DNA of 60,713 nucleotides, taken from Savitreella phatthalungensis. Lineage: Eukaryota. The position numbers and the translations under genes were made by a program. Within the stretch, counting starts at the first letter, position 1, and every line of letters begins with the position of its first letter. Of this stretch, positions 1 to 60,713 are shown one piece after another. The DNA lies in assembly GCA_051599415.1 (NCBI GenBank), contig AP039691.1, forward strand, positions 682,001 through 742,713, written 5' to 3'. The notes under the pieces are model-generated. The model worked only from the letters and a program-made list of their open reading frames with translations, had not been told where the DNA came from and ran no database searches.

Positions 1-436
1 CATCACGATGCGTCATGATGATTTTGTAGGTCTCGTCAGAGATCATCGGGCTAGGCTTGTTGTTCTTCGGGTTGACATAGGTGTATAAGTCATGCACGAC
101 CGCTGAGAATGATTTCTTGGTCTGCTTGTGCAGGTTTGACACGGCGATGCGTGCTGCGAGAATGGCATAGTCAGGATGCTGAGTGGTCATGTACGCTGCC
201 GTCTCCGCGGCGAGGTTGTCGAGTTCAACGGTCGTGACACCTTTGTATACGCCAGAAATCACCTTCTGGGTGATCGCCTCCGCGAAAACGTGCTCGCCAT
301 CGAGATTGTAGCACAGTCTGGCGACGCGCGAAGTGATTTTGTCGAATTGGACGCGCTCCTTGCGGCCGTCACGCTTACTATAAAGAGGTCAGTCAACAGA
401 TTTCGAGAGGTATGGATTGACGTACATGACAAACAT
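1..436 (-). CDS. RNR1: Ribonucleotide reductase large subunit, N-terminal part (runs off the left edge); exons 436-426 and 377-<1
   Basis: Splicing a 48-nt GTACGT...CTGAC...TAG intron (425-378) gives [30 protein letters not shown]...[43 protein letters not shown], the ATP-cone N-terminus of RNR1/cdc22. Confidence 0.96.
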
Positions 437-623
437 GCCTCAGGGCGACTTCGTAAGGATAGACTGCTTGTGGACGAGGCGGACCGTACCTTTTATGGAA
501 GTGTCTGTCTGGCTGTCTGTGGTCGGGCGATTGCGTCTGAGGTGACACGCTATACCCAACACGTACTCGAGGAATGTGGTTGGATGGCTGAATGACAAAT
601 TAGAATGGAAAAAATTAATCAAA

Positions 624-825
624 ACGCGTCTGATCCGATATATGTCACGCGTATGATACTTAGCTAGCTAGCTATGGACCTGATAAATGCAATTAATTGC
701 TCTAAAGATTGAACGCGTCTCATCAGAATCAACTAGACAAGCAAAATCCGCGTCAAAATTAGCTAGCCATTTGACCGCGTCTCCTGTGTGAGCAGAGTTT
801 GGAGAATGACGCGACTAGATCGCGT
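624..825. promoter_or_regulatory. Cluster of MCB (MluI cell-cycle box) elements upstream of RNR1
   Basis: Perfect ACGCGT at 624-629, 647-652 and 713-718, plus CGCG-core near-matches at ~748, ~775, ~808 and ~821. MBF control of RNR1/cdc22 is well established in yeasts. Confidence 0.75.
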
Positions 826-1763
826 TTGGTCCACAGTGGACAGGAATTGAGAATCAGGTATGTAGTCCCACTGTTGCCCTAGCAAGCTAATGCTTGATTA
901 AAGTCACATCCAAGGGAAATACACATATCAGATGAAGAACCCGGAAAACAATGCATCTGCCATCATTCATACGCTCCCGGCGGTGTTTCATCAACAGTTC
1001 ACAAACGCCAGCTGTGTGATCCAGGAGTCTTGTGAGTGTGAAACATGTGCTGGCAGTGCTAGCAAAGAAACCATACAAATGATGTCCATCTTGTCCCTGC
1101 TCAACCACGCGAGAAGTCTATGGGCGCTGCTCGTGTGTACGATTCAATACAGATGGAACGCCCGGGCTCTTCGACAAGCGACCGCTTATGTCGCGAGCGG
1201 ATAGAGACGAAGTCAAATTCCCTCCAAGGACGCTCGCCTCGGAATGTGTAGCTAGATGCCTTTCACTCAAGGCGAATTGGAATAGAGCGGATTGCAGACG
1301 GGGTGGAATGTCTTGTATAGAGAGGTCCGTGCAAGCCACCGTCACAAGAAGGTGATCAGTCGACGGAGATCGTTGCAGTTGAAAGCGCTCTTCACCTGAT
1401 TTGCATGCTTTTTGCTCAACGTACGTAGCGCCATTGAATTATTTTCCTTCAGTTCATCCTGAGCTTTACATGATCAGCACGTGCACCATTGTCTGACTAC
1501 TGCCGCAACTCGGAAATTTGAGCGTGCAACTAGAGCGATGATTTTTCGATATCGATCAGGTCTTCGCTCGAATTGATCGAGCTGATTTGGTTGCTACCAC
1601 CACGCTGGCTTTGCATTGTGGTAAACAAGGTGAGCTATTGAACATGATATCCTGTGTGCCTTTGAATGCGCCCTATATTGTAAGGCGTCCTTGAGCTTGT
1701 GCGATCTGCAAACTCGCTACTACGGGAGATACGTGGTTCCTCTCTGGGCGGGCCTCCATCAAC

Positions 1764-2666
1764 ATGGCATCGAATCTGTGGTCAATGGCGAAATCGTCAG
1801 AAGGACAGCGGCCTCTGCTGATATTGACGCTCGCAGCAATGCCAGATCCAGAATTCACTGCACCGGACCTGCTCGTCGAAGAGGCTATCCACATCATCGA
1901 AGAGGCTACTCAGCATACGGACGACCGCAGATATGACCTAATCGTCTTTTGCGCAGGCGTGAGTCGCGAGTCTCGGCCGTCACTTGCCTGGATAGTGCGG
2001 GCTTTCAAACATATTCCTCGACGCTACAAGAAGAGCATAGCACGCCTGTATCTTGTGCATCAGAGAACGTGGATCCGCGTCGCTACGCAGGTCCTTGAGC
2101 ACCTTGTCAGCGCAAAATTTCATCGCAAGATACACCATGTAGAGACCTTGGCACAGCTTCGGAGCGACTATCAGCACGTGCATCAGCGTGTCATTGGAAC
2201 GCTGGGGCTAACTGTCGCACAAGCGGAAGGCAGTGACGAAGTATCGACGGCCGCTCTCGTTGTTATACCTCCAATATGTCGAAGGCCACGAGCTACATTC
2301 GGGACAGAGACGGGCGAACGACCACCGCTGCCACCGCGCAGGGACAAACGGCCTGAGTCTGCACCTTTGGTCCTCGCCGACGAGTCCGATGAGGTCTCAG
2401 CCCCTCGACATTCACCAGCCCGGGCATGCTCGGCTCCACAGAGCAGTCACAAGATTCTACTATCCGTGCGTTCGACTTCCGCAACATTGCTGAAAGCGAC
2501 CAGTGGGCCCTTGACGCCAAAGGCCGGCTCAAAGCTCAATCAATACGTCCCACAAGCTGTACCAGCAATGAAAAAGCCATCGCGGCTCAAAGCACCCGGC
2601 AAAGTCAATGACCTGTGCCGCTTGTTTGAGACGCGCGCACAGATCAACATGGCACTCACCGAATAG
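1764..2666 (+). CDS. BCH/CRAL-TRIO_2 domain protein (Ecm25-like N-terminus) with disordered C-terminus
   Basis: PSLAWIVRAFKHIPRRYKKSIARLYLVH...W...LVSAKFHRKIHHVETLAQL matches the BCH (CRAL_TRIO_2) pattern. Confidence 0.75.
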   Translation: MASNLWSMAKSSEGQRPLLILTLAAMPDPEFTAPDLLVEEAIHIIEEATQHTDDRRYDLIVFCAGVSRESRPSLAWIVRAFKHIPRRYKKSIARLYLVHQRTWIRVATQVLEHLVSAKFHRKIHHVETLAQLRSDYQHVHQRVIGTLGLTVAQAEGSDEVSTAALVVIPPICRRPRATFGTETGERPPLPPRRDKRPESAPLVLADESDEVSAPRHSPARACSAPQSSHKILLSVRSTSATLLKATSGPLTPKAGSKLNQYVPQAVPAMKKPSRLKAPGKVNDLCRLFETRAQINMALTE

Positions 2667-3445
2667 CGTCTTTCTGTCACACTACAACGATCTCGTGTCA
2701 CACATCCAGGGCCATGATTTAAGATTTCCTGCGAAATGTCTCGCAGCTGGGGTGCATTTTATGATGATCGGCACGAAGCTGGCAGACCGCTAAGACTTGC
2801 TCGATAGGGCAATTTACCTCGGCACAGAAAGTCTTCCGGTGATACTAATGCAACACGATAGACCAATATACGTCGCCAACGCAAAATGCCACATAACACA
2901 ATACAGTGGCTGGATGCATGCTATTTGGCATCAACTCGAGGTGTAGGAGAGACCTGTACACTGACCGATGCAAATATGGCGGGACCTGCTCAGACAGATG
3001 CTGTGGAACAATTTGCAGGTCATGAGAGTCTTTGGTGTTTTGCGCGCACACCTGTATGCTAGTGCCTGCATTGTGTGAAGTGAAAGTGAGTTTCGCGCGG
3101 GGAAATGTGAAATTCTTGAGACCGCAGCCGCTCTTGCCATAGACTGGGCGCCCTGATCCTGATCTGGACGAGGTGACTATTTTAGGATGAGGCTGTGAGC
3201 CGTGGCGAAAGCCCCGCTTACCCGCCTTCGTCGTGGGCCCAAAGTTGTTCAGGCAGGCTGTGCCAGATTGCATTGCGTTCGCTACCTCTAGCGTCATGGC
3301 TTCTTCAGCATGGTCGAGTCGATCGAAACTCGTCGGAGATCACTAGGTGGAGCGCTGGAGGTCTATTGTTGAAGGACTTAGCCTCTCCATCAAGTCGACA
3401 CGACGCTGTTCAACAGCTTTGAAGACACAAGACGACGCTCACATC

Positions 3446-4306
3446 ATGTCAGCGAGTCCATTACAAAAGTCTATCAGCGGACAGTCTGCATCATTGCTGA
3501 GCAGCGATCGCCGCGCAAGCTTTCAGAGCGATGAGTCCGAAGTTGACCCGATGCTGCGCAGCCTGTCGCACGAGCAGATAAATCTCGCCATTGCCGAACA
3601 TCGTCCGCTCATCGAGGAGGTCGAGGCGTGGTTTGTTTCAAAGGCCAAGGACGAGAAGCACCTTGAAGCATTCCGACAGGACAAATGCAAGATTCAGTCG
3701 TTACGCACGACATCTGGCGGTAACCTCGTCGATGTACGCCTCAAACAGCGCCCACTCATGGGCGGCCACCACATAATTGTTGATGGGGAGGCAGATGATG
3801 CCCTTCTTGCGAAATTGCAGGCTTACACAAACCACTACCGCGAGTTCGACAAGTACTTTCGCGAACTCGAACGTCGGCAGAACGAACATCAGGCCGTAGC
3901 ACCCGCCAGGCACGAGTCAGTCGAGATGCAGGTGCGATCGCTTCAGCAACAGGTCCGTGGTCTTGAAGGACAGGTCCGCGCTATGAAAGAGCTACTCGCC
4001 GAGATTTACTATTGTCCGGGAATGCCATGGCAAACATCTGGTCAGTCACAGCAACAGAGCAATGTCAATGGCGCTGGTCAATACGCCCCTGTCGCTGTCA
4101 ATGGTTCTGCAGCTCCCAAGCTCGGTTCGATCAGTGCGCCCTCGATCTTGGCAGACTCGATCCCTCTCGGCTATCGATCAGGCTCAGCGACTTCGGCAAA
4201 TCATGACATTCAAGTAGGTAATAGCGGCAGTGGTAGCACTGCGAGCGCCGGGCGCACAACCGCGTCTACGAACCCCCTGGGCCACGAGCCACGTACAGCC
4301 GCCTAA
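3446..4306 (+). CDS. Hypothetical protein with central coiled coil
   Basis: Long ORF with first ATG at 3446; heptad segment VEMQVRSLQQQVRGLEGQVRAMKELL; low-complexity Ser/Gly tail. Confidence 0.7.
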   Translation: MSASPLQKSISGQSASLLSSDRRASFQSDESEVDPMLRSLSHEQINLAIAEHRPLIEEVEAWFVSKAKDEKHLEAFRQDKCKIQSLRTTSGGNLVDVRLKQRPLMGGHHIIVDGEADDALLAKLQAYTNHYREFDKYFRELERRQNEHQAVAPARHESVEMQVRSLQQQVRGLEGQVRAMKELLAEIYYCPGMPWQTSGQSQQQSNVNGAGQYAPVAVNGSAAPKLGSISAPSILADSIPLGYRSGSATSANHDIQVGNSGSGSTASAGRTTASTNPLGHEPRTAA

Positions 4307-5336
4307 TTGAATGTAGTAAGAGTATGCGTGCGTCAGATTCGCGAATCATCGGATGTATATGTGACTCGAGCATTATTGTGGTTTACATGTGCAGCGCTCG
4401 TCCTTCGGGACATCTTTCAGTGCTGCCTCGATGTGGTTGCCGCAACCCGCCCAGGTCGGCTTATTGCAGGTAGAACAGGTTGTTTTGTAGCACATGACTT
4501 GCCTTTGAGAATCTTAGCGTTCGACTCGTGACTTTTTCGTGATGGCCTGGAAGATGCGACTCTGATGCTGGCTTAATCAGAAGACTTTATAGTAAGGCCT
4601 GTGGGTCTGGGGGAGATGCACCCGTCGATATGCATTTCGTACATCAGCATGCGTTCCGGCAAATGAAATAATTGCTCCCCACTGACCGGCATATGAAATT
4701 TCAAACCCCGCTGCAAAGTACTGCTCCGGCCGAATTCAGATTCAGGGATCTCCCAGATAGTTGTGGAAGGCCTCCAGCTCGCGCCGTGGAGTCGAGCAGG
4801 ACATGTTGATCTAATTCAGCTACCTCTGGGGAAGGAGGTCGCCAAGACGTCTGGACATGACTGTGGCAACTGCGCGCGCGTCACCGGAACACAGTATTGC
4901 GAATAACACTATAAGGTATACCGTTCAGTCGATAAGGTAACGTCGCCAGCAACATAGATTGACGGACCAGTGATTGTGTATAAATACTGCCCGTCCCACG
5001 GCACAATTGACTATCTTCACATATGTAGCTTCTCTGTTTCTGCGAGAGTCGCATGCATCGTGCATATGTGTACGTATGTATATGTATTCAGATCTGCAGA
5101 ACCGAACAGATAATTATCCCAAGTAGAGCACGAGAAGACCGCCTTTAGATACTTTTTAATCCCTGCTCTCATGCACATTCCCTTCAGATCTCACGTCAAT
5201 TCGTATTTGATCAAAGCAACGTAAATGAATGTGCGCGTATACACGTAAACACGGTAACCGCCAGTCTCTTCCACGTCCATACGTGCAGTATATCCTAAGC
5301 CGAAGATCCGCTTTGGTGTTACGCATCAGATCCAGT

Positions 5337-5725
5337 ATGCGCTCCTCACTTGCGCAATCCTCACACAAATCCAGGTAGGTCCTTCCGCCCGTGCGGTCGA
5401 TTTCCTTGGCCGCTAACGATTTAGGCAATTGTCCCATCTCCATTCACAACTCGCGCAGTTGCGGGCGCACCTGTCTGATCTAGATTCTCATCTCCGAGTC
5501 ACCAGCATCCAAGCCGAAGCGATCAGACGGCTTGGCGGGTTGCAAGCGGGTTTATTGTAAGTGATCCCGCATGCGGATTTCGCGGTCATATCGCGCATCG
5601 GGCCCGCGTCCTCCAGATACAGCTCGGCCCACATCGAACGAGACACAAACTGACAATCTAGTATGGCTGCCTCGCAGGTGCTTGGAGAAGAATCTATCGG
5701 CAGACATCAAGAATCCAGTACTTAG
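5337..5725 (+). CDS. HSK3: DASH/Dam1 complex subunit Hsk3; exons 5337-5374, 5425-5556, 5662-5725
   Basis: Introns GTAGGT..GCTAAC..TAG (50 nt) and GTAAGT..CTGAC..TAG (105 nt). Spliced product MRSSLAQSSHKSRQLSHLHSQLAQLRAHLSDLDSHLRVTSIQAEAIRRLGGLQAGLFMAASQVLGEE... fits the Hsk3 consensus. Confidence 0.88.
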
Positions 5726-5909
5726 GTCTTATATGTATACTCTTTGAAACAATGACGCCTGATAGTATCGTTGTGCGCGCAGCACAGGTGCGGCTCCACA
5801 CCTATGGAAGATCATTGTCAAGATCTGGGGATCGTGGAATGCTCGGCTGGTCCGCAGCTTGATTTGCGACAACACTTGTTGAACGCAGATGATAGACGAG
5901 TTTGTGGAC

Positions 5910-6152
5910 TCAAGGGCCTGAAAGGCTCAATTTTTCTGGACAGCTAGGAATCTGACGATCATGCTTGGCGTACCATCTACGGCAGCAATCGTAGAGGTCA
6001 TCTATAGCTTTCTGGCATCTCTTCTGATTGTAGTCGTTCTTGGCCAGACAAGACTGTAACTTGCATGTGAGAAAGCTGTTCCTCGGGTTAGTGTGGTCGC
6101 CTCGTTCATGTGCAGAGGCTTCTTACTGACATGCATCAGACGTCTCTGTCAT
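5910..6152 (-). CDS. CMC4: Cx9C mitochondrial intermembrane-space protein Cmc4 (MTCP1/p8 family), 63 aa; exons 6152-6127 and 6075-5910
   Basis: 51-nt GTAAGA..ACTAAC..CAG intron. Product MTETSDACHFLTCKLQSCLAKNDYNQKRCQKAIDDLYDCCRRWYAKHDRQIPSCPEKLSLSGP has Cmc4 cysteine spacing. Confidence 0.88.
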
Positions 6153-6269
6153 TGCTGGTTGATGTTGGAAAGAGCCTGAGGCTGGCGCATCAAATCCTTG
6201 GCTCAGAATGCATGTCGGTATTCAATGTTGATGAGGTTGATATCCACTAATTTGGCAGTTGACATCAAT

Positions 6270-6366
6270 GGCTGCGTGGTCTAGGGGTTATGATTTATCC
6301 TTGCCAAGCCTGAAGTGAATTCAGTGTTGTCTGGATGAGACGCGGATTCGAGTTCCGCCGCAGTCA
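6270..6366 (+). tRNA. Intron-containing tRNA, anticodon GCC (Gly), with atypical acceptor and T stems; intron 6307-6331
   Basis: Cloverleaf: acceptor GGCTGCG/CGCAGTC+A; D arm GTCT-AGGGGTTA-TGAT; anticodon stem TATCC/GGATG with mature loop TTGCCAT; 4-nt variable loop; T arm GCGGA-TTCGAGT-TCCGC; 25-nt intron after position 37. Confidence 0.85.
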
Positions 6367-6367
6367 A

Positions 6368-6376
6368 TTTTTTTTT
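6368..6376 (+). terminator. RNA polymerase III oligo-dT terminator of the tRNA
   Basis: Run of 9 T beginning 2 nt after the discriminator base. Confidence 0.8.
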
Positions 6377-6663
6377 GCATTCTCTGCTTTTACCTTCCCT
6401 CGTTCCCCTGTCTTTCGCGCTTCTATATCGCGATATCTAGCAAAAGGACAATTTTCGTAGCACGGTCGATCAGTGGATTCGTAAGGGTGGCCCTATAGGC
6501 AAGACTATGTGCTTGGACTTCGATAACGCAACAGAGTATGTCTCCCATTCTGTTGATACCATGTTTGGTCTGCCTGATATAATGATGCTAGCATGACACG
6601 TTCGCATATCGGCCGCTTCAGCCGTCACATTCCGCTGCACAACAAAACTCCTACTGGTCGTCG

Positions 6664-7887
6664 CTATGAATTATTGCCGCGCAGCAAAACAGCAGATGTT
6701 ACGACGGCGAGAATGACCGCAGGCGTGAACAGACACGCCATGGCACGATTGAGCAGAATCACATCGCGCGATCTGCAATGGATGATACTCTGGGGCCGAG
6801 CGTCAACTTGTCGCACCGCGACGAAGAAGCCAGCGTGCACCCAAAGTGGTGCACAAAGGAAACCGAGCACGAAAAATCTACTCAGTCGTCTGAGTTCTGC
6901 CGCATCTCTCTCTGCAGTGAGCCGATCTACTGCCGAGTGATAATAGCGCACCTGTTCTAGTCGACGTGGTCGTAGAGTCAAAGGAACCTGAATTCCGGGT
7001 TCCAGGTCGATCATATCCTCGGGAGCCGAGGCCAGCGTTGCAGTGTCTTCGAACTGTAATGGATCCGACTCCCCAGTCCTCTGGCAGCACACCGATCGCT
7101 GCTCGCCTGATGCGTTTGTGCGGATGGAAGAAGCTTCAGAGAGACGCGATCTGGAGTATTTGATGGTAGGCTGTATGACCGCAGAGCCGTGTCTCGCTCC
7201 TGCATCAATATGATTTCCAGGCCTCATGCTTTCGAGGAAATCGATCGAGGCAAATCTATCACGATTCGCCGAAGCATTTCTCGTGGAAAATAGCATAGAG
7301 ATCTGCGCACGGGTATCTGCCGGCTGATCCAGCCAAGCTGGCGTCCTCTTGCGAAGCATCGACCTCAAGGCTAGCTCGAGCTCGTCAGAATCACTCCTCG
7401 ATCGACGTAATTTTGCTAGGACCCAAGGGCAAGCAGAGTTCGAGGAGACCTTGGAGCTTATCCGCGAAGCGTGTCTTGATCTTTGAAGTGGATACATTGG
7501 CCGCTGGTCTTTTGCTAGCAGAGCATGCCTCAACGTAGTATTCCGGCTCCCTTCACCAGTGAACACCGTGTCGTCCGTCCAATCACTCTCGGAAGCACTC
7601 GCACGGAACATCGTGTAGGAGTACCGGGAAGGCTCAGAGCTGGGTCGACTCGACCAGGTTCTGCAATCAGCTCGCGCACTCTTTAGCGCCGCTCGGTCAA
7701 CCTCTGAAGCGGCCGAGCACTGCTCCGTGGGCATTTTTGGGAAGCATGCTACGGCCAAGCTTGTCATCGGACGATCAGATGGTAGCTCTCCTCCCTCATA
7801 ACGGGGCTTATCACTCTCGGTGGCACTATCCCACGAACCATCTGATCGGACATGCTCCTTGAAGCTGCCAAGCCTGCGTAGCGACAT
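6664..7887 (-). CDS. Hypothetical membrane protein (disordered N-terminus, two C-terminal hydrophobic helices)
   Basis: 407-aa ATG ORF; hydrophobic segments FFVLGFLCAPLWVHAGFF and ACLFTPAVILAVVTSAVLL. Confidence 0.65.
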   Translation of the reverse strand: MSLRRLGSFKEHVRSDGSWDSATESDKPRYEGGELPSDRPMTSLAVACFPKMPTEQCSAASEVDRAALKSARADCRTWSSRPSSEPSRYSYTMFRASASESDWTDDTVFTGEGSRNTTLRHALLAKDQRPMYPLQRSRHASRISSKVSSNSACPWVLAKLRRSRSDSDELELALRSMLRKRTPAWLDQPADTRAQISMLFSTRNASANRDRFASIDFLESMRPGNHIDAGARHGSAVIQPTIKYSRSRLSEASSIRTNASGEQRSVCCQRTGESDPLQFEDTATLASAPEDMIDLEPGIQVPLTLRPRRLEQVRYYHSAVDRLTAERDAAELRRLSRFFVLGFLCAPLWVHAGFFVAVRQVDARPQSIIHCRSRDVILLNRAMACLFTPAVILAVVTSAVLLRGNNS

Positions 7888-8208
7888 CGAAAACCGACAC
7901 GTCGCGGACGAGACACAGAGGCGGAGGATCGCACTTCAAAAATCATGCGAACGAGCGTCATGGTGGCAGCCGCTCGCAAGAGGCCCTGGATGGTTCGCGT
8001 GTGCAACATCAGCTTCTGCGTCCTCAAGGGAAGCGAGATTGCACAGACATCAGATGATAGCCACCGGGCACGTTGCCTCTCGGCACTTCCACGCATCCTT
8101 TGTTGGACCACGTTCAGATTGATAGCACGCAGAACTCAGTGCGGACTGGCGTGTAACAGATTTATTCTTCTTTGTCGTGCGCTATGAGATTTGCGTAGTC
8201 AGGATGCC

Positions 8209-9549
8209 CTATAGTCTGGCCTCGGCTATGAGGAACTCGCTGAATTGCTTCGATCTGACGCGATCCAGATCGGCGCGAGTGATGCCACGCACCTCGACTG
8301 CCGGGTTATAGCCCGCACGCGTGCGACCGTCTTCGTCGACGTTTGACGAATAGTCTGGCTTACCCAGAATGGTGACGACAGCTGTGCCGCCGAGACCGAG
8401 GTTGTGCACAAGGCCGTACTTGAGGTCCGGTACTTGTCGCTTTCCAGCCCAGCCGCGCATCTGCCAAACAATCTCGGTTAAGGAGCCGATACCAGTGCTG
8501 CCGAGTGGATGTCCGCGGGCAGTAAGATCGCCTGATGGAGCAAGCACATATTTCCCACCGTAAGTAAGGTCTCCTGAGTCGATGAGCTCGTGTGCTTTTC
8601 CAGGCTCCGAAAGACCGAGAGCGTCGATGCAAATCAGAAGGTTGTGCGAAAAGCAGCCGTGAGCTTCGATGACGCCAACATCATCCGGCGTGATGCGAGC
8701 CTTCTTGAAGGCGGTCTGCGCAGCCCGGCGTGTCATGTCTGCGCCGGCTAGCTCAATTGATGAGCGAGAATATGCCGCTGGCGAGTCTGTTGCGAGTGCC
8801 TGCGACATGATCGGAACGGCCTGGTTGGCCAGCTCGGGGTGTCGATCCAGCCAGCGCTCGCTGACGAGAATGGCAGCAGCCGAGCCATTAGATGTTGGGC
8901 AGCACATTAGACGAGTCATCGCAGCCTTCTTGTATACCACCGGGGCATTTCGAATCTCCTCAATCGTGTATTCACGGTTCAGCTGGGCATAAGGATTATT
9001 GACCGAATGCTTATGGGTCATGTGTGCGAGCTTCTCAATATGCGAAGTGTTCGAACCGTATTTCTCGTGATATTCCAGCGCGGCATTGCCAAAGTATTGA
9101 GCTGCACCAGGAGCTTTGAAGTCGAAGCCAACCGTTTCGGCCATCATGTCGACCGTACGTCCCAGCGGATTGACGCGATCGTCCCAGTGTGCTTTAAGCG
9201 GACCGGCCGACATCTCCTCGAATCCGATAGCCATTGCAACATCACATTGCCCACCGAGAATGGCGTTGCGTGCCAGCCAAAGAGCAGATGATCCGGTCGA
9301 GCAATTCGAGTTGACATTGACAATTGGTATCTGCGTCATGCCAAACTGGTAGAAGGCACGGTGACCGCATGTAGAATCACCATAGACGTATCCGGCGAAG
9401 CCCTGCTCGACATCGTCATACGTGATGCCTGCATCAGTGAGCGCTTTGACACCGGACTCCAATGCCATGTCAGTGTATGACACAGGGTCAGAGGGCTTTC
9501 GGTACTTCGTCTGACCGACGCCGAGAACATAGACGGTTTGAGAAGCCAT
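8209..9549 (-). CDS. SCPx-type (SCP2) thiolase, peroxisomal
   Basis: YVYGDSTCG, NVNSNCSTGS (catalytic Cys), GHPLG and HNLGLGG motifs; C-terminal PTS1 -ARL. Confidence 0.9.
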   Translation of the reverse strand: MASQTVYVLGVGQTKYRKPSDPVSYTDMALESGVKALTDAGITYDDVEQGFAGYVYGDSTCGHRAFYQFGMTQIPIVNVNSNCSTGSSALWLARNAILGGQCDVAMAIGFEEMSAGPLKAHWDDRVNPLGRTVDMMAETVGFDFKAPGAAQYFGNAALEYHEKYGSNTSHIEKLAHMTHKHSVNNPYAQLNREYTIEEIRNAPVVYKKAAMTRLMCCPTSNGSAAAILVSERWLDRHPELANQAVPIMSQALATDSPAAYSRSSIELAGADMTRRAAQTAFKKARITPDDVGVIEAHGCFSHNLLICIDALGLSEPGKAHELIDSGDLTYGGKYVLAPSGDLTARGHPLGSTGIGSLTEIVWQMRGWAGKRQVPDLKYGLVHNLGLGGTAVVTILGKPDYSSNVDEDGRTRAGYNPAVEVRGITRADLDRVRSKQFSEFLIAEARL

Positions 9550-9800
9550 TGTAAGTTTCCACAGGTCAAACTAAGATCGTGTGGTCAAAAAGCTAATGCT
9601 AGGCCTGAAGAATCGTATGTGGTGATCGGAGGCCAGCTTATATATCGCCAGAATGGCAGCTGCAGATGAGGTGTGTACGGAAGGACAAAATTAAACGCTC
9701 GGCAGATGGGATCCGCTGCTGCCGCTCGCTCTGGATCCATTGGGCCATCAAGCATTTGATTCGTGGGGTGGAGGGAAATTTGACTGCCAATGGATTAAGC

Positions 9801-10622
9801 TTACCCCACAGTAGATCGATTCGGCTCATGCCGAACAAGCTCCCACAGCTGAACACCGGCCTCTAATGCAGCATGTGATGATGCAGACCCAGAGACAGGC
9901 GTTCTCGCAGCAGGCCCCCGATCGATAGCGTCCGAAGCGGCCCGCTGACCCTTCCCTGACTCGATATCAGATAGATTGAAGTGGCGGCGACACATCTTGA
10001 TGAAGCGCTTATCTGCTTTTCTCCTGTATTTGATGGCTAGGAAGCATTTGACTCGTGAAGATGGTACGACCGATAACAATGTGTCGAGCAATGGCTGGAA
10101 GAGTGATTCGAGATAAACGCAATCGGCAAGAAGTACAACATCGTACTCTGACTTCGGTCGGGTGCCCCATGGTAATCCGAGCACGTGTCCAATGACTCCA
10201 TTGACCTCATAATTGCGCTGGATTAGCGGCAACACCGCTTCGAGATCACTTGCAGTGTATGAGGCGCCAGTTGTCTGATCGATCAGACCTGCAAGCAGGA
10301 GTGCAATGCCAACTAGACCTGTACCTGCGCCAAGCTCGAGCACCCGCTTACCCTTGAAAATAGACGCATCCTTACGCCCTTGCTGGCATAGGTAACTGGC
10401 GAGCCGTTCGGCTGCGGGCCAAAGAAGCCCTCCAGTGCCCAACATCGGATCTCGCAGGATAGTGATAGGGCGATTATTGAGCTCAGGCAATAGACAGGCG
10501 TATGACTCGCCATCGAGCGTTGATCTGGCGACCGAGGTGTCCGTCACGTGGGTGTGACAATCATCGTCTTCGAGTAGAGGCAGTGAATCGTCGAATACAG
10601 GCTGCAGCCAAGTCTCGGTCAT
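9801..10622 (-). CDS. Protein-lysine methyltransferase, family 16 (Efm6/METTL21-like); ORF extends upstream to ATG 10919
   Basis: GTGGLLWPAA, VLELGAGTGLVG, LPWG and DVVLLADCVY motifs. Confidence 0.88.
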   Translation of the reverse strand: MTETWLQPVFDDSLPLLEDDDCHTHVTDTSVARSTLDGESYACLLPELNNRPITILRDPMLGTGGLLWPAAERLASYLCQQGRKDASIFKGKRVLELGAGTGLVGIALLLAGLIDQTTGASYTASDLEAVLPLIQRNYEVNGVIGHVLGLPWGTRPKSEYDVVLLADCVYLESLFQPLLDTLLSVVPSSRVKCFLAIKYRRKADKRFIKMCRRHFNLSDIESGKGQRAASDAIDRGPAARTPVSGSASSHAALEAGVQLWELVRHEPNRSTVG

Positions 10623-11432
10623 ATCGCCCGGGGGAAGATTCCGCTGAGCGCAAGGGCGACTGGCACGCTGTCTAACCTTGATACCTTGCTGTAAATCGAC
10701 TCCAAGATCCTGTACACGAAAATGTTCCACGTGCTCCACCACCTTTACTTGCGCTATCCTATTGACTTTTAAGCAAGAGTATCGCGCGTCGCTTGATTCT
10801 AGAGGATCGGACCGGCGACTATCCGCAGTTGCTGCTTCGCTGAGCTCACACGAAACAGAGTACGGTCGTCTTGACGCGCTAGACAATAGTTTGCGCCATC
10901 GACGTGCATTCAGTACCATATTTCGGAGGATTCGCCTGCATTCGTGATCGGTTCATGTTCATGATCACAGATGTACAGTATTTTGCGACTAACATATGTA
11001 CATTTGAACAAGCAGGCGCTCGACGAGCACGTCGCGAGACATCAAGTAGTCATCACCTTACACGCTCAATAGTCCGCTATTCAGAAGTGGCGCAGAGCGA
11101 AAGCTGTCATCTGTGTCGTCTTTCCTGACCGCGCGGCTGCCTCGACTCGAAGAAGAACATGATTAGCGACGGCCAGCTCGACTCACTAGCCAGCGGCTTC
11201 GGGATTAGTATATGCTCACGATCTGACCCCGATTTGCCATTCACTGACTTAAATCTGCAGCAATGATGGTCCTCATTGTTCTTTACCATTATCTGAACGT
11301 CAACGCAAGACCAACGGAGAAAAACACTTCACGAGGAGGATGACATGAATGTCGGGACGACTTTAATGACTCTAGCTTCGCGTCGGGAATTAATAGACTC
11401 GGAAGACTTTCACCAAAGCAAGATACAAGGCT

Positions 11433-12983
11433 TCAAGGTGTTAGCTGTCGAACCATTGGTGTTGAGCTCTTGACAGGACTCCTCTGCCGCTTGATGAATT
11501 GTTGTGTGCGTCGAGCCGTGTTTGCTATACCCCGCTGAACGCGCATCGATCGCGTTCTGTTTACGGCTGCATCTTCCAGAATTGTTTGCGTCCTTGTCGG
11601 CGCCTCAGACGGAATGTCGGAATGATATCCTCGATCTAAGAGCTCGATATCGTCGGCGCAAACAAGCTTAACACCGGCCAGGCGTTGTGTGGTGACCGGC
11701 TGTAGCGCGACTGTAGAGTGGAAGGCCGGCGGGGTCCGCGATCTCGATAGTATTTGCCGTTCTTGAAAAGCAGAAGCCGTCAGGTCGAGTGAATGTCGAG
11801 AATACAGGACGCCTTCTCGCGTTGTTGGCCGTGTCTGAATCCCTGCCAAACCCTGCGCCTCTATGTCGGCTTGTTGGACTCGCACCCTCATTTTTCGAAG
11901 TTCACTTGGCGTGCGACGCGTCAGCTCGGGCAGAAGTTCTGCAAGCAGTAAATCGAATATACGCAGTAGCAGCACTGCATTACAGGCTGCCGATGACCAA
12001 AATGGCATGTCAATACCGATGAGTGCTTCGACCCGTGAACGCAGGGATGCCTGCTCCTCCTCATCTGGAGGCTCTGCCATAGGCATTGGACGACCATCGG
12101 GAAATAGCAGTGCACGACAGAATCGCGCGGCCCTGGTCATCGTAGCGCGCTCCGTCATCGTGCGAATTGTTTGCTGTATGTACGTGACAAGAGAATTGCC
12201 ACATACGAGGTCTATTGCTGGGAAAACCATGGAGATGAGAAGCGCATGAATAAGCGGAGACACACATCGTGCGAGGGCAGTACCAATGATGTCGAAGATA
12301 AATGTTTCGTACAGAGACTTCACGTCTCGATTGTTGCTCTGGGTCGGGACAGCAGCCCACATCTTGGCGTTCCACAGACGCGACAAACAGAAGCCGATGC
12401 TCTGCCGCCAGCTAGGCATGTGTCTGCTATGTAGCCGGAGCAATAAACTATCGATGAACCACGGCTGCGAGAGTCGATCGATCAATGCACGCAGAACCAG
12501 ATCCGCGAGTAACTCACGAAGAAAGCTGTAGGCAACATCGCTAGACAAGTCCTCGAACGGTAAGAATAGTACCAGCAGCCCATCAGCGATATCAGCGCGA
12601 TAGCATTCTGGATTCTGTCTCCCGGAGTGGTCGCATAACTCGAGAAACGCGTCTTCGTGAGTCTGGTGGGGCAAGCGCCGCTCAGATGCTGCGTTAAAAT
12701 CCTGCAGAAAGCGAACGATTTCTCGAGGGATCTTCTCCTCGATGAATTGCTGCCAAGCAACTGAGTTACTACGCTCCGCAACCTGAGCGTACAATGTTTC
12801 TGTCAATTCCGTAAGTTGCGCCAACAATTGGCGATCGTCGGTCAGAGCGTCGTACCACCCGGCGACATGCTGCTCCACCAGAAGGCCTGCGAGCAATTGA
12901 ACCTCCGCCTTCAGCTCATCATGCTCCGACATCGGATGATCACATGCTGCTTGCGTCGTACGTGCGGTACAGGCTACGTGCAT
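11433..12983 (-). CDS. PXA-domain protein (pxa1-like); start 12983 or 12932
   Basis: HVAGWYDALTDD and LFLPFEDLSSDVAYSFLRELLADLVLRALIDRLSQPWFI are PXA domain features. Confidence 0.75.
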   Translation of the reverse strand: MHVACTARTTQAACDHPMSEHDELKAEVQLLAGLLVEQHVAGWYDALTDDRQLLAQLTELTETLYAQVAERSNSVAWQQFIEEKIPREIVRFLQDFNAASERRLPHQTHEDAFLELCDHSGRQNPECYRADIADGLLVLFLPFEDLSSDVAYSFLRELLADLVLRALIDRLSQPWFIDSLLLRLHSRHMPSWRQSIGFCLSRLWNAKMWAAVPTQSNNRDVKSLYETFIFDIIGTALARCVSPLIHALLISMVFPAIDLVCGNSLVTYIQQTIRTMTERATMTRAARFCRALLFPDGRPMPMAEPPDEEEQASLRSRVEALIGIDMPFWSSAACNAVLLLRIFDLLLAELLPELTRRTPSELRKMRVRVQQADIEAQGLAGIQTRPTTREGVLYSRHSLDLTASAFQERQILSRSRTPPAFHSTVALQPVTTQRLAGVKLVCADDIELLDRGYHSDIPSEAPTRTQTILEDAAVNRTRSMRVQRGIANTARRTQQFIKRQRSPVKSSTPMVRQLTP

Positions 12984-13187
12984 GTAGTTTTCTACTTGCT
13001 AAATTAGTTCCAACATCAACTGAGTATATCGATCTCCTCGTAAACTAATTGATATACGACGTGGACCGTCTGGGGATCGAAATAATGCAGCATATGAACG
13101 TAAGTACTAGCAATGTCCTAGCTGTCGAAGATACTCCCGTTTGTACACCAGGCGGTCGAAGGAGTTCAATTCAGCACCAGCACAGCG

Positions 13188-14318
13188 CTAAACATGTTGC
13201 GAATTGTCAGATGTCTCGGCAGCTGCGTTGCCAGGTTTTTCTTCGGTATCGATGTGCCAGACGACGTAGTTCGGTAACCCAATGACGCGGAGACCCGCAC
13301 GCCGTGCCATCTTTGCGAAACCCTCTGTCTCAGCTTGATTCTCAAAAGCGTAGGCTGGGAAATTGATGCCCATTCGATGCACATCGGCCTTGACAAGTAT
13401 TGCTACACCGCCGACGCCATCCAGTTCAACCTCCTCATGTGGGTCACGAGAAAGGTCGCCCAGGCGACATAGATATTTGCGCCTCGTTTCATATTCCTTA
13501 TAGCCCTCGGCAAGCACGACGTTAGGGTCCAGCGTCTTGCGCAGCTCCAGCGCCGTGTCCGAATCAACCCATGAGTTGTAGTCGAACCTTCCCTGGATAT
13601 CCTGGCCTTCGGCATTAAACCGATGAAACCAAATCGCAGGAACCGTAATATCCGCGTCATGAGCCGCCAAGTCTTCGACAAGCGTCGCCTTCATCTCGAC
13701 TATATCGACATCGAGCCAAAGAACCCAGCTGTGATGTGTCCCCAACGCAGCGGCCAACAGATGGTTGCGCGCTCTGCCCAACGACTTGCGGCGGATGGCC
13801 TGGTAAGCGAAAGCATGGCGATCCTCAACGCCCTGTGAAGTCTCAGATGAGCCAAAGTCCTTGTGCAAAATCGCTGCACCGTGGAATGCGTTCTTCGAGC
13901 GCTGCAACAGTCCAATGTGCTGCTCGAGCGCGGCTTCTGTGCCGTCTTTACTATCAGATACCAGCAGGGCTAGGTCGATCAAATCGTGCGGATACGTCAG
14001 GTCTCCTAATAATTCGAAGAACTTGGGCAAATATGGCACTGCGTCGCGTACTGGGACCAAGATGAGTAGGCGTTCTCGCGAAGCTGCCGGAGTCCTTGAA
14101 GTCGAAACGCCATTTAGCTGAACTCTTACGGCCTTATTGGCAAAGGCGCGAATAGGCGACAGCGACTCGAGTCTGTCCTGCCATCTATTCAGATCCTTGT
14201 CGAAAGGGCTGTGCAGAAATCCCGGATCAAGTTCAGAGGTTCGCCGACCGATGAAGATAAGGAGCACTACGAGGACGAGTGCGATAGGCACGAGAAGGCG
14301 TTTCCTTCCAGCGAGCAT
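13188..14318 (-). CDS. MNN9: Mannan polymerase subunit (Anp1/GT62 family), type II membrane protein
   Basis: N-terminal TM segment; LTYPHDLIDL, WVLWLDVDI (DxD), FDYNSW and ETEGFAKMA...GLPNYVVWHIDTEEK motifs. Confidence 0.88.
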   Translation of the reverse strand: MLAGRKRLLVPIALVLVVLLIFIGRRTSELDPGFLHSPFDKDLNRWQDRLESLSPIRAFANKAVRVQLNGVSTSRTPAASRERLLILVPVRDAVPYLPKFFELLGDLTYPHDLIDLALLVSDSKDGTEAALEQHIGLLQRSKNAFHGAAILHKDFGSSETSQGVEDRHAFAYQAIRRKSLGRARNHLLAAALGTHHSWVLWLDVDIVEMKATLVEDLAAHDADITVPAIWFHRFNAEGQDIQGRFDYNSWVDSDTALELRKTLDPNVVLAEGYKEYETRRKYLCRLGDLSRDPHEEVELDGVGGVAILVKADVHRMGINFPAYAFENQAETEGFAKMARRAGLRVIGLPNYVVWHIDTEEKPGNAAAETSDNSQHV

Positions 14319-15468
14319 CGAGTTCGCGTTTCGGATAGATAGACACGTTCCACGTGTGCAATGCCATGCACTTTCACCAACAGAAAAAAAAATTCGCGCG
14401 GTATGACAATGCTAGTGGTGCTTAAGCACAGTCGTTGTACGGACGTTGTATTTGATGATCTGCTATGGCAAATCCGTGGGCCGCTCCGTTCCAGCTTTCT
14501 ATTTGTCGGCAGAACGGCCCGTTAGTGAAGAACACTCCTATGTATAGCCGATAATCGAACAGGTCGAAGCCAAAGTCTCGAGGCTATTGGCAGCCACATG
14601 CAGGCACATTCCTGTGAACCTGAGTAAATAGATCGAATTATAGTCTGCAATGCATCAGCACAGTCATTCGGATAATTGCTTTCACGCTCACTCGGATCGA
14701 GCGATGGATCCTGAACGTCTCGGTGGCCACTGAAGCATTTCAGGATCTAACGAGGATCATGAGCTCAAACACAGTACGCAAAGGACAGGTCTCTACACAG
14801 AATCTTTCAAGCAACCAGATCGATCAAGGCGTGCTTGTGGGCTCCTAGCCAGGGGTCAAAGAAGCGGTGTACATAAGACGAAGAATGTGATCATTTTCGT
14901 ACGTACAATGAGCAGGACTCAGATCTGGACAGCCGGGTGTATACTTGATGGTCTCGTGCTCGACATTTATTCACTGATTAGGTGCGGATAGACACACCTA
15001 CGAATTCCGTATATCAATACACAGTACGGATTCACAGTAACATAGTAGTTTAAATTATGTATAAGATAAATTGCAAATCGCTTGCTTAGACTTTGATATT
15101 TGTACAGTAGTAGCTAGTCATTGCCCTTATCAACTGATCTCTAGCGAGGTGTACGAACGGCCAAATGGTTGCAGCAGGGCTCCATCTCAATTCGCGTGAT
15201 GTACAGATTACAATTTCTTATTTCAAATTTGTGGTCCCTTCTGCTCTTTAATTCGCTTTATTTACATCTAATCCTTCTGCATGAAAAGGAGTGGATACGC
15301 CGTCAGAAAAATCATCGAGGCTAGCGGCAGAGGAAATCACAGATTGACTGCGCTACTCAGCTTGATCCAACCGTACATTACGAGCTTTAAGCGCACAAGC
15401 TTGACAGAGAGCGAACTAGCTGGTGATCCAGGACAGACCTATCCACCGAGGGAGAGCCAGATCTCTAG

Positions 15469-15594
15469 ACACGCACCACATACCACACACAGCACACCGC
15501 ACACACACCTCACGCACACCACACACACCACACACACCACACACACCACACACACCACACACACACACCACACACCTCACACAGCATACACACC
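15469..15594. repeat. Imperfect CA-rich minisatellite, core (CACACACCA)n
   Basis: Several consecutive 9-mers within a ~125-bp C/A tract upstream of RHO1. Confidence 0.9.
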
Positions 15595-15857
15595 GACCTG
15601 AGACACAGGCGAATCTCTCACACAATCTCATAGACGCATACCACATTCGACTCCATCGAGCTGCGAGAGGTCTGAACGCGCAAATTCCGTCACGCATATA
15701 CACATCGGTTACTGGACAAACGTCGCAACAGGTCACGCATCGCGTCCTTCCGCTGCGCGCTCTTAAGTCCGTTTATCCCTCGCGCCTGAACTACGCGACA
15801 CTCAAATAGATCCCAGTCGCCTGAACGACACACATTCGCCACTTACTTTGCGCGATC

Positions 15858-16616
15858 ATGACGTCCGAGATTCGACGCAAGCTTGTCATCGTCGGAGATG
15901 GGTAGGTTCATTTCATCCGCGTCCCAAATCTCATCCTGGCCGGAATTACTAACCAGCAGCGCGTGTGGAAAGAGTATGCTTTGAATCTTCTATCTTTGAT
16001 ACAGCATTCGGCCCATGTCAGGAACTGACCGATACCAGCTTGTCTATTGATTGTCTTCTCAAAGGGCACATTCCCCGAGGTATACGTGCCGACCGTCTTC
16101 GAGAACTATGTTGCAGATGTGGAGGTGGATGGCAAGCACGTCGAGCTAGCGCTGTGGGATACTGCTGGTCAAGAAGATTACGATCGTCTCCGTCCGTTAT
16201 CCTACCCAGACTCCCACGTCATTCTCATTTGTTTCTCGATCGATTCCCCGGACTCCCTCGACAATGTGCAAGAGAAGGTTCGTTCCGACGATTTGTCCGT
16301 CCAGAGCCTCACTGACTTTTTTACTCAGTGGATTTCCGAAGTTATGCACTTCTGTTCAGCCCTGCCCATCATTCTTGTAGGCACAAAGCGCGACCTCCGC
16401 TACGACCACAAGGTGATTGAGGAGCTTCGCAAGACGAATCAGGCACCTGTCACCACGGAAGAGGCCGAAGCGGTTGCAAAGAAGATTGGCGCTGTTCGAT
16501 ACCTCGAGTGCTCGGCCAAGACGAACGAGGGTGTACGCGAGGTCTTTGAGCACGCAACCAGGTCTGCAATGCTGGCAAAGACGAGCAAGAAGGGCAAGAA
16601 GTGCACGATCCTCTGA
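15858..16616 (+). CDS. RHO1: Rho1 GTPase; exons 15858-15901, 15960-15973, 16039-16277, 16329-16616
   Basis: Spliced [43 protein letters not shown]...[19 protein letters not shown]-terminal CAAX CTIL; three canonical introns. Confidence 0.96.
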
Positions 16617-16968
16617 TTGACACGGCCGTACCTTCTCCCAGATTTTAGCGTCACCATCCGTTCGCTATGCCGCCTCTAAACAACGAACATCAACCCATCG
16701 TAGTGTCTACCTCTATTATGAATCTTAGAGCGAAGGACAACTTTCTGATTAATTCGTGCCCTTGCTCTGGATGTGGTGGGCAATTGCATGAATATGTGTG
16801 CGGTTGCTATGCAACTACAGAGAATTGTTTTTATTTCAGCACCAACACTTCATCAGGATATTACTTCACATATAGAAGTTCAGATCTTCCTGAGACGATT
16901 GGTCAGGTATAAGACGGCCAACTATCAGCAAAGGGCGACTACAGCGCGCATCATCTTTAGCTTCTCTC

Positions 16969-17478
16969 ATGAGATTTGCAATCGTCGTCGCTTTCGCTGG
17001 ATTGCTGTCCGGCGCGAGCGCTGCATCAGTAGCTGCATCGCCGACGTCATTGCCCAGCCTGTCCGGCACCACGCCGCCGTCGTGCCTTTTGGCGTGTGCA
17101 ACAACGACTGGCTGTCAATCTCCGGGTGACATGGGCTGCCAATGCAGCTCCACGGGTGGTGCAGCTATGCAGCGATGCATTGCAAGAGCCTGCAACGACG
17201 ACCATTCTCTAGCACTAACCTGGTTTGCCAGTCGATGCGCCGAAGTTGGCCAGCGGCTCCAGGTGGCAAGTCTCGCATCTGCACCCTCGACTGGAGTCTC
17301 CTCTTCGGTTCTTCAGGCCAGCAGTACGGTACAGAACCGCGCCTCTTCGAGCCGTCCGGCCAATGCAGCCACGTCGTCATCGTCAACACAGCGTAGCGGG
17401 GCAAGCGCCACCACACTACCACGGGGAGAATTACTTGCCGTCTTCGTCCTCGCCGGCATGTACTTTATGACTATGTAA
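16969..17478 (+). CDS. CFEM-domain, probably GPI-anchored cell-surface protein
   Basis: Signal peptide, 8-Cys CFEM spacing (PPSCLLAC..GC..DMGCQC..RC..AC..RC), Ser/Thr-rich stalk, hydrophobic C-terminus. Confidence 0.82.
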   Translation: MRFAIVVAFAGLLSGASAASVAASPTSLPSLSGTTPPSCLLACATTTGCQSPGDMGCQCSSTGGAAMQRCIARACNDDHSLALTWFASRCAEVGQRLQVASLASAPSTGVSSSVLQASSTVQNRASSSRPANAATSSSSTQRSGASATTLPRGELLAVFVLAGMYFMTM

Positions 17479-17698
17479 TCAGCCTCTGAGAGCCTCATGA
17501 GGTCTCTATTGATCAGTTTGCAATATCCGGATCGCATGACAGCATCCGGGTCAGAATGAATAAATCTCTTCTAAATTGTTGTATTAGCGGTTACGCGAAT
17601 AGCTAGGCCAGGCCATGCACAAGATTAGCGTGCAGTCGTCCAAATATTTGATCGCGACAGAACGACAACAGTCAGGATCTACCAACGCGCCAGGGTGA

Positions 17699-19171
17699 AT
17701 GCGGCCCGCAAGTCCGACCAAAACGTTAACGTCCAGGGGGCCGAATGCAATGGACATCGGATCGCAGCTGACGCGTGATACGAGCCGCATGAGCAAGACA
17801 ATGCTAGAGAAAGCAGCCACAACTAAGCTCAAGCTCGAGCATTTTTACAAGGTAGCTGTGGAGCACGCCGTCGAGCGCAATGCTCGCCGCGTCGATCTCG
17901 AGACCCGTCTCCTGCAAGAGCGTGGTAGTGAAGAGCGAAAGTCCAGACAACTCCGCGGACTCGGACAGAAAGAGTCGCAGTTTCTGCGCTTACGTAGAAC
18001 CAGACTCGGGCTGGATGACTTTCATACAGTGAAAGTCATTGGAAAAGGCGCTTTCGGAGAAGTACGCCTCGTACAGAAGGCCGATACTGGAAAAATCTTC
18101 GCCATGAAAACGCTTCTCAAGTCGGAGATGTTCAAAAAGGACCAGTTGGCACATGTCAAGGCAGAGCGCGACGTTCTTGCAGAGGCAGATTCTCCCTGGG
18201 TGGTCTCACTGTATTATTCCTTCCAAGATGCTGACTATCTGTATCTGATCATGGAGTTCCTGCCTGGCGGCGACCTCATGACGATGCTCATCAAGTATGA
18301 TACTTTTTCGGAAGACGTTACTCGCTTCTACATGGGAGAATGCGTGCTCGCAATCGAGGCCATCCACAAGCTCGGATTCATTCATCGTGATATCAAGCCG
18401 GACAACATTCTCATTGACGAGCGTGGTCACATCAAGCTTTCTGATTTTGGCCTTTCGACAGGCTTCCACAAGACACATGATTCCGCATACTACCAGCGTC
18501 TTCTGGAAGGCAAGCTTCCGGCAAGCCAGAACGGGATGGCTAGCAACAATCGTCACTCTGTCATGAACGACCAGATCTTCATGACTTTATCATCGAAGGA
18601 CAAGATTGCAACCTGGAAAGCGAATCGTAAAGTGATGGCCTATTCGACCGTCGGTACGCCGGACTACATTGCGCCGGAGATCTTCTTGCAGCAGGGTTAC
18701 GGCATGGAGTGTGATTGGTGGTCGCTTGGAGCGATCATGTTTGAATGTCTGGTCGGCTGGCCGCCTTTCTGCTCGGAGAATGCGCACGAGACGTACCGGA
18801 AGATTCTCAACTGGCGTGAGACTTTGTACTTTCCTGATGACGTGCATCTTTCAGCGGAGGCTGAAGACCTCATTCGAAGACTTCTCACATCTGCTGACCG
18901 CCGCCTCAATATCGATCAGATCAAGAATCATCCATTCTTCAGGGGTGTGGATTGGGCAACAATTCGTGACGTCGAGGCGCCGTTCGTTCCGCAGCTGAAG
19001 TCTATCACTGATACATCTTACTTTCCGACGGAAGACCTGGAGAACGTTGATCCCAATCCCAATCCCAGGCCGACTGCCCCTGCGCAAACGGCGGGTCTTG
19101 AGGGCGAAGGTGGTCTAGCATTCGTCGGTTATACGTACAAACGCTTTGAGAAGGTTGGCGGAGCATTGTGA
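17699..19171 (+). CDS. CBK1: NDR kinase Cbk1/Orb6/COT-1
   Basis: Mob-binding N-terminal region ([10 protein letters not shown]), [32 protein letters not shown] and hydrophobic motif FVGYTY. Confidence 0.95.
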
Positions 19172-21071
19172 TCGGCCTGCTCGCAAGACCTGCACAGGTC
19201 AGGTGCGCGACGACTTGACAAAGCACTATTTCAGCGTTTGAGCGTGGGTCCGCTCCTGTCCGATGTCGCGATGGCTAGCCAGGAATTGTGCGGACTTTCG
19301 GATGTTGCCACGCGGGTCACTTCAGCGCATGCTATAGTTTTGGCTATCATCGTTGAAGTTCAATATGATGTTATGATTCATTGGCCATGTTGAAAGTGCT
19401 TCGAATGTGCAACTTCCTTTGCATAAAGAAAAATGTTTACCCGCACAATAAGATCCCGAGATTAGCTTTTTCTCCCATGCGGTTCGTGCATGCAACCAGG
19501 TGCTACATAATCTGTGCTGACATGTGAAATTCCATCTACCTGTACGGAATTGATGCTGCGGAACTGATGGGCGGCGATCACTACATTTCCCCAGACCGTC
19601 GTATCCTGTATCTCGCGTGGAGTTCGCTTGAAGGGCTCGGTACAGTGGAGTTTGTATGAAAACACCACCACCGGCATACGGCCAGCTTGTCCTGGCAGTT
19701 CCTGTGGCAGACGACCACCAAGCACACAGGTTATCGAGGGTACTTTGATACACATTGGTGAAATCAGTCTCGATGCGTCACGATGCCGAGTCAGGCCCTA
19801 TGTGGCGTCACAACCACGTTATCCAGCGGTCAGCTAGCGCGGGCTTTCGCCAGAAGAAATGAAAGCCGGCGGCTCGGATAAGGGTGATAATGGAGCTTAA
19901 GTGAGGACGATCTGAAGGAAGCAAATGGGAGAGAATCCTGCAACAGCTACTCTGTGGCTCTGTGCTAGGGAGCCGTCCATTTGTCCATCACCTCTTCAAA
20001 CGAGTCCGATTGGACCCCGCCAAAACTATTTTTCATCAATCATTTCGATACAGTCAAATTCGTGGTAAACTGCCTAGCCCTATGTCAATATGCAGAGCCT
20101 CATCAGGGCAAGTTGACTCTAAACCCGGTAACATTCCTTCTTTGTGAATAGCGATTCTTTCGAGATGTATCCAGCGCAGGTGAAAATCCAGATAACTCGT
20201 GTTCTCGCGCAATCGGCTCTGCAAGCAGACTGCAACACCCGGTTGGCAATCTTGGACAATCTCAAATATCTTCTCCAGGTTTGCAGATTCTGTCTGTTAT
20301 TTGCTATGTAGTCAACTTGCAACACGTCTCAGATTGAAAGCCCCTTTTCTGAATTCAAATCAAGTCGTCTATCTGAGTGAGGAGCATAGCTGCAAAGGTA
20401 TCACAATCCTGATGGCTCCTGGCTTGAAAGCTATTTTTTCATCCATCCAGAGCCCTACTTGGACAAGTGTCAATGGGAGGTACCATCAGATTGAGGTGAA
20501 AAAGGAAGTCAGTGAGATACTGACGACACCCAAACAGTTTGACTTTTCACAGGATGATTTGTGGATGAGGAGTAGCGAAGGCAGATTCTACCAAACGTGG
20601 AAGGCTCATGTGTTCCATTCCACACACACAAGCTGATGACTCAATGCTTTACTTATGTCAATGTGTGCGTGCAGGCAATGGAAGCCAGAAACAAGGAGCA
20701 AGTCAGTAATAGTTAAAGAAAGAGAGTTTTCGAGCGAATTTGCTTATGAGGAAATAACAACAGGCGAGGTCAGTTCCTCGGAGTCTTTGACATATACTGT
20801 ATAGTCAAAGTCTAAAAAGCGCCCTGCCCTTATCAGTATTGCATCTCTCGATATATTGTGTCTTTCGACACGACAAGACTACAGGTCACTTGAGCAGTCT
20901 TGCGTCGACAAGGTCAAACCGATCGAAGTGAAGACACACTGCCTTTGATCACGCAACAGACATACGATTGACCTCTTGCGATTCAGAATGTCGCTCCACC
21001 ACGGCCGAACTTAAGACGACGAGCACATCATTATTGACACCCGGTCACGGAGTCCGCATCGCAGTACCACG

Positions 21072-22478
21072 ATGAGTGCGCCTTCCTTGGCTGACATCTT
21101 AAGTAATGTTGCTCCGCCACCATACACGCTCACAGCGTTCATGGCGTTCTTGTCCAACAATCATTGCTTAGAGAATCTAGAGTTCACACTCGATGCCGCC
21201 CGTTACCAGCAATTTTATTATTCTCTTTCACAAGTCCCACCTCTGCCTGGATCACCGGACTGCGAGCGACTACGGACATCATGGGATCGGCTCGTTCGTG
21301 CCTACATCGCGCCAGGTGGCGCTCGGGAGGTCAACTTGTCCGCTGAAGATCGTGATTCCCTTCTGCGCATCCCAAATGTCTACACACCACCTGCTCCAGA
21401 AAATCTCAATCGCGCCGTCTATAAGATCACGGAGCTGATGCGCGACAGTCTACTGAATCCATTCATTCAATACTGTAAGCAGCAGTCGGTATTCTTCAAT
21501 GGTGCGAGCAGTCCGAACTTCGGACTGTCGCCGCAGATTCAACAGCAAGCTGGCTTTAGCGGGCAATACTCTGGAGGTTTGTTTGGTGACCGCCACTCAG
21601 GCCCAACGATAGGCAACTCGCAACAGCGACAAGACCAGCCCCCGCAACAACAGCTCCGGATGAATAATCCACTGAATCTATCGATCCAGGTGAAGAATGC
21701 TTCGCCGGCCCTCCAACAATCTGCAACATTCAGCACCGGCACCAGGTTCTCTGCACAGACACCTTTCAGTGCGAGCACGTTCCAATCGTCCTCCAGCGCC
21801 GGCTCTCCCGTCTTCACACAACCCGAGTACGGCTCATCCCAGCAGTCTGCTGGCACGATGACCAGACTGTTTCACAATCAGCGCGCCGCTGCACAGGCCG
21901 CTGCTCAAGCGCAGGCTCAACAGCGACAGCAGCAGGAGCATCGGCATCAACAACAAGAACATCGCCGATTGGCGCAAGCCCAAGCGCACGGAATGGGAGA
22001 TTTCGCGGACATGATGCGCGACGACGAACTTTACTCCCCTCCTGCGAATGATCCGCGCTATCTCTCGCATCAGCGGCACCTTGCTGTTAATGGCCATCGT
22101 GCCGAGAGCATGTCTTGGGACGACGACAATATGACCGACGACTCTGGAGATCCGATGACGCCTCCAATGACCCCTCCATTCCAGAATCATCTCGTACCTG
22201 CATATCAAGCTATCCCAACTACCTCCGGCGGCACATTCGTCAACGCCGCCGAACAGCGTAGTGAAAACATGAACGGCCGCAGTGGCTCAAATGGCTCAAC
22301 GGACAGCAATTATTCTGCTTCGGCATTCACATCAGTAGGCTTGATTCAACCGGCTTCGCCCAACAGCTCGTCTTCCGGCGGGAACCCGAATACACAAGCC
22401 CCTGCCTGGAAGTCGAAGATCAAATCCCAATTCAAGGCAATGGGTATGCGGGCTCGTTCACGTGAGCCGTCCGGTTGA
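21072..22478 (+). CDS. RGS-domain protein (RgsA/Rgs2-like)
   Basis: N-terminal PSLADIL..PPPYTLTAFMAFLSNNHCLENLEF..YIAPGGAREVNL RGS domain; Q/S-rich tail. Confidence 0.87.
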   Translation: MSAPSLADILSNVAPPPYTLTAFMAFLSNNHCLENLEFTLDAARYQQFYYSLSQVPPLPGSPDCERLRTSWDRLVRAYIAPGGAREVNLSAEDRDSLLRIPNVYTPPAPENLNRAVYKITELMRDSLLNPFIQYCKQQSVFFNGASSPNFGLSPQIQQQAGFSGQYSGGLFGDRHSGPTIGNSQQRQDQPPQQQLRMNNPLNLSIQVKNASPALQQSATFSTGTRFSAQTPFSASTFQSSSSAGSPVFTQPEYGSSQQSAGTMTRLFHNQRAAAQAAAQAQAQQRQQQEHRHQQQEHRRLAQAQAHGMGDFADMMRDDELYSPPANDPRYLSHQRHLAVNGHRAESMSWDDDNMTDDSGDPMTPPMTPPFQNHLVPAYQAIPTTSGGTFVNAAEQRSENMNGRSGSNGSTDSNYSASAFTSVGLIQPASPNSSSSGGNPNTQAPAWKSKIKSQFKAMGMRARSREPSG

Positions 22479-23266
22479 GAATGCCATTTCGAGCATTATA
22501 CGATCAATGCTCTCCTGCCTTACGATCAAATCGCTAACGACTTAACTTGTACCACCACCGTAACCACTATCAGAACAAACGTATTGCAATGACAGCACAA
22601 TTGGCAATGTGCTAATTCGAATATTCCATGCATTCTGTACTCGCTATAGCGCTGCTATGTGGCCGCCATTGTTTGTCGTGGCTATCAGTCTTTAGGGCGG
22701 TACCAGCATTGGCTTGTGCGAGGTCTCGCCTCAGCATGCCGAATGCACAGAAGGTCTTTCGCGAGTCAGCAAGCGCATGCTGATTGCGAAGCGCGACCGA
22801 CGAATATCTGCTGGCAGATCAGCTGAATCGCAGAGGTTCTTCTCGAAAGCAGCGTCATGGGGGTCAGCCAAGAGCTTCGGTGGTTGCATCAAGCAGATTC
22901 GATTAAACCTGGTGTTTTGCCGTTGAGATGAGCTTGAAGTAGCCAAGATGCCAGACCTGCCGATGACAATCCTGTTTTCACGGACAACGGTCGATAGCTC
23001 ATCATCTGGTCTGTGTCAGGCGCGGTCGAAAAGATGGACGACACCATGTGGAGAAAGCGTTCTTGGGTCAGATATGATGTCACATGCGGCCAGTGTGGAC
23101 AGGCCGCTAAGTCTGTCGCGCTCATGGCCGAGTGGTCAATGGCAGGAATCATCCCTCTCGAGCCGTCTGTTCTTGACGTACCAGGACCGGCCTCGATAAA
23201 GTGAGTGATCCTAAAGGAACGCTACTCTACATCGGAAAGATCTCATCACTGCGTATGACGTCTCTA

Positions 23267-24433
23267 TCAGTCTGGGCCTCGACCAGTAGGCCGTCGGACG
23301 GACAGACCTGGATACAGAGCCTGTTGGGATAATCGACTGAGCTGCGATACGCCTGCACGGCCAACACCTTGAGGCCCGGCTCGCACTCTCGTGCCGTGAG
23401 ATGACGGTGGCCGGAGATCAAGACCTGCCGATACCTCGGCTGCGGCTGGAGTTGTCGTCGCCGGGGCCGCTACGGCCGATGCTCTTGACGGTACAGGTAA
23501 TGACTGAATCGCGAGCGATCGCTCCAGCGCGGCTAGATTTGCCGCTGAAAGAGGAGCGGGGTTATCAGCTGGAGGTTCCCACAGAGCGCGAGGCCTAATT
23601 CTACCTCGCATCGAGGCTGCTTCATGGGCCGACGGAGCGACAACACCCGTGCTTTGGTCAGTCGCAAACTGCGACCACCGCGCAATGTGGTCATGATTCC
23701 TATTGCTCTCCACTGGGGCAAGGTCGCCCTGCCTAGCGTCTGGTGCAGATTCACATTGTACCAAAGTTGAGCGTGGGATGAATGGTGCGGCAGTAGAATG
23801 CAAGCGGAGGGATTGATCGCGAGTGATTTTCTGCGGGGAGTCCCGACTTGGTTGCCTCGAGAAACTCGCTTCTCCACTATGTGCCAAGGAAGCAGTGTCG
23901 CTTCCGCTGGCTGTATCGCCCTCGAAAATACGGGCTCGTGCGAGACGGTACCTTTCCTCCTTTGTCAGCCTGCCGGAGTCGGGGTCCGCTGTCGGGATGT
24001 CAGTCTCCGAAGTAGACGCGGCCGCCACGGCCAATGTCGAGTCCGTTGCATGCACCGGTTCGTCGGATTTAGCATCGTTTGCATGGACATCCCCATCGGC
24101 GCGCTTCATAATCCGCAGACTTCCGACTGCTGGCATATCTGAATCGAGGTTTGCTTGGTTCAGCATCGAGCCGGGAGGACGAGATGTAGGCACACGAGTA
24201 AAAATAACTTGCCTCTTGCTTGCAGAAGTGACATGTTCGAGCGCAAAGCGCGAGCCCAACTTGTGCGCGAGGAGACGTAGGTATGCCGAAGGCGCATCGA
24301 TTACGGCATGACTCTCATGACCGGAAACGAGTTGTGTCAGACGTTGCTCGAGCCTCAACAAGAAAATCCTTGAGCGAGCATCGTTGAGCCCGTCGTGAAG
24401 AACCTCGTCCTCTGTCGGCTCGATACTAGTCAT
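23267..24433 (-). CDS. R3H + SUZ domain RNA-binding protein
   Basis: R3H motif SAYLRLLAHKLG; SUZ motifs LRIMKR and KEERYRLARARIF. Confidence 0.82.
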   Translation of the reverse strand: MTSIEPTEDEVLHDGLNDARSRIFLLRLEQRLTQLVSGHESHAVIDAPSAYLRLLAHKLGSRFALEHVTSASKRQVIFTRVPTSRPPGSMLNQANLDSDMPAVGSLRIMKRADGDVHANDAKSDEPVHATDSTLAVAAASTSETDIPTADPDSGRLTKEERYRLARARIFEGDTASGSDTASLAHSGEASFSRQPSRDSPQKITRDQSLRLHSTAAPFIPRSTLVQCESAPDARQGDLAPVESNRNHDHIARWSQFATDQSTGVVAPSAHEAASMRGRIRPRALWEPPADNPAPLSAANLAALERSLAIQSLPVPSRASAVAAPATTTPAAAEVSAGLDLRPPSSHGTRVRAGPQGVGRAGVSQLSRLSQQALYPGLSVRRPTGRGPD

Positions 24434-24745
24434 CCTCAAATGTCGCTCTTCACGATATCTCGGACTCGATATCCCGCTCGCATGGGAGATTGAAATTGCA
24501 ATAGGCGGTGCCAGGGCACGCGATCATCTTCACTTCGGCACAGGAGGGGATCGATATACCCGACGGGCAATGTCCGGACCGATTCAAGAGGAATCGGCTG
24601 GTCGTCCGGGGTTGCGAGTCAGTAGCACAGAAAATCGCACAACCGCAGCCGTTTCAAAAAAAATGCTTTCGTGAAAATGACATACCGCAAGATCAGAATC
24701 TTTGTAACTCTGCGACTGCTCAGAAGCGAATGATTTGGCAGTGGC

Positions 24746-25288
24746 ATGTCACTACTAGAGGATGAAGCTCGGAAACGCAAAGCTCGATTGTCTGAGCTCA
24801 CACGAAAGAGGCTCCGTGCAAATGTGGAAGACGAAGTTCGAAGCGCAGTCAAGGAAGACCCGAGCACGAGGATGCAATACAGAAATTTTGATCCAGAGAC
24901 GCAGACAGCCACGATCGGCTACCTGAAGCCGCCGGTCGGTGCGAACGATTCAGATACAGTAGAAAACCGCGTTGTCACGCTGATAGACGAAGCACGAAAG
25001 GACAGAGACGACGGGAATTCACAAGAAGAGGAGCTGAGCGAAGCTGTTCATTTGTCTGTCGATGACCGCGCCGAAGTATCGCTGTGCAGCAGCACAGCAG
25101 GCGCCGATTTGCCAATGCGGAACAAGGATCTCAAGCGAGATCTAGAGCGGCGACGAGCGAAGTTCCGGCCCTTAGAGCGAAGACGCATCGATGAACATAT
25201 TCGTCAGATGATGAGGGAAACAGCCCGGACCACTGAAGACCTGTCTGTCCAGGTTCGGATGAACGAGGCCGCCGCGCGCCGGACTTGA
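24746..25288 (+). CDS. cwf18: Splicing factor Cwf18/CCDC12
   Basis: LEDEARKRKARL, YRNFDPET and DLKRDLERR motifs. Confidence 0.8.
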   Translation: MSLLEDEARKRKARLSELTRKRLRANVEDEVRSAVKEDPSTRMQYRNFDPETQTATIGYLKPPVGANDSDTVENRVVTLIDEARKDRDDGNSQEEELSEAVHLSVDDRAEVSLCSSTAGADLPMRNKDLKRDLERRRAKFRPLERRRIDEHIRQMMRETARTTEDLSVQVRMNEAAARRT

Positions 25289-26093
25289 AACCTTGCCTGT
25301 CAGCTCAAGGAAGTGTATCAACCAGGCTACCAAGCATCGCGAAGACGGCGATGGAGCTTCGTTCTGTCGACCGATCATGAAAAGGACCGGGGCTCGATCA
25401 GGCTTTCACAGGTCAACGAATGCTCGAAGCGTCGACGAGCCGCTCGCCTATACTGGGGAATATACTCGCGCATGCGCGACAGCCATTCATGGAGAGCTGC
25501 ACTTACGATTGCATGAGGCCACCAACATAAAATAAGCATCTCATGATCTCGTGGCGAGTCAAACCAAAAAAGCGACTTGATGCGGGCCATATACACCCTT
25601 CACAGCATCGCATTCGCCATTGTCGAGCTCCAGATAGCGCTGCTCCATTGCTGGCCTCGCGCGAGTGATCTGAGATTGAAGAGATTATCAAGAACACACC
25701 TCCATAAAGAGGTAGGATAAATACTCACTCGAAATTCGAACGTCGGAGTTCAGATGCGATCATACGTCAAACAAGTTCTTTTTCAATAATTTGTTAATCC
25801 GCTTGCCGCTCGGACACGTGTGTCAAACAAAACTGATGAATATCAAATACATGTACTGTCACCTGCGGGAGCTGGACGCCTGTTCCTGCCTACCGCATCT
25901 CATGATGATGATGATGATGGTTGACGACTTCCATGTCATATCGAACGAAGCCATGCGATAGCCAAGTGATGCAGACAGCCCTGTACTCTCTCCCAAAGGG
26001 ATTGTCATTATTCTAGATATATAAGTCAAATCGTGTGTGGCAATGGCGCGGTCAACCGTCCGCCCAATACGCAGCTCATCCCATTGCTCAGCG

Positions 26094-26948
26094 TTATTGG
26101 AGGCTGGATAGAGTATCACTCGCGAATGAGTAGCCACCGAGGAAGATAAAGCCACCAATCGAAATCCAGAACACTCTGGGCACGATGCCTCGGAAGAAGG
26201 ATTTTATGCCTTCTTGCTTGGCAATGGTCGACGCCGTCAAAAGCCAGGATCTCCGCTCGCCTGAGCTCAGCATCATACGTGTCTTTATTACGTCTAGCGG
26301 CGTTGTGAGGGCCGCGGCGATCGATCCTGCCGCTGCACCACAAATAGCTGCTTCGCCCGCATTTGCACGATATTGTGGTGAGTCTTGAGAGCGTGCATCT
26401 CCGACAGCGAGCTCGTGCGGTGTGCTGCCCAGTCGCTCGCGTACAGCCAAGACTTTGAAGTACTCCCACAGGGGGAATTGGATGCAGACAAACGGAATCT
26501 CCCGTGCGAGTGTGGCTAAGAAGCCTCTATATAGTCCATGTAGACCATCTGATGCCAAGATAGCGCGCAGAGTGCCGAAAGACGAATGCGTGCCTGAAAC
26601 AGAAGCCTGCGTGCGCTGCTTGACCACTTCCGTGGGCACTCTTACAATACATGCCAGACTTTCGGCAATGGACGAACTGGTGACCGCTAGTAGCGTCGGA
26701 TGCTGAACTTGACCATCGGCGTTGAGCTGCCGACGAATTGTCTCGTAGCTGAGGAAGAAAATTGCGGCACCTGGCGCGGAGCCCGCTGCGATCGAGCCCA
26801 TGCCAGCATAGATTCCCTTAAACCCGCCATTGCGAGCAAATCCACCTGATGCTTGTAAGCGAGTCTTGATCGTGTCGAGCGGGAAAAGCGACAGATCGAC
26901 CGCCAACCCAGCAAAGGCACCAGAAATCAACGGCTGGAATGTTTCCAT
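26094..26948 (-). CDS. PET8: Mitochondrial S-adenosylmethionine carrier
   Basis: Three carrier repeats (PLDTIKTRLQ, PTEVVKQR, PLDVIKTR); GSAPGAA and REIPF are typical of SAM5/PET8. Confidence 0.9.
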   Translation of the reverse strand: METFQPLISGAFAGLAVDLSLFPLDTIKTRLQASGGFARNGGFKGIYAGMGSIAAGSAPGAAIFFLSYETIRRQLNADGQVQHPTLLAVTSSSIAESLACIVRVPTEVVKQRTQASVSGTHSSFGTLRAILASDGLHGLYRGFLATLAREIPFVCIQFPLWEYFKVLAVRERLGSTPHELAVGDARSQDSPQYRANAGEAAICGAAAGSIAAALTTPLDVIKTRMMLSSGERRSWLLTASTIAKQEGIKSFFRGIVPRVFWISIGGFIFLGGYSFASDTLSSLQ

Positions 26949-27062
26949 GCGTCCAGAATTCGAAGCTATCTACAATTATTAGGTTGTTCTGTTCATCTAT
27001 AGAAGGACGAAAAGCGAGTGCAACGCGACAAACGTCCAGCAAGAGCCAAGGTATCGACTATC

Positions 27063-27629
27063 ATGCGTGTTCCGCCTGATGTCGAACCAGCGCGAAAGAG
27101 GCACGGCAATGGCCTGTCCTCCAAACTCAGTTCCATGAAATTCATGATGGCTTCCGCCGATCGCACTGCGCTCGAGTCTGAAGCGAGCAGAGAAACAGAT
27201 AGAATGACCGAGTCGCACTGGCGGCTAGCACTCTCAGGAAAAGCTGAGCGAGCGTCGTCGTCATCTCATTCGCCAGTGTTGTACGTAAATTCCTACGAAT
27301 TGCTCGCAAAGAAAGGCACAGAGTCCGACGTACCTGGTACAAAGCCTTTGGTCAAGACTGGCCGCAGATCCTTCGGACTGGCCAGCAAGGCCGCGGTAAG
27401 CACAACGAACGACGTCGCATCATTGGCAAAGATGGATGAGCAAGATATTCGAGGGTCGAATTTCAATACGGCACGTCTTCAGCCAAGGGATAATGGCATA
27501 GACTCTGTTAAGCATTCCACGAAGCAGGACCGGCGATTAGACAAGAGAATGCTCGGCAAATCGAAGGCTGCAGATTCGCTCAGCGGTCGCCGAGCTCGCA
27601 TTACAAAGACTAAGGGAAAGCGCGCATAG
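27063..27629 (+). CDS. Mpp6-like nuclear exosome cofactor
   Basis: LSSKLSSMKFM, W-x-L and GRRSFG motifs of the MPP6 family; basic C-terminus. Confidence 0.7.
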   Translation: MRVPPDVEPARKRHGNGLSSKLSSMKFMMASADRTALESEASRETDRMTESHWRLALSGKAERASSSSHSPVLYVNSYELLAKKGTESDVPGTKPLVKTGRRSFGLASKAAVSTTNDVASLAKMDEQDIRGSNFNTARLQPRDNGIDSVKHSTKQDRRLDKRMLGKSKAADSLSGRRARITKTKGKRA

Positions 27630-27803
27630 AAGGCTCCTAAAAGAGATTTTGCCCATCGGCCGGGATTTAACGTTCGGCATATACCGCCGGTTTTATATTG
27701 ACCATGCAGTCCATGTGGCTCGATCGCCGTTGTCCACAAATTGTGGGGGAGATCGGCCAAAAGGGCAACACTGACAGCAGCCGGTGGACGGTTGCGAACC
27801 ACG

Positions 27804-29363
27804 ATGGCAGAGCTTCGCAACACAATCATCATCGGCGCTGGTGTCTCCGGACTGTGTCTAGGTGCGCAGCTCAAGCGTAACTACGGCTACAGCGACTTCG
27901 AGATCTTCGAAAAAGGTGGTGGAGTTTCCGGAACATGGTATCATAACACCTACCCCGGTGCTGGCTGCGATGTACCAAGTCATCTGTACTCCTTGTCCTT
28001 CGAGCCAAACCCTGACTGGTCTCACGCATTCAGCTACAGCCACGAAATACAGACCTATTTCGACAGCGTCGCCCGCAAGTACGATTTACACCGTCATCTG
28101 AGACTCAGGAAAGAGTGCGTTGGTGCTCAATGGAATCGAGAGACCAGTACCTGGACAGTTCGTTTCAAGGATCTCGCAGAAGGCACAGAATTCGTCAAGC
28201 ATTGCAAGATGCTGGTCTCCGCTGTTGGTGTACTTGCCGTGCCACGTGAAAACCCGATTCCGGACAATCGCGAGTATCAAGGACCTGCTTGGCACAGTGC
28301 ACAGTGGCGCCACGATGTCGATCTGCATGGCAAAGACGTTGTAGTTGTCGGAAATGGCTGCAGTGCTACTCAATTTGTCCCCGTCGTCGCGACTCAGGCG
28401 AAAAGCGTCACGCAGATCATTCGAGGAACGCACTTTTACCTCGAGCGTCAGCAGACGGAGTATGGCCCCTGGACTAAGTTCTTCTTCCGCTATGTTCCCG
28501 GGGTGCGCAAGGTCTATCGCTGGCTTATCTTTTACTTGACCGATCGAGACTTCGGCTTGTTCTGGACCAAGAATCGCGCAGCAAGAGAAAAACTCACTCG
28601 CGGCTTTATCGAGTATATGCGCAAGATGATTCCCGATCGCTACAAGGGCGTCCTGATGCCAAAATTCGAGCTTGGCATGAAGCGTCGAGTTTATGACACT
28701 GATTACCTCGATGTCCTTCGGCGACCAAATTTCAGGCTTGAGACCACTCTGATTGCAAAGGCTTATCCGAAAGGCGTCATCCTCGAAGACGGCCGCAAGG
28801 TGCCGGCTGACGCCATCGTGTATGCGAATGGTTTCAAGGCAACTGAGCTTCTCGCACCGCTCGAGATCGTTGGCGAATCTGGAGAAACTCTCCATGACCG
28901 ATGGCGTCGGCAAGGAGGCGCTCGTGCGTACCTAGGAACTGCGATTCCGGACTTCCCCAACCTTGCGATCATGACGGGACCCAACACCCTTCAGGGACAT
29001 ACGTCGGTCATCTTCACGATTGAATGCTGCACCAATCTCATCATCAAGGCCTTCTACGGGCCTCTCCTAAAGCGCCAATTTCATGGAGTCGTCCGTGTGA
29101 CACAAGAGGCCGAAGATAGGTACAATCAGTGGATCCAGGAGAAGATGAGCCAGACTGTCTGGAGTAGCGGCGACTCCGGCAATGTCATCGCGACCACGAC
29201 CGACGATAAGCAAGCCTCCGCACTTGTGACAAAGCCGAAAAATACGGGCTGGTACGTTGATGACAAAGGACACAACCCGACAATATTCCCCAGCTACCAG
29301 ACCGTCTATTGGTGGAAGACCTTGTGGCCTGTGAAGGCCGATTGGCGGGTAACAAATTCTTAA
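27804..29363 (+). CDS. Baeyer-Villiger/flavin-containing monooxygenase
   Basis: GAGVSG FAD motif, GTWYHNTYPGAGCDVPSHLYS, BVMO fingerprint YQGPAWHSAQW, GNGCSA NADPH motif. Confidence 0.92.
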   Translation: MAELRNTIIIGAGVSGLCLGAQLKRNYGYSDFEIFEKGGGVSGTWYHNTYPGAGCDVPSHLYSLSFEPNPDWSHAFSYSHEIQTYFDSVARKYDLHRHLRLRKECVGAQWNRETSTWTVRFKDLAEGTEFVKHCKMLVSAVGVLAVPRENPIPDNREYQGPAWHSAQWRHDVDLHGKDVVVVGNGCSATQFVPVVATQAKSVTQIIRGTHFYLERQQTEYGPWTKFFFRYVPGVRKVYRWLIFYLTDRDFGLFWTKNRAAREKLTRGFIEYMRKMIPDRYKGVLMPKFELGMKRRVYDTDYLDVLRRPNFRLETTLIAKAYPKGVILEDGRKVPADAIVYANGFKATELLAPLEIVGESGETLHDRWRRQGGARAYLGTAIPDFPNLAIMTGPNTLQGHTSVIFTIECCTNLIIKAFYGPLLKRQFHGVVRVTQEAEDRYNQWIQEKMSQTVWSSGDSGNVIATTTDDKQASALVTKPKNTGWYVDDKGHNPTIFPSYQTVYWWKTLWPVKADWRVTNS

Positions 29364-29417
29364 TGCTGCGGCTCTCGCTAGTATTGCTCGAATGACCATT
29401 GAACATCTCTCACTAAG

Positions 29418-30329
29418 CTACTTTGAACCGCCGAAGAGGCCCCATAACGTGCTAGCTGCGAGAAGCCCTGTCAGGAATCGCCTGTCCTTCTTCGGTAGCG
29501 GAGCTGATGTGCTGTCCCGGCGGCTTTGCTCGTGGTGGTTCTCCTGCACAGCGCGTTCGAGCATATTCGCTGGATGTGCATGCGTTTTGTCATGTAGACT
29601 CTGACCTTCAGCTTGACCCGGCTGCATGTTAGCCTGAATCGTGTCCATGTTTCCCAGATGTGGCGAGGCCATTTGAGCCGTGTGTGCATCGGCGATAGTG
29701 GTCGTAGGGCGTGGCTGAGCTGTGAGCACTCTCTCAGTTGGTGCGACTAGCACGCTCTCCGGACCCGAATTCTTGAGGGTGATATCGTTGGCCGAGATCT
29801 TCGCAGCGCCGGGCGTTTTCGATTTGCGGCGTGGCTTCTTCGCAGTCTCTGTCGCTGGAGTTTTCGTCACTTTCTTGGCGGCTGCGCGATCTCGCGCCCT
29901 CAGTGGAACCGGTGGCAAGGTAGCATCGACCTTCTTGGCAATACTTGTGCTCGTAGAAATAGCCCTGGCTTGTGATCGTGTTTTGTTGAGCTCAATAGTC
30001 TGCAATATGCTCAACTCGATAGCTGGAACTGATGGTAACGCGGAGGGATGAGGTCTGAGATCCCTTGCCGAAGTCGCCTTTCTCAATGGCACGGTGACGC
30101 CATCAAGGTGTAGTTTGTCCGGTTCTGCTACCTTGCGAGGCCGACCGCGACCTCGTTTCGCCGGTTGCGCAGGCGGAGGCATCGCCTCTGCCTTCTGGTC
30201 TGTCGTTGAGGAGGCCATGTTACGTCCATCAGATAGCATTTTCGGCGGCAACTGTGCAACTTGACATTGTGAAGCGGCCAAAGAACGCAGAGATGGCAGT
30301 GAAGGCGACGAGCGAACTCTCCGAAGCAT
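29418..30329 (-). CDS. Hypothetical basic AT-hook protein
   Basis: 303-aa ATG ORF; KRGRGRPRK AT-hook; short hydrophobic C-terminus FLTGLLAASTLWGLFGG. Confidence 0.65.
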   Translation of the reverse strand: MLRRVRSSPSLPSLRSLAASQCQVAQLPPKMLSDGRNMASSTTDQKAEAMPPPAQPAKRGRGRPRKVAEPDKLHLDGVTVPLRKATSARDLRPHPSALPSVPAIELSILQTIELNKTRSQARAISTSTSIAKKVDATLPPVPLRARDRAAAKKVTKTPATETAKKPRRKSKTPGAAKISANDITLKNSGPESVLVAPTERVLTAQPRPTTTIADAHTAQMASPHLGNMDTIQANMQPGQAEGQSLHDKTHAHPANMLERAVQENHHEQSRRDSTSAPLPKKDRRFLTGLLAASTLWGLFGGSK

Positions 30330-30545
30330 TGAGCCCGAGCTCTTTTCTCGCTCTGTTTTCCTACCTCTTCGATGAAGCAGATAACGTTTTGAACTTTAGG
30401 CCGCATAGCAACAAGCCACGCTTAATTATGTACGTGAAAACAATTCAGACACTTTTTGCGTTGCATGAGCTGAATCAATCTAATTGTGTATGATCAACAT
30501 ACCGAGGGTGGGTGTATCTTATGAGGGTATAATCGGGACAATTTG

Positions 30546-31549
30546 TCATACTCGAGTTTCCTGAGCCTGTGCGATCCGTTCTTGCGCATAGTCTATACAA
30601 GCCTGCCGATTGCTGAACTCCTTCGACCAAGGCCTCAAATCGAGCAGAGCGCCGCGTTCGTTCTTTGCATAGTAGCCTTGACCTTTGACGGCCTCGGGCG
30701 AGCACAGTCCATTCCAGACTACGAAAGAGGCGTAATCCTCAGCACTTGTGGCGATGTACGGTAATACAAGACCAGCAAGCTGCGGTATGGGGAACGGGAA
30801 CCCTGCATTAGCTGCCAGATTGGTATTGACGATCCCTGGGAAGAGATGGTGTATCGCAAACTTGTCGAATCGTTCTCCAAGCTCGTACAAGACGGAGTCC
30901 AGAAAAAGTGAATCGCGTTGAGCGGCGGAGAGCAGCCAGTACTTTCGCCTGTTTTCTGGCTGCAGATACTCGATGTCATCCGTAGGCAGAGCGCTTCCAC
31001 CCTGAGAAGGGGCACAGACGATCGTAACACCGCCGCCATCGTTCATAAGTGGCGCCAATTCGAATGCGCATCGAAATCGCCCGAGGCATTGCAACGCAAA
31101 ATGTGCGTCGAGACCTTCGTCTGTGATGTGGAGCTTTCCATTGGGAGTTTTTCCAGCTGTCACAAATAAGTAATCCAGACCGCCTTGGCTTTGGAGATCG
31201 TTTTTGAGTGCTTCAAGCGCTTTTGTTGTCTCGGCCTGCTTGACCAGATCGATCCGGTTGAAAAAGTGTGTCGCCCGGATATCGTCCGTGGCGTTCCGCA
31301 TGGACTCTAACAACAGGGCACCATCATCGACAGAGCGTCCGAGACCCGTCACATTCGCTCCAAGCGATGCCAAGTTGAGCGCAACGGCCTTCCCAATTCC
31401 CTGTGTGGCGCCCACCACAACACAATTTTTCCCGCTCAGTGAGACGCCTTTGAGAGCTTGCTTGCACGACGCAATCAACCTCGCCTGTGGTCTTGACAGT
31501 CAGTGACGAAGAGCCAGGTCAATATAGCGTAGACTTACAATAATGGCAT
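30546..31549 (-). CDS. Short-chain dehydrogenase/reductase; exons 31549-31539 and 31491-30546
   Basis: VVGATQGIG Rossmann motif and HLFPGIVNT. A 47-nt GTAAGT..CTGAC..AAG intron restores the frame (MPLLPQARLIASC). Confidence 0.85.
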
Positions 31550-33257
31550 GCTCCTGTCTTCAGCGGGATCAAAGACGTCATTTATTGATTCCGTACACTG
31601 CATGGTCCACCAGGTCTGCCAAATTTGAAGCTCGAGCGCAATTGAAATCAACTGCTATTTGATCAATTGATTTCAATGCACTTCATTCTACAAATCACAT
31701 CAATTGGCCGCCCATTTGGATGCAAAGATGTCACGGCAGGCGCGGGAGCACACCGCATGCGAATCGTCGCCGGGTCCGCACACGCGTCAATATGCCACTG
31801 TCACATTAGCGGTTGCCATAACTCAGGTCGCAATCGCGACCGAACAGCCGCAACTGTGTGTCTATACGAGTCGTGGCCAAACGCCGCTTCGACAGGATGC
31901 AGCTCTGCTGTATTTCATAGTTTTCCTGATCTGACATCTTCGCGTTTGGATCATCTACCAACTCCTCAAGCCTCGAGATTGGCGTAGAACGCCTCATTCA
32001 CACTGACATGTGTCGTTCCGACTAAAGCTCTACAATCTCAGCATGGCACATGCGGCTGAGAGTGGCTGATTCAGGAGCTGGAATACCTGAATACCTATAG
32101 TATATAGAATTGTACAACGTATTCCGGCTGAATGGCGAAAGGCATGAAGTCCGTATCGCGCCTATGGTAGCCTCCCTGGCTGCATCCATTGGGCTCGATC
32201 GAACACCTGCTGGATGCTCGATGCATGGACGAGGGATCGGAGAAATCTGAGAGTCCTGTTCGAGGAGTACGAGCAGCCTGGCGTGGTTCAATAGGCCCAA
32301 AATCGTTCGGAGCTTTGGGCTAGGGCGTATGCGCAAGCGGCCGGGGCAGTGGTATGGTCTTCCATGCAGAAATGATAACCCCTCTGCGTCGTATGAAATC
32401 AAGCCAACCTGTAGTAAATTGAAGCACAACAAGGTTGGTGATTTTCGTGCAGTCTGTATCTGGCCTCGAGTGAACGGCAACGTTCAATGCTTAGAGAAAA
32501 AAAGTGCTGCCGATTATAGTTACAGGTGGTAAATGCGTAAATTATGGATGTGCAGGCGCCACGCGACTAATTCGTGAATACTTTTGCTTCGTAGAGCTTG
32601 TCGTGGGACGGGTCGCAGATATACGTTACCAAAGATAGTAACAAAAGATTTGCATCAAAACAACAGACCAGTTGGCGGAAAATGGGCTAAACCAGCTTGA
32701 TGATCGATTGGGCTGCCAAGCCATTCACCAGCATGCGCCTGCGTGCCTCTCAGCATGCTTGGCGAATCACAAAGGAGTATTTTGCGGAAATCGACGGCGA
32801 GGTACGTGCCTGGATTAGACAGGAATGTATCAAAGCTCAAGCGCTATTTTGATCCTCCCACCAGGCATTGAGCCAATCCTTCGCACAACTTTCACTCTGT
32901 CTCTAACGGGTGAGAAAGGTCCAATCAGCGCGCGAAATCGGAGTCGGTGATTTGAATTGCAACTTCTTGCTGCATACCCCTCCAGTGCTCAGCTTACCGT
33001 CTAGCTCTGGGGCGTCTACTCAGTGGGACACGCAATCCTCTGTTGGAGACACCCACACCCAACTCTGCCATCGACAGCAGCGTCTCCTCCTCCTTCCCTC
33101 CCCCTCCAAGGACAATTTATAACGGTCGGTCAGACATCCAGGACACCATCGTCAACAGACATCACAGTCTCCTCTAGTCGTCTCGCTCGCTCAGTCTCGT
33201 GCACGCATTTTATTCCGTTAGAGACAGGTCCTTTGAAATTTTCACTTGCTTATCAAC

Positions 33258-34499
33258 ATGCGATCCGTCGCAATCATCTCCGCCGTCGCCATCGGCGGCG
33301 TCTTTGCACAGTCTGCAAGTCGCTCTAGCAGCTCAGCTACGCGCACAGGAACCAATTCCGCCTGCACGCAGAACGTCTTCACCATCTCTAGCTCGTCTGA
33401 CCTGACGGCCATTCAAGGATGCCAGACCGTCTCCGGTACACTCAACATCTCCCCCTCAATCTCTCAAATCAATTTGGGCAGCATTCAGCAGCTCAACGGT
33501 GACCTCAACGTTATCAACAACGGCACCGGTAGCACAACTCTGGCCGCAACCACTCAGATCAGCGCACCATCTCTCCAGAGTATCTCTGGTACGCTGACCC
33601 TGACACAGCTGACTCAGCTGAACCAGCTCTCGATGCAGTCATTGACGAAGGTCGGCGGGCTTTCGCTCACCACCCTGCCTGTTTTGTCGACCCTCGGTTT
33701 CGGTGGCATCACGCAAGCTTCTTCCATCTCGATCTTCGATACACTGCTCTCGTCCCTCAACGGTCTTGACCTGCGTTCAGTTGACACTTTCATCGTCAGC
33801 CAAAACCGCTACATAACGGCCATCAGCCTGCCATCGCTTACCCAGGTTCGCACGGCGCTGACGATCTCTGCCAACGCGGAGCAGCTCGCAGTGTCCTTCC
33901 CGAAGCTCACTTCGGCCGGCAACTTCACTATTCAGAAGGTCGGCAACTTGTCGATCAACGCACTTTCAAATGTCACTGGAAGCATGGGCATTCAGCAAAA
34001 CTTCTTCGGCATCCTCCAGGCCAACAACCTCAGCTACGTGACCGGCGATCTTTTCATCACCAACAACACGCAGCTCACCAACGTCTCGATGCCAAACCTG
34101 CAGAGTGTCTCTGGCTTCCAGATCGCGAACAACTCTCAACTCGCGGACCTCAATTTCCCCAGCCTGCAGACAGTCGCAGGTGCAGTCGACTTCACTGGCA
34201 CCTTCTCCACCATCGAAGTTCCGGCGCTTAAGGACGTTCGCGGCGGAGCCAATGTGCAAACCACTTCCAGCTCTTTCTCCTGCCCCTCACAATTCAAATC
34301 TGGCTCTGGTGTTGTCAAGGGTACCATCCAGGCATGCAAGGGCTCCGTCAGCTCGCCAACAAAGGGAAACACGACTTCAGGCGGCTCAAGCGGTACGTCT
34401 TCTGGATCTTCGAGCACCACAAGCTCGCGTTCTGGCTCTGAGCAGCTCACCGCATCCATCGCCGCGGGTATGCTTGGACTTGTCGCCTTCATCCTCTGA
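33258..34499 (+). CDS. ECM33: Ecm33/Pst1 family GPI-anchored cell-wall protein
   Basis: Signal peptide, receptor-L-like 'P-x-L-x-x-V-x-G' repeats, LKDVRGG..C motif, Ser-rich linker and GPI signal. Confidence 0.9.
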   Translation: MRSVAIISAVAIGGVFAQSASRSSSSATRTGTNSACTQNVFTISSSSDLTAIQGCQTVSGTLNISPSISQINLGSIQQLNGDLNVINNGTGSTTLAATTQISAPSLQSISGTLTLTQLTQLNQLSMQSLTKVGGLSLTTLPVLSTLGFGGITQASSISIFDTLLSSLNGLDLRSVDTFIVSQNRYITAISLPSLTQVRTALTISANAEQLAVSFPKLTSAGNFTIQKVGNLSINALSNVTGSMGIQQNFFGILQANNLSYVTGDLFITNNTQLTNVSMPNLQSVSGFQIANNSQLADLNFPSLQTVAGAVDFTGTFSTIEVPALKDVRGGANVQTTSSSFSCPSQFKSGSGVVKGTIQACKGSVSSPTKGNTTSGGSSGTSSGSSSTTSSRSGSEQLTASIAAGMLGLVAFIL

Positions 34500-34989
34500 A
34501 TCGGTTCTTGCACAGCGACAGACATGACTGTCACACGACGCTCCCACCTTTTTGGACTTAGAGATCCACATCATCACTATTACCTAGATTCCTCTTACAG
34601 ACTCGCTAATGTGCGCATAATCCGAGCACCCCCTTCGAGCGCCCTTTTCTGCGCGAGATGGTTTCTGATTCTATCCATTCCGACCACAATCACCTCTTCC
34701 AGTCTAGTTCATCCGTAGGCAGAATGAAAACAGCATTCATACAGAACATCATGAGCGCCTGATTTCTTCACAAGATCTTCATCAGAGAATCGCTGTGTTG
34801 CTGGCAAGCGCGGGCATATGACCAAAGGCACTGAGCCCATGACGCCTGCGCGAGGACTCCAGGCCGCTAGCTCAAATTGTTGAGCCCGACATCCCATCGT
34901 ACGAGCTTTCGAGGCCACTCGTGTGCATCCAGATCTGGATTCGGGTTCAACTCTCATCATGTCAAATGTGGCCTCTAAAAGCTGTGGGC

Positions 34990-35027
34990 TGTGGCATGTG
35001 GCATGTGGCATGTGGCACGGTGTGGCA
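34990..35027. repeat. Tandem heptamer (TGTGGCA)x4 plus one spaced copy
   Basis: Direct reading of the sequence. Confidence 0.85.
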
Positions 35028-35342
35028 CATGTGAATCGAGGCACTCTTGAGCCACAACGCTCGAGCCACCAGTTTGCGACTCTTGCAGCTACTAACCTCT
35101 TTCCCGTCCAAGGAGCCACAGTGTTCGGGTCACCTGCTATCATTGGCGAACACTCTACACGTTGTTCCGTGGGGAATCACGTTGACAGTGATGCATATCT
35201 AGTGTACGCAGAAGCGACTCGAGAGTCGACGGTGGAACAACATTTTACATTCGACCTCAACAGTTGAGGCTTCGTTGCGATCGAGAGGCGTCGTCGCATA
35301 AGGAGCCTAAGCCCAAGCGGTGTTCGCAGGCCATAGTACACC

Positions 35343-35582
35343 ATGGCTCGAGGCAATCAGCGTGACAAGGCACGGGAAAAGGCCCAGAAGAAAGCCAACG
35401 ACGCAACAAAGGGACAGCGGAAGGACGGTCTCTCGTACAAGAAGTTTCAAGAGCAGAACGCTGAGGTAAGAGAGCCCCATGCCCGATGCGTCAAAAAACT
35501 AATGGTTGGATAGATCATGCGCAAAAAACAAGCCGACGCAGATGCTAAACGAGCTGCCGCCGCTTTGCAACCATCAGCATAG
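35343..35582 (+). CDS. SERF/4F5 family small EDRK-rich factor; exons 35343-35465 and 35514-35582
   Basis: MARGNQRDKAREKAQKK...NAEIMRKKQ after removing a 48-nt GTAAGA..CTAAT..TAG intron. Confidence 0.92.
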
Positions 35583-35630
35583 GGACGAGCTCCCGCGCGG
35601 TGTCTATTAGGAACGGATTTCAATGGATTG

Positions 35631-36647
35631 CTACCAGTCTTCGCTTTTGTCGAAGCCCTTGGATCGGCCACCTCGCGCATACCACTGAACCTCAGTGTCG
35701 TCTTTGGGATCGTGCCAGAGCTTTGGTTGATGCAGCTTTGCCTCGGGCACAACGCTCGCTCGATGGCGATTGTTGAAAACTGTCCACGATGGTAGCTTGA
35801 CTGATGACCGATTGTTACGGTGGTTGCCGGGCTCCTCCCGAGAGAATAGACCATCGCTGACCTGCGACTGATGTTCGACGACCGCACTTCGGGGTGCCTC
35901 GGCCCTCGTATCGTGGCCTGTAACACTTGGAACGCGATCCCATTGACTAGCTTGCTTGCCATGCCTCTGCAGCCCGTTGTTGAATTCTAACAAGCGAGGT
36001 CTTTCCGAGGATTGTCCTGTATCCACGCTCGACTGAAGCCTCCGCTCATCTACAGATTTTTCGGGAAGCATGAGCAAATTGCTGTTCATCCGCGCGGCGC
36101 GAACCTCGTCGGTTTCGACTGCCAGTCGCACCGGCGCGTCCAGTGTACTCCAAGCAGGTCTTTCTACAGCACTTGGCTTTTCAGCAATCGGTGTCGCTGA
36201 AGCTTTGGTCTCTGATGCTTCTCTCTTACGAGTGCTTACAAGATCGACATCATGTGATGGTTGAGGAGTCGACATGAGCATTTGTGTGTGCGGAGGCGAT
36301 CTCGGCAGCAAGATAACCTGCTGGTTCAGCAGCGAAGATATCGACGACGAATCCGATGAACCGCTAAGATAGCCACTCACGACGTCCGCAGCCGCTCGTA
36401 ATTGACCCTGACGCCGGTTCAGATGGACGTGCGGTCTCAGCTGAGGACTACCGTCGATAGTCACATCGACCTGGGACGCGATGTTGCGATGAGGCCGAGG
36501 CGGAATTTTGCTCGCAGTAGTCTGTTCGTAGCGCTGCTTACCAGGCGAAGCTTTCTGCACTGCTGATTGACCCCGAGAGTTTTCTGAGCTCATCGAAGGT
36601 GGTGTTTGCCGATGTTCAGATTTCTTTGCCCGCGTAAAGAGACGCAT
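35631..36647 (-). CDS. Hypothetical protein, largely disordered
   Basis: 338-aa ATG ORF filling the space between two genes; no recognised motif. Confidence 0.6.
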   Translation of the reverse strand: MRLFTRAKKSEHRQTPPSMSSENSRGQSAVQKASPGKQRYEQTTASKIPPRPHRNIASQVDVTIDGSPQLRPHVHLNRRQGQLRAAADVVSGYLSGSSDSSSISSLLNQQVILLPRSPPHTQMLMSTPQPSHDVDLVSTRKREASETKASATPIAEKPSAVERPAWSTLDAPVRLAVETDEVRAARMNSNLLMLPEKSVDERRLQSSVDTGQSSERPRLLEFNNGLQRHGKQASQWDRVPSVTGHDTRAEAPRSAVVEHQSQVSDGLFSREEPGNHRNNRSSVKLPSWTVFNNRHRASVVPEAKLHQPKLWHDPKDDTEVQWYARGGRSKGFDKSEDW

Positions 36648-36745
36648 GGAATCGGTTCTTACACATGAGAAAGCTGCGTGATATGTATTTCAGACGCAGA
36701 AGTTGCGCGGGATTCTGTGACGACGACTGTACCGTCTACCGAGTT

Positions 36746-39244
36746 TCAGGGTAGCTCAGCCAGCAAGGCATCATACCAAGGGGCATAAGTACGATAATTC
36801 AATGCGAAGAGATCAGTCGTCGCGCTGGTCAGTGAATGCCATTCCGTCTGGACATCCTGCAGCCCGTCCGGGACATCCACAGCTGTTCCATTGCGCTCGC
36901 CACTGATAGTCCGAGAAACTGCGTCGGCCATTGTCGCATGACATCTGTCGCTCAAAAGACGCATCACGGCGCTGTTGCCGCTCTCCTTCCTGGTCAGCAT
37001 GTTGCGCAGCAGAGCGAATTTCGTCTTGCGCGTAATCTCTGGTATCTCTGTGGCGTGCCTGTCCATGTGACTATTGATCTCGACCACAAGATCGTCAATC
37101 GTGCTACCGGCGGCTAGCAGTACCAGAAGTCGGTCCTTCAGCGAGTTCCAGACTGCCTTCGTCATTCTGGGAGATTCTGAGCTTATAATTGCCCTCGTGA
37201 TCGTGAGTGCCGAAGCTGCTGTAATGATATGTTGAGTGCGGTGCGCGTATTGCACAACGCGTTCGCGGTCGAGATGCAGTAGCTCAGGGAGGCTGGCATC
37301 CTTGAGCAACATCATGTACGCCTGAGCTAGCCGATGGATGCCGGAAGTTCCTGTCAACTCTCCATGGGAGAGCCACTTACGCGTCTTGAGCAGCGATGCT
37401 TTGTCCTTCGCGAGGTCAGCAGCGAAAGCACCTCGTTCATACGCAATAGCTTCCGGGATGAGCTTCGGCGCCGCGAGGCGAATGTGGAAATTGACCGAGT
37501 CCAGCATCAGCGTTTCGAGGACATCCAAGATGGACTGCACACGAAGAGAGAATGCCTCATATCGATTTGTCGCAGAGATATCATCGAGCTTTCGCACTGC
37601 TGAATCGCGATGCGGCGCACAAAGTGACTTCATCATGGTTATGATGAGCGCGGTAAAAGCATCGAGGTCAAAGCTGCAGCTACGGCACTGAAGCTCGATA
37701 TCGACAAGGTCGAATGTCGTGGAGATCGATTTGAATGTTGCACTGTCCGGCATGACCAGGCGGAGCAAACACATCTTGCATTCCAGCACGACAGCGGGTA
37801 CCAGTTGTGTCCAATGTCCCATTTGCAACTCGCAGATCAGCAGATCGAAAAAGGCGTTGCGCGCCTCTTTTTCCTCTCCATTCCTCTCTGGCGGCTGTAA
37901 TTGATATGCTGGATCGAGGGCTAGCTCATGAATAAGCCGGCGATTGGACAGCTGAACTGGACTCTTCGAAAGGCTGAAGCTCTTTGACTGTGGAAGTCTG
38001 CGAAGTCGCGCCTCAGTCAAAGCTTTCTTGACGAGTCCTGAAGCTTGGGAGCCGGAAAGACGGCGGATGCGAGCCAGTAGAAGGATCTTGTTGTGCTTGA
38101 TTCCGCTGTAATAGGCCTGCGTCACTGTCGCGTCAGCGTCGCGTTTGACAGCTTGCCAGATCAAGTCAAGCTCGACGAACTGCGCAAGCATCATCTTGAG
38201 CAGCTTTGATGAGTCAGCTGCTCTCCAGGTGTCAAAAGCAGAAGAAAATGCGAGAAAGGCGGATCGCAGCTCTTCCACATTCGACCTACCGTGCTCAATT
38301 GTGTCTGTCAACCAAAGATTCAACAGGAAAAATACTTCTTCGGCTTTCTTCAGTAGTTGCCTCTCTTCTGGTCCGTTGCTCGAGAACACGTCATCCGGCT
38401 TGCAGATGATCAGAATCGTGGTCAAAAAAATTCGCGCAACCGCCTCCTTTGCTCGCTGCGACGTCTCTGCAGCCGGGATGAGATCTGCATGCACAAGTAG
38501 CATGATCGTACATTCAATGACTGTTCTAGATGAAATCGCGTTCGCAACATCGCCGAAGGAGCTGACCGACAAAAGATCCGGTTCGAGGTGCAACTGGCGA
38601 AACTTACGCGCTCGCAAGCGACCACGACTACTCAGCCACCAGCTCTGAATGCGCCTAGCCGCAGATACCGCATCCAGCTTGGACGCTGCCGTCGATCGCC
38701 TCGGCCCTAGCGAGCGTCGGGCAATCGCCTCGTTCCGTCGTTCTTCTGCACGTCTGAGTTTCTGCTGGATTGCTTGGAGCTTGACAGCAGCCTCCCGTCG
38801 GCGTATTTCCTTCTGCCGCTGAGCAATGCATCGAGCTTTTCTGACCTCTTTCGAGCCTTTCTCTGCTATTCCGAGCTGTATTCTTTGGCGCGCTGCCTGT
38901 GCTGCTAACGAAGAGTCCGTCAGCGCCTGGAGCTTCTCCGGGCCAGTGACATCGGCCCCCCTCCGGCACGCTCGGACTTCATCAAGGTGATCCCTCCGTT
39001 GTAGCAGCCTTTGCACGCGCGCTTTCAGGAAAGTCTCGCGTCTCAGTAGTGTACACGCATATTGCCGCTCCGGGCGACTGCTCCTGTTGCGTTCAAGTAG
39101 ACGGGCATGCAGATCTGGAGGTGGAGATCTGCATCTTCCCTCTGCGAAGGCCAGAAACATCTTTCTTTGTTTGGTAGAATGACAGACGCGGTCGTCACGA
39201 TCCAGGTCGCAAGAACCTTTCACTCTCGTGAGCAGCGCTCTCAT
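36746..39244 (-). CDS. T-complex 11 (Sok1/TCP11) domain protein with IQ motif
   Basis: IQ motif AARRIQSWW; TCP11 features NRRLIHELALDP, LCAPHRD, MLDSVNF, YERGAF and LPELLHLD. Confidence 0.82.
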   Translation of the reverse strand: MRALLTRVKGSCDLDRDDRVCHSTKQRKMFLAFAEGRCRSPPPDLHARLLERNRSSRPERQYACTLLRRETFLKARVQRLLQRRDHLDEVRACRRGADVTGPEKLQALTDSSLAAQAARQRIQLGIAEKGSKEVRKARCIAQRQKEIRRREAAVKLQAIQQKLRRAEERRNEAIARRSLGPRRSTAASKLDAVSAARRIQSWWLSSRGRLRARKFRQLHLEPDLLSVSSFGDVANAISSRTVIECTIMLLVHADLIPAAETSQRAKEAVARIFLTTILIICKPDDVFSSNGPEERQLLKKAEEVFFLLNLWLTDTIEHGRSNVEELRSAFLAFSSAFDTWRAADSSKLLKMMLAQFVELDLIWQAVKRDADATVTQAYYSGIKHNKILLLARIRRLSGSQASGLVKKALTEARLRRLPQSKSFSLSKSPVQLSNRRLIHELALDPAYQLQPPERNGEEKEARNAFFDLLICELQMGHWTQLVPAVVLECKMCLLRLVMPDSATFKSISTTFDLVDIELQCRSCSFDLDAFTALIITMMKSLCAPHRDSAVRKLDDISATNRYEAFSLRVQSILDVLETLMLDSVNFHIRLAAPKLIPEAIAYERGAFAADLAKDKASLLKTRKWLSHGELTGTSGIHRLAQAYMMLLKDASLPELLHLDRERVVQYAHRTQHIITAASALTITRAIISSESPRMTKAVWNSLKDRLLVLLAAGSTIDDLVVEINSHMDRHATEIPEITRKTKFALLRNMLTRKESGNSAVMRLLSDRCHATMADAVSRTISGERNGTAVDVPDGLQDVQTEWHSLTSATTDLFALNYRTYAPWYDALLAELP

Positions 39245-39580
39245 GTATTTAAGCGACACCGCATGCGATGAATGACTTCGCTGCGGGGATCATTGCGGGT
39301 GACGTCTTGCGCGGTCCGTCCTGCTCGTGTAGATCCTGCATCCTGCATCTACCAAAATGCATACACCATCGCTACATTGATTCATTGATTGATAAGATTT
39401 CGGTACACCAGCCATCCACCCGAAAGAGGACAGCTAAATTCAATTGGTACGCGCACCTGCCATGCCCATCGATTCCAGCATTTCAAGCTAGTACGATGAA
39501 CTATGGTCCCGCATACATGCATATAAAGAGACTTTCGTTGATCCACGATCCGAAATGCGGCTAAGACATTACTGAGGATT

Positions 39581-41164
39581 TCACATCAGGATGCACGATC
39601 GCGAATGACGTCTGCGCTCGCGACCGATGATGCGTGTAGACTCCTCATCAAAATCGAGTAGGCCCAAGTCGGCAGCTGTTGCACCAGCACGCATTGCTTC
39701 TTCACTTCCGTCCATCATGTACCGTGCCCAGGCGCGCTCGACCTCCCTCGCTGCAGCAATCTCGCCTCGAAGGATGCGTTTGGTGTGTCCATCGACCGGT
39801 CTTTGCCATCCGTAGAACGTTTTCAGCCGCGTCATGTGCTCAGGCCTTTGAGAATTGGCCGTCAAGATGGACAAGACGCCGGTCCAGGTCACATTTGGAC
39901 AGTCATAGATCGACAATCTCATGGCACACGGCTTCGCAGCGATTGCACTCAACACATTGTTTGAGATGCGAGTGTTGTCGCATTCCAGATGCGTCAGCTC
40001 CAAAGCTCCAATCAGGGCGAGAACGCCAGGGTCTCCAACATTTGGACAATGGGACACTTGGACATGCCGCAGCTTGAGACAATGACGCGCCAGACTGGAA
40101 AGGCAGCTATCCGTGATACGATTGTCCGACAAGTCGATGTGCGTCAGACTTGTCAAGTAAGGCGCCATGCAATCAATCGCATGATCTCGCAATTGATGGA
40201 ATCCTGCAAGTTCGAGCTTCTCGAGGTTCGGCGTCGTGCCCAGGAGATATCTGGTGAAGCTGCCATCGAGAAAGCGACATCGCGATAGATCTAGATGCAC
40301 CAATGGTCTCCTGACTCGCATTTCCGGAAAGGTCAAACCATACTCGTGCTTCCCATAGATCAGATCTTGAATCCATTCATCCCGCAGATCGACCGAGCCT
40401 GACATGCTCAGTCTCTGCAAATCACTCAATTCATTCAGTGAACGCATCGCTGGTCTCGTCAACCGGCATTCTGCGATTCTCAAATCGCGGAGGTTCGAAA
40501 GCCGTTTGATCGACGTGTCCAAGCACTGAGCAGATACATTACGGCAATAGTTGATATTCAATGCAACGAGGCCGGAGCAGCTCAGACAGAGGCTGGAGAG
40601 GAACGAGTCGTTGACAGCACTCAAGCCGCTCACGTCAAGTGCTTGTAATCGAGAGTTTTGACCGACGAGGCGAGCAAGACTGGCCGTCGTGAAGAAGCGA
40701 CAGCCTTCGAAGGAAGCATTTACAAGATTCGTCAACTGCACACTCGCAGTGTCGCGCAACTGGGTGCATCCCCGAAGGTTGAGGACTTGAACGAATGGAG
40801 CTGCACGATGAATTAGGCGAAGTAACTGGGCCTGGGATATGCGCGCATAGAATGAGCTCGTGTCGAGCGTCTGCCACAGCGTGCCGTTACTGACAATATC
40901 TCGGAGCTCCTGGTTGACTTGCATACAGCGCACCTTATCAGCCGTGCTGAGAAATGACAAAATGTGTGTTTTGACTTCAACAGGTAGATGTGCCCATAGC
41001 CAAGCTGCATCAATCAGGATCGGAGGCTTGGGTGCAAAGTAATCCTGCAGCTCATCTGCCGGAGTACCTACAGGAGTGTTGAGAGTCTGGGCGCGAGGCC
41101 GAGGAACGGACAGAAAGCCGCGCTGGGCATCCTCGCCGTGCAGCGGGATGGTCAACGATGCCAT
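39581..41164 (-). CDS. F-box/leucine-rich-repeat protein
   Basis: F-box LPVEVKTHILSFL..RCMQVN..W followed by cysteine-containing LRRs. Confidence 0.88.
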   Translation of the reverse strand: MASLTIPLHGEDAQRGFLSVPRPRAQTLNTPVGTPADELQDYFAPKPPILIDAAWLWAHLPVEVKTHILSFLSTADKVRCMQVNQELRDIVSNGTLWQTLDTSSFYARISQAQLLRLIHRAAPFVQVLNLRGCTQLRDTASVQLTNLVNASFEGCRFFTTASLARLVGQNSRLQALDVSGLSAVNDSFLSSLCLSCSGLVALNINYCRNVSAQCLDTSIKRLSNLRDLRIAECRLTRPAMRSLNELSDLQRLSMSGSVDLRDEWIQDLIYGKHEYGLTFPEMRVRRPLVHLDLSRCRFLDGSFTRYLLGTTPNLEKLELAGFHQLRDHAIDCMAPYLTSLTHIDLSDNRITDSCLSSLARHCLKLRHVQVSHCPNVGDPGVLALIGALELTHLECDNTRISNNVLSAIAAKPCAMRLSIYDCPNVTWTGVLSILTANSQRPEHMTRLKTFYGWQRPVDGHTKRILRGEIAAAREVERAWARYMMDGSEEAMRAGATAADLGLLDFDEESTRIIGRERRRHSRSCILM

Positions 41165-41344
41165 TGTCACATGTGGTGCTGGTGAGACGGCACTGGAGCA
41201 TCATAGCCTTCACATATCTTGCGTCATGGATCAGCTTTTCCAAACGGGCATAAGGAAAATTGATCACGAGAACTCATGTAAAAAGAGTTCACAAACAAGG
41301 GGAGTATACATTAGGTAACAAACGGCCGGCGGGTCGGCGCAAGA

Positions 41345-42286
41345 ATGTTGAGCGCGAGATGCATCGTCTTCGCATTGCTCTGGTCAGCGTGTCGGAGTCA
41401 GGACATCAACGGCGCGACGCTTGTTCAACAAGAGGCCGTCGCTAACAGCATTTCTCCAGTCGCGACTAAAGCGCTCGACATCCAAATTCCTTCTCAGATT
41501 GACTTGGCCGCGAACGTCGACCTGGGCACTACAGATAAGACAACGACGCCTACCGCTGAAAAGCTGGCGACAACGCCCGCAGCAAGCGGGAACGTGACAT
41601 CGCTTGGTCTGACCGCTGCACAAAGCATCACTGGCGGTTCGACCATCGCTCCGTCAACATCTAGCACGGCTCCGGAAGAAGGGTCGCCGAAGTCTACGAC
41701 GCCTCCGGATTCTTCAAGAGCATCCTCTGTGAACGAAAATGCATCGAGCGGCGTTCCCTCCTCGGGTCGTTCTTCCGCCATCCAGATGTCGTCTCTCTTG
41801 CCGATGACCTCGGTATCGAGCAGTCAACCTCCGGAGACAAGTGCGACTAGGTCAAATACGGTTGCAGCGTCCAATAGTCCCACTATTGTGGATGTCCTTG
41901 TGATGACTACGTATGTTGCGATGGGCTCTAGCTCAGTGCCAACAACGCTATCGCGCACTGTGATACGCGTTGGCACAATTACAGGATCTTCCATCGCGGA
42001 AATAACCGCGGCATTGAATGCAGCGAGTCAGAACAACTCCGATTCTGGTCTGAGCTCCACAAACAAGCGCATCATTATCGGCGTTGTTGCAGGGGTCGGC
42101 GGCACAGTGGTCCTTGCCGCATTCGCGTCGCTTCTGCATCGGCTCTTCCGGAAGCGCAAAGAACGGGTCACAGAGATAAGATTCGCAAGCAGCGCCCATT
42201 CGTCAGACGACGCACGGAAGTTCGAGGCAGACAAGCTCAACACACAGAAGACCAAAACCAAGATCGGCATCTCGCAGAACTTCTGA
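41345..42286 (+). CDS. Ser/Thr-rich type I membrane protein (Mid2/Mtl1-like sensor)
   Basis: Signal peptide, S/T-rich ectodomain, TM segment IIIGVVAGVGGTVVLAAFASLL, basic juxtamembrane RKRK. Confidence 0.75.
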   Translation: MLSARCIVFALLWSACRSQDINGATLVQQEAVANSISPVATKALDIQIPSQIDLAANVDLGTTDKTTTPTAEKLATTPAASGNVTSLGLTAAQSITGGSTIAPSTSSTAPEEGSPKSTTPPDSSRASSVNENASSGVPSSGRSSAIQMSSLLPMTSVSSSQPPETSATRSNTVAASNSPTIVDVLVMTTYVAMGSSSVPTTLSRTVIRVGTITGSSIAEITAALNAASQNNSDSGLSSTNKRIIIGVVAGVGGTVVLAAFASLLHRLFRKRKERVTEIRFASSAHSSDDARKFEADKLNTQKTKTKIGISQNF

Positions 42287-43263
42287 ACCTCATTCCATAA
42301 TGTCCCTGGAATGTCTTGCCGTAGGATGACAATATTACGTTCATGACACCGCCATCATCTCTGAACACATGCAATCAAAAACACCCTGAACATCTTGAAT
42401 GATGCTTGTTGCGTCAGTGCCCGCAGACACACAAATCTCGAGGATCGCAAGGAGGAATCCCAACGCGAGTCCCTGAACCACGTTGGTCACATTCGAGTGG
42501 GCAAGCAGCAAGCTTGAGGCCCATCCTGCGTTTGCGAACTGGGAAAGTCCCCCAATTAGGTTTGAAGCGTAGCATATATTGAGTTTGAGCACAATGCATA
42601 TTCACATTCGAGCCAACCTGCTTAAACTCACCCTCTAGTTACTGTCGGAAGTGTATGTAATCAAGATGTCTGACTCGTCGATTAGACACTCCGTTGTATT
42701 TCTATTCAATCATCCGTATTGATCGATCGATCAGTCCATTGACACACTGGTGTTGGCGCCAGTACATCATGAGCGATACGCAACGTGATTGGCAGCTGAG
42801 GTGTGGATCTCGATGGACGTGAGGCAGGTACCTCTCTCGGTGGAGAATCAAGTCCGAGTGATTCGATTGAATGCATGAAAACTACAAAACATCGCACTCT
42901 TAAGCGCTGGAGATGATAAATCGCGGATGAACCACATCGATGCACAACTGAAATCTCCTTTGGTGGCATAATTCATCTCAAATATAAATTAGAATAGGCA
43001 TGTGCACGGTGAAAGATTCAATCAGGCGTGAGAAACTGTTCATCCAGAATTTCCTGAAACCATCACGGGTTCGGATTGACCGTGAACCCCTACGCTGCCC
43101 CTAACGGAGATCCTGCAAACGCAGCCAGGGCTACGCTGCGGTGGAACGGAGGCTCCGCATGCACGTCGCAGGCGCACAAGACAATGATGGCCTGTGGTGT
43201 TTCGAAAGGTTATACTACTTGCCGCTTTTCAGCTTAAACTGCTTGTAGCACAACCCCTCGACA

Positions 43264-43590
43264 ATGTCCGCCGAACTCGCCGTTTCGTACGCAGCCCTGA
43301 TCCTCGCTGACGAGGGTGTCGAGATCACCTCCGACAAGCTCATCAGCCTGACACAGGCTGCAAAGGTCGAGGTCGAACCTATCTGGGCCTCTCTCTTCGC
43401 CAAGGCGCTGCAGGGCAAGGATGTAAAGGACCTCCTGCTCAACGTCGGTGGCGGTGGTGCCGCCCCGGCCGCAGCTGCAGCCCCAGCCGCTGGTGGTGCC
43501 GCTGCTCCTGCTGCAGAGGAGAAGAAGGAGGAGAAGGCAGAAGAGAAGGAGGAGTCTGACGACGACATGGGCTTCGGTCTCTTCGATTAA
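43264..43590 (+). CDS. RPP1: 60S acidic ribosomal protein P1
   Basis: [26 protein letters not shown] and C-terminal [13 protein letters not shown]. Confidence 0.97.
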
Positions 43591-43841
43591 GCCGGTACTT
43601 CGTCGCTTTACGATCACGACGTATACAGAATCTATGCACTTCTCCCAACCACAATAGCGCTCATCCTTGTTTGTCTCGCGGTCCACGTGTAATGGTGTTG
43701 AGGGCATATATGTGCGCAGTCTTGACTTTGTCACTCCGCGTCTCTACTTCCCCTGGAAATCCTAATGCACATTGTAGCTCGTATTCTAAATCGCGAGAAA
43801 ACTTACATGAGCAACTATCTTTACTGCTCGGCCACTTGAGC

Positions 43842-45632
43842 ATGTCAGATTCGAGAGGTCGCGGAGGATCAAGGCGTCGTGGGCGTGGCGATGGCCGCGC
43901 CCGGAAGCTAAGGGAGGACCGGCCGTCTGGAAAGGGTGCTCAAGAGCCGCAGCCATCAGCTCGACCTGTTATCGCGACTCAGGCAGCCGCTCTGCAGCAC
44001 AGTGCGCCGGACGCTGCAAAGCAAAGCGGTCAACCGGACTTCTCGACGGAGACTTTTGAATCGCTTCGCAGCGTCGTCGACGACCGCGTCCTCGATACAC
44101 TGAAGCTCGATCTAAAGTACTCATTGATGACTCCCGTCCAAGCTGCCGCTGTACCAGCACTCGTGCGGCAGGGTATTGATTGTCTTGTGCAGGCCAAGAC
44201 CGGCTCAGGCAAGACCTTCACTTTTCTGTTGCCAGCTATTCAGAAGATGCTCAGCGACAGTAGTAGACTTCGGGGAAAGGTCTCGTGCCTGATCATTACA
44301 CCGACGCGCGAGCTAGCACTGCAAATCGAGGTGGAAGCTCAGTCCCTGCTACAGCGGCTTCGTGGATCACGCATTCGCCATGCAATTGGCGGCACCAACA
44401 AGATCTCTGAGCAGAAAGGTTTGATTGAGGGATGCGACATCCTCGTCGCCACTCCCGGCCGCCTACTTGACCACTTGTCAGAGCAAAGTGTTGTCGAGAC
44501 ATTGTCAAATTTGCAGAGCGTCGTGCTCGATGAGGCAGATCGTCTTCTTGACATGGGTTTCCTCCCCGATCTCAAGCGTATCTTCGCGTTTCTGCCTGAT
44601 CGCCGGCGGACGCCACGTCAAGGCATGTTGTTTTCTGCTACCATTGCTGATCATGTGAAGCAGGTTGCCGGACTAGTTTTGAAAGAGAACTACCAGTTCA
44701 TCTCCACAATCCCTGCCGGCGAGGCAGGAACCCACGAAAAAGTTCCGCAGACTCTGCTCGTGGTTGAGAGCTTCGCAGACATGGCCCCTGCACTTGTCGA
44801 AAGTGTTCGGAATGAACTTAATTCAGCTTCAGGTGAGTTCAAGGCCATCGTGTTCGCCCAGACAGCGGCGATGGCAGACTGGTTCGCCGCAATCGTGGGT
44901 TCGAGTACTCCCCAGGTGCCGTGCTCTGTCCTCCATGCGAGACTGTCGCAGTCCAAACGGACATCCATCACGAACGCCTTCTCAGCTTCCCGGACTTCAA
45001 TCATTGTCGCGACAGACGTGATTGCTCGCGGCATGGACTTTCCGAATGTCACGCATGTCTTCCAAGCGGGCGTACCCGCGGACCGTGAGTCTTACATCCA
45101 CCGGCTTGGTCGAACTGCTCGCGCAGGCAAGGACGGACGTGGATATTTCATTGTTACCCGCGAAGAAACATTCTTCCCGGAGAAATTGCTCAAGGAGGTG
45201 CCATTCAAAGTTCTGGCGCCGTATTCGCCAACTCCTGCGGTACGCGAGGAATGCGACGCTGTTGCTGTAGCGTATGGTCAGCAAGAGAAAACGTACCAGG
45301 CCTGGTTGGGATACTACAAAGGCTATGCTAACAAGCTCCGTTGGTCTCCTGCAGAGCTCGTCGCGAAAGCCAATGAGTTCAGCCTTTCGGCTCTACGTGC
45401 GCAGGAGGTGCCTGCGTTGCAGCGAAAGACTGTCGGCAAGATGGGTCTCAAAGGAGTTCCCGGCTTGAGACTAAGGGCAAACGACGATGTAAGCCCAAGC
45501 GCACGCACTTCCGGGACATCCACCCCGGTTCGTAAAGTCGCCGGTGGTAACGGACGTCTATCCGAGGACTTAGCGAGCCGGGCTACGCGCGGCATGCGTC
45601 AGGCTCGACGACCGCATCGTCAAGGCGACTGA
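43842..45632 (+). CDS. DEAD-box RNA helicase, Mss116/CYT-19-like
   Basis: Q motif, AKTGSGKT, PTRELA, DEAD, SAT and HRLGRTAR; C-terminal extension YQAWLGYY/KMGL typical of the Mss116 clade. Confidence 0.88.
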   Translation: MSDSRGRGGSRRRGRGDGRARKLREDRPSGKGAQEPQPSARPVIATQAAALQHSAPDAAKQSGQPDFSTETFESLRSVVDDRVLDTLKLDLKYSLMTPVQAAAVPALVRQGIDCLVQAKTGSGKTFTFLLPAIQKMLSDSSRLRGKVSCLIITPTRELALQIEVEAQSLLQRLRGSRIRHAIGGTNKISEQKGLIEGCDILVATPGRLLDHLSEQSVVETLSNLQSVVLDEADRLLDMGFLPDLKRIFAFLPDRRRTPRQGMLFSATIADHVKQVAGLVLKENYQFISTIPAGEAGTHEKVPQTLLVVESFADMAPALVESVRNELNSASGEFKAIVFAQTAAMADWFAAIVGSSTPQVPCSVLHARLSQSKRTSITNAFSASRTSIIVATDVIARGMDFPNVTHVFQAGVPADRESYIHRLGRTARAGKDGRGYFIVTREETFFPEKLLKEVPFKVLAPYSPTPAVREECDAVAVAYGQQEKTYQAWLGYYKGYANKLRWSPAELVAKANEFSLSALRAQEVPALQRKTVGKMGLKGVPGLRLRANDDVSPSARTSGTSTPVRKVAGGNGRLSEDLASRATRGMRQARRPHRQGD

Positions 45633-45649
45633 ACATCACAGACGTAGAC

Positions 45650-46414
45650 TCAGAGCTCCTTGAATAGTTGAGCAAATGTGCGCACGTACTCAAGTGGGTC
45701 CTTGTTGCCGACCAGGTGGAAGTCACGTCGCCGGCCGATTACCAAGACATCTGGCACTGCGTCTATGCCGTTCATTCGGTTTTCTCTCACAATCTGTTCC
45801 ACTTGATCCGCGTATTCATCGCCCTTCAGGAAGCGGTGCACGTCAAGAGTGAGACCAGCCTCATCGACGGCAGTCTGGAGAGTTTCCGCGCTTGCTGGCG
45901 GCCTGCTTTCCTCAAAATAAAGCCTATAGAGTGCCTCCATGAATGCTTCTGTCTTTCCAGTCGCTAAACCATAAGTCTTGAGACTTCTGTCGGCGTGTCG
46001 TTTGTCGTACGCCTGGACCCACTGCAGAGTGCGGTGCGCATGCAGTGTGTGGCTGACAGTACCGTCATAGGAGAGTTCAATGCCGCGCGTTCTTGCGCGC
46101 GCTTGCATAGCACAGATCATTTCGTCGCAAGCGACTCTATCTCCATGACATTTTGCGAGATACCATTCGTACTTGTTTGATTCCTTCAAGCCTTCAGCAA
46201 GAAAGAAGGGTTTGTACGTTATCTCGAAGCTCATAGGCAAGGGGAATTTGGAAAGATCAATGCCGGGCGGTGATTCAGTCTCATCAAGGGCCAGAAATGC
46301 CCGTACCTGTGTCGCGGACATTTGAACGATAGCCAGGGCAGCACGCAGTGACTTGCGAGCGAGATACGTGTAAGGACAGATCGTGTCGAGAGTGAATTCA
46401 ATGGATACCGTCAT
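45650..46414 (-). CDS. DsbA-like (FrnE-type) thioredoxin-fold protein
   Basis: FTLDTICPYTY, TLHAHR, LYRLYFEE and GIDAVP motifs. Confidence 0.82.
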   Translation of the reverse strand: MTVSIEFTLDTICPYTYLARKSLRAALAIVQMSATQVRAFLALDETESPPGIDLSKFPLPMSFEITYKPFFLAEGLKESNKYEWYLAKCHGDRVACDEMICAMQARARTRGIELSYDGTVSHTLHAHRTLQWVQAYDKRHADRSLKTYGLATGKTEAFMEALYRLYFEESRPPASAETLQTAVDEAGLTLDVHRFLKGDEYADQVEQIVRENRMNGIDAVPDVLVIGRRRDFHLVGNKDPLEYVRTFAQLFKEL

Positions 46415-46528
46415 CTTCCAGACTATGTTCACACGACTGACGCGATTGCTTCGATCCTGCCGGGCTCTTTCTTGTACGGTATAAGTTCATCTGACAAGCC
46501 ATTGGGATCCAATCACCGCTGCATCGCC

Positions 46529-48868
46529 TCAGCGGCCTGAGCGATCTGCGCGCGACGCTATCAAATTGAGTGCGGAGCCGGCACGGAAAAAGTCGATCTG
46601 GTCCTTGGACATGGTGTGCATTGTGGGGATCACTAAGGTCGTCCCGTCCTTGCTTGTGACCTCCAGCTTGATCTGCGCAGTCGATCCTGCGGACCCTACC
46701 AGGTCAAGCAGACCGAGAGTGCGGACACGGTCGCATGCCGAAAGCTTCTCATAATCTGCCTCATTGGCGAATGTGAGCGGCAGCACTCCTTGCTTCTTTA
46801 GATTTGTCTCGTGAATGCGAGCGAAGGATTTAGCGAGAATGATGCGACCCGCCAGAGCCCGTGGCTGTAGCGCGGCGTGCTCTCTCGCACTGCCTTCTCC
46901 GTAGTTATGTTCTGCCACCACTAGCCATTCCTGGCCGCGATCCCGCCATGCTTCCATGAGTTCCGGAATGGTGTACTGGGAGCCGTCGACATCGTACGCC
47001 TTATTGGTCTCGCCGGTCTCGCTGTTGACTGCGCCGATCAGCGTGTTCTTGCAAATATTGCTCAGATGGCCCTTGTACTTCAGCCAAGGTCCAGCTGCGG
47101 AAATGTGGTCGGTCGTGCACTTTCCTTGCACTTTGACGACAATACGCAGATCAAGCTCTTGACCTGCAAATGGCGCAAAAGGCTTGAGCAACTCGAGACG
47201 ATCGCTGGACGGACTCACCTTGATGTCCACGCTCGAGTCAGGCTGTGGACATGCCTCTGGTAAGTACGACGCATCGCCAATCTCGAATCCTGCACGTGGC
47301 AATTGGTCGCCACGCGGTGCAACGAAGGAAAAGGGACCGTTTGGCGTGGGAATCGAGTCCGTGGCTGGATTGAAGGCTAAATCTTCGCTGAAGATCTTGG
47401 CAGCGACAATTTCTGGCGCGGCCAAGAAGTTCATCGTCTTCGCGTTTCCATCGTTACGTGCCTTGAAGTTGCGATTGAAGGAGGTCAAAATTGCATTGTC
47501 TTCCACAGGCTGCCCTTTTTCGGGCGACACGTCCGTGCGTTGCCACTGACCGATACAAGGACCGCATGCATTGGCGAGTACCGTCGCACCAGCCGACTCG
47601 AGGATGCTTGTCAAACCATCACGTTCAATTGTAGCGCGGATCTGTTCCGAGCCAGGCGTCACGAGCAATGGAGTCTTCGGCTTCAAACCAGCGGCCGACG
47701 CCTGACGAAGGACATCGGAAACACGTGACATATCCTCGTAGCTCGAGTTCGTGCAAGAACCTATCAGACCGACAGACAAGGTCTTCGGCCAGCCATTAGC
47801 GTCAATAGCCTGTCCGAAGGACGCCAATGGTGTTGAGAGGTCGGGTGTGAAGGGACCATTAACGCATGGCTCGATTTCATCAAGGTTGATCTCGATCGTG
47901 TGATCATATGTCGTATTCGCGTCCGCAGACAAGTATTCGTGAGCGTGCTGGTCAGCTTCAGCTGCTACGCTCTCGCGTCGCGTCGCTCTCAAATACTCAC
48001 GCATACTGCCAGAGTACGGGAAGAGAGACGTGGTTGCGCCAACTTCGGCACCCATGTTACAGATGGTCGCCATGCCTGTACAGCTAATAGTCTCTGTCCC
48101 GGGGCCAAAATATTCGATGATGTGCCCAGTCCCTCCACGTACCGTGAGCAATCCCGCAAGATGCAGAATCAGATCCTTCGGCGAGGCCCATGCATTCAAA
48201 GAACCAGTCAGACGAACGCCGATGATCTTAGGGGCCTTGAGTTCCCAGGGCGTCCGTGTCATGGCATCGACTGCATCTGCGCCACCGACTCCGATGGCGA
48301 TCATGCCAAGGCCGCCGGCATTTGGCGTGTGCGAGTCCGTACCGAGCATCATACCGCCGGGCGCGGCGTAGTTCTCGAGGACGATCTGATGAATGATCCC
48401 GCTGCCAGGGCCCCAGAACTGGAGACCATATTTTCGAGCGGCAGATTCCAGAAAATCGAAGATCTCCCGATTGTCATCGATCGAGGCTTCGAGGTCCGTC
48501 GCAGCACCCTTGTGCCCGACGATCAGATGATCGCAATGCACGGATGCTGGCACGGCGCTCGTTGGTAGGCCGCAGGTCAAAAACTGTAGAAGAGCCATCT
48601 GAGCCGATGCATCCTGCATGGCAACCCGGTCGGGATGCAGCTTCAAATAGACATTCCCTCGCACGTCCCTCTGTCCTGATAGAGACTCCTCCGGGGAGAC
48701 GAGATGCGAGTAGAGAATCTTCTCCGCAAGCGCAAGAGGTCGATCGAGAATACGACGGACCTGCTTCAAGTTATCCGTCAGATGAGCATAAGGCGGCGCC
48801 ACACGGCTGTTGTCTGGTACGCGGGCATGCGTAGCAAGCGCTCGCGAGAGGCGAGTGACGCGCTGCAT
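46529..48868 (-). CDS. ACO2: Mitochondrial aconitase-family protein Aco2 (homocitrate dehydratase)
   Basis: DRVAMQDASAQM, HCDH, GSCTNSS, ANACGPCIG and TTDHISAAG motifs; presequence MQRVTRLSRALAT; DASAQ and PPY features are typical of ACO2. Confidence 0.88.
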   Translation of the reverse strand: MQRVTRLSRALATHARVPDNSRVAPPYAHLTDNLKQVRRILDRPLALAEKILYSHLVSPEESLSGQRDVRGNVYLKLHPDRVAMQDASAQMALLQFLTCGLPTSAVPASVHCDHLIVGHKGAATDLEASIDDNREIFDFLESAARKYGLQFWGPGSGIIHQIVLENYAAPGGMMLGTDSHTPNAGGLGMIAIGVGGADAVDAMTRTPWELKAPKIIGVRLTGSLNAWASPKDLILHLAGLLTVRGGTGHIIEYFGPGTETISCTGMATICNMGAEVGATTSLFPYSGSMREYLRATRRESVAAEADQHAHEYLSADANTTYDHTIEINLDEIEPCVNGPFTPDLSTPLASFGQAIDANGWPKTLSVGLIGSCTNSSYEDMSRVSDVLRQASAAGLKPKTPLLVTPGSEQIRATIERDGLTSILESAGATVLANACGPCIGQWQRTDVSPEKGQPVEDNAILTSFNRNFKARNDGNAKTMNFLAAPEIVAAKIFSEDLAFNPATDSIPTPNGPFSFVAPRGDQLPRAGFEIGDASYLPEACPQPDSSVDIKVSPSSDRLELLKPFAPFAGQELDLRIVVKVQGKCTTDHISAAGPWLKYKGHLSNICKNTLIGAVNSETGETNKAYDVDGSQYTIPELMEAWRDRGQEWLVVAEHNYGEGSAREHAALQPRALAGRIILAKSFARIHETNLKKQGVLPLTFANEADYEKLSACDRVRTLGLLDLVGSAGSTAQIKLEVTSKDGTTLVIPTMHTMSKDQIDFFRAGSALNLIASRADRSGR

Positions 48869-49145
48869 GAAGAAGAAAGACAAAGCTTTTCTACAGTCTC
48901 TTCTTTTTTCCTCCCTCTGTCTCTCTCGGAGACCTGATGTGAGATATTTCTTTCGAGACCAGGGATGCGGGGAGGGAAAAAAATATTTAGGCCGTATTAT
49001 CAACATCCGCGTACAGTGAAAATATGTACGCACCGGCATATGAGCCTCGATGCATTTCAGTAGTGTTGCTTAAAATAGCTTGGTTTGAAGCGACAGTCGA
49101 AGGGAGAAGGCCGGCGGCCAGTGTCTGACCTGCAGAAGCGACGGG

Positions 49146-50999
49146 ATGGAGAACGAGCTTCTCTTGCTCCTTGCTGAAGCACAACGCGTCAGTAAAGATG
49201 GAGGCAGCACGCTTGATTTGAGTGACAAGCGAATCAAGACCGTGACCCAGGAGGTAATCGATATCATGCGCGACCGCGTCTCGCGTCTTGCTTTGGGGCA
49301 CAACTTGCTGACCTCCCTACCTAAGGGAATTGAGTCGCTCTCACGGCTGCGCTATCTCAACATCCGCAGCAACTATCTTCGAGAATTTCCCGCGGTTCTC
49401 TGCGGGATGCCGTCCTTGGAAATACTTGACATCAGTCGCAACAAGATTCGATACCTTCCCCGTGAGCCTGGCAGCCTGCTCACGCTCAAAGTTCTGTCGA
49501 TCAGCAAGAACAGAATCGAGCGTTTACCCGGCTATATGTCTAAGATGGCTGAACTTCGCATCCTCAAATTGGATCACAACCCTATTGTATATCCGGCTAG
49601 AGAAGTGACTTCGTTTGAAGGCGGCGACGACGCTATGGACGAATGGCTTTCAGCATTGCGTCAGCACTTGCTCGTTTACGGCGACGGGCAGGTGAGCAGC
49701 TCAGACGGCGAGGATGATGATGTCGATTTGAAAGCACCTCCGCCTATACCGAGCAAGAACATGCATCGCAACGGCTCAAAGTCTGTCAGTGCAATTCGAG
49801 GTGGCGGAGTTCCGATGGCGATAGAGCGATCACGCTCCAACAGCGGCGGGCAACACACTCGTGGCTTTTCACAGGACTTCTCTGGCAGTGAGACCGCGAC
49901 GGACCCGCAGCAAAATTCCAGGGCGTACTTCCGCAGGTTATCGAGCCTGCCTCAGAGTAAGCGCATCTCCTTGAGCACGGCTCGCGTCGTCGAGTCGTCT
50001 CGAGGAATGCTCTTTTCGCTGTCACAAATTCAACAGGCAGTTAGACAATACGTCGCTTTCTGTGCTGATCCGCAACTTGCAGGCTCGCTGAATCGTGTTC
50101 TTTACAATGCAAACTCGCACATCGGAGCACTAGTCGGTGTGTTGGAGACGCATGAGGCGAAACCCGACGGCGCAGAAGCTACGCCTGTCCTCGAAGCATG
50201 CAGGGCGTGCGTCGGAGCCTTTCGCGCTGCTGTCAAAATTCTCCACACAAGACTCGAAGACATAACCTCGCAAGCAGATATCCGTTACACGCGAACCCTT
50301 CTGCTTCTTCTTTATGGCGCAGCTGCGGAAATTCAGAACTCTTGGGCAGCGCTCCGGAGCAGTGCCCCCCGCGCCCCTCTTCGCGCTGCCTCTCTGGGCT
50401 CCTTCTCTGCTGCGCCGCCATCTAGCTCGATGAGCAGCGACGAGCAATTATTCGATAAAATAGAACAAGCTACGACCGCGACCCTATCTCTTCTATCGTT
50501 ATTGGGGGATGCTATTTCAAAATCAGCTCTGGCGTCTGCGCAAGGACCGATGACTCCTGGCGCGGTATCCCCGGCGCTCAACATCAAGCTGCGTGAGCTG
50601 GCTAGCAATGCTTTGAGCGCCGGGGAAGTAACTCGCAGGCTGAAGAACAAGCTCGCTGGCGTTGAGCTGTTGCGCGTAGACGCTATCGAAAGACGAAAAT
50701 TCGCAGAGGACACATCTTTCTTTGTCAAAGCCGTCATTAATGTCGCTGCGCTCGCGAAGTCTGTCTCGAGTGAATACCCGTTTTCCAAGACGATATTGGC
50801 TTCACTCTCGATTGTCACGCGCTCAACGAAAGAATTGACGATACTGTTCTCCGTCAGCTCTTTTCAAGCCAAGCAGACGGCTGTCTCTCCCTCCGTAGCA
50901 GTCGCCACGACGGCCAGCGCGACCGGCGCTCTCATGGCTCCCACTCCGCTGTCCGCCGCTCTAGGCCCTGCCCAGGCCGTTTTGACGCCTGAGTACTAG
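49146..50999 (+). CDS. SOG2: RAM/MOR network LRR protein Sog2/Lrp1
   Basis: N-terminal LRRs; SOG2 domain motifs YFRRLSSLP, DIRYTRTLLLLLYGAAAEIQNSW and TPLSAALGP. Confidence 0.85.
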   Translation: MENELLLLLAEAQRVSKDGGSTLDLSDKRIKTVTQEVIDIMRDRVSRLALGHNLLTSLPKGIESLSRLRYLNIRSNYLREFPAVLCGMPSLEILDISRNKIRYLPREPGSLLTLKVLSISKNRIERLPGYMSKMAELRILKLDHNPIVYPAREVTSFEGGDDAMDEWLSALRQHLLVYGDGQVSSSDGEDDDVDLKAPPPIPSKNMHRNGSKSVSAIRGGGVPMAIERSRSNSGGQHTRGFSQDFSGSETATDPQQNSRAYFRRLSSLPQSKRISLSTARVVESSRGMLFSLSQIQQAVRQYVAFCADPQLAGSLNRVLYNANSHIGALVGVLETHEAKPDGAEATPVLEACRACVGAFRAAVKILHTRLEDITSQADIRYTRTLLLLLYGAAAEIQNSWAALRSSAPRAPLRAASLGSFSAAPPSSSMSSDEQLFDKIEQATTATLSLLSLLGDAISKSALASAQGPMTPGAVSPALNIKLRELASNALSAGEVTRRLKNKLAGVELLRVDAIERRKFAEDTSFFVKAVINVAALAKSVSSEYPFSKTILASLSIVTRSTKELTILFSVSSFQAKQTAVSPSVAVATTASATGALMAPTPLSAALGPAQAVLTPEY

Positions 51000-52408
51000 C
51001 CGACGAAGACTTTGATGATGGATGCGACCATGATGACTATACCGAAGACCACGCAAGTGCCGGCGGCAATACGCTGGGGCATAGAGGCTTTGGCCTCCCG
51101 AAGGTAACAAAGGGGTGGCAGGATGTATGCCAGTGCACAGGCTGAGGTGCCGCCGGTGATGTCGAGTACGACCCCGAGATCCCCGATGAAGAGACTGATG
51201 GCCATAGCACCAAATACAAAAGCCGATGTCACGATGACGTGCGAGCGTGTGTCGAAGATCCTGGACGAGCGTGGCTCGAAGAAACAATTCACAACCACCT
51301 CGCGACAAACGAAGGCCTCAATTGGCAAAGTCGTGAAGCAGTTAAAGCCGAAGCAGAAACGAGCCAGGATAACGAGCACATCTCCATTGTCACGCGGAAA
51401 GTTATTGAGGATATTCCCGCGCGTGCTCTCGGAGAACACAAGATAGCCTGTCAACGCCATCACCAGGCAGGCCAAGCAGGAGATTCCAGTGGAGATGTGC
51501 GTCACGACCGCGAATCGATCGAGCGTTGGCCGATTGAGCGAGCCGTAGATGAGGAGGGAATTATGGTGGCAGACGAATGCAAATGAAATGACGGACACGG
51601 CCTTCAATCCTGTCCACGCCCAGATGAACGGCTGTGGTGTGGTACGGCCGCGATGAGCTTCTTCCACGAAAGGACCGCGAGTGATGACCGTGAAAATGAT
51701 GAGACACATGCTGACGAGCGCCAGGGCTGATGCTTTAGCCAACTTCGTAATGTCTCGATACAATGATAGCGGGTATGAGATACATACGGTGCACAGAATG
51801 ATCATCACCTGGCGATTCGTGAACAGCCAGAGAACGGGCCGATGTTGCAGCTTTGGGAATGTGCTGGAAACGACGTCCGGTACCGTATCGCCAATGATCA
51901 CGCAGAAGCCGACCATGCCGCCGAAGGCAAACATCGTCTGTGCCAATGAGACGGCGACAAGACCATTGAAGCCGAAGCAAGATTCCACTGTATCCTGATA
52001 GCTCTGTGAGCCTGTGAGCTTTGCGTTCACGACAATCAGACGGATCGTCCAATCGACGACGACAGTGAGAGAGAGCAACAGGACCACGCCAGTGATGTAG
52101 CCGGTGCAAGAAAACGCGTAAGGCAGGCCGATGATGCCCGCACCGATGATACTGTTGGCCATGTTGAAGAAGGAGTTGAGAATTCCTCCTCCGGAACGGG
52201 GTGACCTGATGCCGGACAGTGCTTCTGGCGCATGCCGTGATTCGCGAATCATTGGCGCAGTCCGTTCTGCCAGCAAACGACCGCGTCCGCCCAAGAAAGG
52301 TGCTGCAGCATCTTCATCCCCTTCCGCATCGTCAACGACGACTGCTTCGAGTTCCACATGCGATTCCTCATCCTCCTCTGTTGTCACATCCCCGTCCACG
52401 GACCTCAT
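50996..52408 (-). CDS. AVT2: Aa_trans family vacuolar amino-acid transporter (Avt2-like)
   Basis: NMANSIIGAGIIGLPYA, ISFAFVCHHNS and GNILNNFP motifs; multiple TM helices; first ATG at 52408. Confidence 0.85.
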   Translation of the reverse strand: MRSVDGDVTTEEDEESHVELEAVVVDDAEGDEDAAAPFLGGRGRLLAERTAPMIRESRHAPEALSGIRSPRSGGGILNSFFNMANSIIGAGIIGLPYAFSCTGYITGVVLLLSLTVVVDWTIRLIVVNAKLTGSQSYQDTVESCFGFNGLVAVSLAQTMFAFGGMVGFCVIIGDTVPDVVSSTFPKLQHRPVLWLFTNRQVMIILCTVCISYPLSLYRDITKLAKASALALVSMCLIIFTVITRGPFVEEAHRGRTTPQPFIWAWTGLKAVSVISFAFVCHHNSLLIYGSLNRPTLDRFAVVTHISTGISCLACLVMALTGYLVFSESTRGNILNNFPRDNGDVLVILARFCFGFNCFTTLPIEAFVCREVVVNCFFEPRSSRIFDTRSHVIVTSAFVFGAMAISLFIGDLGVVLDITGGTSACALAYILPPLCYLREAKASMPQRIAAGTCVVFGIVIMVASIIKVFVG

Positions 52409-52444
52409 CACTTGTGACACATATGTAGACACGTACGTATATCA

Positions 52445-52975
52445 TTAATCAGTTCTTTGGTACATATGCAATGTTTCTGACGGAGGGAGAAGCCGCGCCG
52501 AAGCATCCTGCTCTGCAGTCAGCGCAGCCGTAGGCGGTGATACGAGCGCGCCTGACACACAGCTTGGAAGGTTGGCTGCCATTCCTGCAATGCGATTTAG
52601 CCACGCAGGCACGTCCGCTCCACAGAGCCTTTCCGCCAAGTCAGCTGAGAAGTGATTGCAATTGCGCGTCAGCAAGTCGTAGCTCGTGCCCGTGTATTCA
52701 TGCCGCATTTGATCGAGGACATCGCCGATCTCTTGCATGGAGAGCCGGCAGACGCCGACGGCCAAGGTCGTTTTATAGGTCGCATCCGCCGGAACGTCCC
52801 GCGGCTCTGTGCAAAAGACACCAGTCACACCGTCCATGTCGTGGCCGCCGAATTGCCATTCTCGGCCGTCGACCACTACACCAGAATGGTTGATGCCGAG
52901 TCCGACCGACCAAAGCGCACCTGATAGCCAGCTGGAAGGTAAGAGGTCGTACACATTAATGCTGACGGACGTCAT
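52445..52975 (-). CDS. PPPDE/DeSI (C97) deubiquitinating/desumoylating peptidase
   Basis: INVYDL, HSGV (catalytic His) and YDLLTRNCNHF (catalytic Cys). Confidence 0.92.
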   Translation of the reverse strand: MTSVSINVYDLLPSSWLSGALWSVGLGINHSGVVVDGREWQFGGHDMDGVTGVFCTEPRDVPADATYKTTLAVGVCRLSMQEIGDVLDQMRHEYTGTSYDLLTRNCNHFSADLAERLCGADVPAWLNRIAGMAANLPSCVSGALVSPPTAALTAEQDASARLLPPSETLHMYQRTD

Positions 52976-53122
52976 GCGATGCCAGTGAAATAAATCTGTC
53001 CATCACTTTGAACCATTTAACATACGCCCATCATCAACCCACACGCTTGACATCGGCTTGGCCGACACGACAGCTGCGCACTCGCTCATCGACATTTGGA
53101 CTATATCAGTGCTCTCCAACAG

Positions 53123-54226
53123 ATGTCGACCACTGTAGAAAAGATCAAGGAGATCGAGGCCGAGGTCGCCCGGACGCAGGTCAATAAAGCAACAAAGAAG
53201 CATCTGGGTATCTTGCGCAGTAAGCTAGCTCAGTTGCGTCGCGAGCTCATCAATCCTACGACACACGGTGGGTCGCATGGAGGCGAAGGATTTGAGGTCG
53301 CTCGGACTGGTGTCGCCAGTGTCGGATTCATTGGATTTCCCTCTGTCGGAAAGTCGTCCCTGATGACCCGCCTGACCGGCACGTTCTCGGAGGTAGCAGA
53401 ATACGAGTTCACAACCCTTGTTGCCACGGCAGGCGTCATCAAGCACAAAGGAGCCAAGATTCAGATTGTCGATCTTCCTGGTATCATCCAGGGTGCCAAG
53501 GACGGCAAGGGCCGCGGACGACAAGTTATCGCGGCCGCTCGATCCTGTCAACTCATCTTTTTAGTACTCGACGTGCTTAAACCGCTCACGGACAAGGCTG
53601 TCATCGAGGCTGAGCTGGAAGGGTTCGGCATCAGGTTAAACAAGCAGCCTCCCAACATCACATTCAAGAAGAAGGACAAGGGTGGTTTGAATATCACATC
53701 AACCGTTCCCTTGACTAACATTGACCACGACGAGATCCGAGCCGTGTGCCATGAGTACAAGATCAGTTCGGCCGATATTGCGTTCCGCTGCGATGCTTCT
53801 GTCGAGGACTTCATTGACGTAATCGAGGGCAACCGTATTTACATGCCCTGTATTTACGTCCTGAACAAGATCGACCAGATCTCCATCGAAGAGCTTGACA
53901 TGATATATCGCATTCCTAACTGCGTGCCTATTTCGGCTAAGGAAGGTTGGAACTACGATGAGCTACTCGACACGATGTGGGAGAAACTCGATCTCGTCCG
54001 AATCTACACAAAACCGAAAGGTTTACAGCCGGACTACTCCGACCCTGTCGTGCTGAAGAGCAACGCGAAGTCCTGTGAGGACTTTTGCAACGTCATTCAC
54101 AAATCAATCGCGAAGCAATTCAAGCACGCCTACGTATGGGGCTCATCAGTGCGTCATTCGCCGCAGAAAGTAGGAATATCCCACCAGCTCGCGGACGAGG
54201 ACGTGGTGACTATCGTTAAGAGATGA
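53123..54226 (+). CDS. RBG1: DRG-family GTPase Rbg1
   Basis: [23 protein letters not shown] and C-terminal TGS domain; GVASVG and KKDKGG fit the DRG1 subfamily. Confidence 0.9.
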
Positions 54227-54390
54227 GAACAAGCAAAATCATGTCACAGAGCATTGCGGTTAAGCGCTTTGTCTTACTAAACTTTCTATTTACGTGAAGT
54301 GGTCGTTATCGGTTGAAGATGAAAATTTTGAGCCCGGTTGAAAGGGTCAACAGAGTGTCATATGCAGGTCATCACAGACAGCCAGCCCGT

Positions 54391-56682
54391 TCAGGCGCGG
54401 GCGGCGCGGGCAGCGGCCACCATATTCTGCAATTGAGCGGTGCACTCTTCCCAAGTACGGGTCTTGAGACCGCAATCAGGGTTGAGCCACAAGCTCGAGT
54501 GAGGAACAACCTTTGCCATGGCTGCAATACGCTCGTCAAACTCCTGCTGCTTTGGAACACGAGGCGAGTGGATATCGAAAAGTCCTGGGCCGACGTTGAC
54601 CTTGTAGTTCTTGGTCTTGAAGACATCGAGCAACTTGAGGTCAGATTTGGATGCCTCACACGAGAGGACATCAGTGTCGAGTGCCTCGATCGCGTCGAAA
54701 ATCTCGTTGAAATCAGAGTAGCAAAAGTGTGAGTGGATCTGCGTGGCGTCCTGAACGCCGGCAGTTGCAAGGCGGAACGACTCGACGGCCCAAGCGAAGT
54801 AAGCGTCCCACTCGCTGCGCTTGAGCGGGCAGCCCTCACGAAGAGCGGGCTCGTCTACCTGGATGACGTTGATGCCGCCCTTCTCGAGGTCATTGACCTC
54901 GTCGCGAAGAGCGAGAGCGAGCTGCTTTGCCTGCACCTCCTCCGAGACATCGTCACGACGGAACGACCAGCGGAGAATGGTAACCGGGCCAGTGAGCATG
55001 CCCTTCATGGGCTTGCTCGTCAGGGACTGGGCATAAACGGACTCCTTGACAGTCATGGCCGCAGGTCTGTCGATGTCGCCGACGATGAGCGGCGGGCGGA
55101 CGTAGCGCGAGCCGAACGACTGCACCCATCCGTTGGTGGTGAATGCAAAGCCGTTCATGCGCTCGCCAAAGTACTGCACCATGTCATTGCGTTCGGGTTC
55201 GCCGTGCACGTACACATCGAGGCCAACCTCGTCCTGGAACTTGACCACAGCCTGGATTTCCTTCTCGATGAAGCGCTCGTACTCCTCAGGAGAGATCTCG
55301 CCCTTCGTGAACTTCTGTCGGGCGATACGGATGTCCTTCGTCTGAGGGAAAGAGCCGATGGTGGTGGTCGGTAGGTCTGGCAGCTTTAGACTCTCACGCT
55401 GAATCTTGTCACGCGACTCGAAGGGCGAGATACGCTTGCCCTGTTGTGCTGTAATGGCCGCAACGCGCTCCTGAACGGTCGCGTTGTTGGTGATTTTGGA
55501 TGACTTGCGGGCTGCCATCGACTTGGCGTTGGCCTCGAGCTCTGCGGAGACATCGTCGCCATTGACGGCACGAGCGATCGTGGCAACCTCGGCGACTTTC
55601 TGTTTTGCGAAGGCAAAGAAGTCATAGAGCTCTGGAGCGATCTTCTTTTCCGACTCCAGATTCACAGGACAGTGTAGGAGCGAGGATGAGGTCGCCACCT
55701 GGACGCGGTCAGAGCCAAGCTTCTCGACGGCGGCCTTGACTGTGGCGATGGCGCGCTCGTAAGAGACCTTCCAGATGTCGCGGCCAGAGACGACACCAGC
55801 GGAGAAAACCTGCGAGTCAGAGATGTTGGCAAGAACAGCATCGAGCTGGTGCGCGGCCGAGCGCGAGACTAGATCGGCGTGGATACCATGAACCTTGAGT
55901 CCCTTGAGTACAGAGACGTCGGTGACGGCGTCGAAGTAGGAGGTGAGCATCAGCTTCGGGCCAGCCGTCGAAAGCTGTGCGTACGTGTCAGCGTACAGGC
56001 TCGTGACGTCGCTCTCGAGTTCGTAAACGAGGATCGGCTCATCGATCTGGACCCATTCGGCGCCAGCAGACTTGAGCTGGCCGAGGAGCTCCTGGTAGAC
56101 CGGGATCAGCTTGGACAGCGATTCCAGAGGCTTCTTTGATGAACCCTTGGCAGTCTTGGACAAGTAGAGGAAGGTGACAGGTCCGATGAGGACAGGACGG
56201 GTTTCAACGCCCAATTCCTTTGCCTCAAGGTACTCCTCGAGTGGCTTGTTCACGTTGATCTTGAACTGCGTGTCGTCGGCAATCTCGGGCCGCATGAAGT
56301 GGTAGTTCGAGTCGAACCACTTGACCATCTCCTGCGAGACGACGTCGACAGCGGGCTTTCCATCGCGGGCAGGTCTCTGCAGACCACGGCCCATGGCGAA
56401 GAGCAGGTCGACGGCTGGCAGGTCAAATTCAACATATCGCTGCGGGACGACGTTGAACAGGAGAGAGTGATCGAGCACCTGGTCGTACAAGGAAAAGTCG
56501 TTAGATGGAATGACCTCGACGCCCTGGCTCTTTTGCAACTGCCAGTTGTCGGCACGGATCTGCTTAGCCACCTTCTGGAGCTCCTCCACAGAGGTCTTAC
56601 CGGACCAGTATGCCTCGGTGATCTTCTTGAGCTCGCGGTTGGCGCCAATGCGCGGGAAACCGAGAACAGCACTCGAGACCAT
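54391..56682 (-). CDS. MET6: Cobalamin-independent methionine synthase
   Basis: LGFPRIG, KWFDSNYH, PTTTIGSFPQT, HGEPERNDMV, HFC Zn ligands and NPDCGLKTR. Confidence 0.97.
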   Translation of the reverse strand: MVSSAVLGFPRIGANRELKKITEAYWSGKTSVEELQKVAKQIRADNWQLQKSQGVEVIPSNDFSLYDQVLDHSLLFNVVPQRYVEFDLPAVDLLFAMGRGLQRPARDGKPAVDVVSQEMVKWFDSNYHFMRPEIADDTQFKINVNKPLEEYLEAKELGVETRPVLIGPVTFLYLSKTAKGSSKKPLESLSKLIPVYQELLGQLKSAGAEWVQIDEPILVYELESDVTSLYADTYAQLSTAGPKLMLTSYFDAVTDVSVLKGLKVHGIHADLVSRSAAHQLDAVLANISDSQVFSAGVVSGRDIWKVSYERAIATVKAAVEKLGSDRVQVATSSSLLHCPVNLESEKKIAPELYDFFAFAKQKVAEVATIARAVNGDDVSAELEANAKSMAARKSSKITNNATVQERVAAITAQQGKRISPFESRDKIQRESLKLPDLPTTTIGSFPQTKDIRIARQKFTKGEISPEEYERFIEKEIQAVVKFQDEVGLDVYVHGEPERNDMVQYFGERMNGFAFTTNGWVQSFGSRYVRPPLIVGDIDRPAAMTVKESVYAQSLTSKPMKGMLTGPVTILRWSFRRDDVSEEVQAKQLALALRDEVNDLEKGGINVIQVDEPALREGCPLKRSEWDAYFAWAVESFRLATAGVQDATQIHSHFCYSDFNEIFDAIEALDTDVLSCEASKSDLKLLDVFKTKNYKVNVGPGLFDIHSPRVPKQQEFDERIAAMAKVVPHSSLWLNPDCGLKTRTWEECTAQLQNMVAAARAARA

Positions 56683-56733
56683 GGCTTCTATGTTGTGTCT
56701 TTTACTTCAGAAACTTTGGAGAAGCTGCGAAAA

Positions 56734-56762
56734 TTTATAGAGCAACAAGCCACGTGCACGTG
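56734..56762 (-). promoter_or_regulatory. MET6 promoter: TATA-like box plus tandem CACGTG E-boxes
   Basis: TATAAA on the minus strand at ~56734-56739; CACGTGCACGTG at 56751-56762. Confidence 0.5.
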
Positions 56763-56943
56763 CGTTATTCTATGGTTCGCAGCTTAGCCGGCCGGCGCGC
56801 TGTCAGTAAGGCCCGGTCGCATAGAATTGCGAAAAAAGGCCAGATCGGTATAAGAAATTCATATATAAATTTAGTATGCGTTCATATATACCGGCATGAT
56901 GGTAGATAGTATACATCATTCAAGGGCATCCGGCGCGCTAGCC

Positions 56944-57747
56944 TCACAGCTCTACAGTGGCCTTGATAGCATCGAGCGCATCGTCCAGCCGGCGCTGCCA
57001 CAAGTTATGCTGCTCCAAGCGCCGCTTTCGCAGTTGCGCAATCTCCGCATCAGAGGACCATCCGGACGTGACCATTTGATGTTCGGTGGCTTCGAATGCT
57101 GCATCCTCCTCCTGCATCTGCCGCATAATATCCTCCAGCGATGGATGGCGGAACTCCGCCACAACCTCGGGCAGAGTCGGCAGACGACGTGATGCAGACG
57201 TCGAGTCCATCGAGCTCGATGAACGATCGCCGATCGTCGGAGGTACAGGTGGCAGGACATCTACATCCACGTCTGGGAAAAGTTCGGATCCTTCTTCCTT
57301 CTCACTGGCGGGGTCGTCTAGCTTTGAAAGCTGCGGTAGCGACGGTTTGCTGCGCAGAGAGCGCAAGGAATCTACTGTATTGCTGCGAGACCGTCCAGTC
57401 GTTGTGCTGGAGCTGGATGTCTCGTCGCGCGATTCGCGCCGGCGAATTTGCATCATCTTCTTGCCGAAGCCGCGCAGCGCATCCGCGCTTTTCCTCAGCC
57501 GATGCGAAGGACCATTATCATGGTGCGTCAGCAGGGCTGGGGCAGACTCAAAGGCTGAGGGATCAAGTCCAAGCGAACCTCTCCTCGTCGAAAAGTAAAA
57601 TGGATCCCAATCATCTTCGTCATCGCTCGACGTCCGTCCATCATCTTCACCGGTCCAAGTACCTCTTTCATGTGTCATTGAATGTCTGGCTGTTGTCATT
57701 CCTCGTCCGACGTCGCTGTTGCCTCGTCGCCGACCTAGAAGTCCCAT
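56944..57747 (-). CDS. Hypothetical protein with helical C-terminal domain
   Basis: 267-aa ORF; Ser/Arg-rich N-terminus; ordered-looking C-terminus (SGWSSDAEIAQLRKRR..W). Confidence 0.65.
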   Translation of the reverse strand: MGLLGRRRGNSDVGRGMTTARHSMTHERGTWTGEDDGRTSSDDEDDWDPFYFSTRRGSLGLDPSAFESAPALLTHHDNGPSHRLRKSADALRGFGKKMMQIRRRESRDETSSSSTTTGRSRSNTVDSLRSLRSKPSLPQLSKLDDPASEKEEGSELFPDVDVDVLPPVPPTIGDRSSSSMDSTSASRRLPTLPEVVAEFRHPSLEDIMRQMQEEDAAFEATEHQMVTSGWSSDAEIAQLRKRRLEQHNLWQRRLDDALDAIKATVEL

Positions 57748-59455
57748 CACCGCCCGTCGCTAGGTCGTCTTGGTGCTTGGTCGTCGCTTTTTTGTCTCAC
57801 TAGCTATCAAGAAGAGGAATTTTCAACCCGACGATTTCTCCAACGGTGCAATCTGAGCACAGTCAACCAAAAGATGCACCAGCTGTCAAGGGCCGATCGG
57901 TATGAAATCTGGTTCCTTTTGATTGCGCAAATGCATTGTATCGGGCGAAGGTCAATCAAATTCTGCACATGTCCGTTCCCCAGGCTTGGCGATCGAACAG
58001 CCAGCTTTCTTCTTCTTGGCTGGTACATCCATGGTACAGCGCTGCAAGCCGGGTGCTCCTTGAATTTATAGGGCCATGCTCGACAAGCACAGGGCTGCGT
58101 CGGCAACGCGCTCTTGAACAGAATCATTTATAGCAAGAGCTTCAAGGACGTGCACGGCAAGCAGGTCTACATTCCAGGTCAAATCTACATACAAGCCGGC
58201 TTTTGAAGCGTTCGCGGATGTCGCTTCGCGGTAATGATATGGTGATATGATGATCCGAGCAAGCAACTGAAAATAGCGCAAGTGACGATGTCAGATGAGA
58301 ACCTCGCAAGAGCGGTACAAGTAATGGTCTGACAGACTCTGCTATAGTGGCTTGTGCGTCAAACTTATAGCCCTAGGTAGACACGGGGAGAGCCATGCAA
58401 CATGCGCAGTTTTCGGGGGTTTCCGCGAAAATCTGCAGCCCTGTCGGCTATCTCGCGATAGTCCAGGCTACAGATTTGATCCTGTGGAAGAAACCACTTC
58501 ATACGCCGAAGTTCACGTAACCACATTTCTACCAATGAGGTCGACAGCTTTGAGAATCGCCATGCGATGCAATGACAAGTTGTGCAATATATTCCTGCTG
58601 GGATCATGCGGCTTTGGCGTCGAAAGTGCTGATCTTTATCAGATCAGTTGTGATATGGCAAATGAGATTTTGCACGTGTATGCAAATTGTTCAGTATTTG
58701 CGAACACAGCGCTTCCGGAAGACCTTGCACAAACAGTTCTCGAAAGCTATCACGTGCGTGGAAGATGTAGCTTGCCGGCAGGCTGCAACAACCTGTGGAA
58801 CGGCTCGCAACAAGACTTGTTTGCTGTCACGAGTCCGTATCCCAAATATTCAAGATACGCTTAACGAAGGCAAACTAATTTGTAAATAGCTCTCTGTAGA
58901 ATATCGAGTTCATGAAGCCTTCAACCCAGGGATGGAAATGTGAGATCCGAACCGGTGGATCAAGCCACATCGGAAATAATACCACACCTTTCGAGACACT
59001 GCTGCTCACGCTCTTTGTGACAGACCAGGAGAAGGAGCTATGCATGCAAGCTGCCCGGGAGTACAACGCAAAGGTAAACGAGTCTGGAAAGGTTACTGCA
59101 TGTCAAACATGAGCTGAATTCAAATATCCCCTATTCCCGACGTCTTCAGCTCGTCAAAAGCAGCCGCATTCCGAATGTTATTGCGTTCAAGCATTCCAAA
59201 CTGTTTCCAGTGCACCCAAGATATAGCCATAATCTTGAAGATGAGACACTGTATGACATCCCCGACTGTGAGTTGAGGATCAGGGACGGCTCTAATTGCA
59301 TCTCAAACTGCAGCACACAACAGATTTGAACCCGTGGAAAGAAGGGTTCAGCACAGCGCAAGCAATGATTTTGACAAGCAAAGGTGGAGGCAACAATGCA
59401 TGCCATGTGACATTGTAGTCAATGGATGCTACACAAAAGGTGCCAGTGCAAATAT

Positions 59456-59710
59456 CAGTCAAAGGAATGGGAATGCAGGCAACATGGTATGGTCAGGGCC
59501 AAGCAGGTGGTGATCATTACAAGCAGAGACAGAGTCAGTGGCAGGGACCAGGTGACAAGTGACAGTGCAGCAAAGACAGTCAAAGGAATGAGAATGCAGG
59601 CAACAGAGTAGGGTCAGATCCAAGCAAGTGGTGTTTATGACAAGCAGAGACAGAGTCAGTGGCAGGGACCAGGCAACAAATGACAGTGACAAGTGACAGT
59701 GCAGGAAAGA
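59456..59710. repeat. Subtelomeric imperfect direct repeat, two copies, 121-bp period
   Basis: CAGTCAAAGGAATG...GTGACAGTGCAG begins at both 59456 and 59577. Confidence 0.9.
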
Positions 59711-59915
59711 TATATCAAGTGATGTTGCAGTGTTTAACAGATGATAGCATTTGACAGATGGGAGTGCAGTAATGAAACAGGGTACAGTCCAGACAAGAGT
59801 AAGTGACAGAAACAGGAAACAGGAATGACAGGTGAACAGCAATTGGCAGATCAAGGGTTTGACAAATGCCAGGCCACAGAGCAGGGCAGAGGGTCAGGTG
59901 ACAGAGCAGGTGACA

Positions 59916-60195
59916 GCGTTTGACAGATGATGGTGCAGGTAAAGGCATTTGACAGATGTGTTGCAGGTAAAAGCGTTTGACAGATGTGTTGCAGGTAAAG
60001 ATGTTTGACAGGTGGCAGTGCAGGTAACAGCATTTGACAGGCGACATGCAGGTAACGGCATTTGGCAGGAGACGGTGCATTTGAAGATGAAACAGATGGA
60101 TGCAGGTAACAGCATAAGGCAGGTATCATGCGGGTAACAGCATTTGGCAGGTGACGGTGCAATTGCAGATGAAACAGATGGCAGGGCGGTTAACA
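59916..60195. repeat. Subtelomeric degenerate ~27-28 bp tandem repeat
   Basis: Repeated GC(A/G)TTTG(A/G)CAG...TGCAGGTAA units. Confidence 0.85.
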
Positions 60196-60486
60196 GTGGG
60201 AATGTGAGGGGCAAATGGCATGGGATGTTTCAGGTGAACAGGAAAGAGAGTGTCAGATAGGTGAGGGATTAAGAGCAGGAGTACAGCAGAGAGAGGAGCA
60301 GCAAGGAGACAGCAAGATGATGACAATGTTGAAGACCAGCAGGCGCGTATGCGTGCAGACAAGTGTAGTGTAGCGAGGCAGCAGGCATGAGCAAAGAAAC
60401 AAGGTTAGCAGGCAAGCAAGCGAGCAAGCGAGCAAAGCGGAGCAAGGGTTGGGGCATTGGTTAGTTTGACGGCGGTTAGTTTTTGT

Positions 60487-60646
60487 GGGTCAGGGTCAGG
60501 GTCAGGGTCAGGGTCATTTTTTTTGGGTTAGGTTTAGGGTTAGGGTTAGGGTTAGGGTTAGGGTTAGGGTTAGGGGTTAGGGTTAGGGTTAGGGTTAGGG
60601 TTAGGGTTAGGGTTAGGGTTAGGGTTAGGGTTAGGGTTAGGGTTAG
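60487..60646 (+). repeat. Telomere: 5x GGGTCA variant repeats, T8, then ~120 bp (TTAGGG)n
   Basis: G-rich strand runs 5'->3' toward the contig end; rare variant units. Confidence 0.97.
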
Positions 60647-60647
60647 T

Positions 60648-60713
60648 CTGTTCTCGCAAAGGCAGAAAGTAGTCTTAACCTTAGCAATACGTAACTGAAC
60701 GAAGTAGAGGACA
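60648..60713. other. Sequencing artefact: Oxford Nanopore native barcode (NB06) and ligation adapter
   Basis: TTCTCGCAAAGGCAGAAAGTAGTC (60651-60674) + TTAACCTT flank + AGCAATACGTAACTGAACGAAGT (60683-60705), the reverse complement of the ONT adapter. Barcode number is from memory. Confidence 0.93.

Follow-up and report, generated by a model that had tools for sequence, protein, structure and literature searches.

A probable intron-bearing tRNA-Gly(GCC) gene with unusual acceptor and T-stem pairs in a poorly sampled ascomycete lineage

The tRNA gene and its neighbours

We describe a tRNA gene with anticodon GCC that lies on the plus strand at 6270-6366 of the window, the 60,713-nt stretch of DNA analysed here and in whose coordinates all positions are given. 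The gene holds a 25-nt intron at 37/38 and is followed by a run of nine T. It is divergent from CMC4, whose start codon is about 100 bp from tRNA position 1. The features of the locus are as follows:

5913-6074, minus strand: exon 2 of CMC4 (Cx9C motif protein 4; Pfam, PF08991, E 1.1e-15)
about 6127 to about 6170, minus strand: first exon of CMC4, upstream of the intron at 6076-6126
6270..6306, plus strand: 5' exon, tRNA positions 1-37 (sequence, Rfam, ARAGORN), with the acceptor 5' strand, D arm and anticodon stem
6277..6287, plus strand: positions 8-19, the A-box region of the internal RNA polymerase III promoter; U8, A14, G18 and G19 are present
6303-6305, plus strand: anticodon GCC, in the 5' exon, in the loop U33-G34-C35-C36-A37
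6307..6331, plus strand: intron of 25 nt at position 37/38 (ARAGORN), with a 5-bp hairpin, 6310-6314 / 6320-6324
6332..6366, plus strand: 3' exon, positions 38-73, with the anticodon stem 3' strand, variable loop, T arm and acceptor 3' strand
6345..6355, plus strand: B-box region, positions 52-62; in place of the usual bases A53 stands for G and T61 for C, and T54, T55, C56 and A58 are kept
6368..6376, plus strand: run of nine T, starting one base (A) past the discriminator, a probable RNA polymerase III terminator

The acceptor stem has 7 bp (G1:C72, G2.U71, C3:G70, U4:A69, G5:C68, C6:G67 and G7:C66, followed by U8 and G9), its first three pairs being G6270:C6365, G6271.T6364 and C6272:G6363, and the discriminator A73 is A6366. 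The D stem includes G10.U25 (G6279.T6294), with an 8-nt D loop bearing G18 and G19. The anticodon stem, though weak, is intact (U27.G43, A28:U42, U29:A41, C30:G40, C31:G39), and its loop runs U32-U33-G34-C35-C36-A37, then through 25 extra bases, then U38, with C35 and C36 at C6304 and C6305; in the predicted fold the intron also pairs with the anticodon loop. The variable loop is of 4 nt, AGAC, with G45 (G6339) and C48. The T stem is made up of G49:C65, C50:G64, G51:C63, G52:C62 and A53:U61 (6346:6354), and the T loop is TTCGAGT, with its T-T-C at 6347-6349. The remaining bases of the tertiary interactions are canonical (U8, A14, G15:C48, G18, G19, U33, U54, U55, C56 and A58). A preliminary description of this DNA had listed the cloverleaf, the intron position, the nine-T run, the pairs 1:72, 2:71 and 3:70, A73 and A53:U61, and on re-reading all of these statements hold.

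Over 6270-6366 alone, the Rfam tRNA model RF00005 scores 41.9 bits (E 6.8e-08; gathering score 29). The match covers model positions 1-71 of 71, has 27 inserted nucleotides in the anticodon loop and places the sequence in the tRNA family. With introns allowed, ARAGORN reports a tRNA-Gly(gcc) whose 25-nt intron follows position 37. Without introns it miscalls the 6270-6366 region as tRNA-Leu(aag), and an Rfam scan of the whole window with default filters at the gathering threshold missed the tRNA at 6270-6366 and listed nothing; both outcomes are due to the tRNA intron. We note that default runs can lose or mislabel fungal tRNAs bearing introns.

Minimum-energy folding fails to give the cloverleaf for the spliced tRNA, but this says little because it fails likewise for 9 of 11 canonical Gly(GCC) sequences. 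The spliced cloverleaf is less stable than the predicted minimum by 3.5 kcal/mol, which is within the range of those 11 sequences (2.3-7.7 kcal/mol) and so gives no sign of a defect.

The window ORFs that were scanned with Pfam are ordinary housekeeping genes; the ORFs were taken stop to stop, and those left after 29 that overlap longer ORFs were dropped by eye made up the scanned set. Just downstream of the tRNA, a 407-aa ORF at 6664-7887 (minus strand) has no match to a Pfam family at E 1e-5 or better.

Comparison with canonical tRNA-Gly(GCC) genes and identity rules

For comparison, a metagenome collection was scanned with the D arm and anticodon loop of this tRNA, the variable stem bases being set to N, and 81 loci were obtained (L001-L081). 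ARAGORN with introns reports Gly(gcc) in 79 of them, and these tRNAs comprise 16 distinct strings. Judged by contig names and neighbouring genes, these metagenomic comparison tRNAs come largely from marine eukaryotes, with some from archaea and none from fungi. By eye, each of the 16 distinct Gly(GCC) strings has an 8-nt D loop, a 4-nt variable loop, A73 and a G1-C2-G3 start, and the same start is seen in 18/18 distinct Gly strings when one with CCC and one with UCC are included (five carry an extra 5' T added by ARAGORN).

The window gene has in common with the canonical genes of the 79 loci the D arm, identical throughout the pattern used for the scan, the 8-nt D loop, G10.U25, U33-GCC-A37, A73 and G1:C72. 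The canonical variable loop is of 4 nt with G45, of the AGAY or GGAC kind, and the AGAC of the window gene matches it. Since canonical Gly(GCC) genes have this D arm too, it is ordinary for a eukaryotic or archaeal tRNA-Gly(GCC). The canonical genes have C2:G71, G3:C70 and G53:C61 throughout, whereas the window gene has G2.U71, C3:G70 and A53:U61; G53:C61 is moreover present in all 129 of the 129 distinct tRNAs from the metagenome loci (ARAGORN, with a check of the stem). As far as the sequence goes, only three pairs are odd, namely 2:71, 3:70 and 53:61. The window gene also differs in its 25-nt intron, as only 1 of the 79 canonical Gly(GCC) genes has an intron.

Several features of the metagenome loci are worth recording in their own right. 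The Gly(GCC) gene of L014, with the same D arm, is interrupted at 37/38 by an intron of 116 nt. At L001-L010 and many other loci, a compact tRNA cluster recurs that includes the canonical Gly(GCC) gene, whose neighbours there are SeC(tca), Met(cat), Ile(tat) or Thr(tgt), and an intron-bearing Tyr(gta). At L009, Thr(tgt) takes the place of the Ile(tat) of the others in a near-identical body, which may reflect an anticodon shift.

The preliminary description had considered the body to be Val- or Pro-like. This does not survive the comparison, as the window tRNA shares with canonical tRNA-Gly(GCC) its D arm, its 8-nt D loop, its 4-nt variable loop including G45, its G10.U25 pair and A73. The Pro genes of the same metagenome loci differ, with a D loop of 7 nt, a variable loop of 5 nt and C73, and so do the Val genes, with a variable loop of 5 nt. 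Eukaryotic tRNA-Pro is moreover listed with C73, G35 and G36 (PMC9976931, Table 1), and the window tRNA has A73, C35 and C36. These same likenesses to Gly(GCC) in loop lengths, G45, G10.U25 and A73 make it quite unlikely that the gene is a recruit from another isotype (e.g. Val, Pro, Asp or Glu) that gained GCC by mutation and now serves as a tRNA-Gly. Such an origin would fit an acceptor stem that is not Gly-like, and it has a precedent in yeast, the intron-bearing K. lactis tRNA-Gly(UCC), which was proposed to come from tRNA-Glu by U35C (Yoshihisa 2014, PMC4090602); anticodon shifts have also been surveyed across eukaryotes (PMC3923123). In a crude comparison of identity to the window tRNA, in which some alignments are degenerate and Gly(GCC) is favoured by the choice of loci, these having been picked with a pattern from this very tRNA, Pro (51/72) and Val (49/72) come next after Gly(GCC) (57/72).

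In cytosolic tRNAs G53:C61 is treated as invariant, on grounds of T-loop geometry and the polymerase III B box. For eukaryotic tRNAs, the pair that ends the T stem is described as “always G53=C61”, with the B box and the T-loop fold as constraints (PMC9023262), and its strict conservation has been explained by a hydrogen bond from N4 of C61 to phosphate 60 (PMC7912444). In the window tRNA the pair is A6346:T6354. Having no amino group, U61 cannot give the N4 hydrogen bond of C61, and because A53 and U61 lie in the B box, transcription could be weaker. Searches of open-access text, judged by titles, abstracts and matching passages, turned up no natural nuclear tRNA with A53:U61; the one match to A53-U61 was an engineered mutant from a KEOPS study.

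For glycine, the eukaryotic identity set is given as A/U73, G1-C72, C2-G71, G3-C70, (G10:Y25):G45, C35 and C36 (PMC9976931). The second and third pairs are named as the important acceptor pairs for GlyRS in yeast (PMC9976931, PMC10164559), and C2-G71 is described as recognised by a conserved arginine of alpha2 GlyRS (PMC10164559). The consensus of the tRNA-Gly family comprises only G1-C72, C35, C36 and the (G10-Y25):G45 triple in the account of PMC9976931. The window tRNA has every element of this family consensus, and A73 too. The two yeast-type acceptor determinants are both replaced, C2-G71 by G2.U71 and G3-C70 by C3:G70.

A second locus and the pattern of differences

Public contigs were compared with the window over positions 5300-7300, where one run, X4, gave no match. 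The runs X1 (12.7 Mb of contigs) and X2 represent one sample, which is also that of the window, X1 being its possible source, and X3 represents a relative at low depth; the evidence for selection comes from this one sample and this one relative. A 97-nt contig of X1 spans exactly 6270-6366. It agrees with the window at all 72 exon bases and departs from it at 7 of the 25 intron bases, namely 6309, 6315, 6317, 6319, 6323, 6325 and 6331. The chance that 7 random differences over 97 positions would all hit the 25 intron positions is 3.7e-5. Two more X1 contigs overlap only the end of the 5' exon (6270-6299) or of the 3' exon (6337-6373) and then pass into unrelated sequence, and since the flanks are unrelated on both sides, this is a second locus (copy 2) and not an allele. 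Depth gives a rough copy number of about 2 (54 for the 97-nt contig vs about 46 for the single-copy flanks, some contigs having been filtered out).

The window's own letters are confirmed by an X2 contig that joins its 5' flank, its version of the intron and its 3' exon with zero differences. An X3 contig (2.5x depth, from an organism 95-99% alike) covers 6313-6488. For its 3' exon no difference is listed, its intron differs once, and its flank shows substitutions as well as small gaps; given how close the organism is, this lends selection little weight. The T run at 6368-6376 varies, with one T more in an X2 contig and one fewer in the X3 contig, and the trailer of copy 2 is also T-rich, with a T5 run in a 30-letter stretch of the contig's loose end.

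The differences in the copy-2 intron can be set against its fold. The change from A to G at 6323 keeps a hairpin pair with U6311 (U:A becoming U.G), the changes from C to T at 6309 and from T to A at 6325 form a new pair that makes the hairpin longer, and the joint change at 6315 and 6319 allows these two to pair. The change at 6331 costs the copy-2 fold a predicted G34:C pair. Under an imposed cloverleaf, both precursors are predicted to fold to the same anticodon-loop/intron helix and intron hairpin, and each copy would thus have, in the manner of a canonical tRNA intron, a single 37/38 intron with a structured anticodon-intron region.

Exons that are identical between two loci with a diverged intron indicate purifying selection, and argue against a pseudogene or an assembly error. 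The suggestion in the preliminary description that the paired change reflects selection, not decay, is thus borne out by the second locus, and its concern that the odd bases might be sequence errors can be put aside, since the same exon letters occur in X1 and X2 and the same 3' exon in X3. A non-functional relic, whether a decaying pair of pseudogenes or an artefact of sequencing or assembly, would explain why two near-universal features are broken, two B-box bases among them. We nevertheless consider it very improbable indeed: besides the contrast between 0/72 exon and 7/25 intron differences at loci with unrelated flanks, the cloverleaf is intact, the other invariant bases are kept, A53:U61 is a paired double change, T-rich trailers are found at both loci, and the letters agree in all three runs (in X3, those of the 3' exon).

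An X2 contig is of interest in other respects. It is without 5373-5422 and 5557-5661 (plus strand) and 6076-6126 (minus strand), segments whose edges are GT..AG or CT..AC, and since three intron-like segments are absent from it, X2, which is recorded as “DNA?”, looks cDNA-derived. It thereby defines introns in the two genes upstream of the tRNA, that of CMC4 included. The same contig crosses the tRNA gene with the tRNA intron retained, contigs being unable to show transcript ends or strand. The splice joint of 6306 to 6332 was not among the contig joints, which cannot show absence.

Codon use, charging and relation to known systems

The window holds a MetE gene at 54394-56706 (minus strand), in which 33 of the 38 Gly codons are GGY, 26 of them GGC. 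In an alignment built from every third homologue of P0008-P0120 (38/113), GGY stands at 18 of the 20 Gly columns that are invariant across 39 sequences. The presence of GGY at invariant MetE glycines means that GGY is read as glycine and that the organism needs, and makes heavy use of, a GCC decoder that carries glycine; the view expressed in the preliminary description, that GGY has undergone no wholesale reassignment, stands on this evidence. The MetE protein is only 62-63% identical to those of Schizosaccharomyces and Lipomyces, the nearest named fungi, and 74-88% identical to closer matches (P0002-P0007), and its distance from the former two points to a deep, poorly sampled ascomycete lineage.

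The identical exons, the structure-preserving introns, the invariant bases, the T-rich trailers and the Gly(GCC)-type body together argue for a working tRNA-Gly(GCC). We therefore think that this is probably a functional nuclear tRNA-Gly(GCC) gene, specific to its lineage and present at at least two loci, in a deep-branching and poorly sampled ascomycete, and we infer from the sequence that it is transcribed, spliced, glycylated and used in translation. RNA polymerase III would transcribe the gene from its internal A and B boxes and halt at the T run, after which splicing endonuclease and ligase would take out the 25-nt intron at 37/38. The mature tRNA of 72 nt plus CCA would be charged with glycine by alpha2 GlyRS, presumably recognised through C35, C36, A73, G1:C72 and the G10.U25/G45 core, and would then read GGC and GGU on the ribosome. 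G2.U71, C3:G70 and A53:U61 may be lineage-specific departures that are tolerated or compensated, for instance by a change in how GlyRS reads the acceptor stem. It is possible that the two copies are the main or only Gly(GCC) genes of a small genome. With a small genome and low redundancy of tRNA genes, the simplest account is that the acceptor pairs drifted in this lineage and GlyRS followed; the paired change from G:C to A:U at 53:61 is likewise part of it. Against a working tRNA-Gly(GCC) it must be said that C2-G71 and G3-C70 are both replaced, that G53:C61 is lost and that the B box is altered.

Alternatively, the tRNA might be an ambiguous or mis-acylated decoder, charged in part or in full by another enzyme, most plausibly AlaRS by way of the shifted G.U, with low-level misinsertion at GGY. 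Both yeast-type GlyRS acceptor determinants are gone, with G2.U71 and C3:G70 in place of C2-G71 and G3-C70, and the selection on the exons implies that the unusual acceptor is either actively maintained or, at a minimum, tolerated. A translocated G2.U71 is reported as the determinant of Drosophila mitochondrial tRNA-Ala, G4.U69 tRNAs of vertebrates are alanylated, and such mischarging is described as tolerable (PMC9976931). In the Drosophila mitochondrial case, however, G2.U71 is paired with G3-C70, whereas here 3:70 is C:G, so that the G3.U70 of tRNA-Ala is also absent. ARAGORN draws an eighth acceptor pair, T6269:A6366, which would put G.U third, and the preliminary description had on this basis raised an Ala-like 8-bp acceptor; copy 2 has C at -1 (in the loose end before 6270), so the T-1:A73 pair on which a third-position G.U depends is a coincidence of the window locus and is not conserved, and the Ala-like register falls with it. 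The strong GlyRS determinants C35 and C36 are intact, as is A73, and with GGY dominant at the invariant MetE glycines a strongly mistranslating main decoder would be very costly. We thus regard mis-acylation as improbable.

Another conceivable role is that of a specialised glycine donor working off the ribosome, for tRNA-dependent transferases such as ErgS. ErgS is described in Ascomycota as using Gly-tRNA-Gly (PMC8913301), A53:U61 lies in the T arm, which together with the D arm is where the staphylococcal non-proteogenic tRNA-Gly differ (PMC7826273), and, provided that canonical copies are present too, a pair of conserved copies would be consistent with a side function under selection. Yet ErgS is reported to have worked with ordinary, partially fractionated yeast tRNA-Gly (PMC8913301), and hence no special donor is required. 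Nor does the T arm resemble that of the staphylococcal tRNAs, which are characterised by an altered T-loop triplet (UGC for UUC) and weak binding of elongation factor (PMC7826273): the T loop here begins T-T-C, U54-U55-C56 and G18-G19 are kept, and the pairs at 49:65, 50:64 and 51:63 are G:C or C:G. In the Pfam scan, which took in 43 of the 72 window ORFs of at least 130 aa, no DUF2156 or aminoacyl-tRNA synthetase family was found at E 1e-5 or better. A donor role is in our view decidedly improbable. That one or other of the unorthodox functions applies, namely that this is a selected two-copy tRNA charged at least partly with an amino acid other than glycine (most plausibly alanine, as programmed low-level mistranslation of GGY) or a dedicated off-ribosome donor of glycine, would still be unlikely.

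A working tRNA-Gly(GCC) of this kind, under clear purifying selection and with the anticodon for its host's preferred glycine codon, breaks G53:C61, C2-G71 and G3-C70. It could therefore serve as a natural experiment on how far the T-loop rule is truly obligatory, on how TFIIIC copes with an altered B box and on how the identity rules of GlyRS drift in an isolated fungal lineage. Should canonical Gly(GCC) genes coexist with it, the conserved variant would need a separate job, and alanylation and the donation of glycine would both gain in likelihood.

The departures of this tRNA have partial counterparts in other systems. Its displaced acceptor G.U is like that of Drosophila mitochondrial tRNA-Ala, where G2.U71 is accepted by AlaRS, and like the G4.U69 of vertebrate tRNA-Thr and tRNA-Cys, which is alanylated by AlaRS and likewise lies one step from 3:70 (PMC9976931). 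Those tRNAs are Ala acceptors or documented cases of mischarging, whereas the window tRNA has C3:G70 and the anticodon determinants of GlyRS. The non-proteogenic tRNA-Gly of Staphylococcus are similarly selected tRNA-Gly paralogues that depart in the T and D arms, as described in PMC7826273, but they are bacterial, have a UCC anticodon and bind EF-Tu weakly, whereas the window tRNA has the UUC triplet, G18-G19 and a T stem rich in G:C. The tRNA-Gly(UCC) of K. lactis, as characterised in PMC4090602, is like the window tRNA in being of yeast lineage, in having an unusual body and an intron at the canonical position, and in being present as two gene copies. Its whole body, however, is like that of another isotype and its anticodon is UCC, whereas in the window tRNA, with its anticodon GCC, only the pairs 2:71, 3:70 and 53:61 depart.
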